DNA of 64,000 nt from NCBI GenBank assembly GCA_045159875.1, contig CP067995.1:96001-160000 (forward strand), in the 5' to 3' direction. A model generated the notes under the pieces. The model did no database searches. It saw nothing but the letters and a program-made list of their open reading frames with translations, and was not told the DNA's origin. This document shows, piece after piece, positions 1-64,000 of this stretch (positions within the stretch are counted from its first letter, which is position 1; each line of letters starts with the position of its first letter). The DNA comes from a cyanobacterium endosymbiont of Rhopalodia gibba (GTDB taxonomy: Bacteria > Cyanobacteriota > Cyanobacteriia > Cyanobacteriales > Microcystaceae). The position numbers and the translations under genes were made by a program.

Positions 1-1214
1 TACTGTTAACTTTTACATTCTAAGCTATTCGTTTTGTTATTTAAATCGCTAGTTGAGACTGTATAAGAGTAGAAAGACAGGAGCTTAGACATAAAAATAG
101 AACCCTTATAGTAAAAAAGTAAATGAGTGGTTTAAATATACAACAGTATACCAATACAGACTTAAATTTGCTTTTTTATTTTAAGTAAGTCAAGAATTTT
201 GATAGGAATATAGGTTCTTAATCAGAGAGAATAAATGAATCCTTCCTAAAATAGATAATATCATTTAAATAGAATAGAAAAATAAACCACTTAAAAATAT
301 TTCTTAGTTTTTAAAGAATCTAAAGAATGTAAATTATAAAAAAAATAAATAAAGTTTTTAAAACACAGCAAAACAATAAAGTCTAAAAAATATATATAAA
401 TATTCTGCATTATTAGTAATTGTGACTCCTATACCTAAATATGCAAAGTAGTAAATTTTTTATGATTAATAATAAAAAAAAATGAGAAAGCCTCAAATAT
501 TAAATTTTATTCCTTAGATTTAACAACTTTTTAAAAAGTTATGTAATTAGAACTTGAAACCTACGACTGTTTATGATTTAAAAATCGAGCTAAAGTTATA
601 ATAAAAGAAAAGTAGACTTGATAATTTTTACTTGTTATAATTTAGCGTTAGAAATTGTTCGAACTTTTCGAGGTCATCAAGATATATATGCTAAATCAAG
701 CATACTTAAATTGTGGCAATTTAATAACCAGAGTAATTTACCAATTAGTCTAATAAAAGATAATGTCTATCGAGCTGTTAAATTTAGTCACAACTATTTA
801 ATCTCTTTCCCTAAAAAATATAATTAAAATACTACAAAAAAGTTAAACAAGATAAATAAAATAATAAAAGTTTTTAGTTGTTAATTTGGTCAGAACAACT
901 TTAAATTTTTTCAAAATAAAAAGGCATTATTTAACGCAAATAAAATCTTATGATTGGGCTAAAATTCTGATTTTTAAAAAAATTTTTATAAAATGTAACT
1001 AAGTTGATAAAATATTTTATATTAGAAAACTTTAAAAAATTGACACTTAAGATAATCAAGGCGGCTGGTGATCGTAAAATGGCATATTTGAATCATTTGA
1101 AAGTAAGCGATAACAAGCGGTGGGTTTTAGAACATGTTCAATTTTCAAGCTATCTTTTGATAAAGCCTAATTAAAATTAGGAGTTACACATTAAAAAAAT
1201 ATATCAAATATATT

Positions 1215-1705
1215 TGATCTGGAATAAATAAAGCAATCATTATATATTGGATTTGATATTTTTATGTTTATTCTCTAACCCAAAATAGCCGGTAAATTTA
1301 CTAAAGATTGCATTCCTATAAAGTTTTTTAACAATTGAATCATCCATACTTAAAATTCTACCTATAATGTCAACATCTTATTTAACTTCATTAAATGAAT
1401 CAACAGGTTCCAGGTTCCTAACCTTCCTTTCGCCGGAACAGACTCATGCCGTCATGAAACAAATCGTTAAAGATATTGAACAAACGGCTACAGCTTGAAC
1501 ATTGGGATTGAGCGATTCAACGACGTAAAAATTTTGATAGCTATCTTTTATCTTGATAATCCTCTCTGTTTTATCAATTTTATGTTCTTTATTTTTAGCA
1601 ATTACTTTTTTATAAAAAAAACTATATTTAAGTTAACTTGTCAATGCCTAACTCCTACAACTTATCCTTTACCGTTTGATTGCTATCAACAACGGCTAAT
1701 TTAGT
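1215..1705. repeat. Dispersed degenerate repeat, copy A (homologous to 62555-63090); unidentified decayed multicopy element
   Basis: Colinear shared blocks with copy B, e.g. ggaataaataaagcaat/ggaataaaataaagcaat, catgccgtcatgaaacaaatcgttaaa/catgctgtcatgagacaaatcgtcaaa and tgtcaatgcctaactc/tgtcaatacataactc. Hand count gives 54/81 identical at 1436-1516 vs 62765-62845. Confidence 0.75.
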
Positions 1706-2348
1706 TATGAACCAAAGATTCTAATAAAAGGGAACAGTTAACGGGAAACAGAAAATAAAATTAAAAAATACCTAGTTATTATTTGGGTGGGAATTGATTA
1801 TCATCTAAATACTTAGTCTAAGAAAATATCAGTATCTACAGATAGGTAACACAGTTTATATACTGATTTAACGGCAACTTAATGAACTTAGGATAAATTT
1901 TTTCTAATTCTGGTTTTAACCGGGTACTATCTTCTGATAGATTCTGAATTTCAGTGTGAAGAATTACAATGATTTCCTCTTTTTTCTTTTTCTAATTTCT
2001 AATCAAATAATTTATCAAGTTATCCTATCAAACATGTTAAAGAACTTATTGAAGCACATCTATCATTGTTCTCTATATATGCTTAATTTCTCTATTAAAT
2101 GATTCTACTGAAGTTAGATCAGGAAAAATTAAGTTAAATTCTAATATACTTTGATTTTGCAATAATTTTAATAAAAAGTAAACTTTGAGACACTTAAATA
2201 ATTTTTAAATAAGGCTTTCAAGACTTTAACATTGATGATTTTACACGATAGGCTAGGTAGAGCCGATTAGATCATCCCAATCTATATAATTTAAATTGTT
2301 TCTCTTTATAAGAAATTTATTGTTTGTTCAATCCATAGATTATAATTG

Positions 2349-2382
2349 CCAATGTCTAAAACTTTAGACATTGGTTTTTTTC
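2349..2382. terminator. Hairpin with T-tract, putative intrinsic terminator
   Basis: ccaatgtctaaa-ac-tttagacattgg followed by a T run, about 210 bp beyond the stop of the ABC exporter gene. Confidence 0.45.
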
Positions 2383-2586
2383 TCCAATAGAGTTTATATA
2401 AAACTATCTTTATTGACTCGAACTACAGACGTGTACTTTGTAAAGATTGACAAAGGTTAACCACTACGGAAATGTGTGGCTAGATTTTAGAAAATTGGTA
2501 TTAAGAATCTTGAAACCTGTAATATAAATATCTTGTGAAAACCTGTAAGACTCTACAAAACTTGTCATCTTTCCTAAACCTATCAA

Positions 2587-4335
2587 CTAAAAATCTTCCT
2601 TTCCTTTTGCATATTGTTTTTTATAGAATTTAGCATAACGGCCTTCTTTAACCAACAACTCACTATGAGTTCCAAACTCAATGACTTGTCCTTTTTCTAA
2701 AACTAAAATACAATCAGCGCGACGGATGGTACTTAAACGATGGGCAATCACAAAAACAGTGCGGTTTTCCATCACCCGTTCTAAGGCTTCTTGTACTAAC
2801 GCTTCGGATTCAGAATCCAAGGCAGAGGTAGCTTCGTCTAGTATCATAATACGGGGATTGGGCAGAACAGCACGAGCGATCGCAATTCGTTGTCGTTGTC
2901 CCCCTGACAAGTTAACCCCCCGTTCTCCTACCCAAGTTTGATAGCCTTGGGGTAATTTGCTAATAAATGAGTCCGCGTTAGCAATTTTAGCTGCTTTTTC
3001 GATGGACTGTTGAGCTAACTCTTCTTGTCCATAGGCGATATTTTGAGCAATTGTTCCCGAAAATAAAGTAGTTTCTTGGGGAACAACACCAATTTGACGA
3101 CGGAGACTAGTTAAAGTAACATTTCTAATGTCTACTCCATCGATCAAAATTTGACCCTTTTGGGGGTCATAAAAACGTGGTAATAAATTGAGTAAAGTCG
3201 TCTTGCCAGCCCCAGAAGACCCCACTAAGGCAAGAATTTGACCCGGTTCAGCTAATAAAGATAGTCCTCGCAAAACGGGTTGGCCAGGTTGATAGGCAAA
3301 ACTGACCTGGGAATATTCTACTCTTCCGGTCACCTGGGGTAAAGTTAACCCATCAGGACTCTCAATAACACTGGGTTTACAGTCAACTAATTCGAAAATA
3401 CGATCTATTGATGCTTCGGCCTGTTTAAATTCATTGTAATTACTGGTCATTAAGTCAATTGGATGCAGCAATAAAGCAACAGCCGCCAAATAACTAACAA
3501 ATTCCTCAGATTTTAGATTTCCTTGTGAAATCTGCCAGCCTCCAATCAAGAAAAGCAACATAATACTAATTGCTTCGAGAAACCCGACGATTGGATATTG
3601 AAATGCCTTGAGTTGTTCTGCATGATATTTAGATTGACGATTACGTTCTGCTTCTTGGAAAAATCGGTTAACTTCATAGTCTTGGGCGACAAATGCTTTA
3701 ACGATTTGAATACCACTAAAAACTTCTGTCAACAAAGCCGAAAGATTAGAAACTTGGTTTTGACTACGACGGGATAATAGCAATAATTTTTCCCCAAAAC
3801 GACTGACCAAAATAGCCATTAAGGGAGACAAAACGAAACTGGCAATAGTTAACTGCCAGTTCAAATAAAACATATAAGCAGGAATAACAATCAATTGGAG
3901 AAAATTAGAAATGAATTGATGGGATAGTTTATCAATAATTTCTCCAACCCGATCAATATCTTCTGTTAAGCGATAGGTTAAGTCTCCAGTTTTTGCCGTT
4001 TCAAAAAAATCTAGTCCTAGTCTATGGAGATGAGTATATACTCCTTTTCGTAAGTTTAAACTCATAATAAGGGCAGCATCGATCATGAAAATATTTTGCC
4101 CATATTGAAAGATTCCCCGGATTAAAAATGCCAAGGTTCCTAACCCCAACCAATAGGCAACTTTTTCTACATCTCCTTGACCAATAAATAGAGCTACTTT
4201 ACCGGCAAGATAGGGCAAACAAAGGGTGATAAAAACAAAACCTAAAATACAGAATAGTCCTTTGACAATTAATGCCCATTGTGTCCATAAATATGGAAGT
4301 ATTCGCCACCAATTTGATCGTTTTTTGATAGTCAT
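2587..4335 (-). CDS. ABC exporter, fused permease/ATP-binding protein (MsbA-like)
   Basis: N-terminal TM domain; Walker A GSSGAGKT, signature LSGGQRQR, Walker B ILDEATSALD, AHRLST switch. Confidence 0.93.
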   Translation of the reverse strand: MTIKKRSNWWRILPYLWTQWALIVKGLFCILGFVFITLCLPYLAGKVALFIGQGDVEKVAYWLGLGTLAFLIRGIFQYGQNIFMIDAALIMSLNLRKGVYTHLHRLGLDFFETAKTGDLTYRLTEDIDRVGEIIDKLSHQFISNFLQLIVIPAYMFYLNWQLTIASFVLSPLMAILVSRFGEKLLLLSRRSQNQVSNLSALLTEVFSGIQIVKAFVAQDYEVNRFFQEAERNRQSKYHAEQLKAFQYPIVGFLEAISIMLLFLIGGWQISQGNLKSEEFVSYLAAVALLLHPIDLMTSNYNEFKQAEASIDRIFELVDCKPSVIESPDGLTLPQVTGRVEYSQVSFAYQPGQPVLRGLSLLAEPGQILALVGSSGAGKTTLLNLLPRFYDPQKGQILIDGVDIRNVTLTSLRRQIGVVPQETTLFSGTIAQNIAYGQEELAQQSIEKAAKIANADSFISKLPQGYQTWVGERGVNLSGGQRQRIAIARAVLPNPRIMILDEATSALDSESEALVQEALERVMENRTVFVIAHRLSTIRRADCILVLEKGQVIEFGTHSELLVKEGRYAKFYKKQYAKGKEDF

Positions 4336-4456
4336 TATTAATAATTATTTTTTTAAAATTTAGCTATTATTAGACAGTTAGGATCTTCAACATATCAGTA
4401 AAGTTAGCTAATTTTTTTGCTGTTAAGATCAATGGTCATTGACCTCTAATAAATAA

Positions 4457-4491
4457 AATACCACACTAGTTTACCAAACTAGTGTGGTATT
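4457..4491. repeat. 16-bp-arm inverted repeat (possible terminator)
   Basis: aataccacactagttt-acc-aaactagtgtggtatt. Confidence 0.7.
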
Positions 4492-4940
4492 GTAACATAT
4501 TTTTTTAATTAATTTGACCAATATATATAAATTTATCTAGCTTGGTTTATCTGTTTTAATAATAAATTATTCAATGTTCCCATGCAGTTTTAATTAGTCA
4601 TTTAGATTGCCAACAGTTTATACTTATGCACTTTTTTTATAGATGAGGACTATTGCCCTCATCAAGAACCTGCTCAACACTTAAAAATAGATACAAAGGA
4701 ATTAACAATAGACCAACAATTTTAGCTATTCTAGACTTAGAATACTAGATTAGTGGATAACAATCTCTAAAACTTTAGATTAGTAATTTTACTAAACCTA
4801 TCATATAAAATAATTAATATTAACGTGTTAAAAAACTTATTTAGGAATTGTTTAAATTTCTATAAAGCCAAATCAGCAAGGTAAGCAAAATATGATCGTT
4901 CTATCCTTTTTCTCGATATATTTTTATAACTGAATATTAT

Positions 4941-6146
4941 TTATTTTTTATCCTCAATATGATTCAATAAAAGTTTAGCAATTCTGACAGATGCTCCAGG
5001 CGGACCAAAGCGTTTTTGTCCTTTTTGAAAACAGGTGGCTAAATACTCCTTATCCTCTACTGTTTCCGCTATTCGTTTGGCTGCTTCACGAAGGGTTTCT
5101 AAAGTAGCAGGTCCGGTCCCAATAGTTTGGGCACAACTACCAATGAGTCTGGTTTGCGCCTCGGCAAATTCATAAGTAAATTGGGGTCCCTCTCCTGGGA
5201 CTTGAATGACAGGTTTTCCTAAGGCTATCCCTTGATCTACTGCTAACCCTGCCATTCCTAACATTAGGGTACAATTGTGTAGAATATCGCTAAAAGCGTC
5301 AGAATAACACCTGACTTCGGCTATTCCGTGATCAGACTGATAAGTTAATTGACCTTCTTTGTGTTCCCATCCTTCATTGTTGGCTATTTCGGCTAATTGG
5401 TTCATTAGTTTGGGGACCAACGCTGCTCGAAATTGAATGTGATCGGTGGACATCACTTTAATAATTTCTAGAACAAGGCTCAATTGCAATTTAAAATTAC
5501 GTTCTGCTTCAGGAAGTCTTGATCCTGGAAGTAAGGCGATAGTGGGAATGTTGGGGTTAAGATGTAGATCTTTTCCCGTAGGGATGAGTTTATCTAGAGA
5601 AGGAATTCCGCCGAATTTGGCTTTAGTGATTCCTTGTCGTTTAAGATCTTGAGCGGTATAAGGATCTCTAGTCACCACCGCTAAACATTTTGGTGATCGC
5701 AGGAAATGCCCAATAAACGGACCAATATATAATTTCCCTTCATAAAGACTCGACAGACAGGAAATAAAAGAAACGTAGGGATATCCTGTAGAATAGGCAA
5801 AGCCTTGGGATACAGTATCCCCTGTTGCCATAATTAAGTCACAAGTGGAGGCATATTCCCAAACTGCTTTTAATTGCCTCCAGGCTAACCCAATCAATCC
5901 GGCTCGGAGGTCTGTAAGAAAACGCCAACGGTTAATATAGGAAAATCCTCCAGAGGGCATATTTTGAGTAGGTCCAATAATCGGAATATTCAACCGACGA
6001 TAGGCATTTCCTTCTCCGACAATAGGCATTGCTGCTATCTCTAGGTCCGGACAAAGTTCGAGTAATGTTTCAATCACATAAGAGGAGTGGTTATCCTCTC
6101 CATGTCCATTACTAATAAATAAGATTCTTTTTTGGGAAGATGACAT
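4941..6146 (-). CDS. Lipid-A-disaccharide synthase-related protein (LpxB-like GT-B fold, cyanobacterial family)
   Basis: LFISNGHGED, PIVGEG, MPSGGF, LLPGSRLPEA and GEGPQFT motifs; ATG at 6146 preferred over TTG at 6161. Confidence 0.8.
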   Translation of the reverse strand: MSSSQKRILFISNGHGEDNHSSYVIETLLELCPDLEIAAMPIVGEGNAYRRLNIPIIGPTQNMPSGGFSYINRWRFLTDLRAGLIGLAWRQLKAVWEYASTCDLIMATGDTVSQGFAYSTGYPYVSFISCLSSLYEGKLYIGPFIGHFLRSPKCLAVVTRDPYTAQDLKRQGITKAKFGGIPSLDKLIPTGKDLHLNPNIPTIALLPGSRLPEAERNFKLQLSLVLEIIKVMSTDHIQFRAALVPKLMNQLAEIANNEGWEHKEGQLTYQSDHGIAEVRCYSDAFSDILHNCTLMLGMAGLAVDQGIALGKPVIQVPGEGPQFTYEFAEAQTRLIGSCAQTIGTGPATLETLREAAKRIAETVEDKEYLATCFQKGQKRFGPPGASVRIAKLLLNHIEDKK

Positions 6147-6238
6147 AAGAATTTTTAACAATTAATTTTCAACGTGACACCCTACCATAGAGATCTCACT
6201 AGATACTCAATATGTTTCAACGGTCAGACAAGTTTGGG

Positions 6239-7033
6239 TTAATTGATCTCTTGTTTTAAAGATCTAAAAAATTCTTCAACCGAACTTAATCCTTCTTCGG
6301 GAGTTCCCTTAGATAACCGTTTGACAATAGCACTTCCTACAATTACTGCATCCGCCCCCCAATTTTTCACCTGAACTGCATGTTTAACTTCGGAGATACC
6401 GAAACCGACCCCAATAGGTTTGTCAGTAACATTATGTAAACTATTGATTAACTCTTCTACCCTACTGGCTACTTGTGAGCGCACTCCCGTTACTCCAGTC
6501 ACACTCACCAAATAGATAAACCCCTGAGATTGACGGGCAATTGCCTGAATCCGTTCTATGGGACTATTAGGAGCAACTAATAGGGTTACTTCAACGCCCT
6601 CCGCGGCTGCAAGGTTTAACAAGCTCTGAGCTTCTTCTAGAGGCAAATCAGGAACAACTAGACCTTTGACCCCAGCTTCTTTAACTCGTTTCAGGAAAGC
6701 TTCTACTCCATGATAAAAAATAGGATTGTAGTAGGTAAATAAAACAATCGGAGCCTTAATTTCTGGGGAAACTTGTTTAACAATTCCTAAGATATCTTGT
6801 AATTTAATTCCATGGACTAAGGCACGGGTAGCGGCTGCTTGTATCACAGGTCCATCAGCCAAGGAATCGGCATAGGGAACCCCTAACTCAATTAAATCTG
6901 CTCCTAAACTATCAAGAAGGTGTAAAGCTCGGACAGTAGTGTCTAAATCAGGATCACCGGCTGTGATAAAGGGAATTAAGGCACATCGACCGTGATCGCG
7001 TAGAGATTGGAAACAATCAGAAACCGAGGTCAT
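6239..7033 (-). CDS. trpA: Tryptophan synthase alpha subunit
   Basis: [37 protein letters not shown] and VGFGIS motifs. Confidence 0.97.
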
Positions 7034-7113
7034 AATTGTAGATTACCAAGTCGAAAGTTAGAAGGGATAAACCTGTGTTGACCCTTACAGAGGTCAGATA
7101 CAATTCTTATTGA

Positions 7114-7428
7114 TTAATATTCAGACGTTGATTGTTCTTGTGCCATTTCCTGTTGTAATTTACCAAGTTCTTCTGAGCTCATTGCTTCAAGTCGTTTTTC
7201 TAAGACTGCATCTTCATAGTCTTTAACTTGTTGATTGTAGGTCATTTTTTTACCCATTACTCTAAACAGATAGGTAAGCGTCCAGCCAAGCAGACCTACT
7301 ATCAATAAGGACTGACTCCAAATTCCAGCTGATATTCCATCAAATCCTACAGTCTCAAAAAATAGATAAGCTACCCCACCTGCGGCAAAAACAGCAATTC
7401 CAATGGCAATAACATCAATTCGTCGCAT
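7114..7428 (-). CDS. DUF3007 family membrane protein
   Basis: MRRIDV...AGIWSQ...TYLFRV..KMTYNQQ..DYE; lies in the conserved cyanobacterial ndhL-DUF3007-trpA order. Confidence 0.85.
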   Translation of the reverse strand: MRRIDVIAIGIAVFAAGGVAYLFFETVGFDGISAGIWSQSLLIVGLLGWTLTYLFRVMGKKMTYNQQVKDYEDAVLEKRLEAMSSEELGKLQQEMAQEQSTSEY

Positions 7429-7466
7429 GGTGTGTTATATCTTTAAATTTAAGTTGATTCCTGGAA

Positions 7467-7712
7467 TTAAGTTGTTATATTACGCCGTTTAGGTCGAAAA
7501 TTCAAAAAAGGACTCAACACCAACATTCCTGGGAAAAAGAAAAACATCAAAAAATACATGAATACTCGTTCAAACGAACTAGCCACATACCAACGACTGT
7601 TTAGATAAAAATAGACTATTCCCGGAATAATCAACAGATAGAGAACGCTCAAAGTTAGGTAGAGCATGGCGACTGAAAGAGTATTGTTTGTTAGAAAGTT
7701 AGCTATGGTCAT
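7467..7712 (-). CDS. ndhL: NAD(P)H-quinone oxidoreductase subunit L
   Basis: [42 protein letters not shown] is the NdhL signature. Confidence 0.93.
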
Positions 7713-9074
7713 TGTTCAACAGTAAATATTTACACTTAGCTTAGTTTACCTAAAATCTTCGCAGAATGCCCTCACTACAGTCAACGGGGACACATCGAAA
7801 GCGACCTACTTAAATACATTGTATAGACGTAGAATGGTGCCGTCTACTAAAGTAAGAGAATCTGAATGGACAGTGTAGTTAAAAAACCTTGGCTTTTTAT
7901 TCAGAAAACCAGATTAAACGGGTGAGAGTTGTTAGATATAGCAATAAATGTGCTTATATAAAGATTTCCAATATTTTAGAAAGTTATCTCAAGGATGATG
8001 TAGAGCATACGGAAACTGACTTAAAAGCTTTCGAAGAGTCCGGCTTTGTAGTTTTTTGATGGAAACATTGAGAATGTAAACAGTTTCGGCTGAGCAAGGA
8101 ATTTCTAACAGAAGTGTAGAAAAAATCCCCTGTTACAACAGAGGTTAATAGGGGTATGCTGAATTTTATGCTCTTTTAAAAAGGAATATATTCTTGCCCT
8201 TTTAAGAAAGCTTAACTCTTCTGTAAGCTTGTCTCCATATTGATTACATCTAAATTTAACAACGATTAATCTTTACAAGATCAAGATATACAGTTTTTTT
8301 TAAAAATAAATCTTTAATAGTTACTTCATTATTATAACAAAAATTACTGGTTGTTAAACAACAATAAGTCCAAGTTGCCTTTAGTTACATTTCTTTTAGA
8401 TAATTCAATTGTTCCTATCTCACTTAAAATTAGTTAATGGGTTAACTCTAAATTTAGAATTTTATTTGTTAATCTAGCTAGATTTAGTATTTTATCCCAT
8501 AGATATAAACTGGTTAAGATATTGGGTTTAGCATAATTTAAGGACAAGAGCTAAATATTATATACATAATAGTCATGGCTTTTTATTAACTTATTGTTGA
8601 TGCTCTAACTTTCTCTTTATATTTCCTTAAAATTTTAAGTTCGATAGAACCAATAAGTGTAAACTAGAAAAGTGGTTAAAAAATAATGATTGCTAGATAT
8701 TAGCCTGCTTAATAATTTAGGTTAAAAAATTGGAATAGCAAGAATCATCGAAATTAACTAAGGATTTTAAAAATTTATCCGGAGGAATGGGAACAGAAAT
8801 TAAATATAATTTAACTAAGGCAGTTAAGTAAAATTTTTGTTAAAACACAAACTCCAAAAACACAAATTAAAATAACATAAATTGAGCTCAATAATTGCTT
8901 ATAAATAGATATATTAAACAATTTTTTTGTTGACGTTTATTGAAAGCTACCTACTTAATCATAATTATTTTTCTTTCAAAAAAAGAAAGAAAAGTAGCAA
9001 AAAATATTCTTGGTTAGACAGGTTAGACAGGTATTAAGATAAAATTTGAATCAAAATTGTTGTAACGGGTTAAC

Positions 9075-10352
9075 GTGGCTAAAGTTATTTTAGAACATCT
9101 TTATAAGAGTTTCTTCCCTAGGTCCGCCAAATCGACCCCTTCAGAAACTGAGTCAAATCTTTCGAAAAGTAAGCAAGCCAACGTTTTACGAGATATTAAC
9201 TTGACGGTTAACGACGGGGAATTTATGGTCCTTGTTGGACCTTCAGGTTGTGGAAAAAGTACATTATTACGGCTTATTTGTGGACTGGAAACAGCAACGG
9301 GGGGCAATATTAAAATTGGTGATCGTGTCATGAACACTCTTCCTCCAAAACAACGGGATATTGCCATGGTCTTCCAAAATTATGCTCTTTATCCTCATCT
9401 CAATGTCTATGATAATATTGCTTTTGGTTTGCGTCGTATGAGCCGAGATAACTCAACAAAATCAATCTCATCCTTACCTAAGTGGCTAGAATCAGCTTTA
9501 GTTAACTTGACACGGTTATTACCTAAGTCTTGGCGTTATCTTTCTACGACAGAACAAGTTATTAAGGAAAAAGTCTCCCAAGTTGCTCAACTTTTAGAAC
9601 TGGATCATCTCTTAGATCGCTTTCCTAAAGAGTTATCAGGGGGACAAAAACAACGGGTGGCTTTAGGACGCGCAATCTCCCGTAAACCGCAAGTATTTTT
9701 GATGGATGAACCCTTGTCGAATTTAGACACTACATTGCGGGTAATGATGCGTTCAGAAATTGTTCAACTACAACGAAAGATGAACATTACCACCATTTAT
9801 GTCACCCACGATCAAACTGAAGCAATGACCATGGGCGACCGTATTGCGGTCATAAATGATGGAGAAATTCAACAACTCGCCCCTCCTTTAGAACTTTATA
9901 ATCATCCTGCTAATCGTTTTGTGGCAGAATTTATTGGGTCATCTCCTATGAATTTTCTCGAGGTTACAGTTGATACTCCTGCCACGATTACTCATCCCCA
10001 ATTTTCTCTAAAACTACCGCAGTTTTGGGAATCTTATCTTAAAAGATATATTCGAACCACAGTATATTTAGGGATTAGACCCGAACATTTGACTCTTGGG
10101 TTTCCTTCACCAAATAATTTAGAAGTCAAAGTGAATTCAATCGAAAATTTAGGCAATGAAACTTCGATTTCTTTTCACCTAGTTACTGATCCAAATTCTT
10201 TGATAAAAGTTTGTCTGTCTTCTGATAATTGGGCTGAAATCAATAAAAATAGACAAAGTTTTTGGTTGTCTTTAAATCCAACTAAAATTCATCTATTTGA
10301 CTATAAAACTCAAAAATCTATTCAAAAAGATTCTAGAATGATAACAAACTAA
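9075..10352 (+). CDS. Sugar ABC transporter ATP-binding protein (MalK/UgpC family)
   Basis: GPSGCGKST, AMVFQNYALYPH, LSGGQKQR, DEPLSNLD, YVTHDQ and C-terminal LGIRPE TOBE region. Confidence 0.92.
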   Translation: MAKVILEHLYKSFFPRSAKSTPSETESNLSKSKQANVLRDINLTVNDGEFMVLVGPSGCGKSTLLRLICGLETATGGNIKIGDRVMNTLPPKQRDIAMVFQNYALYPHLNVYDNIAFGLRRMSRDNSTKSISSLPKWLESALVNLTRLLPKSWRYLSTTEQVIKEKVSQVAQLLELDHLLDRFPKELSGGQKQRVALGRAISRKPQVFLMDEPLSNLDTTLRVMMRSEIVQLQRKMNITTIYVTHDQTEAMTMGDRIAVINDGEIQQLAPPLELYNHPANRFVAEFIGSSPMNFLEVTVDTPATITHPQFSLKLPQFWESYLKRYIRTTVYLGIRPEHLTLGFPSPNNLEVKVNSIENLGNETSISFHLVTDPNSLIKVCLSSDNWAEINKNRQSFWLSLNPTKIHLFDYKTQKSIQKDSRMITN

Positions 10353-10375
10353 GTTTATTTAATTGCTTAGAATTT

Positions 10376-11569
10376 ATGTTTAAATTTAAACAATTCGGAT
10401 TAGATATTTTATTAGGATTATGTGGTATTGTTTTTGCCTTAGGTGTAAGTGAAATTGGGTTAAGAATTGCCCGAGTTTCCTATCCTAGTTTTTATCAAGT
10501 CGATGAATATAGAGGACACGTTTTAATTCCAGGAGTTTCTGGTTGGTGGACTCAAGAAGGAAAAGCATGGGTTAAGGTAAATAAAGATGGATTACGAGAT
10601 AAATACTATACCAAAGAAAAATCAAAAAATACTTTTAGAATTGCTATTTTAGGAGACTCTTTTGCCGAAGCAATTCAAGTAAATTTAGAGGAAACTTTTT
10701 GGTCATTTATTGAACAGGAATTACGTAATTGTCCCAGTATTAATAATCGGATAGTCGAGTCCATCAATTTTGGGGTGGGAGACTATGGAACCGCCCAAGA
10801 ATTAATGACTTTAAAACACCAGGTTAAACACTATTCTCCTGACATGATAATCCTAGCTATTTTCACAGGGAACGATATTGTTAATAATTCAAAAGTATTG
10901 AGTTCTGATGATAGATTTAGTCCTTTTTTAATTGAACAAGAGGGTAAGTTTTTTATGGATTTTTCTTTAAAGGAAACAAAAACCTATCAATGGCGTAGTA
11001 GTTTAACGAGAAAGGTAATTTTCTCTATTATTAATAATTCTTATTTATTACAGATGATAAATAAAGCAAGAATTACTTTTAAAAATCGCCATAGTTTCTT
11101 GGTTAAAGAAACTCCAAATAATGATAGTTTGAATATTATTAAATCTCTTGATTTTATGCCAGAACTTTACTTAGAAAATGAGGATGAAGACTGGGAGAAA
11201 GCCTGGGATATTACCGAAGAATTAGTTAGAATGATTAGGCAAGAAAGTGAAACACTAAAAGCTAAGTTTCTAGCTGTAACATTGAGTAATCCAGCACAAG
11301 TTTATCCTGATAAATCTCTACGAGATAAATATTTTCAAAAAGGAAGAGTGGCAGATCAATTCTCTCCTGACAAACGAATTAAGGCGTTAGGAGAAAAAGA
11401 GAAATTTGATGTGCTTAATCTAGCCCCAGAATTCCAGTACTATGCAGATAAAAATAATCAATTTTTACACGGATTTGAAAATACTGCTTTAGGAAGTGGA
11501 CATTGGAATCAATTAGGACATAAACTTGCTGGGGAATTAATTACTAGGAAAGTTTGTAAGATGCTTTAG
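10376..11569 (+). CDS. SGNH/GDSL hydrolase family protein with N-terminal membrane anchor
   Basis: ILGDSF, NFGVGDYGT, GND and C-terminal GHWN..GH motifs. Confidence 0.82.
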   Translation: MFKFKQFGLDILLGLCGIVFALGVSEIGLRIARVSYPSFYQVDEYRGHVLIPGVSGWWTQEGKAWVKVNKDGLRDKYYTKEKSKNTFRIAILGDSFAEAIQVNLEETFWSFIEQELRNCPSINNRIVESINFGVGDYGTAQELMTLKHQVKHYSPDMIILAIFTGNDIVNNSKVLSSDDRFSPFLIEQEGKFFMDFSLKETKTYQWRSSLTRKVIFSIINNSYLLQMINKARITFKNRHSFLVKETPNNDSLNIIKSLDFMPELYLENEDEDWEKAWDITEELVRMIRQESETLKAKFLAVTLSNPAQVYPDKSLRDKYFQKGRVADQFSPDKRIKALGEKEKFDVLNLAPEFQYYADKNNQFLHGFENTALGSGHWNQLGHKLAGELITRKVCKML

Positions 11570-11939
11570 CTATCATCTAATTTTATCTAAAATAAGACTA
11601 CATTGAAAGCTTACAAGGCAAGTATTTAAGATTTTTCTTGGCTTGTTATTCAGAGTATAAAGTAGGTTTATTGGTTGATTCTGGTCAATTTTCTATCTTA
11701 ATTTATTCTATGTCTGTTAGTTTGTTATGAGTAAATCAAGAAAGTTTTTATGAAGATAAACATAATTCAAAATAAATCTACGGTTATCCATGATTGATAA
11801 ATCCTGTAACCTGGAGAAGGAGCTTGTTATTTAGATGCAAATGTCATAATTTTGAATATTGAAGAAACTGAAAAAGTTTTTGTCAAAAAAAATATTAATT
11901 TTTCCTACTACTGCTGAGTTAGATTATAAAAGTTGATAT

Positions 11940-12500
11940 TTAGTTTTGACTCTTAGAAACTTTGAAACTAGATACAATTTTACTCGGAATTTTTTCTAAA
12001 ATTCTGGAAATAAGCATCTCGGGAGTGTCGTTTTTATTGATGAAAATTCGTAAATCTCCTTGAGTATATAAAGAACGTCGCTGCTCTAATAAGGAGTTTA
12101 ACTTACTCGCTAAATCAGTCTTTTGTAAAAGGGGACGGGTTTGATCGTTAGCTAAACGAGCTGTTAATAATTCTACAGAAGCATCTAACCAGATAATTAA
12201 ACCGTGACGAAGATGACCCCAGTTCTGAGATCTCAAGACAATACCCCCTCCCGTTGCAATCACACTTTTGGTACAGGCGGCTACTTCTATAAGTACTTGG
12301 CTTTCAATTTGTCGAAAGTTTTCCTCTCCTATGGAAGCAAAAATCTTGTTAATAGGTTGTTGTGTCACTCGTTCAATTAAAACGTCCGTATCAAAAAAAC
12401 GATAACCTAACTCTTGTGCTAAAAGTTTTCCCACAGTAGTTTTTCCTATTCCCATCATTCCGATGAGGAAAATATTTATGCCTCGAAGTAACTCTTGCAT
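11940..12500 (-). CDS. aroK: Shikimate kinase
   Basis: GMMGIGKTT P-loop, DTD, GEENFR, ATGGGIV, RPLL; ATG at 12500 chosen as start. Confidence 0.95.
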   Translation of the reverse strand: MQELLRGINIFLIGMMGIGKTTVGKLLAQELGYRFFDTDVLIERVTQQPINKIFASIGEENFRQIESQVLIEVAACTKSVIATGGGIVLRSQNWGHLRHGLIIWLDASVELLTARLANDQTRPLLQKTDLASKLNSLLEQRRSLYTQGDLRIFINKNDTPEMLISRILEKIPSKIVSSFKVSKSQN

Positions 12501-12663
12501 TTCCAATAATTTGACAATTGAAAGTCTACGTCTGTCCAACCTAGTCTAAATTAGACGTTTTAGAAAAGTTAAAATGACCAGATTGAATCCTCACTTTTTT
12601 TGTTAATTTTTTAGTTAAAATGCATAATATTCCCATCAAAAACTCAAAATTAATTGAATCTTT

Positions 12664-12849
12664 CTAAGAATAGTTTCTTTTACGTTGTTTCTGTTTTTCT
12701 ATTGCTTTCCGTTTACGTTTTTCAGTCGGCGTTTCAAAATGACGGTGTTTTTTCATATCAGTAAAAATTCCAGCTTTACTGACCTGTCTTTTAAAACGAC
12801 GTAGAGCTGATTCAATCCCTTCATGCTCTCCCAAAATTATTTGGGTCAT
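12664..12849 (-). CDS. rpsU: 30S ribosomal protein S21
   Basis: [22 protein letters not shown]...RHFETP.EKRKRK. Confidence 0.96.
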
Positions 12850-12921
12850 TATTTATGTCCTCAGTTAACTATGTACGATTACTAGGTCGAGATGAGTCAA
12901 TACTAACATTATTGGTAGATT

Positions 12922-13236
12922 TTAAGTAGAACTTATTTGACTAGGCATAATAGTACCATTGAGGTAAGCATTGCTTAGATTGACATTACTTAAGTCAATT
13001 GCACTAAGATTAGCTGAAGTCAAATTGGTTAAGGTGAAATTAGCTCCCGTTAAGGTTGCCTGGGTCAGATTGACATAACTTAAATTAGCATTGGTTAAGT
13101 TAGCTCCTCTGAGATCAGCACCACTTAAATTAGCCCCACTTAAGTTTACACTTCTCAAATTAGCAGCAATTAGATTAATGTTTCTAAAATCTCTTTGTCC
13201 AACAGCATATCGGCTCAGTATTTCTTGTGTATTCAT
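12922..13236 (-). CDS. Pentapeptide repeat protein
   Basis: Y..GQRDF leader followed by A(N/D)LxG repeats and GTIMP. Confidence 0.9.
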   Translation of the reverse strand: MNTQEILSRYAVGQRDFRNINLIAANLRSVNLSGANLSGADLRGANLTNANLSYVNLTQATLTGANFTLTNLTSANLSAIDLSNVNLSNAYLNGTIMPSQISST

Positions 13237-15067
13237 ACAATATCCTCGTTTATTAAGAAAATGCAGTATTTTTAACTTTTAGTTCTGATTAGTGTCATGT
13301 AGACTTTGAATCTAATGATTTTGTGTTTTAAGCCGGGTTTGGCTTTATTCATATTGAGACATAGATGTAGTTCCAAAGAAAGGGTCTAGAAAGTTAAATT
13401 CGCTAAGAGTTCTTATCAATAACTTACGAGAGTAATTCTCATAAGGGCATTTTAGCATAATCTCTAAACATTTCCCTAAATTTTAGAGTTCTCTCTATTG
13501 AGAGATAAAAGAATTCAATAAGCAAGCTTTAAAACAAGTTAAAACTAAAATACAATAGAAATACCCCGAGTACTTTTATCTGATTGACTTATTTAGTGAA
13601 CAGTTAGCAGCTTAAATTTTAGCTAAATATCCTATGTTTTTATTTTTTGTCTTTTGTTATAGCCTCTATTGTGATTGATTTTTATTTTAAAAAAACAATA
13701 TTTGCTAAGTACTTAACCAAGATATATTTAACCTTATTAAAATTTAAAATTGTACTAATTACCCTCTCTAATAGTTAAAATTTTTAAAAATATATTTAAA
13801 GTAAAAATATCATGATAGATTACCTGAATAGGTTTATTTAAAAAATAACAAAAAGTATATTTAAGAAGGAAATATGAGAAACATATTTATGGCGGTTCTG
13901 CTTACTTTATTTACTGATACTTATAGACTTTATAAGTTTTATTTGAGGGAAAGTTATACCGGTATATTATATTTACTTAATTTTGTGGAAACTCATCTTA
14001 CTGATTAGAGCATTTGTTTAGTCACATTAATCAATATTTATAAATATTGATATTGGGTAATATTTTTAATACTAAATAATGTAATTTTTTATTTCTTAAG
14101 TAGTAAGTCAAAATTAAAACTTCACAACGATAAAAAAGGAACTACAATATATTCTATAAATTAATTTAATATTAAAAAATATTGCGTTAGAAAATAAAAA
14201 ATATTTTTAATTATATTTGACCTCTTTCCTTAGAAAGAAATAATTGACTAGAGTATTATATTTAGTTTTGATAGACATTTACCTAAAATTCTATATGCCT
14301 TACTAAGGCTAGTATATTTACTCTCTGATAAAATCAAGACAAGTATTTTTTAACTTAGAAGATTAGCTTCCTGGAAAGAACTTTTATCTACCTTAGAAAA
14401 CAACCTAAGTAGAGTATCCAGGTTGATACAAATAAATAAAATCTGGTTTCCTCATCAATAAAAGTCGTTGCCTACACTACTTATTTATTGTATATATCTT
14501 GGACAAAAAAATTGCTAATGAACGTGTCTTTCAATTTATCTTAAACTCATGTATTCCTATGACTGATAATGTTTATCTACTTTTATATCTCTGTGATATT
14601 TTATTCCGTTTCCTTGCACAAAGTATTTTTTAGATTTGATACATCTGAAAAATACTTCGCTAAATTAAATATATTTTTATGTTTCAAATGAAAGATCGTA
14701 TACAAAAGGGAATTACATAAGCTTAACCCTTATAAATTAGTAAGTATAAATACTATCTGAATAATTAATTCTATACTTTTGTAGGTTAAACCAACTAAGG
14801 TAATTTAGTACAGTCTATTTGAACAACAGAACAGCAAATGGCTAGTCCTTTATTCAGTTTTAATCTATTAAAGGTTTTTGAAAGTATCTGTGCTCTATTC
14901 TGTTACCCAATAACTTCAAGATTATAATCATTTTCGATATCACTTTTTTTTAAAAAACTACAACGAAAGAAATTGTCATACTTAGTGTAAGCTGCCAGAA
15001 AAAACAGCTACAATGGACGGATATTCTTGTACTATAAATTTTTGTCTAAAAACTTTTTGAGGTGTTA

Positions 15068-16111
15068 ATGGCTACTATAACTAATAATCCTGATAAAGAA
15101 AAAGCCCTAGACTTAGTTCTCAATCAAATTGAACGAAATTTTGGCAAAGGCTCTATCATGCGCCTAGGAGATGCAGCCCGGATGCGGGTAGAAACCATCC
15201 CCAGTGGAGCATTAACCTTAGATCTAGCTCTAGGAGGAGGATTCCCCCAAGGACGAGTAATTGAGATTTATGGTCCTGAAAGTTCTGGGAAAACTACTCT
15301 CGCTCTCCATGCGATTGCCGAAGTCCAAAAAGCCGGAGGGGTAGCGGCTTTCGTCGATGCAGAACACGCCCTTGATCCCACCTATTCCCATGCGTTAGGG
15401 GTAGATATTAAAAATTTGCTCGTTGCTCAACCTGATACCGGAGAATCAGCCTTAGAAATTGTTGATCAATTGGTTAGATCCTCTGCGGTTGATGTAGTCG
15501 TGATAGATTCTGTAGCCGCCTTAGTTCCCCGTGCTGAAATTGAAGGAGAAATGGGGGACACCCAGGTGGGGTTACAAGCTCGCCTTATGAGTAAAGCTTT
15601 ACGAAAAGTTGCCGGAAATATTGGAAAATCAGGCTGTGTCGTCATTTTTCTGAACCAACTACGTCAAAAGATAGGAGTTACCTATGGTAGTCCTGAAGTT
15701 ACTACAGGAGGAAACGCTCTGAAATTTTATGCCTCAGTCCGTTTAGATATTCGCCGTATTCAAACTCTCAAAAAAGGTAATGAAGGAGAGTACGGGATTC
15801 GAGCTAAAGTTAAAGTCGCCAAAAATAAAGTTGCCCCTCCTTTTCGTATAGCTGAGTTTGATATTATCTTTGGTAAGGGAATTTCTCGCATGGGCTGTAT
15901 GCTAGATTTAGCTGAACAAACTGATGTCATAAGTCGTAAAGGGGCATGGTACAGCTACAATGGAGATAACATCTCCCAGGGACGAGAAAATGCGGTTAAG
16001 TACCTTGAAGAGAATCTCAAAGTTGCGGAAACTATCGAGCAGCAAGTTCGAGAAAAACTTGAATTAGGTTCTCTTGGTTTTGCTGTTTCCAAAACTGATG
16101 AAGAAGAATAA
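15068..16111 (+). CDS. recA: Recombinase RecA
   Basis: [23 protein letters not shown] and [17 protein letters not shown]. Confidence 0.99.
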
Positions 16112-16209
16112 AAAAACTAAAATTAAATAAAATAATATTAAAGATAGGGTGGGTAAAGCTCTTGCTCACCTTTCTGGTCGGTAACCTTGTTATTCAACAA
16201 TGATATCAG

Positions 16210-16920
16210 ATGAAGTTATTATTACCGTTATTAATTTTAGTGGCAACTGTTGTTTTTCTTATTCAAAACCAACAGGCTGTAACTCTTTATTTTCTAGGAA
16301 TAAATGCTAAAACTGCCTTATTTACTCTAACATTTCCAGTGGGAATTTGGGTAATTTTATTTAGTATTTCTGGAATTTTAACCAGTTTAATAATACAATT
16401 TCTCAATCAATTTTCTCCTAGAAACTTTACCTTTCCCCATCAATCCTCTCAACTCTCAGAGTCCTCCCCTTCTTCAAAAAAACCCGGTTGGGGAAACCCG
16501 TTTCAAAGGAATTGGGGAAAAATAGAACAAGACTTTGAGGAAGAAGATGGTTGGGATATTGAAAACCCACCGACAAAACCCACATTTACTCGTGAAAAAT
16601 TAGAACGAAAACTACAAGAAGAGGAGGAGCAAGCAGCAGGTTTTGAGGCTCGACAGTCCCCTAGAAAAGCCTTTCATCAAGGCTCAATTTATTCCTACAC
16701 ATATCGTGAACGCCACGACTCTGAAGACAGTGACTCTGAAGACAGTTCACTCTTTCAAGAATCGGTTAAACCTCCCCCGAAAAAGCAGGAGACTCTTGAG
16801 TTAAAAAATAAAACAGTTGAGCAAGTTTATGATGCTAGTTACCGCGTTTTAACTCCTCCTTATCGTAAGGATCAAGAGTCTTCCAATTTTGATCAAGAAG
16901 AAGATCAAGATTGGATATAA
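16210..16920 (+). CDS. Cyanobacterial membrane protein (LapA-like N-terminus, disordered acidic tail)
   Basis: Two TM segments with QNQQAVTLYFLG; GSIYSYTYRE and VYDASYRV motifs. Confidence 0.7.
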   Translation: MKLLLPLLILVATVVFLIQNQQAVTLYFLGINAKTALFTLTFPVGIWVILFSISGILTSLIIQFLNQFSPRNFTFPHQSSQLSESSPSSKKPGWGNPFQRNWGKIEQDFEEEDGWDIENPPTKPTFTREKLERKLQEEEEQAAGFEARQSPRKAFHQGSIYSYTYRERHDSEDSDSEDSSLFQESVKPPPKKQETLELKNKTVEQVYDASYRVLTPPYRKDQESSNFDQEEDQDWI

Positions 16921-16980
16921 GAAACTTTAAAAGTTAAAATAGAAGTCTACGTTGCATCTACAATATTATTAATTGAACTG

Positions 16981-17799
16981 ATGAAATCCTATCTTGCTGC
17001 AGCTATTCAAATGACCAGTCAGCCTGATCTTCAAAAGAACTTAGCTGAGGCCGAAGAACTAATCGAATTGGCTGTGCGTCGGGGGGCTGAGTTAATTGGA
17101 CTACCAGAAAATTTTGCATTTTTGGGTAAAGAAGAAGAAAAATTAAAGGAAGCGAAAGTCGTTAACGAAAAATCTCAAAAATTTCTTAAGACTATGGCAC
17201 AACGCTTTCAAATCACGATTTTGGGGGGAGGTTTTCCCGTGCCTGTGGAAGGAGATTCTACCAAAGCTTACAACACTGCCATCTTAGTGGATTCTTCTGG
17301 AATAGAAGTCGCCCGTTATCAGAAAGTTCATCTGTTCGATGTAGATGTTCCTGATGGCAATACATATCGCGAGTCAAGTACGGTAATGGCGGGACAAAAC
17401 TTGCCTAATATTTATCCTTCTGAGCAATTTGGCAATTTAGGCCTTTCTATTTGCTACGATGTTCGCTTTCCTGAAATTTACCGTCACCTATCCCATCAGG
17501 GAGCTGATGTTCTGTTTATTCCCGCCGCCTTTACCGCCTTTACAGGCAAGGATCACTGGAAGGTATTACTTCAAGCTAGAGCTATTGAAAATACCTGTTA
17601 CGTGATCGCCCCTGCTCAAACTGGAAATCATTACGAACGACGGTATACTCATGGCCATGCTTGTATTGTCGATCCCTGGGGGACAATTTTGGCCGATGCA
17701 GGACAAGAAGAAGGAATGGTGATCGCAGAAATTGACCCTTCCCGCATTCAACAGGTACGCAGACAAATGCCTTCTCTGCAACATCGTGTCTTCATTTAA
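16981..17799 (+). CDS. Carbon-nitrogen hydrolase (Nit1-type, deaminated-glutathione amidase-like)
   Basis: E-K-C triad motifs LPENF, YQKVHLFD and ICYDVRFPE; QARAIEN. Confidence 0.9.
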   Translation: MKSYLAAAIQMTSQPDLQKNLAEAEELIELAVRRGAELIGLPENFAFLGKEEEKLKEAKVVNEKSQKFLKTMAQRFQITILGGGFPVPVEGDSTKAYNTAILVDSSGIEVARYQKVHLFDVDVPDGNTYRESSTVMAGQNLPNIYPSEQFGNLGLSICYDVRFPEIYRHLSHQGADVLFIPAAFTAFTGKDHWKVLLQARAIENTCYVIAPAQTGNHYERRYTHGHACIVDPWGTILADAGQEEGMVIAEIDPSRIQQVRRQMPSLQHRVFI

Positions 17800-18283
17800 T
17801 ATTATTGGTTAGTCCACATAAAGCCGCATAGGCAATGGCGATTGCATCTACACTATCATCAATGGGAAGGAATTCTAACCCAAATAAATGACTCACCATG
17901 TAAGACACTTCTTTTTTAGTAGCTCGTCCATTTCCCAAATGACATTTCCAACTCGATTGATGGAGAAAGATAGGCTCGATTTTTACTTCACGATAACTTA
18001 CTAAATTAATCACTCCTAGAGCCTGCATTACACCACCTGCAGCTTTAATTTTACGGTCAAAATAGGGCATTTCAATAGCAATTTTATGGGGGCTAAATTC
18101 TAGAACTAACTCCACTAAATCTTGTTCGATTTCTACTAATCGCTGAGAGGTTGATAAAGTTTTTGGAGTTTCAATAATCCCATAGTCAATCAATAGAGGA
18201 TGATTTGATTTTGTTTCTTGTAAAATTGCCCATCCTAGAATGGCTAATCCTGGATCAATTCCTAACCAAATCAGTTCAGACAT
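17792..18283 (-). CDS. ruvC: RuvC-family Holliday junction resolvase
   Basis: LGIDPG, IAIE, GNGRATKKEV and DDSVDAIAIA acidic catalytic residues. Confidence 0.85.
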   Translation of the reverse strand: MSELIWLGIDPGLAILGWAILQETKSNHPLLIDYGIIETPKTLSTSQRLVEIEQDLVELVLEFSPHKIAIEMPYFDRKIKAAGGVMQALGVINLVSYREVKIEPIFLHQSSWKCHLGNGRATKKEVSYMVSHLFGLEFLPIDDSVDAIAIAYAALCGLTNNIK

Positions 18284-18315
18284 AATTAATTTAACGCAAA
18301 TTTTTCTAAAAAATC

Positions 18316-18815
18316 ATGTTTTATTTTAATTTAAAATTAGTATTTATTACCGTACCATCATCGAGTATAGGGGCAGCTCTTACTCAAAAATTTGCGACTC
18401 AAGGAGTAGAGAGTGCGTCATCAGCTTATCGAGTATATCGCTCACAGGAAATTGCTGACTAAATTGTTCTTTCAGAAGAAAGAACACTAATTATTTTAAG
18501 GGATGTTACCCAAGAGTAAAACTCAAAAGAATCAGTATCTATTTTACAGAAAAAATTCAGACAGATTAATGTGGTTGTTGCCAATACTTGATAGTTATTA
18601 ACAGGTAATTGAGAAGATATTTGTCTAGAAGATAATCAAAGATTATAGAATGTTAATTTATTAAAAGCCTTATAGATTATTTATGAATCCTTAGATAATT
18701 TCAAACAAACTAAAAGAAGACTAGTGATTACATATAAGTGCCGTAAAAAGTTATTTTTATTCCAAAGGAAATTTCCCTTCAGTACAAGTAAATTTTCTTG
18801 GAGAACTTTATGTTA
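18316..18815 (+). pseudogene. Short-chain dehydrogenase/reductase (SDR) pseudogene
   Basis: VFITVPSSSIGAALTQKFATQG (decayed TGASSGIG), RDVTQE, FRQINVVVANT* (decayed FGRIDVVVANAG), PFSTSKF (decayed YxxxK); many stops and frameshifts. Confidence 0.8.
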
Positions 18816-19890
18816 AATCAAATTAATCTTTTTACTATGTTATTTCCTTCTATATAATTATTTTTTTTTACAATGTCCCAAGCCTATTTTTAATAAAAGT
18901 AATAATTACTGTCAATAAATTGATGTTTAAATTAATTTAATTATTAATAGATAAAAAATATAAATCAACAAAAATTCTTTAAAAAGAATATTTTATTATA
19001 AAGTTTAATGATGTCAAACAAATTATATATAATTTCTTCAAAAAATAGTAAAAATATTTTATCAATGATATTAGGTATTTCAATATAATTGACAAGTTTA
19101 GTACAAATTAATATTCGAGAATCTCTACGATTGAAAGTCTCTCTTTATTCAAAAGTAGAGCTTTCAGTCATAGAGCGCTATTACTTTGAAAATACCTGTA
19201 ATAACTGAATAATTAAAGTTTAGATAAAAATAGTAATTATAACTTAGGATTAATTCATCTCATTAAGTTAATTTATAGTCAATAATTTAAGTAAACGCAT
19301 AGTTTTAACACATCAAGATTGGTTAGTTAAACTTGTAGTAAATTTTATGGAACCGAAGTTGTTATTCCTGACTTTTCTAGAAAAGTAACAATTAAGAAGG
19401 ATTTAAGTAAAAACTTATAGATTTAAACAATAAACTCTCAAAAATTAATTAAAAAATTTTATTGAAAAATATATAAAATATATGAAACAAACGCTAATTT
19501 TTGAGAAAAAAGATAGTAAAAATTATTATTCATGACTAATTACTTAGTTGATTTATAATAAATAATTACATGTCTAATTTTTGGTTTTTTGAATATAAAG
19601 TTGATAGTTAATGTAGTTGTTGGTTTCTGTATTTTACCTCACCTATCTTTGGGATAAGAACAACTTTTAATATTTTTATATATTCTATAATTTTCTGTTT
19701 TATAAAATAAAAAATTATCTCTTCTTGAAGACCAACCAAGTCTAGGTTACGATAAATAGTCCATAAATTTAAATTAGGTATACTTTACTAAGTACTAACT
19801 TAATTATTGCTATTAATATAGCAATAAAAACTCAAGAGATAGTATCTTTTATTTAGCCCATTGTCTTTCGAGAAATAATTTATTATTACG

Positions 19891-20035
19891 ATGAATAATC
19901 TTACTTTTATGATGGAAACTAATAAACTGTTAAGGGTAAATACAGAAACCTTTCTTTGTTGGGAACAAGAAGGGAAAATTCATGCCACGAGAACCGCTGA
20001 GGGTCGTCAGTAGTTTAACATAACTCAATTGTTCA
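19891..20035 (+). mobile_element. Fragment of MerR-type HTH, most like the N-terminus of IS607 TnpA
   Basis: ETNKLLRVNTETFLCWEQEGKIHATRTAEGRQ*FNITQL resembles EAAKLLGVSxxTLRRWExEGKIxxxRTxGGHRRY; internal stop; the rest of the gene is not recognisable. Confidence 0.6.
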
Positions 20036-20439
20036 GGTCTCAAGTTTAGTCTCTCTAAAGTTTTTAATACACAAGTGATTGTTCCGAACAACCCCGAAGA
20101 TGAGTCTGTTCAAGATGAGATCACCAAAGATTTTAAGAAATGTGATTGACTTATTTAAATCTCAGATTAGAGCAAACCCTAACTAAACAAATATGAAAAC
20201 TCCTTGAAGGGTTAAAAACCATCACTTGAAATTTTGAAAAGTTTAATGAAGATTTAGGCAGTCTCTTCGCAAAGGTAAGGGACGTGCTACTAGTTTGCTA
20301 AAGAATATTTAGAAATTAATTCTTTTTCCCCTATTGCTGTCCCTCTCATCGTGTTCCGTTATCTCTACAGTAAAGGTGAGGAAATCCCTCCCCCAGTTAT
20401 CAGAAAATCCAGACAATTATTATTTCAATGACGGAATTG

Positions 20440-20466
20440 TTAGCACTCACTCCTATTGAGTGCTAA
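20440..20466 (+). promoter_or_regulatory. CIRCE element (HrcA operator) upstream of groEL2
   Basis: Perfect TTAGCACTC-actcctatt-GAGTGCTAA. Confidence 0.95.
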
Positions 20467-20747
20467 ATTGACATAAGTAGGGTCAGACCGTCCCGAAAAA
20501 TATTCACTCAGGACAACCTTGTTCAATTCAAACTAGAGAATTTAGGTTTCCAACTATAAATCAGTTCTGAGTGTAGAGCACTGCGCGTTAAAGTTAAAAC
20601 ATTGGCACAAGTATTGGTATAAACAAACAGCCAACTCTGTGCCTTTGACATTTTACAAGTAAGCGCAGCGGCATAGCTCACCTGAAGCTTTCTGAATCAG
20701 GGAAGTTGTTCAGTATCGAGAGTCACCAAAGTACCTAAGAAAAAATC

Positions 20748-22442
<1,695 letters not shown>

Positions 22443-22533
22443 TTCCCTAAGCTCTCAAGGTTCCCTATTTTACATAATTTTCTAAAGAGAGATATTCTTT
22501 TGAATGTCTCTTTTTCTTTGGACAAAAAAACAC

Positions 22534-22574
22534 AATCACTAATTAACTTTTTTAAAAAATGTTAATTAGTGATT
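22534..22574. terminator. Inverted repeat downstream of groEL2
   Basis: aatcactaattaac ... gttaattagtgatt (14-bp arms). Confidence 0.55.
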
Positions 22575-22710
22575 AACCGTCCTTGAGAGTTGATTGCCCA
22601 AAAGTCTCTTGAGCAAGGTTTGTTCTGTTATCAAGGAGAAGAATAGGAGAAACGTTAGTATAGTGGGAACAACTCTTTATCTTTCGTTTGTTTTTGTACT
22701 AGTAGTCCCT

Positions 22711-24156
22711 ATGGAAGTTCCTGTAATTGGTAAGTTAAACAGTCCCCTCCCTCTGATTTTAGCCCTGATGACTGGGGGCATCATCTTAGTCGGCGGCATG
22801 ACCTACAAAATAGTTGAAACCCCAACTGCCGAAATTGAACTGAATGACTTAACAGTTCTGGTCAAACGGGAAACCTTGGCAGTAGAAATTGAAGCAAGTG
22901 GAACACTAGAACCTATTGAAAGTGTCAATCTTAGTCCAAAAAATCCAGGGAGACTACTAAAATTATTGGTACAACAAGGAATGTCTGTTAAACAAGGGCA
23001 AGTTCTCGCAGTCATGGAAAATACAGAGGTTCAAGCCCAAGGAAAACAAGCTCAAGCAAATTTTCAAAAAGCGGTCGCTGAACTCGAAGCAGCTAAAATT
23101 ACCATCCCTAGTGAAATTAACCAAGCTCAAACCCGACTTATTCAAGCTGAAGCTCAACTTGAAGAAACTCAAGCGAATCTAGCACGAGCTCAACAGAGAA
23201 TCCCAAGACATATTGAGCAAATTAAGGCACAAATATTGGCTGCTCGTTCTCGCACTCAATTGGCAGCTTCGCGTGTCAAGCGTAATGAAGAATTAATGAA
23301 AGAAGGGGCCATTACCCACGACAGTTTTGATGAAGTGATTAGCGACTATCATAATGCCGAAGCAAATTTGCTCGAAATTACCCAACGGCTCGAACAAGCT
23401 CAAAATACAGCTAACCCAGAAATTAGTCAACTACAACAGGACATCATCCGATCTCAAGCTGCTGTTACTGAAGCAAAAATTGCTTTTGAAGAACGGAAAA
23501 AAACGGCTGAGGCTGAAATCAGTCGCCTAGAAGCTTCTGTCACTGCCGCTAAGGCAGAATTAGAAAGAAGGATGATTCAATTCCAAGACACAGCTATTCG
23601 CGCTCCTTTTGACGGAATTATCACCCGAAAATATGCTGATGTTGGCGCATTTGTCACCCCAACTACCTCGGCATCTACTTCCATTTTGGCTTTAGCGCGA
23701 GGGTTAGAAGTAGTGGCCAAAGTTCCAGAGATGGATTTGGGGATGTTAGAAGTAGGACAACCAGTAAAAGTAATTGCTGATGCCTATCCGGATAAAATGT
23801 TTCAAGGAAAGGTGGTTCGTATTGCCCCAGAAGCAATTATTGACCGCAATGTCACTTCCTTTGAGGTCACTGTCGGGTTGGTGACAGGACGAGATGAACT
23901 TAAGTCTAAAATGAATGTAGATGTTACTTTTTTAGGAAAGCAACTCAGTAATGCTCTAGTGGTTCCCACGATAGCAATCGTTACCCAAGAAGGAAAAATA
24001 GGAGTCATGGTTCCTGATCAAGAAAATAACCCTCAATTTAAACCTGTTACTATCGGCATGGTTTTAAATGAAAAAACTGAAATTCTTTCCGGGTTAAATT
24101 CAGGAGCTCGAGTTTTTATTGATATTCCTTCTAATAAGAAAGACAAGAAATCTTAA
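22711..24156 (+). CDS. Efflux membrane-fusion/periplasmic adaptor protein (HlyD/MacA family)
   Basis: N-terminal TM, lipoyl halves (VNLSPKNPGRL..., IRAPFDGII) and a long coiled coil; ATG at 22711 preferred. Confidence 0.9.
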   Translation: MEVPVIGKLNSPLPLILALMTGGIILVGGMTYKIVETPTAEIELNDLTVLVKRETLAVEIEASGTLEPIESVNLSPKNPGRLLKLLVQQGMSVKQGQVLAVMENTEVQAQGKQAQANFQKAVAELEAAKITIPSEINQAQTRLIQAEAQLEETQANLARAQQRIPRHIEQIKAQILAARSRTQLAASRVKRNEELMKEGAITHDSFDEVISDYHNAEANLLEITQRLEQAQNTANPEISQLQQDIIRSQAAVTEAKIAFEERKKTAEAEISRLEASVTAAKAELERRMIQFQDTAIRAPFDGIITRKYADVGAFVTPTTSASTSILALARGLEVVAKVPEMDLGMLEVGQPVKVIADAYPDKMFQGKVVRIAPEAIIDRNVTSFEVTVGLVTGRDELKSKMNVDVTFLGKQLSNALVVPTIAIVTQEGKIGVMVPDQENNPQFKPVTIGMVLNEKTEILSGLNSGARVFIDIPSNKKDKKS

Positions 24157-24304
24157 TCTTAATGACCATAGTTCTAAGTGTGACTAGGTTCTGCTCCGCA
24201 ACAGAGTTATGACTTGTTAAGACCAAAATAGTGGTTTGAGACTTCCAATATTGATCATTAGTTCACACATTGTATTGTGTCAAGCTTAAGTATTAACTAT
24301 TCAG

Positions 24305-25522
24305 ATGAATATTTTAGAAATCTTTAAAATGTCAGTGGCTATGTTAGCTGCTAATAAATTACAAACTAGCTTAACCATGCTAGGGATTATTATGGGTAAT
24401 GCTTCCGTGATTGCTACTATTGGTTTAGGACAAGGATCACAAAAACTTGCCAACGAACAATTAAAGTCTTTAGGTCCTAATATTCTGTTTGTTATGCCGG
24501 GTAATCAAAAAAGCCGTCGAACAACCTTTAATCTTCCCAAAACACTTGTTTGGGAAGATGCACAAGCTATTGCTTCCCAAGTTTCTAGCATCAAAGCAGT
24601 CGCCCCAGAAATTAGTCAACGTCAGTTAATTTCTTATAGAAATCAAAACACTAATGTAACCCTTGTTGGAACGAACTCTGAATATTCATCCGTCCGAGAC
24701 TTTCCAATAGCAATGGGACGGTTTATTAACCAAATTGATCTTCAACGTAATCAACGAGTAGCTGTAATTGGTTCAGAAATTGCTCAGAATTTATCTCTTT
24801 TACGTTATCCCATTGGGGAAAAAATTCGTATTAACAATATCAATTTTGAAATTGTCGGAGTAATGGAACCTAAAGGGTCTTTTTTTGGGATTAACCAGGA
24901 TGAAAGTATTATAATTCCCTTAACAACTATGGCTAACCAAATTGTCGGGCAGACTTCCCCTCATGGGGTCGCTTTGAGTGTAATTCATATAGAGGCAAAG
25001 AGTACAGATACTGTTCGCGCTGCTAAATTCCAAATTGAAAACTTACTACGCCTGAGACATCAAATTACGACCGAAGATGATTTTGGAGTCCGAACTTCTA
25101 AACAAATGATGTCTATTGTGAAAGTCATTACTTCAGGATTAACAATTATGTTAGTGGGGATTGCAAGTATTTCTTTGATTGTTGGCGGTATTGGCGTAAT
25201 GAATATTATGTTAGTTTCTGTGACCGAACGCACCCCGGAAATTGGACTCCGGAAGGCATTAGGTGCAACCCAAGGAGATATTCTAATTCAGTTTTTGATT
25301 GAAGCGGTTATTATTGCCATTTCTGGAGGAGTTATTGGGATTATGTTAGGCGTTAGTATTTTGGTGTTAGTTGGCGTGATGTTTCCCTTATCTCCTGTCA
25401 TTGCTTCCGAAACTATTTTTCTATCTTTAGCTATTTCTGGGGGAATTGGTTTAGGCTTTGGAGTAATTCCAGCACAACGGGCAGCCAAACTTGATCCTAT
25501 TGTTGCTTTAAGAAGTTCTTAA
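24305..25522 (+). CDS. ABC transporter permease (MacB/FtsX family)
   Basis: LTMLGII.G.ASV, VGGIGVMNIMLVSVTERT.EIGLRKALGA and AAKLDPIVALR. Confidence 0.93.
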   Translation: MNILEIFKMSVAMLAANKLQTSLTMLGIIMGNASVIATIGLGQGSQKLANEQLKSLGPNILFVMPGNQKSRRTTFNLPKTLVWEDAQAIASQVSSIKAVAPEISQRQLISYRNQNTNVTLVGTNSEYSSVRDFPIAMGRFINQIDLQRNQRVAVIGSEIAQNLSLLRYPIGEKIRINNINFEIVGVMEPKGSFFGINQDESIIIPLTTMANQIVGQTSPHGVALSVIHIEAKSTDTVRAAKFQIENLLRLRHQITTEDDFGVRTSKQMMSIVKVITSGLTIMLVGIASISLIVGGIGVMNIMLVSVTERTPEIGLRKALGATQGDILIQFLIEAVIIAISGGVIGIMLGVSILVLVGVMFPLSPVIASETIFLSLAISGGIGLGFGVIPAQRAAKLDPIVALRSS

Positions 25523-25719
25523 CAGATCAAGAAACTTAGAAAATTTTTTAAAAAATGTAAGATCTTACTAAATCTGTCATGTAAAAATTCAAAATCTAAA
25601 GATAAAGTCTGATTGTTAATAAAAGGCTTCTCAAATGCCATACTTTGTCTATAAACAACATTGTAGCAGGTCTTGTATTTAAAGAAAATTATTCTAAACT
25701 CAACATTTTTACTTAATTT

Positions 25720-26160
25720 ATACCTAAAGTATCAAATGCTTAATTTAGTTTTATCAATGAAATTCTAAGTTTAGAAGAACTCACCATTGATCATTATTAA
25801 ATTTTAGATGAGATAGGAATAGTTTAATTTTTTTAAAAAAATAGACTCAACAGTAACTTGCATCTACTGTAATTCAAATACCAGAAAACTTCATCAAAAT
25901 AATAAATTAACTATCAGAGATTTACCTTGAGCACAGAAGGCAGTCTATCCCAAGATTAATCGTCGTCAAATAAAATGTGATCAAAATCAATATAAAAAAA
26001 GTTGAAATAAGAGTTCAGCTTTTTTTTTAAAAAAAACATATCCTAGAAAATTTAAGAAAAAAATTTTCGAAGAGTTTCCAAATAGAAATATTAAGAATGT
26101 GCTCAAAAGTAACGAAGTAAGTTTAAAAAAAATAGAAACAATGCTCAAGTATTGCACTTG
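25720..26160 (+). mobile_element. ISL3-family transposase remnant
   Basis: TCIYCNSNTRKLHQNNKLTIRDLP*AQKAVYPKINRRQIKC matches the ISL3 zinc-finger region (CPxCxxxxxxLHQN...IRDLPW...YLxINRRQxxC); stops and truncation. Confidence 0.85.
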
Positions 26161-26453
26161 CTGAATATAGTTCAAGAACATTTGTCCACAGTGCCACTCA
26201 TTTTATCAACCCAATTCCACATCCATATTCAGACAACAGGGTTAAAAGGTTTTTTTTCTTAACTATTTGCCACAACCCACTATAGGGTAATTTTGGAGGA
26301 TAAATATTGACTGACAGTAATTTTTAGATAACTCAAATTCAGATTGTTGGGGAAAAAACTTCTGGTAAGTTAACTACATAAACCAACAACTACTTCTTCT
26401 TAAGAGAACTCATTGTTGATTGATAGTCAGTGGATAACTCAGTTAAAAAAACT

Positions 26454-26615
26454 TTAGCTTAGATCAACCCTTTCTATGAGAAGGACTAGATCATCAATGG
26501 GAGCAGGGGCAGCCATATCCGAAGGTAAAAAGGCACGAATGCTCACAAACACTAAGGCAACGACAAATATCAGGACAATAAGAAACGGAGCAATATATTG
26601 GCGAAAAAATGTCAT
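26454..26615 (-). CDS. Small conserved cyanobacterial membrane protein (53 aa; below the ORF-track cut-off)
   Basis: MTFFRQYIAPFLIVLIFVVALVFVSIRAFLPSDMAAPAPIDDLVLLIERVDLS; single TM; the FLPSDMAAPAP motif is recalled from cyanobacterial small proteins. Confidence 0.75.
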   Translation of the reverse strand: MTFFRQYIAPFLIVLIFVVALVFVSIRAFLPSDMAAPAPIDDLVLLIERVDLS

Positions 26616-26714
26616 GGTTATGGGTTAAACAGGTCAACTATTAAAAATAGCAAGAGCCTATGTTTGATTAAAATTACAAGTGTCAACTATAGAATGCTTA
26701 ACAACTATCTTGTT

Positions 26715-27480
26715 TCATTGTTTTCACAATTATATTTTAAGACAGATAGGAAAATGGCAATTTGGTCATGTTTATGGTGCTGTTAATCGTTAAATCGAAA
26801 GATTTATCACCCTTAAAAATATCCATAATTAATGTTTTTTACTCATACATTTTTGGAAGAATTCTTCCGTTTAGTTTGCGCCAGACTAACATTGTATCTT
26901 GTCAGACGTTCAAACACTATAGCACAGGACTTGAAGGGAGAACCTTACAGGGTTTAATGAATGTAGAAGAAAAACTAAGCTTACAATACCACTTCAACTG
27001 AATTATTGATATCTTATTAGGTTCAGAACACGCCCATCAACGTCAAATAATTCATTGTGATATTAAACCAGAAAATATTTTACTTAATTTGACAGCTCAA
27101 GGATAGACAGCAATAATTCGCATTTTTGGTATTTCTTGTCTTATTCAAGAAACGGAAAAATCAAGTAGAGGAGAAAGTTACATCGGCTCTTCTGAACATA
27201 TAGCTGCTAAAAAAACTTATGATAACCATTATTTTAGTAGTGATTTTATTTTATGAATCAATCGTAAGAGAAATATCCTTTTCCGAACTTCCTCGGAGTT
27301 TAATCTTAATTCATCTTAACTAACTAATCACTATTACTGCTCAGATTCCTAAGTATTTGAGAGTAATTATTCAAAAGATATTATATAAGTTGTTTTGGCG
27401 ACGCTTTGCTTCAGCCCAAAAAGTGGTAACAGAATTGCGTCATTTAGCTAATTTGTTCGATTGTTATTCCTTGCAATAGA
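26715..27480 (+). pseudogene. Hanks-type Ser/Thr protein kinase pseudogene
   Basis: GKWQFGHVYGA (Gly-loop), EGRTLQGLM, HAHQRQIIHCDIKPENILL (catalytic loop), IFGIS (decayed DFG); many stops and frameshifts. Confidence 0.88.
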
Positions 27481-28048
27481 TTTTAAGTATTTCGTCCCCT
27501 TTGGTCAAATTGAATAAGGTTGAGAAACTTGATTAAACCACCTTAATTGCTCCTATTTTCTCCCTAAATGTTGTGTTTAACTAAAACAATAGAAATCTTA
27601 GAAAATGACAGTTTAAATGAACTTATTGAAAAAATTTTTTTAGAAAAAAAATTAGAAGTTACGTATTACTAGATGAACTTAAATATATTTAATTGTCAGA
27701 CAGACCATAAAGTGATTGCTAAAAATAAAGAGTAAAAGACTAATAAGATAGAGGAAATTGTTAAAAGAGAGGATAGTTGTCGGAACGAACTATAACCAAG
27801 GAATCAACAGTTAGATGTTATTTAATCTTTTATAATTGGTATTTAAGTACTTAACCAGATTTTAGATTGTAAATATTTATCTCAGATATTTTAAGATATA
27901 TGTCATGACTAAGAATATAGGTTTGATGCTAGAAATAGCTAAAAATTGATGAGTTTCAAGGAAAAAAGGAGAGTGCCAGTCGGTTAAAAACCTGTAGATA
28001 TAGGAAAATAAGACTATTTTTTTAAAAAAATCTAGAAAAGTTCAGATA

Positions 28049-28093
28049 TTAAAAACATATTTTAAAAATGTCATTTTTAAAATATGTTTTTAA
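28049..28093. repeat. Near-perfect palindrome with 22-bp arms
   Basis: ttaaaaacatattttaaaaatg-t-catttttaaaatatgtttttaa. Confidence 0.8.
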
Positions 28094-28369
28094 ACAAGAC
28101 TAAATTCACTTAAGTTAGTCTTAGCCTATTTTTGAAGTTATAAATAACTCATTAGATTATTAGATTATTAAAATTGACTAGCGAGTCCTAAAGTAATTAG
28201 GTGTAATCAATAAATTTATAGTTAGTTAGCGTTAATGATGGCTAAAAAATTAGCTCTTTAAGTTAATCTTGATCTTAGTTTGTAGCATTAGAACTTAAGT
28301 TTAGTCTCCTCATTTTTTTAAAAAAAATTATGATTAAATAATAATTCTTTTTTAAAAAATACTAATATA

Positions 28370-28882
28370 ACTAACTTTTTCTCTTGTCTTTCTACATTTT
28401 ACGGCGTAGTATCTTTCTCCTTTAGGATCATAACTATATGAATAATTTTCTCTATTATCAAATAGATCTTTATCTACAGATATTCTTCTGCCTTTAACAA
28501 TTGATTTCAGGTTTGTAAACAAATTACTTAAATTTATTTATTTCTTAATATCCATAAGCTTTTTCAGGTTATTATTGATGTTTAGTACGTATAACTTATA
28601 TACTGTTGAGTAATATTTTTACCCCATGATCGAGCGATCTCTATTTTAGTTTTAACATCACTTTGGTAAACAAATAACTTAAAATTATATTTGTTCTTCA
28701 CTATGTCCTACTTATTCATGAGTGATTGCTGTGTAAGATCCTGTTTTTCTTAACGTTTTTAACCATAAATTCGAAGTATTGTAACTAAGTTTGAATAAAC
28801 AACATATCTTGATTTTATTGTGTGTTTTTTATGCTGTTTCAACCACTTTTTGGAGTAAATTATAACCATAAGGTGTCGGCAT
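28370..28882 (-). mobile_element. IS630-family transposase remnant
   Basis: MPTPYGYNLLQKVV...LFKLSYNTSNLWLK...TG (HTH), KTKIEIARSWG, KAYGY and DNRENYSYSYDPKGERYYA (start of the DDE domain); multiple stops. Confidence 0.82.
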
Positions 28883-28962
28883 AACTGATAGTACTCACTT
28901 GAGTATTTTATTATTTCTTGTCTGATTAGAAAACTGCCTTAACATTTTTTTGTAGTACAAAA

Positions 28963-31791
28963 TCAATAATTCGAGTTATTTTGCATATTGAGAAATTGAG
29001 TAAATTCTGGCTGAAATAAAAGTTTAATGGGACCAGTTGGTCCATTTCGGTGTTTTGTGATAATTATTTCTGCAATTCCCCTATCTGCAGTGTCAGCATT
29101 ATAATACTCATCGCGATATAACATCATAATTAAATCAGCATCCTGTTCAATTGCCCCACTTTCTCTTAAATCTGACATCATAGGACGTTTATTATTTCTT
29201 GTTTCAACAGCACGACTTAACTGAGATAGAGCAACAACAGGAACATTTACCTCTCGGGCTAACCCTTTTAAAGAACGGGTAATTTTAGATAATTCTTGAG
29301 TTCTATTTTCACTACCTCCCCCTTCCATTAATTGCAAATAATCAATCAAAACTAACCCTAAGTCTCCCTTTTGTTCTGCTTTTAAACGTCTTATCTGAGA
29401 ACGAATCTGCATTACGGTTATATTAGCAGTATCATCAATATAAATGGGCATTTCTGATAAATTACCCAAGGCTAAACTTAACTGTTCATATTCATTTTGG
29501 ACAAATCTTCCCGTCCGCAAACGATTTCCTTCAATTCTCGACTCAGCGGCCAATAATCTTAAGGAAAGTTGTTCTTTTGACATTTCTAAGCTAAAGATAG
29601 CTATAGGTAGTTTACTATTTTTGGCAATATTAGCAGTCATCGCTAAGCCGAAAGCTGTGTTATGTACACAAATGTCATTAGCAACAAAATTATGAGTTTC
29701 CGGAATAGTTAAATCATAGACTTGTTGTTTCCCAGTATATTCAATTGAGGCAATTTCATCCCAATAAACCTCACTTGTTGCTAGTGCTAGTGGCTCTAAA
29801 GATAAATCATCTACAGTTAGGGCTGATTTCAAGAGTTTATTTCGTGACAATGCTCGTTTATGAAAACGAAGATTATCATAGCTTTTAACCCCTGCTATTT
29901 TTTCTATATCTGTCCAAACTTTATTCTCTTTAGAAAAAGCTATTTCTTGCCAAATTTCCATTGGAATAAAGTCGCAATTAGTTTGATATTTTTTTCTTAC
30001 TAAAGCTTTTTTAGCTAAGTCAATTACTTTTTCTTTTCCAAAAATTCCTATCTCGTCAACAAAGATTTTAATTGATTGAGCATCAGTAATATTAATTTGC
30101 CAGGTTATTCTATAATGACTTTTGTATTTAGAAAAATTTTTTTTCAGACTAGCAAGTATACCAAATCTTAGCAATAAATGTTGGATTTGACGAGTTAAAC
30201 TTCCACTTAATGAACAATAACCCAGTTGAACTTGTCCACTTTCAACAACAGAAATCCATCCATCAGTAGCAAACAAGCGATTAAGAAACAAACTCAATAG
30301 TTGGGGCTGTAACTCAAAAATAATTGACGGGATAGTTTTATTGTAAACATTTTTACCCCATAAACCTAATTCTTGTAACCAAGTCTTTAATGAATTTTTT
30401 CCATTATCGCTAATACTAGCTATTTCATAATAAGCGAGTTTCTGGAAATCAACTTCTAAAATTTGACATAGATTATCAAAATTTTTTGTATTTAGAACAT
30501 AGTTTTTATGCTTCCAATCATAGATCAAAGAAGGATGAATTCTTAATAATTTTGCTAATTTTTGATCAGACAAATTATTAGATTTAGTTACTTTCTTAAG
30601 ATAATTTGTAAAGATTGTACGATGAATTCTAATAAATTCCAAATCTCCTCTTGTATAAAAACTTGAAGTTCTTGTCCGTCGTGAAGTTTTGCGCCTTACT
30701 TTTACTCCTTTAAACTTACTGACAGATTGAACAAAATCTTTTTGTAGTAAAGGATTATTATTAGTGAATAAAGGATAATCTTTGGTTGAACAACCATCAC
30801 TTATTAAATAGGCTAATAATTTAACTTGATGATTGGGAAGTGTTCTCGTTCCAAAAATATTAATTTTTCGAGGAATGGCGATTTTATCACCTAGTTTTAG
30901 TTGTGAAAGTTGCTGCCACCCCTGAATAGTTAAATAAGGGTGGGTTAAGGTTGTTTCAATATAACGTCCTAGTTTAGTGGTCACTCTAAATACTGGTTTG
31001 ATACCATCATCTATAAAGTTAGATGGATCAGTTATCTTAAACTTCCAATCTTGATTTAACGTTAATAATTGACCCTGACGACGATGATAAATTTCTTCTA
31101 TTGTTACTAAACTGCCGTCAGCTAAAACAATTTCTGAATTAGCTGCTAAACATTTTCCCATAGAAGGCCGTCCTGCAATAATAATTAAATCAGAACGCTG
31201 TAACCCTCCTGTCATAGCATCTAAGTCATAAAAATCCGTTTGAATTCCAGGTAAAGATATTTTTTGATGACGTTTTTCTAATTCACTGTAGGTTTGTACC
31301 AAAGTATCAGCAATAGGAATTAATCCTTCTTGAGGACGCTTTTGAGTCAACCTAAAAATTTTCTTTTCTGACTCATCTAAAATTTGGTCTAATTCCTTAG
31401 TAGTTTCAAATCCTAATTCTACTATTTCATGACCGGATGAAATTAATTGACGGCGTAGGTATTTCTCCATTACTATTGAGCTATAACGGTCGATATTGAC
31501 GGCTGAAACTGTACGATCCAATAATTGCATTAATTTATCAACGCCGCCTATTTTTTCGAGAAGTTGATAATCTTCTAAGGAACTTTTTATCGTTAGCAAA
31601 TCAACGGGGTTTCCTTGAACGTAAAGCTTCAACGCTGCCTCATAGATTTTTTTATGAACCGGAACATAAAAAGCATCTGGGGTAATTAAATCTACTATCC
31701 GCTCCATGGCATTTCGATCCAGTAAAATACCGCCTAAAATGGATTCTTCTGCTTCAATATTTTGGGGAGGTAGGGCATTGTTAGCAACCAT
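28963..31791 (-). CDS. dnaB: Replicative DNA helicase DnaB (intein-containing precursor)
   Basis: PPQNIEAE, GRPSMGK|TAF split Walker A, FSLEMS, IDYLQL and SDLRESGAIEQDAD. Confidence 0.97.
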   Translation of the reverse strand: MVANNALPPQNIEAEESILGGILLDRNAMERIVDLITPDAFYVPVHKKIYEAALKLYVQGNPVDLLTIKSSLEDYQLLEKIGGVDKLMQLLDRTVSAVNIDRYSSIVMEKYLRRQLISSGHEIVELGFETTKELDQILDESEKKIFRLTQKRPQEGLIPIADTLVQTYSELEKRHQKISLPGIQTDFYDLDAMTGGLQRSDLIIIAGRPSMGKCLAANSEIVLADGSLVTIEEIYHRRQGQLLTLNQDWKFKITDPSNFIDDGIKPVFRVTTKLGRYIETTLTHPYLTIQGWQQLSQLKLGDKIAIPRKINIFGTRTLPNHQVKLLAYLISDGCSTKDYPLFTNNNPLLQKDFVQSVSKFKGVKVRRKTSRRTRTSSFYTRGDLEFIRIHRTIFTNYLKKVTKSNNLSDQKLAKLLRIHPSLIYDWKHKNYVLNTKNFDNLCQILEVDFQKLAYYEIASISDNGKNSLKTWLQELGLWGKNVYNKTIPSIIFELQPQLLSLFLNRLFATDGWISVVESGQVQLGYCSLSGSLTRQIQHLLLRFGILASLKKNFSKYKSHYRITWQINITDAQSIKIFVDEIGIFGKEKVIDLAKKALVRKKYQTNCDFIPMEIWQEIAFSKENKVWTDIEKIAGVKSYDNLRFHKRALSRNKLLKSALTVDDLSLEPLALATSEVYWDEIASIEYTGKQQVYDLTIPETHNFVANDICVHNTAFGLAMTANIAKNSKLPIAIFSLEMSKEQLSLRLLAAESRIEGNRLRTGRFVQNEYEQLSLALGNLSEMPIYIDDTANITVMQIRSQIRRLKAEQKGDLGLVLIDYLQLMEGGGSENRTQELSKITRSLKGLAREVNVPVVALSQLSRAVETRNNKRPMMSDLRESGAIEQDADLIMMLYRDEYYNADTADRGIAEIIITKHRNGPTGPIKLLFQPEFTQFLNMQNNSNY
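29659..31152 (-). mobile_element. DnaB intein (498 aa) with LAGLIDADG homing endonuclease and internal HTH
   Basis: Starts at C1 (CLAANSEI), block B TLTHPY, ends VYDLTIPETHNFVANDICVHN followed by Thr+1; LLAYLISDG and FLNRLFATDG motifs. Confidence 0.95.
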
Positions 31792-32479
31792 AAAGTTACG
31801 GTTTTATAAATCTGGGGTATTAAGAGACTGAGTTATTATACTATAGCGATTACTTATCTACATCTAGTCAACTACCTTAACCTATAAGAAGAAAAAATGA
31901 AGTTGAAAACAAAATAAATTAACATATTGCTATGTATCATAGGACCATTTTTTATGGGAAAGCTTTATGGTAGAAATTCTGTCAAATAAAGAAGGCAAAT
32001 GGACTATATATAGTATATAATTAGTAATACATTAATTATATACTATCTAATTTAGATTCTCTTAAAGAGAGACTCTCTTGAGGAAGAGTAATTTCTAGTA
32101 ACAAATTATAATAATACTCAAATATTATCGATACAGCCCGAACATTTTTGTATTAAACATCTGCATATATTTCATGTATTTCATATATTTTAGATACATC
32201 AATATTATTTTTGACTTCAAAGTATTTCTCTAATCTTGTCAATACAATCGGTTTGTTTTAGCTTCCTCTAATGAGATTAATCACACCTTTTTTCTGTGAA
32301 TTAACATAATTAGTTTCATTTGAAACATTTAGGTTGTTATTTCTCGACAAAAAAATTTATCAAAAATTAGTAATTTATATAATTTAAAATCACATCATAA
32401 TTTTTTCTTTCTAATATTCTATATTACCTATAATTTAATGTATTAAAATCAACTATAGAGCAATTTTAGGAATAACAAA

Positions 32480-32506
32480 GGTGCGCTACTTCGATTGTAA
32501 CGCACC
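32480..32506. terminator. Hairpin downstream of tal
   Basis: ggtgcgctac-ttcgatt-gtaacgcacc. Confidence 0.5.
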
Positions 32507-32539
32507 CTATTTAAATAGACTTCAAAAACAGATTTTTAC

Positions 32540-32647
32540 TCAAATCAAACAAACAGCTGACGATTGTCCATTTCTTACGGGTAACAAAAATATCTCCCTC
32601 TAAATATCATAATTACAGAAAATATCAACCGCAGTATGACAGACTTT
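32540..32647 (-). pseudogene. Decayed C-terminal EF-hand extension of transaldolase
   Basis: Directly after the tal stop: KVCHTAVDIFCNYD, then a frameshift, then LEGDIFVTRKKW; resembles ..HAAxDIFxxYDLDGDGFITREEW. Confidence 0.75.
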
Positions 32648-33631
32648 TTATTCACCTTCAAGACGGGCTAAGCGTTTTTTTAACAACTCTTCTAAGGCTT
32701 CTAATGCCTTTGTAAAACCCTTAATTCCTTCATCAAGCTTATCAAAAGCCATCTTATTTTCTTGGTGCATTTTGTCAAAGTTAGCTTTATCGACAGAGAT
32801 TTTCTCTATCTTCATTTCAGCTGCAACTTTTGGATTTAGTTTTCGAGGTAATTCAGCTTCTGTTGACTGCAATTGTTCCAAAAGTTCGGGAGAAATAGTC
32901 AATAAATCACAGCCTGCTAACTCAGAAATTTCTCCTATATTACGGAAACTTGCTCCCATCACTTCAGTTTTGTAGCCAAATTTCTTGTAATAGTTATAGA
33001 TTTTGGTCACAGAAAGTACTCCGGGATCTTCAGCGGGAGCATACTCTGTTCCAGTTTCCTTTTTGTACCAGTCAAGAATACGTCCTACAAAAGGAGAAAT
33101 CAGGGTAATACCTGCTTCTGCACAAGCAATAGCCTGGTGAATTCCAAACAACAGGGTTAAGTTACAGTGAATACCTTCTTTTTCCAGGACTTCTGCGGCT
33201 TTAATTCCTTCCCAAGTAGACGCAATTTTAATCAAGATACGATCACGTGAGACTCCATTAGCTTCATACTCAGAAATTAAATAGCGAGCTTTTTCTAGGG
33301 TTGCTTCGGTATCATAAGATAGACGAGCATCTACTTCAGTGGACACCCGTCCAGGAATGATTTCGAGGATTTTCAAACCAAAGGAAATTGCTAGGCGATC
33401 AAAAGCTAAAGTGGCAACATCAGAAGCTGACGCATTTTTGCCTAATTTTGTCCGTGCTTGTTTGAGGGTATCATCCACAATCCCCTGATATTGAGGCATT
33501 TGAGCTGCCGCAGTAATCAATGAAGGGTTAGTGGTAGCATCGCGGGGCGTAAAGATTTCAATAGCTTGAATATCTCCTGTATCAGCGACAACAATAGTAA
33601 ATTCACGTAATTGTTCAAGTAAACTAGTCAT
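32648..33631 (-). CDS. tal: Transaldolase
   Basis: [37 protein letters not shown] and [10 protein letters not shown]. Confidence 0.97.
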
Positions 33632-33981
33632 AATTGCTCCTTATGAAACGCCTAATAGATTTTTAAGTTAGGCAGTGAAAGCTAAATAAAGGTTGAGAGT
33701 ACCATTTGCTATAACATTATCAGGGCAACCCTTCTACAGAAGTTAATTTCAGGAAGTTCTAATGATTGTTAGAATAATTGATCTTCTGTGCTGGAAGCAC
33801 ACCATTATAAACTAGCAGTATGCACAAAACTAGGAGAGATATCCGCATTGCGGAGATCTCTAGGTGGGGTAGATGAAGGCAACATTGTCTATCTAGAGAA
33901 AGATCGATGAAGCAATAAAGTCTTAACTTTTGGGATAGAAAAGCTTGCGCCGTATGCTTGCTCAACTCGTTGGGAGAAATA

Positions 33982-34389
33982 TCACGGTTGAGATTCTAAA
34001 CGAATTACCCTGCCATCTCCATTAGTCCGATAAACCCAAGTTTTGGACCCATTTGTCACGACCACCCTCCATCCTTCAACCAACGCTTGAGTACAAAATT
34101 CATCAGGTCTTGTTAGTCCTAGGCAACTATCTGGCCAAGTTTTAGCTTCATATACTTTGATTTCTAGAATAGAGGTTTTTATTCCAATGAGGTTCGACGC
34201 TTTCTGACGAACTGCGTGAATTACTGTTGTTGGAGGTTCACTTTGGGAAATCATAAGTTCGGAGGTTTCCACAGGGTTAGTTCATTGAGATGATCAAATG
34301 ATAGAAGAGATGGGTGGCTGAGTACATCCACAAAACCCTAGCTAGTCCATCAGATAGCAACACCAACAGGGTTTTTTGACAGCTTTCAT
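33982..34389 (-). pseudogene. Cyanobacterial putative lipoprotein; N-terminus interrupted by in-frame stops, C-terminal domain still open
   Basis: TWPDSCLGL..PDEFCTQALVEGWRVVV...WVYRT domain; the in-frame upstream ATG at 34389 reads MKAVKK...D*LGFCGC..I*SSQ*. Confidence 0.6.
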
Positions 34390-34715
34390 CGACTTTTTTC
34401 CAGTAACAAGACTTTTAAAAAATCTAACATTTTTTTGGAAAAGTCAGGACTTTTAGTTTGTTAAACGTCGTTTTATATAAGTTATCTACCAATTGCTTTA
34501 TAAAGTTTTGATCCATGTCGTAGGTTACCAAATGAGACTGGGTAATTCGATTGTAAGCCTTCTCAAGTTTATGTGATGTATCGTTAATTTCTTGTTACTC
34601 CATCTTTGAGGTTGGATTACACTGAATGTTCAGTACAAATAATTATAATTGACACTTTTTTAAAAGTACGTCAAGATATTTAATGTAAAAGTGACTTTTG
34701 TAAGGCTAAAGATAA

Positions 34716-35363
34716 ATGACTGTGGAGCTACTGTAGCTGGCTAACACATAATAAATTGTGCGTCAATATGGTTACTGGGCAGTGTTTATGGGCATCACCT
34801 TAGAAAATATAGGAATTCCCATTCCTGGGGAAACCATTAATATTACCGGAGGAGTCCTAGCTGGAAGTGGAGATTTAAATTATTGGATAGTGATAGGAAT
34901 GGCCACTGCAGGAGTAGTTCTCGGCAGTAATTTTGGCTATTGGATTGGTCGGTTAGGAAGTTGCGCAGTTTTATTAGTATTTGGGCGTTTATTTAGAATT
35001 CCTCAAACAAAATTAGAGGAAGCTAAGGCATTATTTGGTAATAATGCGGTGAGTGCTATGTTTTTTGGACGCTTTGTAGCGTTGTTGCGGATTTTTGCCG
35101 GACCCATGGCGGGGATTATTAAAATGTCCTATAGTCAATTTTTGCTATGTCACTTTGGTGGGGCTGTGATTTGGGCATCTTTTATGGTGACTTCATCTTT
35201 TTTTGTGGGACGCATTATTCCCCTACACCAATTAGTTGAGTCCATGGCTCAATCGAGTATTGTTGCATTGGCTTTGTTGACAGCTTGGATTGTTATTCCT
35301 TGGTGGCTAGATCGTAGAAATCAGAAGTCTCCGACTTCAGGCTCGAAGACTATAACAGACTAG
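34716..35363 (+). pseudogene. DedA family protein; ancestral N-terminus has three in-frame stops (may still be expressed from GTG 34758)
   Basis: YGYWAVF.GI.LEN.GIPIPGE and FFGRFVALLRIFAGP motifs; ATG 34716 reads MTVELL*LANT**IVRQYGYW in frame. Confidence 0.65.
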
Positions 35364-35364
35364 A

Positions 35365-36050
35365 ACCTCCATAAATGATTGATTCAGGAATCTTCCATCT
35401 CTATCACTCCTGTGATGAAATATCTGGATAAATTACCCCAATCAACGTAAGTTTGACGAAATTTTAAATAAGAGAAAGGAGGCCAGTTTACTTTTCCTTC
35501 ATGAATCTAAGATAAGGTTTTTTATCTAAAATCAAGTATAAGCAAGTTGTTTATGAGCAAATTACAGTTTGGGTTCTAAATGCCGTCCCACCATAATCTT
35601 AGTCCCATCTAGCTGAGCCTTTAAAAACTTAGTGTGATCTACTGCTAGCCTGATAAACGACTCGTATCGGAGTAGAGTCAATCAATACTAATTCCTGTAA
35701 TTTTTTCCTTGCAAGTCTGTAAAAAACAGAAAGGTGACACCATCGTCTAGGATACAGCCACCACAAAACAATTGGAGTTTATTAGATTAGGAAATACTTT
35801 GTCACAATGGAGAAGAACCCGTAACGTAACTAAATCCTTTAAAAGTTTGGTATCCTGACCCAGGAAAAGTGATTATAATGCTCGTAACTTCATCTCTTTT
35901 CAAATGAGAACGGCATTCTTCTCCAATAAATAAAATACTGTTAATTGAAGAACAGCACTGTTATTCTGTCCAAATTTTTGATGAAAGTCATCTAAATCAC
36001 AAAATATTTTGATAAGTATCGAGACAAAATCTTATATTAATAGCACTAAA
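35365..36050 (-). mobile_element. IS982-family transposase remnant
   Basis: IFCDLDDFHQKF, EVTSIIITFPGSGYQTFKGF, FPNLINSNCFV and ITGIS.IDSTPIRV...SH*VFKG motifs with frameshifts and stops. Confidence 0.82.
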
Positions 36051-36172
36051 CTTTAATAAATACTGTTTTTAGTATAAAGTTACCGTCCTGTCTGTCCATG
36101 AGTTTCTTTCGAATCCACTTTACGTTAGTCATTTTTTAGAAAAAGTTGGTAAGCTATTAGGTAATAGGATAA

Positions 36173-36237
36173 ATCGTTCATCTGCCTACTTGGTAGACGG
36201 AAGTAAGGAGTTGTGAGAGCTTCTGAAGGAACGCGCC
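36173..36237 (+). ncRNA. Glutamine riboswitch (glnA RNA motif)
   Basis: P1 CGTTC(36175-79)/GAACG(36229-33), P2 TCTGCC/GGTAGA, conserved GGAAGTAA junction, P3 GGAG/CTTC, TGAAG; matches the three-way-junction glnA aptamer. Confidence 0.9.
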
Positions 36238-36272
36238 TCATTCGATAATTCAACGAATTTGAAGGAGGCGAC

Positions 36273-36434
36273 ATGAAATCTCATAATAATTGTCTTAGTT
36301 TTAAGTCCAAAGATAGGTTGCTGTCTGTTGCGGAACAGTTGCGTTTTCTGATCAGCCAGGATCGCCGAAAACAGCAAAATCGCCAACTTTCTATGCGATA
36401 CAGACTAGCGTCTGAAGTAGGGACGGATATTTAA
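36273..36434 (+). CDS. Glutamine synthetase inactivating factor (IF7/IF17 family), 53 aa
   Basis: GGAGG SD; MKSHNNCLSFKSKDRLLSVAEQLRFLISQDRRKQQNRQLSMRYRLASEVGTDI aligns with IF7 (Q.R.L......NRQ.SM..R.A.E.G); lies downstream of a glutamine riboswitch as gifB does. Confidence 0.85.
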   Translation: MKSHNNCLSFKSKDRLLSVAEQLRFLISQDRRKQQNRQLSMRYRLASEVGTDI

Positions 36435-36453
36435 CAGTCAATTCATGACTAAT

Positions 36454-36481
36454 GTGGGAATCAATAGTTGTTGATTCCCAC
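36454..36481 (+). terminator. Hairpin after the gif-like gene
   Basis: gtgggaatcaa-tagttg-ttgattcccac (11-bp perfect stem). Confidence 0.65.
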
Positions 36482-36534
36482 CAATGACTCCCTACTGATT
36501 TACTTTAGATGTTCACGACAGAAAAAAATAAATT

Positions 36535-36666
36535 GTGACCAACAACAACCAACAAAACATTAAACAAATTCACCGCACGAATATGTTACGGATTCTCAAA
36601 TACCGCTTAAAAGTTACCAAACAACAAAGTAACATCCGGTTAATTGAACAACTCGAAGCTGAATAG
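36535..36666 (+). CDS. pirA: PirA-like small protein (PII-interacting regulator of arginine synthesis), possibly decaying
   Basis: (V)TNNNQQNIKQIHRTNMLRILKYRLKVTKQQSNIRLIEQLEAE* fits the PirA pattern H..N....L..RL.VA...G...L...L..E; GTG start; TAG five codons before a downstream TGA (36679-81). Confidence 0.65.
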   Translation: MTNNNQQNIKQIHRTNMLRILKYRLKVTKQQSNIRLIEQLEAE

Positions 36667-36843
36667 GCGTTGTTACAGTGATTTTGCCTTGCAGTGACAG
36701 ACGTTGGTCCTGTCTCATGTAAATCAGAAAGTCTCACGCAAAGTTTTCATAGAGTATGGAGTTGCTATAAGAATTAGAATTCTAGGCTTTTGGTGGGCGA
36801 CGCCCAACTTAAGTTCAATGATTTTGAGGAAGTTGGCCAATAC

Positions 36844-37296
36844 TTAAAAAGGAATTGGATCTTCTTCTCCATCAAAAGTGGTTAAGGTAGGAGTAGGGAC
36901 AGGCTGGACCGATTCGGGATAGGCGGAAGATTGGTAAGAATCTCTAGAAACAACATTATCCTCAGAAGTAAAAGGGATTGGGGAAGTGGAGTAAGTGTCT
37001 AAGGAATAAATATGGGAAGCGACTAACTCAACCCGTTTTTCTTTAAATCCCTCAGGACGGTCAACAGTATTCATCGAAAGACGACCTTCAATAATCAGGC
37101 AGTCACCTTCTTTGTAGGTATTTTGCATTTGGGTTGCTAAACTACCCCATCCAATCACTTTTATGCTGGAAGCCAAAGCTTCCGGGCGTCTCCCTGTAAA
37201 CTCCACTAACATTTGAGCAATCGGGGTTTTATCGTCTTGAGTATAACGTAATTCTGGGGGACGGATTACTTTAATCATTAAAACACAACTATTCAT
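36844..37296 (-). CDS. Single-stranded DNA-binding protein paralogue (cyanobacterial Slr1034-like)
   Basis: MNSCVL...PELRYTQD...IEGRLSMN...EGFKEKR.EL and acidic DPIPF tail. Confidence 0.85.
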   Translation of the reverse strand: MNSCVLMIKVIRPPELRYTQDDKTPIAQMLVEFTGRRPEALASSIKVIGWGSLATQMQNTYKEGDCLIIEGRLSMNTVDRPEGFKEKRVELVASHIYSLDTYSTSPIPFTSEDNVVSRDSYQSSAYPESVQPVPTPTLTTFDGEEDPIPF

Positions 37297-37360
37297 CGAA
37301 TCAACTCCTTAACTATCGTTAATCATCAGTGTGAATTTTTATTGAATTTATTTTCATCGG

Positions 37361-39886
37361 TTACATACTGATCATTTCTCCTTGTTCTTGCTCAATAAAA
37401 CTTTGAACTTTCTGACGGTAATCTTTGAGAGACATATCTACCCATTCACGATCATCACTATTAGCAAAAATATGGACTAAAGGTTCTCCTGCGTCCGGTA
37501 GAATAAGAACCCAACTATCATTTTGAGGATTAATAACCTTCACTCCGTCAATCAATTTTAGCTGTTCTGGGGAGTGGGTTTCTACTAGATAACGCATCAA
37601 AGATCCTTTGACTTTCCAAGGACAGCGAACCGAATAAGACTTATGGCATACTCGTGGCAATTCAGCTCGAATCTGTGCCAATGAGCGCTCTTGAATAGTC
37701 AACATTTCTATTAATTTAGCAATACCGAACATTGCATCAAATCCTGGGTGTAGTTGAGGAAAAATAAAACCCATATCCCCACTTCCTCCCAAAGACACAT
37801 TAGGGTTAGTTTGAGACGCTTCCATCAAAGCGGTGGGGTTGGCTTTAGTGCGAATCACCTTACCATCATGGCGGCGGGCAATTTGTTCGACGGCACTAGA
37901 TACTTCCACCGGGACCACCACAGTACTACGAGGATAAGCTGTAAAAATAGTATTCACCATTAATGCTGTGAGCAATTCTCCGCGAATGGGTAATCCTGAC
38001 TCATCCACCAGGATAAATTGCTCCCCATTGGCAGACACCTGAACTCCTAAATTAGCTGTAACTGCTTCTACCACTTGGCCTAGTTGGTGTAACAAGGCTT
38101 CTCGTTCTTCGTTAGAGACTGAGGTTTGTCGTAAGCTGGCATTGAGAACCACCACATCACAGCCAAATTTTGTCAATAGTTGGGGTAGAATAGCTCCTGA
38201 AACTCCGTAAACATAGTCAATAACAACTTTTGAGCCACTATGGCGAAGTGCTTCCACATTAAGTTGGGTTTCAAAAGTATTGCGGTAGTTTTCAATAATT
38301 TGGGTGGGGTAAGACATATCACCAATCTCTGAGATTCCAACCCGTCGTAGGTCTTCTTTTAAATAGGCTCCTTCAATTTTCTTTTCCTTAGATTTAGAGA
38401 TATTAATGCCCTGTTCATCAAAAAATTCAATGAGGATATGATCAGGGCGATCTGGATGAGCCCGTAGGTGAACTCCGCCAGTAACCTCTAATTTCGGGGT
38501 TAGAATGCGGGTAATGGGAATGGCTGTCGCTTCTAGGTTTTGAATGTCAATACCCACAGACATCAACCCAGCAATCAAAGAACGGCTGACCATACGAGAG
38601 ACACTACGCTGGTCACGGGAGACAACGACCTGAGAACCCAGTTTTAAGGTTGAACCGTAGGCTGCACCCAATTTAACAGCAAATTCAGGAGTAATGTCGA
38701 TGTTGGCTAGTCCTGTTACACCCCTTTGACCAAATAAATTGCGATGGGCTATATTACCCCAAATCAAATTGATATTCAATATAGCCCCCGATTCGATGCG
38801 TTTGCTAGGCCAGACGCGAACACTTGGGCTAATCTGGGCCTCTTCTCCAATCGTGGACAATGAGCCCACCACCGCCCCTTCTAGGATTTGGGCACGCCGA
38901 TCAACCCGTGTTCCCCTAGCAATAACACAGGCAGCTAGATAAGATTCGTCTCCAATTGTAACTCCATTCCATAGAATGGGACGTTTTAGGTCTGCCCCTG
39001 CGCCAACGGTGACATTATCGCCGATTACACTTCCTTTTTCTATAACGACCTCCGGACCAATGCGACAATTGTGACCGATAAGGATGGGGGGGGTAATTTT
39101 AGCTGTGGAGTCGATATAACTATTTTGTCCTAACCAAAATCCAGGGGATGTCTCTTCATAGGCAAAATCTAAAATCACTTTTCCTTCTAGAGCATCATAT
39201 TGAGCTTGTCGATAAGCTTCTAAACTCCCAACATCACACCAGTATCCCTCGGCGATAAACCCATATATGGGTTCACTTTTTGAGAGAAGGAGCGGAAAGA
39301 GATCTTTAGAAAAGTCCGATTCTTCATTATCAGGAAGATATTGTAGAACTTCAGGTTCGAGGATATAGGTTCCAGTGTTGACGGTATCCGAAAAAATTTC
39401 GCTAGTGGAGGGTTTTTCTAAAAAACGGTTAATTCGTTGGTGTTTATCGAGAATCACTACTCCAAATTCAACTGGATTAGGAACGCGGGTGAGGACTAGA
39501 GTGGCTTTAGATTTTTTTTGTTTATGAAAAGTGATCGCCTTTTGGAGATCAAAGTCTGTGATACAATCTCCACTAATTACTACAAAGGTAGTATCAAGGA
39601 GTTCTTCAATATTTTTGACACAACCTGCTGTTCCTAAAGGTTGATCATCTTCTACTGCGTAGGTCATTTCTACCCCAAAATCACTGCCATCTTGGAAGTA
39701 GTCCCGCATTACATCCGGGAGATAGTAGAGGGTAGCAATGACTTCTCGAATGTTATTACGTTTTAACAAATTAATGATATGTTCGGCAATGGGTCGATTT
39801 AGGATGGGAACCATTGGCTTAGGCAGATCGCAAGTTAGGGGTCGTAACCGAGTTCCTGATCCCCCAGCCATTATCACTGCACGCAT
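37361..39886 (-). CDS. Mannose-1-phosphate guanylyltransferase/phosphomannomutase-like fusion
   Basis: MAGGSGTRLRPLT..PKPM NTP-transferase domain, hexapeptide repeats, then PGM/PMM domains (LFGQRGV). Confidence 0.9.
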   Translation of the reverse strand: MRAVIMAGGSGTRLRPLTCDLPKPMVPILNRPIAEHIINLLKRNNIREVIATLYYLPDVMRDYFQDGSDFGVEMTYAVEDDQPLGTAGCVKNIEELLDTTFVVISGDCITDFDLQKAITFHKQKKSKATLVLTRVPNPVEFGVVILDKHQRINRFLEKPSTSEIFSDTVNTGTYILEPEVLQYLPDNEESDFSKDLFPLLLSKSEPIYGFIAEGYWCDVGSLEAYRQAQYDALEGKVILDFAYEETSPGFWLGQNSYIDSTAKITPPILIGHNCRIGPEVVIEKGSVIGDNVTVGAGADLKRPILWNGVTIGDESYLAACVIARGTRVDRRAQILEGAVVGSLSTIGEEAQISPSVRVWPSKRIESGAILNINLIWGNIAHRNLFGQRGVTGLANIDITPEFAVKLGAAYGSTLKLGSQVVVSRDQRSVSRMVSRSLIAGLMSVGIDIQNLEATAIPITRILTPKLEVTGGVHLRAHPDRPDHILIEFFDEQGINISKSKEKKIEGAYLKEDLRRVGISEIGDMSYPTQIIENYRNTFETQLNVEALRHSGSKVVIDYVYGVSGAILPQLLTKFGCDVVVLNASLRQTSVSNEEREALLHQLGQVVEAVTANLGVQVSANGEQFILVDESGLPIRGELLTALMVNTIFTAYPRSTVVVPVEVSSAVEQIARRHDGKVIRTKANPTALMEASQTNPNVSLGGSGDMGFIFPQLHPGFDAMFGIAKLIEMLTIQERSLAQIRAELPRVCHKSYSVRCPWKVKGSLMRYLVETHSPEQLKLIDGVKVINPQNDSWVLILPDAGEPLVHIFANSDDREWVDMSLKDYRQKVQSFIEQEQGEMISM

Positions 39887-40749
39887 AAGTCCTTATTCTC
39901 CTTATTGTTTTTTTAAACTCACTCAACTTAACGGTCGCAAATATCCTAACTGTTGAGTATGTTTCAATCTTACTGGGTATCGTCTCACTCTTCGTTCAAT
40001 AATCAAATTCATTACCCTGTGAAAGCCTATGTATGGACAAAACATCAAAGTTTAGTCTAAGACGTGCTAGACAGTAATCAATCGAAAAACTTACTGTCAT
40101 CTACCGACTAGAAGAATATAATGTTTATTCATAGATTTTTCTAGTCATTTTTGTCAAAAAAAGCTCGTTTTAAACTTCTACTTAATAAACTCATGCTAAA
40201 GTTTCCCCATGAGGAAGGATAAAGATTCTCAAAACTTAATTTTTTAGATGGAAAACGAGTTTTCGCCATTTCATTTAGTCTTAGTGATGGACCAAATAAA
40301 ACTCTAAAATAGGTCAAAATTACAAGAAAATTTTGCGAACTTTCCGGACAATCTCCTAACACATTGACATAGTAATCACCTAAATTCTCTTGTATTTAAG
40401 AATTTTTCTGTAAAAATTTACACCGTCGAACAACTGATAAGTTGCCTTTTACATTGCACTAGCAACACCTCCTAGTTGACATCAGAGTAAAACTAATAAT
40501 ATATATGATATTGTCATAAATAAGGGATACAATGAATTCTACCGCCAAATAAGGTATAATCATGGGGATAGTCACTCTCTTAAATACACTTTCAAGTAAG
40601 TTTGTTATGTTAGTTGGGAGTAAAGTAGTCAGATAGATATTATTCCTAAATAAGAGTTTTCAAAAATAGAAATATTCAGCATAGACGCAGTAGGATTTAT
40701 TAGGATAATGTTCATCATTGGGGTGTCAACTTAGATCTACATAGACAGT

Positions 40750-40791
40750 AGCATTTTGGTACTTTAGAGCGCTCTAAAGTACCAAAATGCT
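40750..40791. terminator. Perfect 42-bp palindrome just downstream of hupL
   Basis: agcattttggtactttagagc|gctctaaagtaccaaaatgct. Confidence 0.75.
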
Positions 40792-40811
40792 TACTGGAGC
40801 GTGAGCCTGTA

Positions 40812-42407
40812 CTAAGCAGTTCTAAACCGTGCTAATTCTTTCCCTGTCTTCGCATCATGAGCGTGTACCGTACATACTAAACAGGAATCAAACGAACGAG
40901 CTACATGACCAACTTCAACAGGGTTTGCTGAGTCTTCGATAGGAATACCTACCAACGCTTCCTCAATAGGTCCGCGGACATTTTTACCGTCCCTGGGACC
41001 TACATTCCAAGTAGTAGGGGCAATGACCTGATAGTTCTTAATTTTACCGCTTTCTACTTCAACCCAGTGACATAATGCACCACGACTGGCTTCGGTTCCA
41101 CCCCAACCCCGACCATCTTTGGAAGTCGGCTTGATATACCAGGGTTCATTGAGTTTAAATTCTCGTAAGCACCGTTCTATTTCCCGATACAGTTTAACAG
41201 ATTCGTGCATCCGTGCAAACTCTCGTAAATGAATGCTAGGTCCACCCATCTTTTTGAACATATCAAGAATTAATCCATCATAATGTTGGAAGCTTTCTCC
41301 GTGTGTACCGCCTGCGACTAACTGACGTGCCAGAGCCCCCACTTCCATCCGACCTAAATCTTTGTGACTTACCGCAGTTGACCAGGAATATTTATCTTCA
41401 TAATTCCCTGTGTTCTTCTCTTTTGGTCTAGTTTGACGATAGAATGGATGAACATCAGAGGTTCCTTCTTCATACCACGCATGACTGGTATTCTCACGAG
41501 CAAAGGTATGGTCTACCATCTGATGGGTATCAGAGAGGCTATCATAGACACCTGCTTTCATGATGACCGCAGCATTGCGACTTTCGATGGTGGGCTTTTG
41601 ATACCTATCTTCGTGGGGGAGATAACCCCAGGTAAGATAACGTCCAGGTCCTTTACCATATTTATCTAAACCAATGTCTATGCCCATTCTCCAATAGAAA
41701 CCAAGGTCAGAATTAGCATGATTGGGATTTTCCTCTAACCATTCTAGGAAATCTTCGTAGGTTTTAATTCTTTCATAACGTTCTAAAGAACATCCTAACC
41801 AAACTGGTTCTAACCAGTTAGTACGGAAATACTCCATAATACCCCAACCCCGTGTAACATCCGTTAAGGTTGGCGCACACATCACGCCTCCAGGAACCAT
41901 ATAGCTAGAATGAGGCCATTGTCCGCCAAAGAGGGCATACAATTCTACGGGTTTAGCTGAGATGGTGATGGCCAATTCATACGATGTTCCAGTAAATGCA
42001 CTAAAACGTTTACAGGCTTCTTCGTAGAAAAGACTATTCTTATATTTTTTGTTGGTTAAGTCAATTGCATAAAGAGCATAAAAATGCCGGGGATGACTTT
42101 GAAGAGTTTCCACTAATTGACCTAAATTTCTAGCCAAAATAGCATTACGTGGAACTTCAGTTTCCCAGATTGTGTCCAAAGCCCAAGAAGCGCAAGTGAG
42201 GTGAGATGCACCGCAAATTCCGCATATACGAGGAGTAACAATCAAACCGGCTTGAGGATCTTTTCCTTTTAAAATGACTTCAAATCCCCGAAATAACTCT
42301 GCCTTAGTCCAGGCATTAACTACTTTTCCGTCTTCAATATCTACTCGTATATCCAAATCTCCTTCAACTCTTCCAACAGGAGATAGTTCTAATGTTTTAA
42401 TTGGCAT
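40812..42407 (-). CDS. hupL: Uptake [NiFe] hydrogenase large subunit
   Basis: GRVEGDL, RGFE, PRICGICG (L1) and FDSCLVCTVH (L2) followed by a cleavable tail. Confidence 0.97.
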   Translation of the reverse strand: MPIKTLELSPVGRVEGDLDIRVDIEDGKVVNAWTKAELFRGFEVILKGKDPQAGLIVTPRICGICGASHLTCASWALDTIWETEVPRNAILARNLGQLVETLQSHPRHFYALYAIDLTNKKYKNSLFYEEACKRFSAFTGTSYELAITISAKPVELYALFGGQWPHSSYMVPGGVMCAPTLTDVTRGWGIMEYFRTNWLEPVWLGCSLERYERIKTYEDFLEWLEENPNHANSDLGFYWRMGIDIGLDKYGKGPGRYLTWGYLPHEDRYQKPTIESRNAAVIMKAGVYDSLSDTHQMVDHTFARENTSHAWYEEGTSDVHPFYRQTRPKEKNTGNYEDKYSWSTAVSHKDLGRMEVGALARQLVAGGTHGESFQHYDGLILDMFKKMGGPSIHLREFARMHESVKLYREIERCLREFKLNEPWYIKPTSKDGRGWGGTEASRGALCHWVEVESGKIKNYQVIAPTTWNVGPRDGKNVRGPIEEALVGIPIEDSANPVEVGHVARSFDSCLVCTVHAHDAKTGKELARFRTA

Positions 42408-42467
42408 ATTTACTTCCTGAGAAAATTTAACTAATTCAGTTATAACAGAGCGACTCTAAAGAAGATT

Positions 42468-43430
42468 TTAGACAATGAACATATCATCATTAGCCCAAGA
42501 CGGACTAGTATTTTTAGCCATAACTGTCATTACAGCATAATCTTTCTTATTAACTTGCGAGGGTAAGTCCTTAGGAACGCCCATAACTGTTCTAGTTTTA
42601 AAAACTGTTCCTGGTTTCAAATCATAGAAAGGAAACTCAGGTTCGGTACATCCTAAACACGGCATTCCAATACGAGTTTTGGAGGAAACTCTATTCCATA
42701 GGATTCTATTACAAGGAGAATGAGTCATGGGTCCACGACAGCCCATGTCATAGAAAAGACATCCGGTGCGCTGTCCAAATTCCTGGGTACTCGATTTATA
42801 GTTAAAATGCATATTACGAGTACAACCAGTCTGGGTAAAAGATTTAAAGAAAGTTTCGGGACGATGGAATTTATCGAGAGTGATGTCTCCTACTCGTCCT
42901 GCAGCCACTGCCACTAATATTTGAGAAATCCAGTCTGGATGGGCTGGACAACCAGGGATATTAATGACAGGTAAGCCCGCTTGAGAACGGTATTCAGCTC
43001 CTAAAGCTCCCCCCTCTTTGCGCTTGAGAAATTGAAGTCCAACCGACTCGCTAGGGTTGGGGTCCATAGCAGGAATACCCCCATAGGTGGCACAGTCCCC
43101 TACTGCAACTACGAACCCTGCAACCTTGGACAAGTCTGCTAACCAGTTTTTCATAGGACGGCCAGCAAACCGATTCCACTCTCCACTTCCATGAGGGGCA
43201 TTAACAACAGTTCCTTCAAATACAAGTATATCAACAGAGATTTTTCCACTAACACAGTCATTTAGGAGTTTTTGCAAGCTATCCCCTAATTCTAGTCCCA
43301 GAGAAGGATGCCAGAGAATGTTAATATTAAAATCCGTAGCTAGATCTACGAGAGTGGGCTCTTCTGCGTTGAGAAACGATATAGTATTCCCACTGCAGGC
43401 ACCACCCTGAAGCCAGAGAACATTAGTCAT
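42468..43430 (-). CDS. hupS: Uptake [NiFe] hydrogenase small subunit
   Basis: WLQGGACSGN, GDCATYGG, PGCPAHP, GCRGP and PCLGCTEP; no Tat leader, as expected for cyanobacteria. Confidence 0.97.
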   Translation of the reverse strand: MTNVLWLQGGACSGNTISFLNAEEPTLVDLATDFNINILWHPSLGLELGDSLQKLLNDCVSGKISVDILVFEGTVVNAPHGSGEWNRFAGRPMKNWLADLSKVAGFVVAVGDCATYGGIPAMDPNPSESVGLQFLKRKEGGALGAEYRSQAGLPVINIPGCPAHPDWISQILVAVAAGRVGDITLDKFHRPETFFKSFTQTGCTRNMHFNYKSSTQEFGQRTGCLFYDMGCRGPMTHSPCNRILWNRVSSKTRIGMPCLGCTEPEFPFYDLKPGTVFKTRTVMGVPKDLPSQVNKKDYAVMTVMAKNTSPSWANDDMFIV

Positions 43431-44366
43431 GAGTAGTTCCGTCCTGATGTTTTCAATTTAACTTCAAAATTTGACCAATCAACTATTAAGCTAATTTTTT
43501 TACAAAAAGGTATTATAAAATTATTTATCATAATATCTTTGATTATTTTTAGTCTCTTAACAAAAAGTAAAGTTTACTTCATTTTATAAATCAAGAGTCA
43601 CCTAGGTTTCTAGAGCCAGACTAATGACAATTAAAAGCTTTCTCATTTTTTTCCTTTTCCAAGAAGACATTGTAAGACAACGATAACGGGTATTTAAGTT
43701 ATATAAAAAATGGACGTAAAATCCTAGGGGAAGAAAGCCCCGAGTCTCTGTTACTAAAGTGATGACTATCTATAGAGGCATACGCTGGTAGTCAGATGAG
43801 TTGATAAACAATATTTTTTAGCTGTTAACTCAGTAATTGATTTAGGTTTACTTTAGCTGAACGAACAATCAAACGGGTGTGGAGGTGTAAGTTGACAAGT
43901 GCCTAAGGTAGTCTCAATACTCATTCGTTCATTGGCGATGCTTAATTAAAGTAGCACAATACTTTTCAGTTTAGGCTTTTTGTAAAATCTAAGTTTGTTT
44001 ACAGCCTGCAATGATACGATGCTCCAGTCATTCAGGAACAGTAGGAATTTCACAACTTTGAGGTTTAACTTGTTTAGTAGTTGTTATTTTTATCCTAAAT
44101 TCGTTGAGAGATAACACATAATGTTGTCCTAAACTTCCTGAACTACAGACTAATCAAGCGCTCGCTTTATAGTTGAGAAAAATCATAGATTATATCTCTG
44201 TTCACATTGTGCTACTTCTGTAAATCTTTGTATTTACAATTAAAAATATTTATGGAAAATACTGTCCTCAATAGAAAAAGTAAGTGAAAAACTATTTAAA
44301 CTTGTGTGTTCATTGTGATCTTGGATTAATACTTAGGTTAAGGCAGTTTAGGGTCAATTAACCCCT

Positions 44367-44445
44367 GTGTAGGAGTATTAAACGAAATCTAGATTAATAC
44401 ATAATAAACAAACAATGATCATTGATTAACAGTAATATTTTTTTT
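44367..44445 (+). ncRNA. Possible degenerate Yfr2-like sRNA
   Basis: GTGTAGGAG start, stem gtattaa/ttaatac enclosing a GAAA-containing loop, downstream AAACA and a T-tract; several consensus positions deviate. Confidence 0.25.
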
Positions 44446-44504
44446 AGGATGAAAGACGGGCGATTGTGAATCGGGGGGGAAAGCGAAGGGTGAAATTTAC
44501 TCTA

Positions 44505-44753
44505 ACACCTAAGGTAAATGACAATCCTAGAGGAGACAAGTACGATCACTGAGAACTCCTCAAATTAGATTATTTATAGTATCTGGAATTTTACCAATCA
44601 TTAGCACAATTACCGCTGCTTTCTCTACCTTAGGGAAGGGAATACTAATAAACAAAGAACAAGAATATTAGCCGCGATCACTGGTCCAGGATTTCCCAGT
44701 CCATGGCCTAATTCTGTCGTAAAATAGAGTCTCTTTGATTTGAGGACAGTCAT
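44505..44753 (-). pseudogene. GPH/MelB-type MFS sugar transporter N-terminal remnant
   Basis: LYFTTELGHGLGNPGPVIAANILV ... VLMIGKIPDTINNLI*GVLSDRT resembles KLAYGAGDLGPAITANI...LMIGKIWDAINDPIIGVLSDRT. Confidence 0.8.
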
Positions 44754-44864
44754 ATAAATTATGAATAGTAAATTTATTCTAAAATCATAAGGCAACACGC
44801 AACATGGAAATTGGCTATCCTCTTGACTCAAAAAGTTCTAAATTTCTACTTTTTACTTTAAATA

Positions 44865-45692
44865 ATGCCTAGAACCCGTAAACGTTTTGCACAACATTGG
44901 TTACGCGATGAAAAAGTCTTAACAAAAATAATACAAGCTGCTAAACTTCAAAATAGCGATCAAATCCTAGAAATTGGTCCAGGAACTGGAATTTTAACCC
45001 GTCGTCTTATCCCAAATGTTCAGTCTACCGTAGCGGTGGAATTGGATCGAGATTTATGTCAACGGTTAGCCAAACAGTTAGGAAATATCAAGAATTTTTT
45101 ATTATTACAAGGAGATATATTAACTCTAGATTTAACCACTCAATTACAACAATTTCCAAAATTTCAACCCCTTAATAAGGTAGTAGCAAATATTCCCTAC
45201 AATATCACTGCTCCCATCTTAGAAAGATTACTTGGAACCATTGCCCATCCCCACTATCCTCCATATAATATAATCGTTTTATTAATTCAAAAAGAAGTTG
45301 CTCAACGTATTGTAGCTAAACCTAAAACAAAAGCTTACGGAGCTTTATCGGTTGGGATGCAATATTTAGCTCATTGTGAGTATATTTGTGATGTTCCCAG
45401 TAAAGCTTTTGATCCGCCCCCAAAAGTCGAATCTGGGGTAATTCGTTTGACCCCTAGATCTCTAAAAACTCCTGTTACTAATCCCCAACAATTAGAGACA
45501 CTAGTTAAAGTTGGATTTGCTAATCGTCGCAAAATGTTAAGAAATAATTTAAAAAATATCATTGATGGTGATAGCTTAATCTTCTTCTTAGAACAATTAA
45601 ATATTAATCCCGAAGCTCGCGCAGAAGAACTAAGTTTAGAACAATGGATCATTTTAAGTAACAATTGGCCTACACTCAACGGGAATAACTAA
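44865..45692 (+). CDS. rsmA: 16S rRNA m6(2)A1518/1519 dimethyltransferase
   Basis: RKRFAQHWL, EIGPGTG, VANIPYNIT, QKEVA and FDPPPKVES. Confidence 0.96.
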   Translation: MPRTRKRFAQHWLRDEKVLTKIIQAAKLQNSDQILEIGPGTGILTRRLIPNVQSTVAVELDRDLCQRLAKQLGNIKNFLLLQGDILTLDLTTQLQQFPKFQPLNKVVANIPYNITAPILERLLGTIAHPHYPPYNIIVLLIQKEVAQRIVAKPKTKAYGALSVGMQYLAHCEYICDVPSKAFDPPPKVESGVIRLTPRSLKTPVTNPQQLETLVKVGFANRRKMLRNNLKNIIDGDSLIFFLEQLNINPEARAEELSLEQWIILSNNWPTLNGNN

Positions 45693-45712
45693 ACAATTAT
45701 TTATCAGAAAAT

Positions 45713-46582
45713 ATGTCAATAATTACCGGAAAAACAAAACTACTCGGCATTATTGGTAATCCAGTAAAACATTCCTTATCACCAGTCATACACAATGCAG
45801 CAATTAGTCATTTAGGAGTAGATTATATTTATGTCCCTTTTCCTATAAAATCCAAAGATTTAACCACTGCAATTGCTGGATTTGCTAGTATTGGAATTGT
45901 AGGATTTAATGTTACTACTCCTCACAAGCAAGCAATTATTCCTCTCCTGTCGGAAGCGACTCCCACGGCTAAATTGGTAGGTGCAGTTAACACGGTTTGG
46001 TGCACCGAAACGGGATGGAAAGGGACTAACACTGATATAGATGGCTTTTTATCCCCTCTTCAATCATTACAACGAGATTGGGCTAATATAACTCCAATTA
46101 TTCTAGGAAATGGAGGTGCAGCTAGGGCGGTAGCGGTAGGATTAGCCCAATTAGGATGTCTTCAAATTCACGTTGTGGGGCGAGATCAACATAAGTTATG
46201 GCAGTTTGCACAAAGTTGGAAAAATACTCAATTTACAGCCACTTTAAGGGTTTATTTCTGGGATGAATTATCAGAGATAATAGAGAAAACTGAACTATTA
46301 ATTAATACCACTCCCATCGGAATGTTTCCTAACATTGATGACTCTCCTATAGAGTCGATGCTTTTTGCTAGAATGCCAGAAAATGCGATTGTCTATGATC
46401 TGATTTATACGCCTAATCCCACTCAATTTCTCAAGAATGCACAACAACAAGGGTTAATAATCATTGATGGCTTGGAAATGCTAGTCCGACAAGGAGCAAT
46501 CGCTCTACAATTGTGGTTACAAAAACCTGTTCCTGTTGATGTTATGACTCAATCTTTACGAGATTATTTAAAACTCCAGTAG
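45713..46582 (+). CDS. aroE: Shikimate dehydrogenase
   Basis: G.PVKHSLSP.IHN, NVT.PHK, GAVNT, NTD, GNGGAARA and YDLIY. Confidence 0.95.
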   Translation: MSIITGKTKLLGIIGNPVKHSLSPVIHNAAISHLGVDYIYVPFPIKSKDLTTAIAGFASIGIVGFNVTTPHKQAIIPLLSEATPTAKLVGAVNTVWCTETGWKGTNTDIDGFLSPLQSLQRDWANITPIILGNGGAARAVAVGLAQLGCLQIHVVGRDQHKLWQFAQSWKNTQFTATLRVYFWDELSEIIEKTELLINTTPIGMFPNIDDSPIESMLFARMPENAIVYDLIYTPNPTQFLKNAQQQGLIIIDGLEMLVRQGAIALQLWLQKPVPVDVMTQSLRDYLKLQ

Positions 46583-46609
46583 TAATTGATAATCCTTTGT
46601 TATGAAAGG

Positions 46610-47272
46610 TTATTGGTTTAATTCCAATAATCCAACTGGAGGATTAATTTCTATGCGTTGATTTTTCAAGTCAACTACAGGAACAATTTCGTACACGAAG
46701 GGGATTAAAACAGTATCTATTTTAGGTTTTTTTTGTTTATTTTTTTGTTTATTTTTTTGTCTTGGACAACGTATTATTTGGGGAGTAGACTCACAGATTT
46801 CTAGTTCTTTTTGAACATTTTTTTTATACAGTTTAACTTCTAATAAATCATGACCTGCGCATAAAATACCAGTAACATTTCCAATTAATTCCCCTGTTTT
46901 TTTATGATAAACTTCTATATCAATCAGATCTGATACATAATATTCTTCTTCTTCTATTTTTGGGCGATCACTGCCAGGAACTACTAATTTGTGATTCCTT
47001 AATGCCTCAGCTTGGGTACGATCTTTCACTTGGGCTAATTCAATAATATATAGGTTTTTTCCAGGTACATACCTACCTCTCACTAACTCAACTTCTTGAG
47101 GATACAACCCTTGAGGAGACTGTAACCATCTTGTTCCTGGTTTTTCAAATCTTTCTGAAAAATCTGAATTGGAAATGACTCTTAATTCTCCTTGTAATCC
47201 TTGCGGCGCAACAATTGTTCCAATTTCTATCCAATTATCTAGACTTTCTGATATTAAATTCTTTTCAGTCAT
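46610..47272 (-). CDS. rimM: Ribosome maturation factor RimM
   Basis: IGTIVAPQGLQGELRV, EYYVSDLI and LIPFV.EIVP.VDL. Confidence 0.93.
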   Translation of the reverse strand: MTEKNLISESLDNWIEIGTIVAPQGLQGELRVISNSDFSERFEKPGTRWLQSPQGLYPQEVELVRGRYVPGKNLYIIELAQVKDRTQAEALRNHKLVVPGSDRPKIEEEEYYVSDLIDIEVYHKKTGELIGNVTGILCAGHDLLEVKLYKKNVQKELEICESTPQIIRCPRQKNKQKNKQKKPKIDTVLIPFVYEIVPVVDLKNQRIEINPPVGLLELNQ

Positions 47273-47397
47273 TTTTTTAGATTACTATAATATCTATATT
47301 TTTATTATGTTTATTATAAGCCTTTATGCTATGGTTTTCTCTGAAAATTTATTTTTTTGATAAAAAATATTAAATAGTTTTACTTTAAATCAATCCA

Positions 47398-47600
47398 ATG
47401 ACTTTAAAAACGTGACAGGCATATTTTTATAAAACCTCTTTTCAAAACCAAGAACATCAGTTTTAATGGCAACTCTTAATTTGTAACGCTCAAGAAAAAA
47501 TAATTTATCAAGCTATTTGTGAACAAAAAAAATATGATTTAAGTTGGTTATTAAGACATGAAGAGATTTAAAAGACTATTTGTTGAAAAAAATTGTGGAC
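47398..47600 (+). pseudogene. Tab2/Atab2 (DUF1092) family pseudogene, N-terminal part recognisable
   Basis: MTLKT*QAYFYKTSFQNQEHQF*WQLLICNAQEKIIYQAICEQ resembles IWQADFY.RP.......WELLIC....FxYxAxCPQ. Confidence 0.72.
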
Positions 47601-47887
47601 TAGTTTGAATATTTTGTAGGGTAGACAAAAGTTTAATGATAAGTGATATACAATTACTCAAGATGTCCATTATATTTTTATATTCTACTACTCGATACGG
47701 GTACAGTATTTTGTTTCTTTGCTCAAAGAAAACTTTAGAAAGGGTCGCTTATCTTAGTATATTTACTAAAATTAGTTTTTATGTGGGTTAACGAATAAAC
47801 AGTTAAATCGTGTCACCAGTAACGTGATATTGGGAAAACAAGAAACTAATTAAGTTATATGCTAATTTCACAGTAATTTTACACATA

Positions 47888-48811
47888 ATGGCTACAAATA
47901 TGAACTTAGATAAAGAAAAGCTTGAATCTACAGATTTATGGAACAAAGTCATCACTCAGACGAATCATGCTATTAAATGTAGTGCATTACAGTCCATTGT
48001 AACAAATTGTGAATTCATAGAAGACGCCAATATTAAATTTTTAGTTAAAATTTTAGATGATTTTCCACAAAAAGAAAATCTCCAGAAAAAAGAAACTCAG
48101 CAACATAAAAAGATAGAAAAGAAAGTAGATCCTTTTCTTCCCTATGAAAAAGATTTATTTGTCACCAATCTTTCAGATACTCATTTATGTTTATTAAATA
48201 AATATAATGTATTTGATTACCATTTACTAATTACTACTCGTGTTTTTGAAGAACAACAAAGTTGGCTAGACTTCAATGATTTTGCTGCTTTATCTCAGTG
48301 TTTATCGCAGATTGATGGACTGGGATTCTATAACAGTGGCACGCTTTCAGGAGCAAGTCAACAGCATAAACATTTACAATTAGTTCCTTTTCCGTTAAGT
48401 TCTGAAGTCGAAAAAATTCCAATTGAATCAACAATAAAAAAGATTAATTTTCAAGGTGATATTGAATTTTTGTCTAGTTTTAACTTTAGCCATGCTTTAA
48501 CTAAAATTAACCTTCCTCCTGAAAACAAATATTTTCAAAACGCTCTGATTATGTTGGAAAATTATCATAAATTATTAATGGCTATTAATCTACCTTTACA
48601 CAAAGAGAAACCAACAGTAGACTATAATCTTTTAATTACACGAGAATGGATGATGATTATTGAGCGCTCACAAGCAAGCTATGAATCTATTCCAGTAAAT
48701 TCTTTAGGTTTTGCAGGAACATTCTTTATTAAAAATCAGAAACAAATGGAACATTTAAAAAAATTGACTCCTCTGATAATTTTACAGAATGTTGCTAAAA
48801 ATAAGGAATAA
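47888..48811 (+). CDS. ATP adenylyltransferase (Ap4A phosphorylase II family)
   Basis: DPFLPYEKDLFV, LLNKYNV..HLL, FYNSG..SGASQQHKHLQ and VNSLGFAG. Confidence 0.88.
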   Translation: MATNMNLDKEKLESTDLWNKVITQTNHAIKCSALQSIVTNCEFIEDANIKFLVKILDDFPQKENLQKKETQQHKKIEKKVDPFLPYEKDLFVTNLSDTHLCLLNKYNVFDYHLLITTRVFEEQQSWLDFNDFAALSQCLSQIDGLGFYNSGTLSGASQQHKHLQLVPFPLSSEVEKIPIESTIKKINFQGDIEFLSSFNFSHALTKINLPPENKYFQNALIMLENYHKLLMAINLPLHKEKPTVDYNLLITREWMMIIERSQASYESIPVNSLGFAGTFFIKNQKQMEHLKKLTPLIILQNVAKNKE

Positions 48812-49468
48812 ACAATAGATTTTAGAGCACAAATATTAGAGACGTTTATTATTGAGTTTTTGGGCGCATAGTTTTCAGTTGGTTAATAGTTTTTTAAAAA
48901 ACTATAGTTAGCCTGTATTTCGATTACTAAATTGATTGGTTTAGAGTTTTAATTAAGGATTAAATAAATGATGATGAGTATAGTAATTAAAAAAAAATAG
49001 TCTATAAATTACTTAGTTGTTAGATCACCTATTTCTATTTCTCTATAAAACAATTATTTTGTGTTATGCAATCAACTACTTATTTCCCTACAAACCACCT
49101 TTTAAATAACACAATATCAGCTTAATTAATAATTAAAAATTATGTTCTATCCCTTTTTTCTACTGTGTTAATTTTGATCAAAATATGTAACTAAAAATTG
49201 ACTACCTTTAGCTAAAGTTATTTTTCCCGTTATTTATTTCCTCAAAAGACTTCGAACTCAAAGTCTTTTTAACCTTTTTTGGGTATTAAAAACCTTGCAA
49301 AGCGAAACTTTCAATCTTTGTTAATTATGATTTTGTCATAGCTAGTCTAGAAGAACTATTTTTCTAAGTTCATTTTCCGGGGTAATATCAAAGGCTTGTG
49401 CTCGTTTGAGGTTAGATAATTCTCACATAGTGACTACGTTTAATTAAAATTTTGAAAAAATTTCATGA

Positions 49469-49801
49469 TTATGAAGCAAGTTTTAAAGCTTCAAAATAGA
49501 GACTATAAACAAAGCCAATTTTAAATATATTTAAAATTTCAAGCCATAGTTTTTTTTTCAACTGTTGTATCTGACTATAGGCAACACGACTAATAGTTTC
49601 TGTAAATAAAATTAGAAATCCAGCAATTGTAATATCCCAATAGGCTTCTTGTCCGGCAGTTGTAGACACAGCTTGACCAACAAAAAAACCGAATAAAAGG
49701 CCCATTAAACTTAAAGAAATGCGCCGCCAAGGATTAGTAAATAGTTGATTAAGACGGGTTTGAGTATTATCAAATAGAGTATTTAATCGAGTTTTTTGCA
49801 T
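49469..49801 (-). CDS. ycf20: DUF565 / Ycf20 family membrane protein
   Basis: MQKTRL...NPWRR.SL..LL.GFF.G...FKIG..Y.L..EA.KL.S. Confidence 0.85.
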   Translation of the reverse strand: MQKTRLNTLFDNTQTRLNQLFTNPWRRISLSLMGLLFGFFVGQAVSTTAGQEAYWDITIAGFLILFTETISRVAYSQIQQLKKKLWLEILNIFKIGFVYSLYFEALKLAS

Positions 49802-49944
49802 AGTGGATAATGTAAGTAGATACTCATAATTTATTGGACAAAAACTATGACATGGGCAATGATTGCCATTTTGGTGGATATTGCCAACACGGTAATTAAT
49901 TTTATTTAGATATCAAGAAAAATACACTCACTCTTCCCGAAGTA

Positions 49945-50532
49945 CTATTTGGTAATACGACTGAGTAACCACAAAGAGATTCCAATTCCGATAAAATGAG
50001 CGGTAACTGCCGTTGAATTAGCTTGAATACTAAAAATATCCGCCGCTACTACCAAACATCCTGCGCCTCCTCTTACTGCCCCAGTCTGTCTCACAGATTT
50101 TAATAAAACATTACCGACAACAGATTGAGTGCCAACTAACGACAATAGCATTCCGATCAGGTTAATAATCAACCCCCACCGAATCACTTGGACGGTATCG
50201 GTTCGTTTTGGACGACGGGTTGGATCAGCACTCTGCAAGAGATTAGCAATTTTGGTGTAACGAAAAGAAAAATAAACGCTAATTCCGAGGACGACCAGGC
50301 CACAAATAGCGAAAAATATACCAAATCCCGTGCCGGGGTTTTTTTCCCCTTCCCCTAATGAACCCGTTCCAAGAGCTAACAGAGAGATAATACCGAGGAC
50401 AATTTGCATCCAAAAGCTACGCCATCCCCACCATTTTAAAGTTAAAGCAGCTTCTAACATAGCCTCAGGTAAGGGACGGCTAATTGCTGGGTTTTCGCGG
50501 TTGTCGTTCATGGGACTGTTATCATTTTTCAA
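49945..50532 (-). CDS. DUF3611 family membrane protein
   Basis: GW.SFW.Q.VLG, GL.INL.GM and DIFSIQAN...AHF.G motifs. Confidence 0.8.
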   Translation of the reverse strand: MKNDNSPMNDNRENPAISRPLPEAMLEAALTLKWWGWRSFWMQIVLGIISLLALGTGSLGEGEKNPGTGFGIFFAICGLVVLGISVYFSFRYTKIANLLQSADPTRRPKRTDTVQVIRWGLIINLIGMLLSLVGTQSVVGNVLLKSVRQTGAVRGGAGCLVVAADIFSIQANSTAVTAHFIGIGISLWLLSRITK

Positions 50533-50575
50533 GGCACTGCTGACTCAAAAGGGAAAAGAGGACAGAGGAGAAATT

Positions 50576-51454
50576 TTATTTTTTAGGGGAGAAAAACAAT
50601 ACTGGAAACCAACTACGGCGAAGAACCTCGTTAGCTAAACTGGGGTTTGTCCATTCTAAGATGGTGTTGCGATAATCGGAAGCGATGGCGATCGCGCTAA
50701 TATCAAAGTTTAAGGCAGTATCGAGTATTTCTACTAAGGGGTTTCCTTGAGTAACTTTAGTTTTAACGGTTAAATTTAGTTCTTCCAATTCTGCTTTGAC
50801 GCTGTTTAGTTTCTCCTGGGCTTCTCTGTAGTGATATTTTGTAATTTCTTCCGTGCGTTCCCCATCATCAATCACCCATAGTAGTAAGCATTGTTCACAA
50901 GAGTTGTCAGGATAGTCTTTCAGGTGATGTTTAATTTCTCCAAGCAAATATTCCCCAGATTTTTCTCCATTGTAGGGAATCAGCAAGTAACGCCACATAT
51001 GCTGACAACGTAGGGCTAATTCTTCACAAGTATAAGTGGAGATTAACTGAGGACGCAAAATCATTAAAGGTGTTGAGGTTGATTTGACTAACTCTAGAGT
51101 GTGACTCCCAAAGATTTTTGCTTCTATGGCACTGCGAATGGGCATCCCTGTGAGAACAATATCGATGTCATAGGTGTCAATTAATCGTAAAATTACGTCT
51201 TTAGGTTGTCCCGAGAGAACTTCAACTTTAACTTCTATACCGTCGGGAACTTCTTCTAAGGAGGGTGCGAGGAGTTCTTTTGCCTTAGCAATTTTGTCTT
51301 CGTCAACTCTGGCAATTTTTTCCGATTGCCAAACCGAGATACTGTGTAAAAATACGATACGTTTGAGTCCGTTATTAGCTAGAGGGGAGATGAAGTTAAC
51401 TAGGCGATGTAAGCCGTCGGTGAAGTCAGTACAAATTAAACAGTTATGGAACAT
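50576..51454 (-). CDS. Universal stress protein (tandem USP domains)
   Basis: LICTDF, G.P...I, FGSHT, GNPL.EI and SLANEVLRRSWFPVL. Confidence 0.88.
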   Translation of the reverse strand: MFHNCLICTDFTDGLHRLVNFISPLANNGLKRIVFLHSISVWQSEKIARVDEDKIAKAKELLAPSLEEVPDGIEVKVEVLSGQPKDVILRLIDTYDIDIVLTGMPIRSAIEAKIFGSHTLELVKSTSTPLMILRPQLISTYTCEELALRCQHMWRYLLIPYNGEKSGEYLLGEIKHHLKDYPDNSCEQCLLLWVIDDGERTEEITKYHYREAQEKLNSVKAELEELNLTVKTKVTQGNPLVEILDTALNFDISAIAIASDYRNTILEWTNPSLANEVLRRSWFPVLFFSPKK

Positions 51455-51774
51455 AAGGAAAGGTCTTCATTTTGAAGCAAACCACTCGAGACTACTATAA
51501 CAAGGATAAATAGTTATACTGCTGTTATGAACATTAAGGTTTTAAGAAAACAAACACACGAACAGTAATCCAGAATCTAGATATTTTTTCCAAGAGGAAA
51601 CGTACATAGAAAATAATGTTATTGTTTAAAAAAATCTCTAAAGAGAACTTTGAAAAAATTTTACTACAAAAATTTATCATTTTTTTTTGTTATCATCCTT
51701 ATGATAATTAATTGAATCTTACAATTAAATTAATTGTTGACTTGATTATTTATACTATACTTAATATTTTTTTA

Positions 51775-52022
51775 ATCTAATTTAAAAATAACTAAAACAT
51801 TATAAATACTTAAAAAAGATTCTGCACTACCATGTAATTAACTAATTTTAGCAAAGAGTTCACCATATTTGGTGGTAGCATAAATTCCAGATGTAATGGT
51901 CACAGCCACAAATATTAGAAATACATAAAAGCTAACTTCTGCAGTTTTTGAGCACGAGTAAAAACCCACAAAAATCCTAAATAGGAGAATAACGAAATTA
52001 TAAATAAACTATTAATGATCAT
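51775..52022 (-). pseudogene. DUF3593 family pseudogene
   Basis: LFIISLFSYLGFLW ... FYVFLIFVAVTITSGIYA..YGELFAKIS*LHGSAESFL. Confidence 0.8.
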
Positions 52023-52051
52023 CAATTAATAACATCTTGACAAGAACAACG

Positions 52052-52331
52052 TTAAATCCACCAAACAGCACTAGAAAAAGTACAATTACCAACAACTGTT
52101 ATAACTGCTTGTAAAGTGACTAATCAGTTTGAAAATGGGATATTTTCAAAAAAATGCCAAGCACAAGCACACATGGCAATTAATAAAGTAGGTAACATTC
52201 CTAAAGATAGCCATCTACAATAATGATCTTTAGTCACTTCTCTATAAGTTCAAATCAAACAGATTCCTGATATCCACTCAATGACGCTATGCATTATAGA
52301 TTATTCAGGTGGGCATTGAAAGTGTCTTCAT
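52052..52331 (-). pseudogene. ycf49: Ycf49/DUF2499 pseudogene
   Basis: MKTLSMPT*II...SVIEWI...WLSLGMLPTLLIAMCACAWHFFEN...*LVTLQAVITVVGNCT with stops and a frameshift. Confidence 0.85.
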
Positions 52332-52356
52332 AAATTTTATAATTGATGATTGACAA

Positions 52357-53316
52357 TTATTTCTTCTCTAGCCAATTAATGACTTTTTTTCCTAAATTAG
52401 TCTCATCGAGACGATCAATCTCTCTAATACCAGTGGGACTGGTAACGTTTACTTCTGTTAAATAACCGCCAATAACATCAATTCCGACAAAATATAAGCC
52501 ATTTTTTCGTAATTTTGGACATAAAGCCTCACAGATTTCTAATTCTCTGGAGGTAACTTCTGTTTTTTCACTTTTTCCACCAACAGCCATATTTCCCCGA
52601 AATTCTTTACCTGTCGGGATTCGATTAACTGCCCCAATAGGTTGACCATCAAGGAGAATAATTCGTTTATCCCCATCCTTTGCTTCAGGAATGAAACGCT
52701 GTACCATCACAGCTTCTTGCCCATAAAAAGTACTGACTTCAATTAGAGAATTAAAATTGCGATCACTAGAATCTAACAGTAAAATTCCTTCCCCTGCTTT
52801 CCCTCCTAAAGGTTTGAGAATTGCTAATTTTTTCTCTTCTACAAACTTACGAATAATTGTCTTATCCAAACTGACAATGGTTTCTGGCATTTTTGAATAA
52901 AATTGCAGAGTGTACATTTTTTCATTAGCTTCGCGTAATCCTTGAGGAGAATTAATCACTAAAGTTTTTTCAGAATTAATTAACTCTAAAATGTAGGTAG
53001 CATAGAGATAGCGAACGGTAACCGGGGGGTCTTTCCTCATGAAAACTACATCCATGTCTTCTAGACACTTTAAAACTGTCTCCAAGATTTGATACCAATT
53101 GGGAACCGCTACCCATTTTTGACCTTGTAATTCAACGGGAGTTAACTGAACTTGAGATAAGATTGCCCAGGCCTTTCCTTCAATAACACTAAGTTGATGC
53201 ACTTGTGTTACCCAGACTTCATGACCGGCTGTTTGGGCTGCTTCCATGATAGCTACTGTGCTATCGTGACCGGGATCTAATTGAGGTAGAGAATCAATAA
53301 TAAAAGCAAATTTCAT
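52357..53316 (-). CDS. gshB: Glutathione synthetase
   Basis: MKFAFIID...HDST, FMRKDPP, NEK, KPLGGKAG, RGNMAVGG and EVNVTSPTG. Confidence 0.96.
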   Translation of the reverse strand: MKFAFIIDSLPQLDPGHDSTVAIMEAAQTAGHEVWVTQVHQLSVIEGKAWAILSQVQLTPVELQGQKWVAVPNWYQILETVLKCLEDMDVVFMRKDPPVTVRYLYATYILELINSEKTLVINSPQGLREANEKMYTLQFYSKMPETIVSLDKTIIRKFVEEKKLAILKPLGGKAGEGILLLDSSDRNFNSLIEVSTFYGQEAVMVQRFIPEAKDGDKRIILLDGQPIGAVNRIPTGKEFRGNMAVGGKSEKTEVTSRELEICEALCPKLRKNGLYFVGIDVIGGYLTEVNVTSPTGIREIDRLDETNLGKKVINWLEKK

Positions 53317-53475
53317 TTGTACAGACAATAGGGAATAGGGAGCGCTAAAAATGTCGGAATTTATTAGTGTAGTGCTTTCAACAATTTATAATAAACAACA
53401 AAACAATTACCTCTCTTTAAAAGACAGAGGATTAGAAGATAGTCAGTTTTTTCCCTCAAAAGAAAAGTTTTAGAC

Positions 53476-54369
53476 CTAAATTAATCTATTGTCTATCGGT
53501 AAATATTTTTGGATTAATACCGCTAACTTTTCTTGAGTTTTCGGTGGAATCTTATCCCAAGGAGTCAACCCCGCATGTTCCAGAGCATTATGAGCTTTGG
53601 ATACTGGAGGATTTTTACTCAACCTTCTTACTGTCTCTACAATAACCTTTTGGGCATTGACAGCATTGTGGTTTAAATTGTCAATGACCATCTTAACGGT
53701 GACATGATCATGATCCGAATGCCAGCAATCATAATCCGTAACTAATGCTAGAGTGGCATAGGCAATTTCTGCTTCTCTAGTGAGTTTTGCTTCAGTTAAA
53801 TTAGTCATTCCAATGATAGACGCGCCCCAACTGCGATAGAGGTTGGACTCAGCAATGGTAGAAAAAGCTGGCCCTTCTATGCAAACATAGGTTCCCCCTC
53901 TGTGTAAGGTAGTGTCAGGTAAGTTAAGACTTTCCACCGCATCCCCTAACACAGCGGCTAATCGGTTACAAAAGGGATGGCCAAAACCGATATGAGTGAC
54001 CATTCCTTCCCCGAAAAAGGTAGAAATTCGGTTACGGGTGCAATCAATGAATTGATCAGGAATAATCAAATCACGGGGTTTAATTTCAGCTTTGAGTGAT
54101 CCTACAGCAGAAGCCGAGATAAGATATTCTACTCCTAATTGCTTCATGCCGTGGATATTTGCGCGAAAAGGCAATTCTGAGGGAATTAAATGATGATTTC
54201 GTCCATGACGGGCGAGAAAGGCTACAGGAGTTCCTTTAATAGTTCCTAAAATGTAAGCGTCGGAAGGGGAACCAAAGGGGGTATCAAGGTAGACTTCTTG
54301 GACATCTCGGAGAGCATCTATTTGGTATAAACCACTACCACCTAGGATACCTATTTTTGCTTTAATCAT
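53476..54369 (-). CDS. mtnP: S-methyl-5'-thioadenosine phosphorylase
   Basis: [35 protein letters not shown] and VTDYDCW. Confidence 0.93.
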
Positions 54370-54487
54370 GATTTGCTTTAGAATTGATATGAGGACATCA
54401 TATCGTCTTTATAAGAAAAATATGGGGTAAGCAAAGTCCGAATTTTTAAAAGTCGGGGTAGTTTTTCTTTTCAAACAACATCTAATT

Positions 54488-56080
54488 TCAATTTGTTAGT
54501 GTCACTTGTGACTTCTGCTGAATTGCAGCATAAAGATGATTCAAGGCACTAATATAAGCTCGTGCCGAAGCAGTGATAATATCAGTATTGGCTGCATATC
54601 CTAAATAGATGCGATCTTCATGGCTTAAACGAATTGTAACCTCCCCTATGGCATCAATTCCAGCAGTAACGGATTTCACCGAAAACTCTATTAACTCATT
54701 GGGAACATTAACCACACGGTTAATAGCTTTGTAAATCGCATCTATAGGACCGGTCCCAATGGCTGCATCGGTTAATTCCTGACCATTCGGAGTCCTTATG
54801 GTAACAGTAGCTGTGGGGACTGCATGATCTCCACAGGATACCTGGACTAATTCTAAACGAAACAATTCGGGGGCTTGTCGAATTTCGTCGTTAATAATGG
54901 CTGCTAAGTCCCAGTCAGTAATTTTCTTCTTTTTATCGGCCACTTCTTTAAACCGTAAGAAAGCCTTATTAATCTCCGCCTCCGATAATTCAAACCCTAA
55001 TTCCTTCAAACAACTACGGAAAGCATTACGTCCTGATAACTTGCCTAAGACAATTTGATTGTGGGTTAACCCGATGGATTCTGCATCCATAATCTCATAG
55101 GTTAACTTGTGTTTGAGTACCCCATCTTGATGGATTCCCGACTCATGGGCAAAAGCATTAGTTCCCACAATTGCCTTATTAGGTTGTACTATCATTCCAG
55201 TTAGTCGGGAGACGAGACGAGATGTGCGGTAAATTTCTTTCGTGTGAATCTGGGTCAGAGGTTCAGTCGAGTCAGGGGAACGACCGAAGAAGGGATTAAA
55301 ATATTGACGGCGCACGTGCAAAGCCATCACTAATTCTTCTAATGCAGCATTACCAGCTCGTTCTCCAATCCCATTAATGGTACATTCAAGCTGTCTAGCT
55401 CCATTCTTAACTGCTTCGAGAAAATTAGCTACTGCTAACCCTAGATCATTGTGTCCGTGAACAGAGATAACAGCCTGCTCAATATTAGGGACGTTTTCTC
55501 TAATACCGCCAATTAATGCACCAAATTCACTCGGAGTTGTATAACCGACTGTATCAGGGATATTAAGGGTAGTTGCACCGGCTGAGATCGCTTCTTTGAG
55601 GACTTGATACAAAAATTCAGGGTCACTTCGGACTGCATCTTCGGGAGAAAATTCCACATCATCCACAAAGGTTTTAGCGTAAGCTACCATTTCAGGAACA
55701 ATAGCTAAAACTTCCTGGCGGGTTTTTTTAAGTTTATATTCGAGGTGAATATCTGAGGTAGCTAGAAAAGTATGTATACGAGCTTTTACAGCCGGTTTAA
55801 GAGCTTCCCCAGCTGCTTGAATATCCTTCTTGGTTGCTCTGGCTAATCCACAGATAGTAGGTCCAGTTTTGGTTCCCACAGTTTGGGCAATTTTTTTAAC
55901 TGCTTCAAAGTCCCCCGGACTAGCATAGGGAAATCCGGCTTCAATGATGTCAACTCCAAGTCGTGCGAGTGCTCGAGCGATGGTTAGTTTTTCTTCAACC
56001 GTTAAACTTGCGCCGGGGGATTGTTCTCCATCTCGTAGAGTTGTGTCGAAAATAATAATCCGGTCAGAGTGATTACTCAT
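54488..56080 (-). CDS. leuA: 2-isopropylmalate synthase
   Basis: [35 protein letters not shown] and C-terminal regulatory domain. Confidence 0.97.
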
Positions 56081-57972
56081 AGCCCAACTCGCACTAACTT
56101 ACTTATCAAGGATATTGTCTATTTCAGTGTCTTCTGAGATTATAGCAATTTTATCTGTATTCTAAGCTATAGATTTTCTTAGGTCTAAGACTCCCGATAT
56201 TTCAGTCGTTTTTTTAATCTTTAAATCGATCAAAACTAAACTATATACGATTTCCATACTATTTCTATCTACTTCTGTGAAAATGATGTGAATATCAAAA
56301 CGGCTTTGACAAATATCAACTGTGAGCTTGATGGTGGCTGCTGATATCAGTCTACCCTATTCCTCCATAACCCTAGCTCAAGACTTCTATCGTTCCCAAT
56401 TCTATTGTCAAGGTTATGCTAAAGACTATGCTAATCGCCATTCTAGTTTTTGTGGCAGAGGTGCTAGAGGGGCGATTCATTGTAGCTGATTTTGAGATTA
56501 TTATATCTGTTATAAACATGCTTTTTATACTTGTATCAAAGGAAAATCTCTAATAATAATTTTTTAAATAAAATTTAAAAAATTAGTTAATTAATTTAAA
56601 ATAAATTAGGCTTTTATTAAAAATTTTATTGACTATCTATAGCTATGATTGACTTTGAAGCCAGTTCTGTTCAGGATTCAGGACTGCCAGAAGAAACTAT
56701 GGTAAATCTCAGTAAAATTAGTTTATGTTTTCTTCTGAAAGTACGAGAATAAGACATAAATTTGAAATGATTTTTTTTTGAAAGTTTAATGAGTGCTAAA
56801 AAAAATTAACTGATTATAATAGATAGGATTAAGTCAAGAAAACCAACTAAAGAATAATTGATTACTGTATTGATAATAAATACTAGAGTGATTTTAAATT
56901 AACACTCTAGAGAAGTATCATCAAGGCAAATTTATAAATCTATTTTCTAATGAAGTAGAGATGATGTCTTTTCCTTTTTCGAGTGATTTATTTCATCTCC
57001 GTTAAGATGTTCTTGTAGTTTTTTACACAACATCTGTTATCTTCTTCTGAAGTCTACTTTTACTTAGCATTTTTTCCTTCCTGTATTATTTATTTCCTCC
57101 TTTATGGCGTGTATATTTACCTCTTTTTACTTTTTAAACTATTGTATTTAGGTTAAAGTTGAGCTAATGATTATGAATAATACAAATATTAATTTTTAGT
57201 TTTTATTTATAACAAAATAATAGAAAATTAATTGCTATAATAGCACAAGTAGACAAAAAATATTTCTTAAAGCCTATTTTTATAACAAAAATAATAATCG
57301 AGATAATCATACATATTTTAGTTTTTTTAAAACTATACAAAAATGTTGTAAACAAAATACCGCCACAAACTGAAGTAGTTTTAGATAAATTTTATGCGAT
57401 TAAAGAAGTAACTAATTAATTAAATAATTAAAAAAAATTTAAAATTAAAAGTTAAAGATATCAAAAGTACTAGTTAAAAAATATTCTGGTGTGCCTAAGC
57501 TAAGCAAGAGCAGATATATTTTGCATAAAAATGAAAGAGATTTAAGTAAAAAATAAAAAGTTAAATAAAACAGAGTATATAGAACGTTGCCAGTTCCCTT
57601 AAAAAATCTACTGATTTAAAGAGGGATATAAAACGATTTTTTAAAAAACTCCAGACTAGATATAATGACTATTGTAACTAGCTGATTAGAACCAAAAACT
57701 AATTTGCTAGAGCTGTATAACAACTGGGTAGCGTGCAATAAAATAAATTCTTACCTATTGTAGCCAAGGAATAGTAGAAAATGAAAATATTAATAACAAA
57801 TTGAAGTTAATTAGAAAGAGATATTATAGATTCATAAATCTCGTCTCTAATTTTTTAAAAATTAGCGGTTTACTAGCTAGTTTTACATTTTTTTTAAATA
57901 AAACTAAAAAACAAAGTATAAAAGGGATAAACTTTAATTTTAGCAATATGGAATATTACCAGGTTCCAATAA

Positions 57973-58383
57973 TTAAGACTCCTTTTTATTAAGTTTAATT
58001 CGTTCTTGAGTTAGGACAAACTGACGTAATTTCAGTAAATCAAAAGTCTGTCCTAATTTAAGAGGTAAAAGAGAAATTCCTTCTAATCTAGATTGCACCC
58101 AACCATCGCCCCAAACCCATTCATGATAACCATCAATTCCTTGACTTAGTAGTAATCGCAAGCTATTTTTATTAGCGATTTCTACTTGATGGTGGATGGA
58201 AACGAATCCCAGCCAACTAGTAAAGACTATCCCTGCTTCTAAGGTATCAGGAAGTTCAGAAGATAGGGTTTGAGGAATGAGCCATTTACGGAGATTTTTC
58301 GTTTTTAGTAAACTATTCCCAATAGTACTTTCATTAACATCAACAGCGATGCGTAAATGACTTTCTTGAAAATTTCCCAGCAT
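57973..58383 (-). CDS. Conserved cyanobacterial hypothetical protein
   Basis: MLG.FQ.S.LRI...LSQGIDGYHEW.WGDGWVQSRLEG.SLLPL.LGQT; intact 136-aa ORF. Confidence 0.75.
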   Translation of the reverse strand: MLGNFQESHLRIAVDVNESTIGNSLLKTKNLRKWLIPQTLSSELPDTLEAGIVFTSWLGFVSIHHQVEIANKNSLRLLLSQGIDGYHEWVWGDGWVQSRLEGISLLPLKLGQTFDLLKLRQFVLTQERIKLNKKES

Positions 58384-58539
58384 ATGAATTAAGTTAATAG
58401 TTGGACAAAGATGAAGCTACCCGCGAGTTAGGAGAATAATCAACCAATAATTCTTTAGTAGAATTTGACCCCCTTAAACGCTTCTAGTTTAGCATTAGCT
58501 GTTTCCTGATAATTTTAGTGGATAGGAAAACCTTGACCA

Positions 58540-59400
58540 GAGTTAGCGAAATTATTTAGGATTAGATGCTTCTTGGCACATCTATCGCGTAATTTCTAAA
58601 GCAGTTTGATTAAATATGACATATAACAGTTTTTATAGGTTCCAATACCGTGTTTTCCTCATCAACTTCCTTCAGACTTCACACATTAAGGATTTCTTCC
58701 CCTAATTCTTCTACCTCTTTTCATGCTCCTGCTACAGCATTATCATCAAGAATTGATAGATGTAAGTTGCTATCTTCAGTATGAAAAACATGAGCAATTT
58801 AATAATCCTTATTTTTTCCTGGTTGACCAATTTATCCCAAAATTTTTGCCAATTTAGTCCGAAAAATTTCCCTATCTTGAACAAGATAACTAGGATTAAT
58901 CCTAGTTATTGTAGCAAAGACTACTTTTTGTCCTCTCCAAAATTTTAGACTGCTTTCTACATTATTTAGCTAGTGAAGGTTATTTCCTTAGCTCCATCTT
59001 TCCGACAAATTTAGACGATAAATTCTTTATTCACAACAGATTCTACGTTTAGCCTATTTAGTTCCACTAACAAAATCACTTCAACATCCCTGGGACAATA
59101 GTTAGTGGCTAATCTATCGTTCTATCGCATTAATATAAAGGTTATTCATAATAATAATTTCTATACCGGCTGAAATAATGTCTGCACTAATATTGAGGCT
59201 ACTGCTTGTCCAGCAGCCTCAATATTAGTAAAGTCGGCCAATAAAACACAAATTGCTTCTGGGGTCTTCAAAATGTGTAAACTGATTTCAGTAGCAATCC
59301 ATAATGTACCTTCAGTCCCAACAAATGAATCCGTTAATTTATTCCCAGGCATTTCGGGAACAGTATTCTTACTTTTGTATAAATTTTAGGACGTGAGCAT
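58540..59400 (-). pseudogene. glcD: Glycolate dehydrogenase subunit GlcD pseudogene
   Basis: PGNKLTDSFVGTEGTLWIATEISLHILKTPEAICVLLADF (cf. [24 protein letters not shown]), HVFHTEDSNLHL (cf. FHAGDGNLH) and HGIG; many stops; N-terminal FAD region not recognisable. Confidence 0.85.
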
Positions 59401-59595
59401 AGACACAATAGATAACGAAATAAAAAGTAACAACTTTTGACCATTTAATTCATTTTGGGAACATTAAACCAGTCATCAACGTTCTCTATAGAGGGTAATG
59501 ATTGAATTTACTTATCAAAAAAAGTAAACCCTTCCTTATTGACAAATAGGGTGTATTCTTTAAATGTGAGTGTGTTGTGTGAGGAAATAGACAAG

Positions 59596-61053
59596 ATGGT
59601 AAGTTCCCTATCTCGTAATGGAAACAGTTTGATGGACCGTGTCAGTGCCACCATAAACCCAGGTTTCCTGGGACAATTTGCCCATCTCCCCAATAGCTCC
59701 TTATTTGGAACCGATGGCATTCGTGGTAAGGCAGGTGACTTGTTAACCGCCTCTTTTGTCCTTCAACTTGGATTTCGGGCAGGACAAGTTTTAAAAATGA
59801 ATCGGGTAACTTTAGGCCCGGTGATTATTGGGCAAGATTCCCGAAACTCTAGCGATATGTTGGCCATGGCTATGGCTGCTGGGTTGACTTCTGCCGGGCT
59901 AGAAGTCTGGCAATTAGGTTTGTGTCCTACTCCTTGTGTTTCTTACCTGACACGCACCAGTGACGCGATGGGTGGAATTATGATCTCTGCAAGCCATAAC
60001 CCCCCTGAGGATAATGGAATTAAATTCTTTAACCATGAAGGAACAAAACTAAGTCAAACGTTAACACAACAGATTGAAAAAGAGTTACGAGGTAATCTCT
60101 CCTTATCATTAGATAATCCTCGAGAATGGGGAAAAACCTACTATCAGCCTGGTTTAGTGGATAAGTATTGCCAATTTTTACAGGGTGCTCTCCCGCAAAA
60201 TCTAGATTTACAGGGAATGCGAGTAGTTTTAGATTTGGCTTGGGGAGCCTCGGTGAATGTAGCAGTTCAGGCTTTTAAATCATTGGGGGCGCAGGTAATA
60301 TGTTTACACGATTACCCTAATGGTGATTGCATTAATGTTAATTGTGGCTCAACCCATCTTGATTTACTTAAACAGGCAATCAAGAAACATCAAGCTGATT
60401 TAGGATTTGCTTTTGATGGAGATGCAGATAGGGTAATGGCTGTCGATGGTCAAGGAAGGGTAGTTGATGGTGACTATATTCTATATCTGTGGGGAAAATA
60501 TCTTCTTCAAAAAGGCAAACTGCCTAATAATCTTTTAGTGGGAACGGTAATGGCTAACCTAGGATTTGAAAGAGCTTGGGAAAACTTAGGGGGTCAATTT
60601 ATGCGGACATCCGTGGGTGATCGCTATGTTCAAGCTAAAATGTGGGAAACTGGAGCGATGCTTGGGGGTGAACAGTCAGGCCACATCATTTGTCATCATT
60701 ATGGCGTGTCTGGAGATGGAGTACAAACTGCCCTTCACTTAGCAGCTTTAGTTCGTCAGTCTGAGGAGTCTTTAGCCACCCTAGTAGATAACAGTTTTCA
60801 AACCTATCCCCAAATTTTACGTAATGTTCGTGTGGAGAACCGCGATCAGCGTCACTCTTGGCAAGAATGTATTCCTTTAAGAGAAGCCATCACCCAAGCA
60901 GAAATAGGGATGGGAAATGCTGGTCGGGTTTTAGTTCGAGCTTCTGGGACGGAACCCTTAATTAGAGTCATGGTAGAGTCAGTAAGTGCTAAAGATGCTC
61001 ATGAGTGGGTTGAATATTTAGTGAAAGTTGTTGAGCGATATTTAGTAAATTAA
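59596..61053 (+). CDS. glmM: Phosphoglucosamine mutase
   Basis: [30 protein letters not shown] and [17 protein letters not shown] at 59596 preferred. Confidence 0.93.
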
Positions 61054-62554
61054 TAGGTCGACCACGTATAACTTAAGAATCCCAGTGTGATTAGTTTGCA
61101 CAGTGACTAAAGCTCTTAAAAATAAAGTCCACCACTTTTAGGGGAGTCTCCATTCTGAATGTTTTTTTGTACATTGGAGTTCACATTTGCTTATTTGCAT
61201 TTGTAGTGTTTTGAGTACGATAAAGTCTAGCTTTAAATGCGATACGTATTTCGTTAAAGTCTTAATCAAGTTTTTTCTCAACTAGAGACTCGTCCATAAT
61301 ATACATAAATAATTACTTGTGTGCCCAAAATTTCACACACAGTAAAAATTAAATAAGATTCAATTCATTGAAATCTATCCTGATGCGTGAGAATTATACG
61401 CTTAACCTGCTTGCTATAAATTAGCTTATTTAGACCTATTAATCTCAGAAATATTTTGGATAACTTAACAATTTCAATAATTTTAAAAGTGAGATTTTTG
61501 TACCTTTATGACTTGAGTCGCTCAATCTTCTGGTAGCTGGTTTCTACATAAATCCTTGAATAAACAATCAACAGTCGTTGGTTTAGAACTGCTTTGAGTC
61601 CTCAATAATTTGTTGACATCAAATCTGTACTAGCCACTAGCTGTACTAATAGACTTAGTCTTAATCTTACTGGTCTCAACATCTTAGTACTAATGGCTAA
61701 AAGTTTAGCAGCTTCCTAAATTTAAATAAGATAGTTTTTTATAGTTGTTTATTTAACCATACAATACTTGAGATTAGTAAATACTTTCAGAACAAGTAGG
61801 AGTTATGTATTGTCTGGAATAAATAAATCACTTACTATATAGTTCACTAACTGAGAAATGTTCAATAATAACCAAATATTGAAAAAATAAAAAGGTTAAA
61901 CTGTAGCTAAAATATTTACAAAGAAAATCATTGTTAACTTGAATAGATAATCTCATTTAATTTAAAAACTCATTATTAATTAAGTCTTTAGCTTCCATTG
62001 ATTAGAACTTGATAAAAATTTTTGAAGAACCCAAACAGTAATCATAATTGCCTTATATTTTATGAGTATAATATAAAATTATTGATTACACCTAATTATT
62101 TTAGGATCTGGCGGTAACATTTAATAGCCTAATAAGTTGTTCTTAATCTTTCAAAAACTATACTTTTCTTGAATCTTAATTATATTGTTTAAATGGAATA
62201 TATAATTTAATCATATAAGTGATTTTTTTAAAAAAAATTTGATTTTCTTAGATTATCTAAAATAAATAATTTTACTATTTTTCTCTATATCTAATATTTA
62301 ACACAACTGGCACTCTTTTTCTTTGATTACGACTCATCTACTTTTAGCTATTCTTATTAGTCAATTTAATTACTATTTTCTAATCAACCTAAAGTTTTTT
62401 TTAGAAAGAAATCAACTATTTTAGAGCACATGAATTAGATAAAGAGTTGAAACTAAAACTTATGATACAATAAGTTCAAAATACTAATTTTTTTAAAAAT
62501 TACCTTCTCTTTTATTAAATGAACCTCTAAATTTAGAGTAAATAAGACTCAAAA

Positions 62555-63090
62555 CTATTCGGAATAAAATAAAGCAATTATACTAATTGATATAATAGTT
62601 TTATATTTATTTTATAATTGAGAATAGCTAACAATTTACCTTAGGTATACATTACTGTAAAGTATTTGAATGACTGTATTGTCTACACTTAAAAACCTAT
62701 AAAATGAATATCTTGTTTGACTTAATTTAATAAACTAACAGACTTATAACTTTACTCTTAGTCAGAAACAGTTCATGCTGTCATGAGACAAATCGTCAAA
62801 CATTTCGGACAGACTATCACAACTCAGATATTGGTTTTAAGAAATAAAATCCCAAGTACATAGCTCTAAATGAGACTTATCCGTTAATTTTTTTGTGAAA
62901 GTTCTGATAGCTGTATCCTGTCTTGACTTTCTCCTCTATTCTAACAGTTTTACGCTCTCGATTTTTGGTAATTGTTTTATGTTCTGTTTTCAGAAATCTC
63001 ATATATAAGTTTATCTGTCAATACATAACTCATAACAATCTTAAAACAATTGCCTTCAGAAAAACGATAAATAGTTAGATATCGATAAAC
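62555..63090. repeat. Dispersed degenerate repeat, copy B (homologous to 1215-1705)
   Basis: Same colinear blocks and same orientation as copy A; about 50 extra nt at roughly 62850-62895 relative to copy A. Confidence 0.75.
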
Positions 63091-63264
63091 AAAATGCTTT
63101 ATCTTAAGAGAGATAACTAAAAAACTGAAAGCTGTTGTTATTCCAAATTACCTTGACTTATGTTCAACTTTGAATAGTGTGCGATTACTTGGTCTCGTAC
63201 TCTTATGTATATCCTTCTTCTTAACTTCACTCTTAACTAACAATTTTAACAATTAATAATACCA

Positions 63265-64000
63265 ATGAGAACACTCTATTTTTTAGTTCCAGGGACGGGG
63301 GATAAATTTGCTTGTGGCGGGCTATGGGCTGAATTAAAGACCTTTAACCTAGCGCAACAAATTTGCAAATCACAAGTGGTTACCTATCGTCAACGAGAAC
63401 CAGAAACATTATTTCTTGATGATATTGTCCCAGCAAAATCTCTTGAAGATGTTATTTTTGTAATAAGTTGGGGTTTTGATGTTCCTAGTTTAGCGAACAA
63501 ATTGAAGAATTACCACATTGTTTATCATGCTCATAGTGCCGGGTATAATTTTATATTACCGCCAAGTATTCCCATCATAACAGTTAGTCGTAATACCATG
63601 GGTTATTGGGGGCAAAAAGCTCCTAATTCTTTGATTTATTATTTACCCAATCAAATTTCTAATGAGTTTACTAACTTACATATTGAACGGGATATTGATG
63701 TTTTAGTTCAAGTCAGAAAATCCTCGGAATATTTAATTAAACAGTTAGTTCCTGAGTTGAAAAAACATTGTAAAGTTTTTGTCCTTGATTCTTATGTTGA
63801 AGATTTGGGTCAGTTGTTTAATCGGACAAAAGTGTATCTTTATGATTCAGCAGAATATTGGGCACAACAAGGAATAAGTGAAGGGTTTGGATTACAGCCA
63901 CTGGAAGCCTTAGCTTGTGGTTGTCAGGTATTTTCGAGTGTTAATGGTGGATTATCCGATTATTTAGATCCTGGTTTTAATTGTTATAAAATTGCAGGAT
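63265..64000 (+). CDS. Glycosyltransferase (GT-B/GT4-like), runs off the window end
   Basis: MRTLYFLVPGTG.KFACGGLWAELKT... open to the end; EGFGLQPLEALACGC motif. Confidence 0.85.
   Translation, partial: MRTLYFLVPGTGDKFACGGLWAELKTFNLAQQICKSQVVTYRQREPETLFLDDIVPAKSLEDVIFVISWGFDVPSLANKLKNYHIVYHAHSAGYNFILPPSIPIITVSRNTMGYWGQKAPNSLIYYLPNQISNEFTNLHIERDIDVLVQVRKSSEYLIKQLVPELKKHCKVFVLDSYVEDLGQLFNRTKVYLYDSAEYWAQQGISEGFGLQPLEALACGCQVFSSVNGGLSDYLDPGFNCYKIAG

Follow-up and report, generated by a model that had tools for sequence, protein, structure and literature searches.

A glutamine riboswitch and a putative miniature glutamine synthetase inactivating factor retained in a reduced cyanobacterial endosymbiont genome

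The genome of a cyanobacterial endosymbiont of Rhopalodia gibba carries a glutamine riboswitch followed by a very short gene that, judged by homology, encodes a miniature glutamine synthetase (GS) inactivating factor, here called the mini-IF. Behind it lies the probable remnant of a gene for PirA. We consider it likely, with a probability of about 0.8, that this locus is an inherited nitrogen-excess feedback unit that has been pared down by genome reduction. The locus is part of a 64-kb piece of DNA that was analyzed over its full length and is referred to as the window.

A preliminary description of the window had listed five elements, namely the aptamer, a Shine-Dalgarno (SD) sequence, two open reading frames (ORFs) and a hairpin, and all of them were recovered in place on the + strand (Table 1). 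The two ORFs represent more than chance, as both match family HMMs and have positional orthologues in six congeners. Throughout, the reduced genomes are G000 (the source of the window), G001, G003, G004 and G006, while the large congeners are G002, G005 and G007. In G002, too, dedA is the gene that directly precedes the riboswitch.

Table 1 Features of the riboswitch locus and its neighbours in the window
Feature	Coordinates	Strand	Basis or remark
DedA/VTT-family membrane protein, upstream neighbour	34758..35363	+	PF09335, 49.8 bits
Degraded dispersed repeat between dedA and the riboswitch	35592..36106	.	15 other copies in the genome
Conserved block, likely core promoter	36141..36172	+	TAGGAT, -10-like hexamer, at 36165-36170
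Type-1 glutamine riboswitch aptamer (RF01739)	36173..36237	+	Rfam covariance model
Anti-SD segment CGCCUC, adjoining P1 on its 3' side	36234..36239	+	Minimum free energy (MFE) and consensus fold
GGAGG SD (36264-36268) and 3' strand of the predicted sequestering helix, GAGGCG (36265-36270)	36264..36270	+	Invariance and fold
Mini-IF, 53 aa, IF7/IF17 core module only	36273..36434	+	NF052599, hhalign, dN/dS
12-pair stem-loop between the two ORFs	36454..36481	+	RNA fold
PirA-like ORF, 43 aa, GTG start, probable pseudogene remnant	36535..36666	+	NF050139
ssb, convergent downstream neighbour	36844..37296	-	PF00436, 52.5 bits

Results

A glutamine riboswitch is predicted to mask the ribosome-binding site of the mini-IF

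The glnA-type aptamer proposed in the preliminary description proved to be a real glutamine riboswitch in a covariance search, matching Rfam family RF01739 with 52.4 bits (E 1.2e-8; gathering score 35 bits) over model positions 1-53 of 53. The 64-kb window holds no other Rfam match at gathering level. RNAalifold recovered the P1, P1a and P2 helices from 24 leaders. Compensatory pairing, with both sides changed and the pair kept, was observed in 6 of the 20 predicted pairs, all of them in P1a and P2, and P1 was invariant across the set. Every aptamer position that is invariant in the 24 leaders is intact in G000.

The SD is located about 4 (3-5) nt 5' of the ATG at 36273. Both the MFE fold of the G000 leader and the consensus fold of the 24 leaders pair the CGCCUC segment with GAGGCG, which overlaps the SD and is invariant in 24/24 leaders from nine families. 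Five of the six pairs of this helix are held in all 24 leaders and the remaining one in 23. The helix shows no variation and hence no covariation among these leaders, which means that covariation is unable to confirm it. Pairing between the bases after P1 and the ribosome-binding site has been postulated for the Synechocystis gifB leader (Klahn et al. 2018, PMC6212724). Our model suggests that, when glutamine is low, CGCCUC would pair with GAGGCG and mask the ribosome-binding site. When glutamine rises and occupies the aptamer, the masking helix would open and the mini-IF would be translated. Both the response to the ligand and the release of the ribosome-binding site are predictions from the sequence.

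Upstream of the aptamer, the conserved block is 91-94% identical to its counterparts in G006, G001, G004 and G002, and the 118 nt farther upstream reach only 47-81%. The TAGGAT hexamer and the start of the aptamer do not vary among the 7 congeners. We predict that this block is likely to be the core promoter. A sigma-70 promoter scan returned 4 sites vs 3.0 expected, none of them adjoining the aptamer. No NtcA consensus box (GTA-N8-TAC) was found near the promoter or anywhere between 31695 and 38058; the window contains 8 matches to this box vs 11.9 expected, the nearest at 31682 and 38058.

The 53-aa ORF is a miniature inactivating factor by homology

The mini-IF matches the NCBIfam IF7A profile (NF052599) over positions 2-36 of 66, with 21.6 bits (E 1.9e-4), a score far under the curated cut-off of 70 bits; ten other mini-IFs score between 18.9 and 41.2 bits. 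When a profile of 24 mini-IFs was aligned with hhalign to the IF module of ten DUF4278-bearing IF17-type proteins, the match had a probability of 97.4% (E 1e-11) over 43 columns. Four arginines (R24, R31, R37 and R44) are invariant in all 24 mini-IFs, and the spacings of R24, R37 and R44 (13 and 7 residues) equal those of R84, R97 and R104 in the IF17-type alignment. According to a review (PMC6316151), IF7 cannot act without three conserved arginines. Module homology and the kept arginines thus bear out the earlier claim of a miniature GS inactivating factor. We hypothesize that this arginine-rich core module would bind type-I glutamine synthetase and turn the enzyme off, thereby closing a negative feedback loop from glutamine to GS. 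The gene for the presumptive target enzyme, glnA, is intact in all five reduced genomes.

Nothing beyond the core module was detected. The mini-IF has no Pfam match at E up to 1 and no DUF4278, a domain found in none of the five reduced genomes. It ends at about profile position 36 and has no counterpart of the C-terminal IF7 tail (about positions 37-66 of the profile). The same review describes IF17 without its N-terminus as unstable, so that a core module by itself could be weak or have a short lifetime. The PDB gave no sequence match to the mini-IF, to the PirA-like ORF or to the IF17-type profile.

Selection was analyzed through dN/dS, as the preliminary description had proposed. Among the reduced congeners the mini-IF gives values of 0.04-0.22, and G000 and G006 differ by six synonymous changes and one non-synonymous change. 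Along the lineage since the common ancestor with G002 there were 12 non-synonymous and 4 synonymous changes; G000 and G002 differ at 16 residues, 9 of which, by our reading of the alignment, are among the first 17. In G004, an 8-nt duplication has altered the C-terminal end of the protein.

The intercistronic hairpin and RNA-library contigs

The stem-loop between the two ORFs is closed by a 4-nt loop and has 11 Watson-Crick pairs and one G-U pair. For the 116 nt around it, folding gave a z of -2.45, a stability equalled in 2 of 200 shuffles. G002 and the reduced congeners have the stem-loop, with altered stem sequence; G005 and G007 lack it, and it is no genomic repeat.

A canonical intrinsic terminator was considered for this hairpin. 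A stem is present and no T-run follows it, so that the hairpin does not qualify; a terminator scan of 35900-36900 gave 0 sites.

Co-transcription across the locus is predicted. Contigs from RNA libraries are available for a related strain; they are unstranded, derive from one study and could contain DNA. One of them (X10 record 2) reads through the hairpin. Relative to the window, the mini-IF of these contigs differs only by a D-to-N replacement near the N-terminus and by two synonymous changes. An extra T behind 36625, seen in both runs, lies inside the PirA-like ORF, and one run lacks a base at 36522. Runs X3 and X4, whose sample may be the origin of the window DNA, gave one 8-kb contig each, which spans the whole stretch in question and is therefore silent on transcription.

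In X10 and X18, cover starts near 36150 and the bins 34702-35610 have none, an observation from which we draw no inference.

The PirA-like ORF is probably a pseudogene remnant

The 43-aa ORF matches the NCBIfam PirA family (NF050139) with 40.5 bits (E 1.9e-10), which falls short of the curated cut-off of 50 bits, and the intact orthologues in G002, G005 and G007 pass that cut-off (64.1, 52.7 and 54.7 bits). It has the same position behind the mini-IF as its counterparts in six congeners, and in the tree it is sister to the G002 copy (support 97/85; branch 0.43 vs 0.18). As judged from position and tree, the ORF descends from a PirA gene, and the family match, the synteny and the tree placement uphold the PirA-like identity assigned to it earlier. 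Pfam offers no family for this ORF, as for the mini-IF. No other PirA was found elsewhere in the G000 genome.

The reading frame itself is damaged. Where the orthologues have an SD and an ATG, G000 has neither, and a 1-nt insertion of a T, common to G003, causes a frameshift to a premature TAG, with loss of the C-terminus. Eight columns are invariant in 46 other PirAs; five are kept and three are lost, and the A, G and Y columns (invariant in 46/46) are changed or lost in G000. Nine of the 12 columns conserved at 90% or more remain. The region is 76-83% identical to G006 and G001, comparable to the flanking non-coding DNA (79-86%). When the changes were polarised, the G000 lineage had 9 non-synonymous to 2 synonymous changes and the G002 lineage 1 to 4 (Fisher p 0.036). 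Pairwise dN/dS against the intact orthologues ranges from 0.24 to 0.53 and fails to separate a relic from a gene, because most of the path ran under constraint. In the other reduced genomes, the orthologue is broken in 4/4 cases: in G001 it is cut short, in G006 a frameshift interrupts it, most of it is missing from G004, and G003 has a deletion of its 5' part. We conclude that the PirA-like ORF is probably a pseudogene remnant without a working product; the 43-aa frame is still open, and some residual function may remain.

This outcome does not support the earlier view of two brakes on ammonium assimilation clustered at this site, since in G000 the second of them is most likely no more than the remains of a pseudogene. 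For both small genes to be functional, with GS inactivation and PII/NAGK release provided by one cassette, seems improbable to us. Such a reading could draw on the open frame, the PirA match with its largely conserved columns, the intact PII and NAGK genes in all five reduced genomes, the lack of a second PirA copy and the RNA-library contigs that cover the region in the related strain. It is contradicted by the lost SD and ATG, the frameshifted C-terminus, the three missing invariant residues and a divergence at the non-coding rate, and also by the breakage of the gene in the four other reduced congeners and in the strain behind the RNA contigs. Under the reading that we prefer, a pared-down feedback unit, the ancestral transcript would also have borne the PirA gene, whose product would bind PII and release NAGK activation, and the copy in G000 would be a decaying remnant that probably yields no working protein.

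The riboswitch and the mini-IF are conserved within decaying DNA

G000 and G006 share 98% identity in the aptamer, 97% in the leader and 96% in the mini-IF, vs 76-86% in the spacer, the PirA-like ORF and the flanks. The earlier impression of a riboswitch-IF unit that stays clean amid decay is therefore correct. Among four reduced genomes, aptamer, leader and mini-IF are 88-98% identical, and flanking DNA is 48-86% identical.

An IS982 element had been suggested in the upstream flank. We did not recognize any transposase family there, only a degraded multi-copy repeat, and the IS982 assignment was not confirmed. The 15 other copies in the genome are weaker, with 67-83% identity, and no intact repeat copy was found near the five copies that were inspected. 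With E up to 1 allowed, neither Pfam nor NCBIfam gave a hit for any of the six ORF fragments of the repeat.

These comparisons bear on whether the entire cassette, mini-IF included, is a non-functional leftover whose decay is still to come. We regard this as very unlikely. The loss of the unit from G003, the altered C-terminal end of the G004 mini-IF, the NtcA box that was not found and the decaying neighbourhood would all be compatible with a leftover. The identity of the unit far above that of its flanks in four reduced genomes, the excess of synonymous over non-synonymous changes with low dN/dS and the intact invariant aptamer positions argue against it.

The unit is inherited and shared with free-living relatives

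Synteny across relatives was examined as well, and the order riboswitch, mini-IF, PirA was found in the large congeners: G002, G005 and G007 carry all three parts intact. These congeners possess photosystem II (PSII), as tested in two of the three. A profile of the mini-IF delimits a distinct class, at 51-90 bits with the next best at <=46, in 19/151 genomes of the order (the window genome included; 18/150 for the other genomes sampled). RF01739 lies directly upstream in 18 of the 19 carriers, the 19th being cut by the start of its contig, and a PirA-type ORF lies directly downstream in all 19. The riboswitch-linked PirAs cluster in the tree, with 13 of 20 in one well-supported clade. As the three-part unit is intact in free-living relatives, it is inherited and no invention of the symbiosis; its presence in the three large congeners and in 18 of the 150 other genomes removes the case for a symbiosis-specific origin.

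Within the reduced genomes the picture is one of loss. Canonical IF7 is encoded elsewhere in the large congeners (116-127 bits), and none of the five reduced genomes has a canonical IF7 above the cut-off or a canonical PirA. As predicted from homology, the riboswitch and the mini-IF are thus the sole inactivating factor left in four of the five. G003 has deleted both, and the unit is therefore dispensable at least there. In G019, at 1.5 Mb the most reduced family member sampled, neither riboswitch nor PirA was found. The reduced genomes carry nifH, and in those tested (G000, G001 and G003) the PSII reaction-centre genes are present only in broken form.

Discussion

Our results place the locus beside the gifB (IF17) leader of Synechocystis sp. 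PCC 6803 (PMC6212724). Both have an aptamer of the same Rfam family in the 5' leader of an IF gene, and the masking of the ribosome-binding site by the bases next to P1, postulated for gifB, is predicted here as well. In the gifB system, high glutamine leads to production of the IF and GS is switched off, and the present unit would follow the same logic. Unlike IF17, the mini-IF has no DUF4278 N-terminal domain, which PMC6212724 presents as the hallmark of riboswitch-linked IFs. It has 53 aa compared with 149, PirA follows it in intact relatives, and the NtcA consensus box was not found here. The mini-IF resembles IF7/IF7A (gifA) in being small and arginine-rich, in aligning to the first ~35 profile positions and in keeping the three arginines. 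It differs in having no equivalent of profile positions 37-66 and in scoring 21.6 bits against a cut-off of 70. According to the literature we examined, canonical gifA has no riboswitch link.

PirA of Synechocystis (ssr0692; Bolay et al. 2021, PMC8092223) is the evident relative of the second ORF, which is PirA-derived and has congener orthologues above the family cut-off. The Synechocystis gene is described as stand-alone and NtcA-repressed, whereas the linked PirAs sit behind a mini-IF, and the G000 copy is shortened, has neither SD nor ATG and has lost invariant residues. Bolay et al. 2021 also mention N-terminally extended versions of PirA. Proteins of 142-144 aa with a C-terminal PirA module in relatives are of this kind; in our searches the extension matched DUF4278 in two of the three tested (73-78 bits), and their genes stand behind a glutamine riboswitch. 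No such DUF4278-PirA fusion was found in the G000 genome. We found no earlier description of a riboswitch-gif-pirA operon in the main texts searched, and the supplements of PMC6212724 and PMC8092223 may list such loci. Riboswitch, gif and PirA are unmentioned in the main texts of the diatom endosymbiont genome papers searched.

Why has the unit been retained? It may serve as a valve adapted to the symbiosis, kept because throttling GS at high glutamine diverts fixed ammonium to the host. This would be a functional layer on top of the inherited feedback unit, with the same anatomy, and we think it rather unlikely. The idea is attractive in reduced genomes that have nifH and broken PSII genes, that are missing canonical IF7 and canonical PirA in five of five cases and of which four retain riboswitch and mini-IF under purifying selection. 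A 2026 comparison of endosymbiont genomes moreover names GS activity as a key unknown (PMC12903740). Against it, the unit predates the symbiosis and is widespread among free-living genomes, G003 has deleted it, G019 has neither riboswitch nor PirA, and ordinary glutamine homeostasis can account for its retention. Only tentatively, and with more doubt than confidence, do we put forward the combined proposal that a strictly conserved operon of riboswitch, DUF4278-less mini-IF and PirA, present in about one in eight genomes of the order, has been stripped to riboswitch and mini-IF in PSII-less, N2-fixing reduced genomes, leaving a single glutamine-gated GS brake as a possible ammonium valve.

Of the ancestral circuitry for nitrogen excess, the riboswitch and the mini-IF were retained, and the canonical forms of IF7 and PirA, together probably with the linked PirA, were lost. 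The reduced genome offers a previously unannotated and testable candidate regulator of GS, consisting of a 53-residue peptide and a 100-nt RNA, which would bear on the route of fixed nitrogen from an N2-fixing endosymbiont to its host. More broadly, glutamine riboswitches precede a second, DUF4278-less class of IFs and are physically linked to PirA, which either follows downstream or is fused to DUF4278, and this points to a wider regulon. If this is true, one glutamine-sensing RNA would co-ordinate the shut-off of GS with the PII/NAGK arginine branch.

A short protein downstream of a glutamine riboswitch

The preliminary description had named a glutamine riboswitch, a short ORF (mini-IF) taken for a miniature glutamine synthetase (GS) inactivating factor of the IF7/IF17 kind, a hairpin and a PirA-like ORF. 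Sequence reading of 35700-37200 and an Rfam scan recovered all of them in place. At gathering thresholds, the RF01739 aptamer is the sole Rfam match across the whole 64-kb window.

Features of the locus and of related loci. Bare coordinates are window positions; G000 is the genome under study and L numbers are extracted loci.
Feature	Position	Strand	Remarks
Glutamine riboswitch aptamer (RF01739)	36173-36237	+	52.4 bits (gathering 35), E 1.2e-8, full-length match
CGCCUC	36234-36239	+	adjoins 3' strand of P1
GGAGG	36264-36268	+	ahead of ATG at 36273
mini-IF ORF, 53 aa	36273-36434	+	ATG start
mini-IF codon 42	36396-36398		
Stem-loop	36454-36481	+	11 Watson-Crick pairs and one G-U pair, 3' of mini-IF
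PirA-like ORF, 43 aa	36535-36666	+	GTG start
Degraded repeat	35592-36106		
Deletion in G003	~35234 joined to ~36576		L066, ~1449-1457
Metatranscriptome contig	36153-36389		
Metatranscriptome contig	36363-36540		bridges hairpin, 91 and 59 letters either side
Metatranscriptome contigs	36485-36871, 36511-36868		
PSII reaction-centre gene fragments	G000:C1:2122176-2122782		whole-genome searches
Second glutamine riboswitch	G000:C1:1765765-1765842		L002 1501-1578, 50 bits
ORF after second riboswitch	L002 1616-1846		76 aa
DUF4278-PirA fusions (G040, G123, G159)	L080:388-813, L081:367-798, L082:353-781	-	142-144 aa
Small acidic proteins (G012, G013, G020)	L009:1593-1799, L012:1598-1780, L007:1595-1747		51-69 aa
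PirA fragment (G011)	G011:C13:69395-69541		L026

A Pfam search with the mini-IF protein returned no match. Against the NCBIfam IF7A profile (NF052599), residues 18-52 score 21.6 bits, far under the cut-off of 70, in an alignment that spans profile positions 2-36 of 66. We compared 24 mini-IF proteins with 10 DUF4278-bearing proteins found downstream of riboswitches in relatives, whose IF17 type was assigned by sequence reading (NCBIfam confirmed 3 of the 10, Pfam 1). Profile-profile comparison aligned the mini-IFs with the IF module of these long proteins at 97.4% probability (E 1e-11). R24, R31, R37 and R44 are invariant in all 24 mini-IFs, and R24, R37 and R44 lie 13 and 7 residues apart, as do R84, R97 and R104 in the long proteins. 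Binding of IF7 to GS requires each of three conserved arginines, according to a review (PMC6316151). Because of the IF7A match, the profile-profile alignment, and the conservation and spacing of the arginines, the mini-IF is identified as the bare core module of GS inactivating factors, without the N-terminal DUF4278 domain of IF17 and without the C-terminal tail of IF7. Codon 42 encodes the Leu of an S-M-L motif in 21 of the 24 mini-IFs and Arg in the genome under study, G001 and G006; the mini-IF of G092, outside the alignment, likewise has Arg at this position.

The riboswitch is an ordinary RF01739 member. Across 24 leaders preceding mini-IF genes, from 9 families of the order, the aptamer core, GAAGGAACGCGCCUC and GAGGCG do not vary, save for a single leader with a U for one G of GAAGGAACGCGCCUC. 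RNAalifold recovered P1, P1a and P2 from these leaders, and 6 of 20 pairs still pair after two-sided changes. It also predicted a 6-bp CGCCUC/GAGGCG helix at the ribosome-binding site in 24/24 leaders (one pair in 23/24), and the single-sequence minimum-free-energy fold contains the same masking helix. Since the helix shows no variation, covariation offers no confirmation of it. That glutamine gates production of a GS inactivating factor is established for Synechocystis gifB. For this gene, Klahn et al. (2018) postulate pairing of the ribosome-binding site with bases past the conserved C after P1; in their model, bound glutamine melts the masking helix and permits translation, a mode of action that the authors call unproven (PMC6212724). 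The arrangement predicted for the leader studied here is the one postulated there.

Distribution of the riboswitch, mini-IF and PirA unit

At 32 riboswitch loci inspected in 41 related genomes, the downstream gene encodes a mini-IF (11 loci), an IF17-type protein (10), a small membrane protein of 72-76 aa (4), or a different or no clear product (7). Sampling the order evenly gave 151 genomes, of which 92 have RF01739 and 141 have PirA. Among them the mini-IF profile picks out a separate class at 51-90 bits in 19 genomes, the one under study included, with the next best match at 46 or less. These 19 genomes span at least 10 families; a riboswitch lies directly upstream in 18 of them, the 19th being cut by a contig start, and a PirA-type ORF lies directly downstream in all 19 (window, G010 and G040 included). 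By this survey, the three-part arrangement is ancestral and widespread, and its occurrence in so many relatives removes the symbiosis-specific reading offered earlier.

The large congener G002 shares the order dedA, riboswitch, mini-IF, PirA, ssb with our genome, in which a degraded repeat of ~0.5 kb is inserted between dedA and the riboswitch. The repeat has 15 other chromosomal copies (67-83% identical), five of which were inspected without revealing a long element ORF nearby. The dedA gene aligns in one piece to the G002 copy; its orthologue upstream of the riboswitch in the reduced congener G004 (L021) aligns in two frames, indicating a frameshift.

Other genes also follow the riboswitch. 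A second glutamine riboswitch in the genome under study precedes a hydrophobic protein that matched no Pfam or NCBIfam family; the pairing recurs in G002 and G003, and the G039 version has 72 aa. In three relatives, the riboswitch precedes proteins with an N-terminal DUF4278 (73-78 bits, two of three tested) and a C-terminal PirA module (59-66 bits), that is, the IF17 architecture with PirA where IF17 has its IF module. Three further riboswitches precede small acidic proteins with a common motif, D/N-F-x-F-S/E-x-W, for which no NCBIfam family was found. In G011, a fragment within ~15 nt of the riboswitch matches only the last 25 PirA profile positions (38.8 bits) and may have arisen from the three-part unit by a further deletion.

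Fate of the unit in reduced genomes

The genome under study (3.06 Mb, 99.9% complete) was compared with the congeners in the sample, the reduced G001, G003, G004 and G006 (2.5-3.1 Mb) and the large G002, G005 and G007 (4.6-5.2 Mb). All five reduced genomes carry nifH, glnA, PII, argB and ntcA. Only stop-ridden remnants of PSII reaction-centre genes were found in the genome under study, G001 and G003; G002 and G007 have intact copies. With nifH kept and PSII genes broken, the gene content is consistent with a non-photosynthetic, N2-fixing symbiont. A second NifH-like gene (215-222 bits), which we take to be probably of the chlL/bchL type, is present in G001, G004 and G006 and broken in G003; a genome search did not find it in the genome under study.

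Elsewhere in their genomes, the large congeners encode a canonical PirA (78-84 bits) and a canonical full-length IF7 (122-126 bits). The five reduced genomes lack DUF4278, a canonical PirA and any canonical IF7 above cut-off. The riboswitch with its mini-IF is the only inactivating factor found in four of the five, and the G003 genome has no IF7-family match. In G019 (1.5 Mb), the most reduced family member sampled, riboswitch and PirA are both absent.

Codon comparisons indicate that the mini-IF gene is under purifying selection among the reduced congeners. It differs from that of G006 by 6 synonymous changes and 1 non-synonymous change, and pairwise dN/dS is 0.04-0.22; aptamer, leader and ORF are 88-98% identical, compared with 48-86% for the flanks. 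Against this constraint, however, an 8-nt duplication alters the C-terminal end in G004, and G003, the closest reduced relative, lacks riboswitch and mini-IF through a deletion of ~1.3 kb that takes the dedA 3' end, the repeat, both elements and the 5' part of the PirA relic. Polarised changes since the ancestor shared with G002 also run counter to it (12 non-synonymous, 4 synonymous). By alignment, the first 17 residues hold 9 of the 16 differences from G002.

The 43-aa PirA-like ORF scores 40.5 bits against NCBIfam PirA (cut-off 50); G002, G005 and G007 have intact positional orthologues of 49-53 aa (64.1, 52.7 and 54.7 bits). A tree places it as sister to the G002 copy (support 97/85), with branch lengths of 0.43 for the ORF and 0.18 for that copy. 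GTG and an A-run replace the orthologues' ATG and GAAGGAA-type Shine-Dalgarno sequence, and the TAG arises from an extra T, common to G003, without which the frame would run into a G002-like C-terminus. Eight columns do not vary among 46 other PirAs; the ORF keeps five of them, with the A and G of the HRLEVAR..G motif and the C-terminal Y missing. In DNA identity to G006 and G001 (76-83%) it resembles non-coding flanks, and polarised changes are 9:2 (non-synonymous:synonymous) on its lineage versus 1:4 on that of G002 (p 0.036). No other reduced congener has an intact orthologue: a truncated version of 32 aa remains in G001, that of G006 has a frameshift, most of the gene is missing from G004, and G003 has lost its 5' part. 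Residual function may persist, as the reading frame remains open and, of 12 columns with at least 90% conservation, the ORF retains 9. Because of the lost start and Shine-Dalgarno sequence, the extra T, the lost invariant residues, the flank-like divergence, the polarised changes and the broken orthologues, we nevertheless regard the ORF as most likely a pseudogene remnant (probability roughly 0.85).

Two RNA libraries, possibly of the same sample as the window DNA, contained only 8-kb contigs and were uninformative. From a single other study, two metatranscriptome libraries yielded contigs 90-99% alike to the locus, a weak hint of transcription from contigs that are strandless and may include DNA; those from 36485 and 36511 onwards could just as well derive from convergent ssb, at its 3' end. 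The contigs show three substitutions in the mini-IF (D14N and two synonymous), a deleted base at 36522 shortly before the PirA-like ORF, and a T inserted behind 36625 within that ORF.

Discussion

Several features depart from the published picture (PMC6212724, PMC6316151, PMC8092223, PMC9196836): the factor studied here is a core module lacking DUF4278, it always comes with a linked PirA gene, and in three relatives riboswitches also precede DUF4278-PirA fusions. The 2018 survey classified ORFs downstream of the riboswitch by Pfam (PMC6212724); the mini-IF would have fallen among its 'proteins without matches', and a Pfam-based survey would count DUF4278-PirA fusions as IF17-like. Our literature search, which covered main texts, returned no description of a DUF4278-less factor, a linked PirA or such fusions; riboswitch, gif and PirA go unmentioned in the main texts of the diatom endosymbiont genome papers searched.

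The preliminary interpretation is partly supported: the riboswitch with a GS-inactivating-factor module stands, while PirA as a working second brake and an origin specific to symbiosis are not supported. We conclude that the unit in this genome comprises one GS brake, predicted to be functional and glutamine-gated, and a probable PirA relic, and that it was inherited from free-living ancestors. The retained GS brake might serve nitrogen hand-over to a host.
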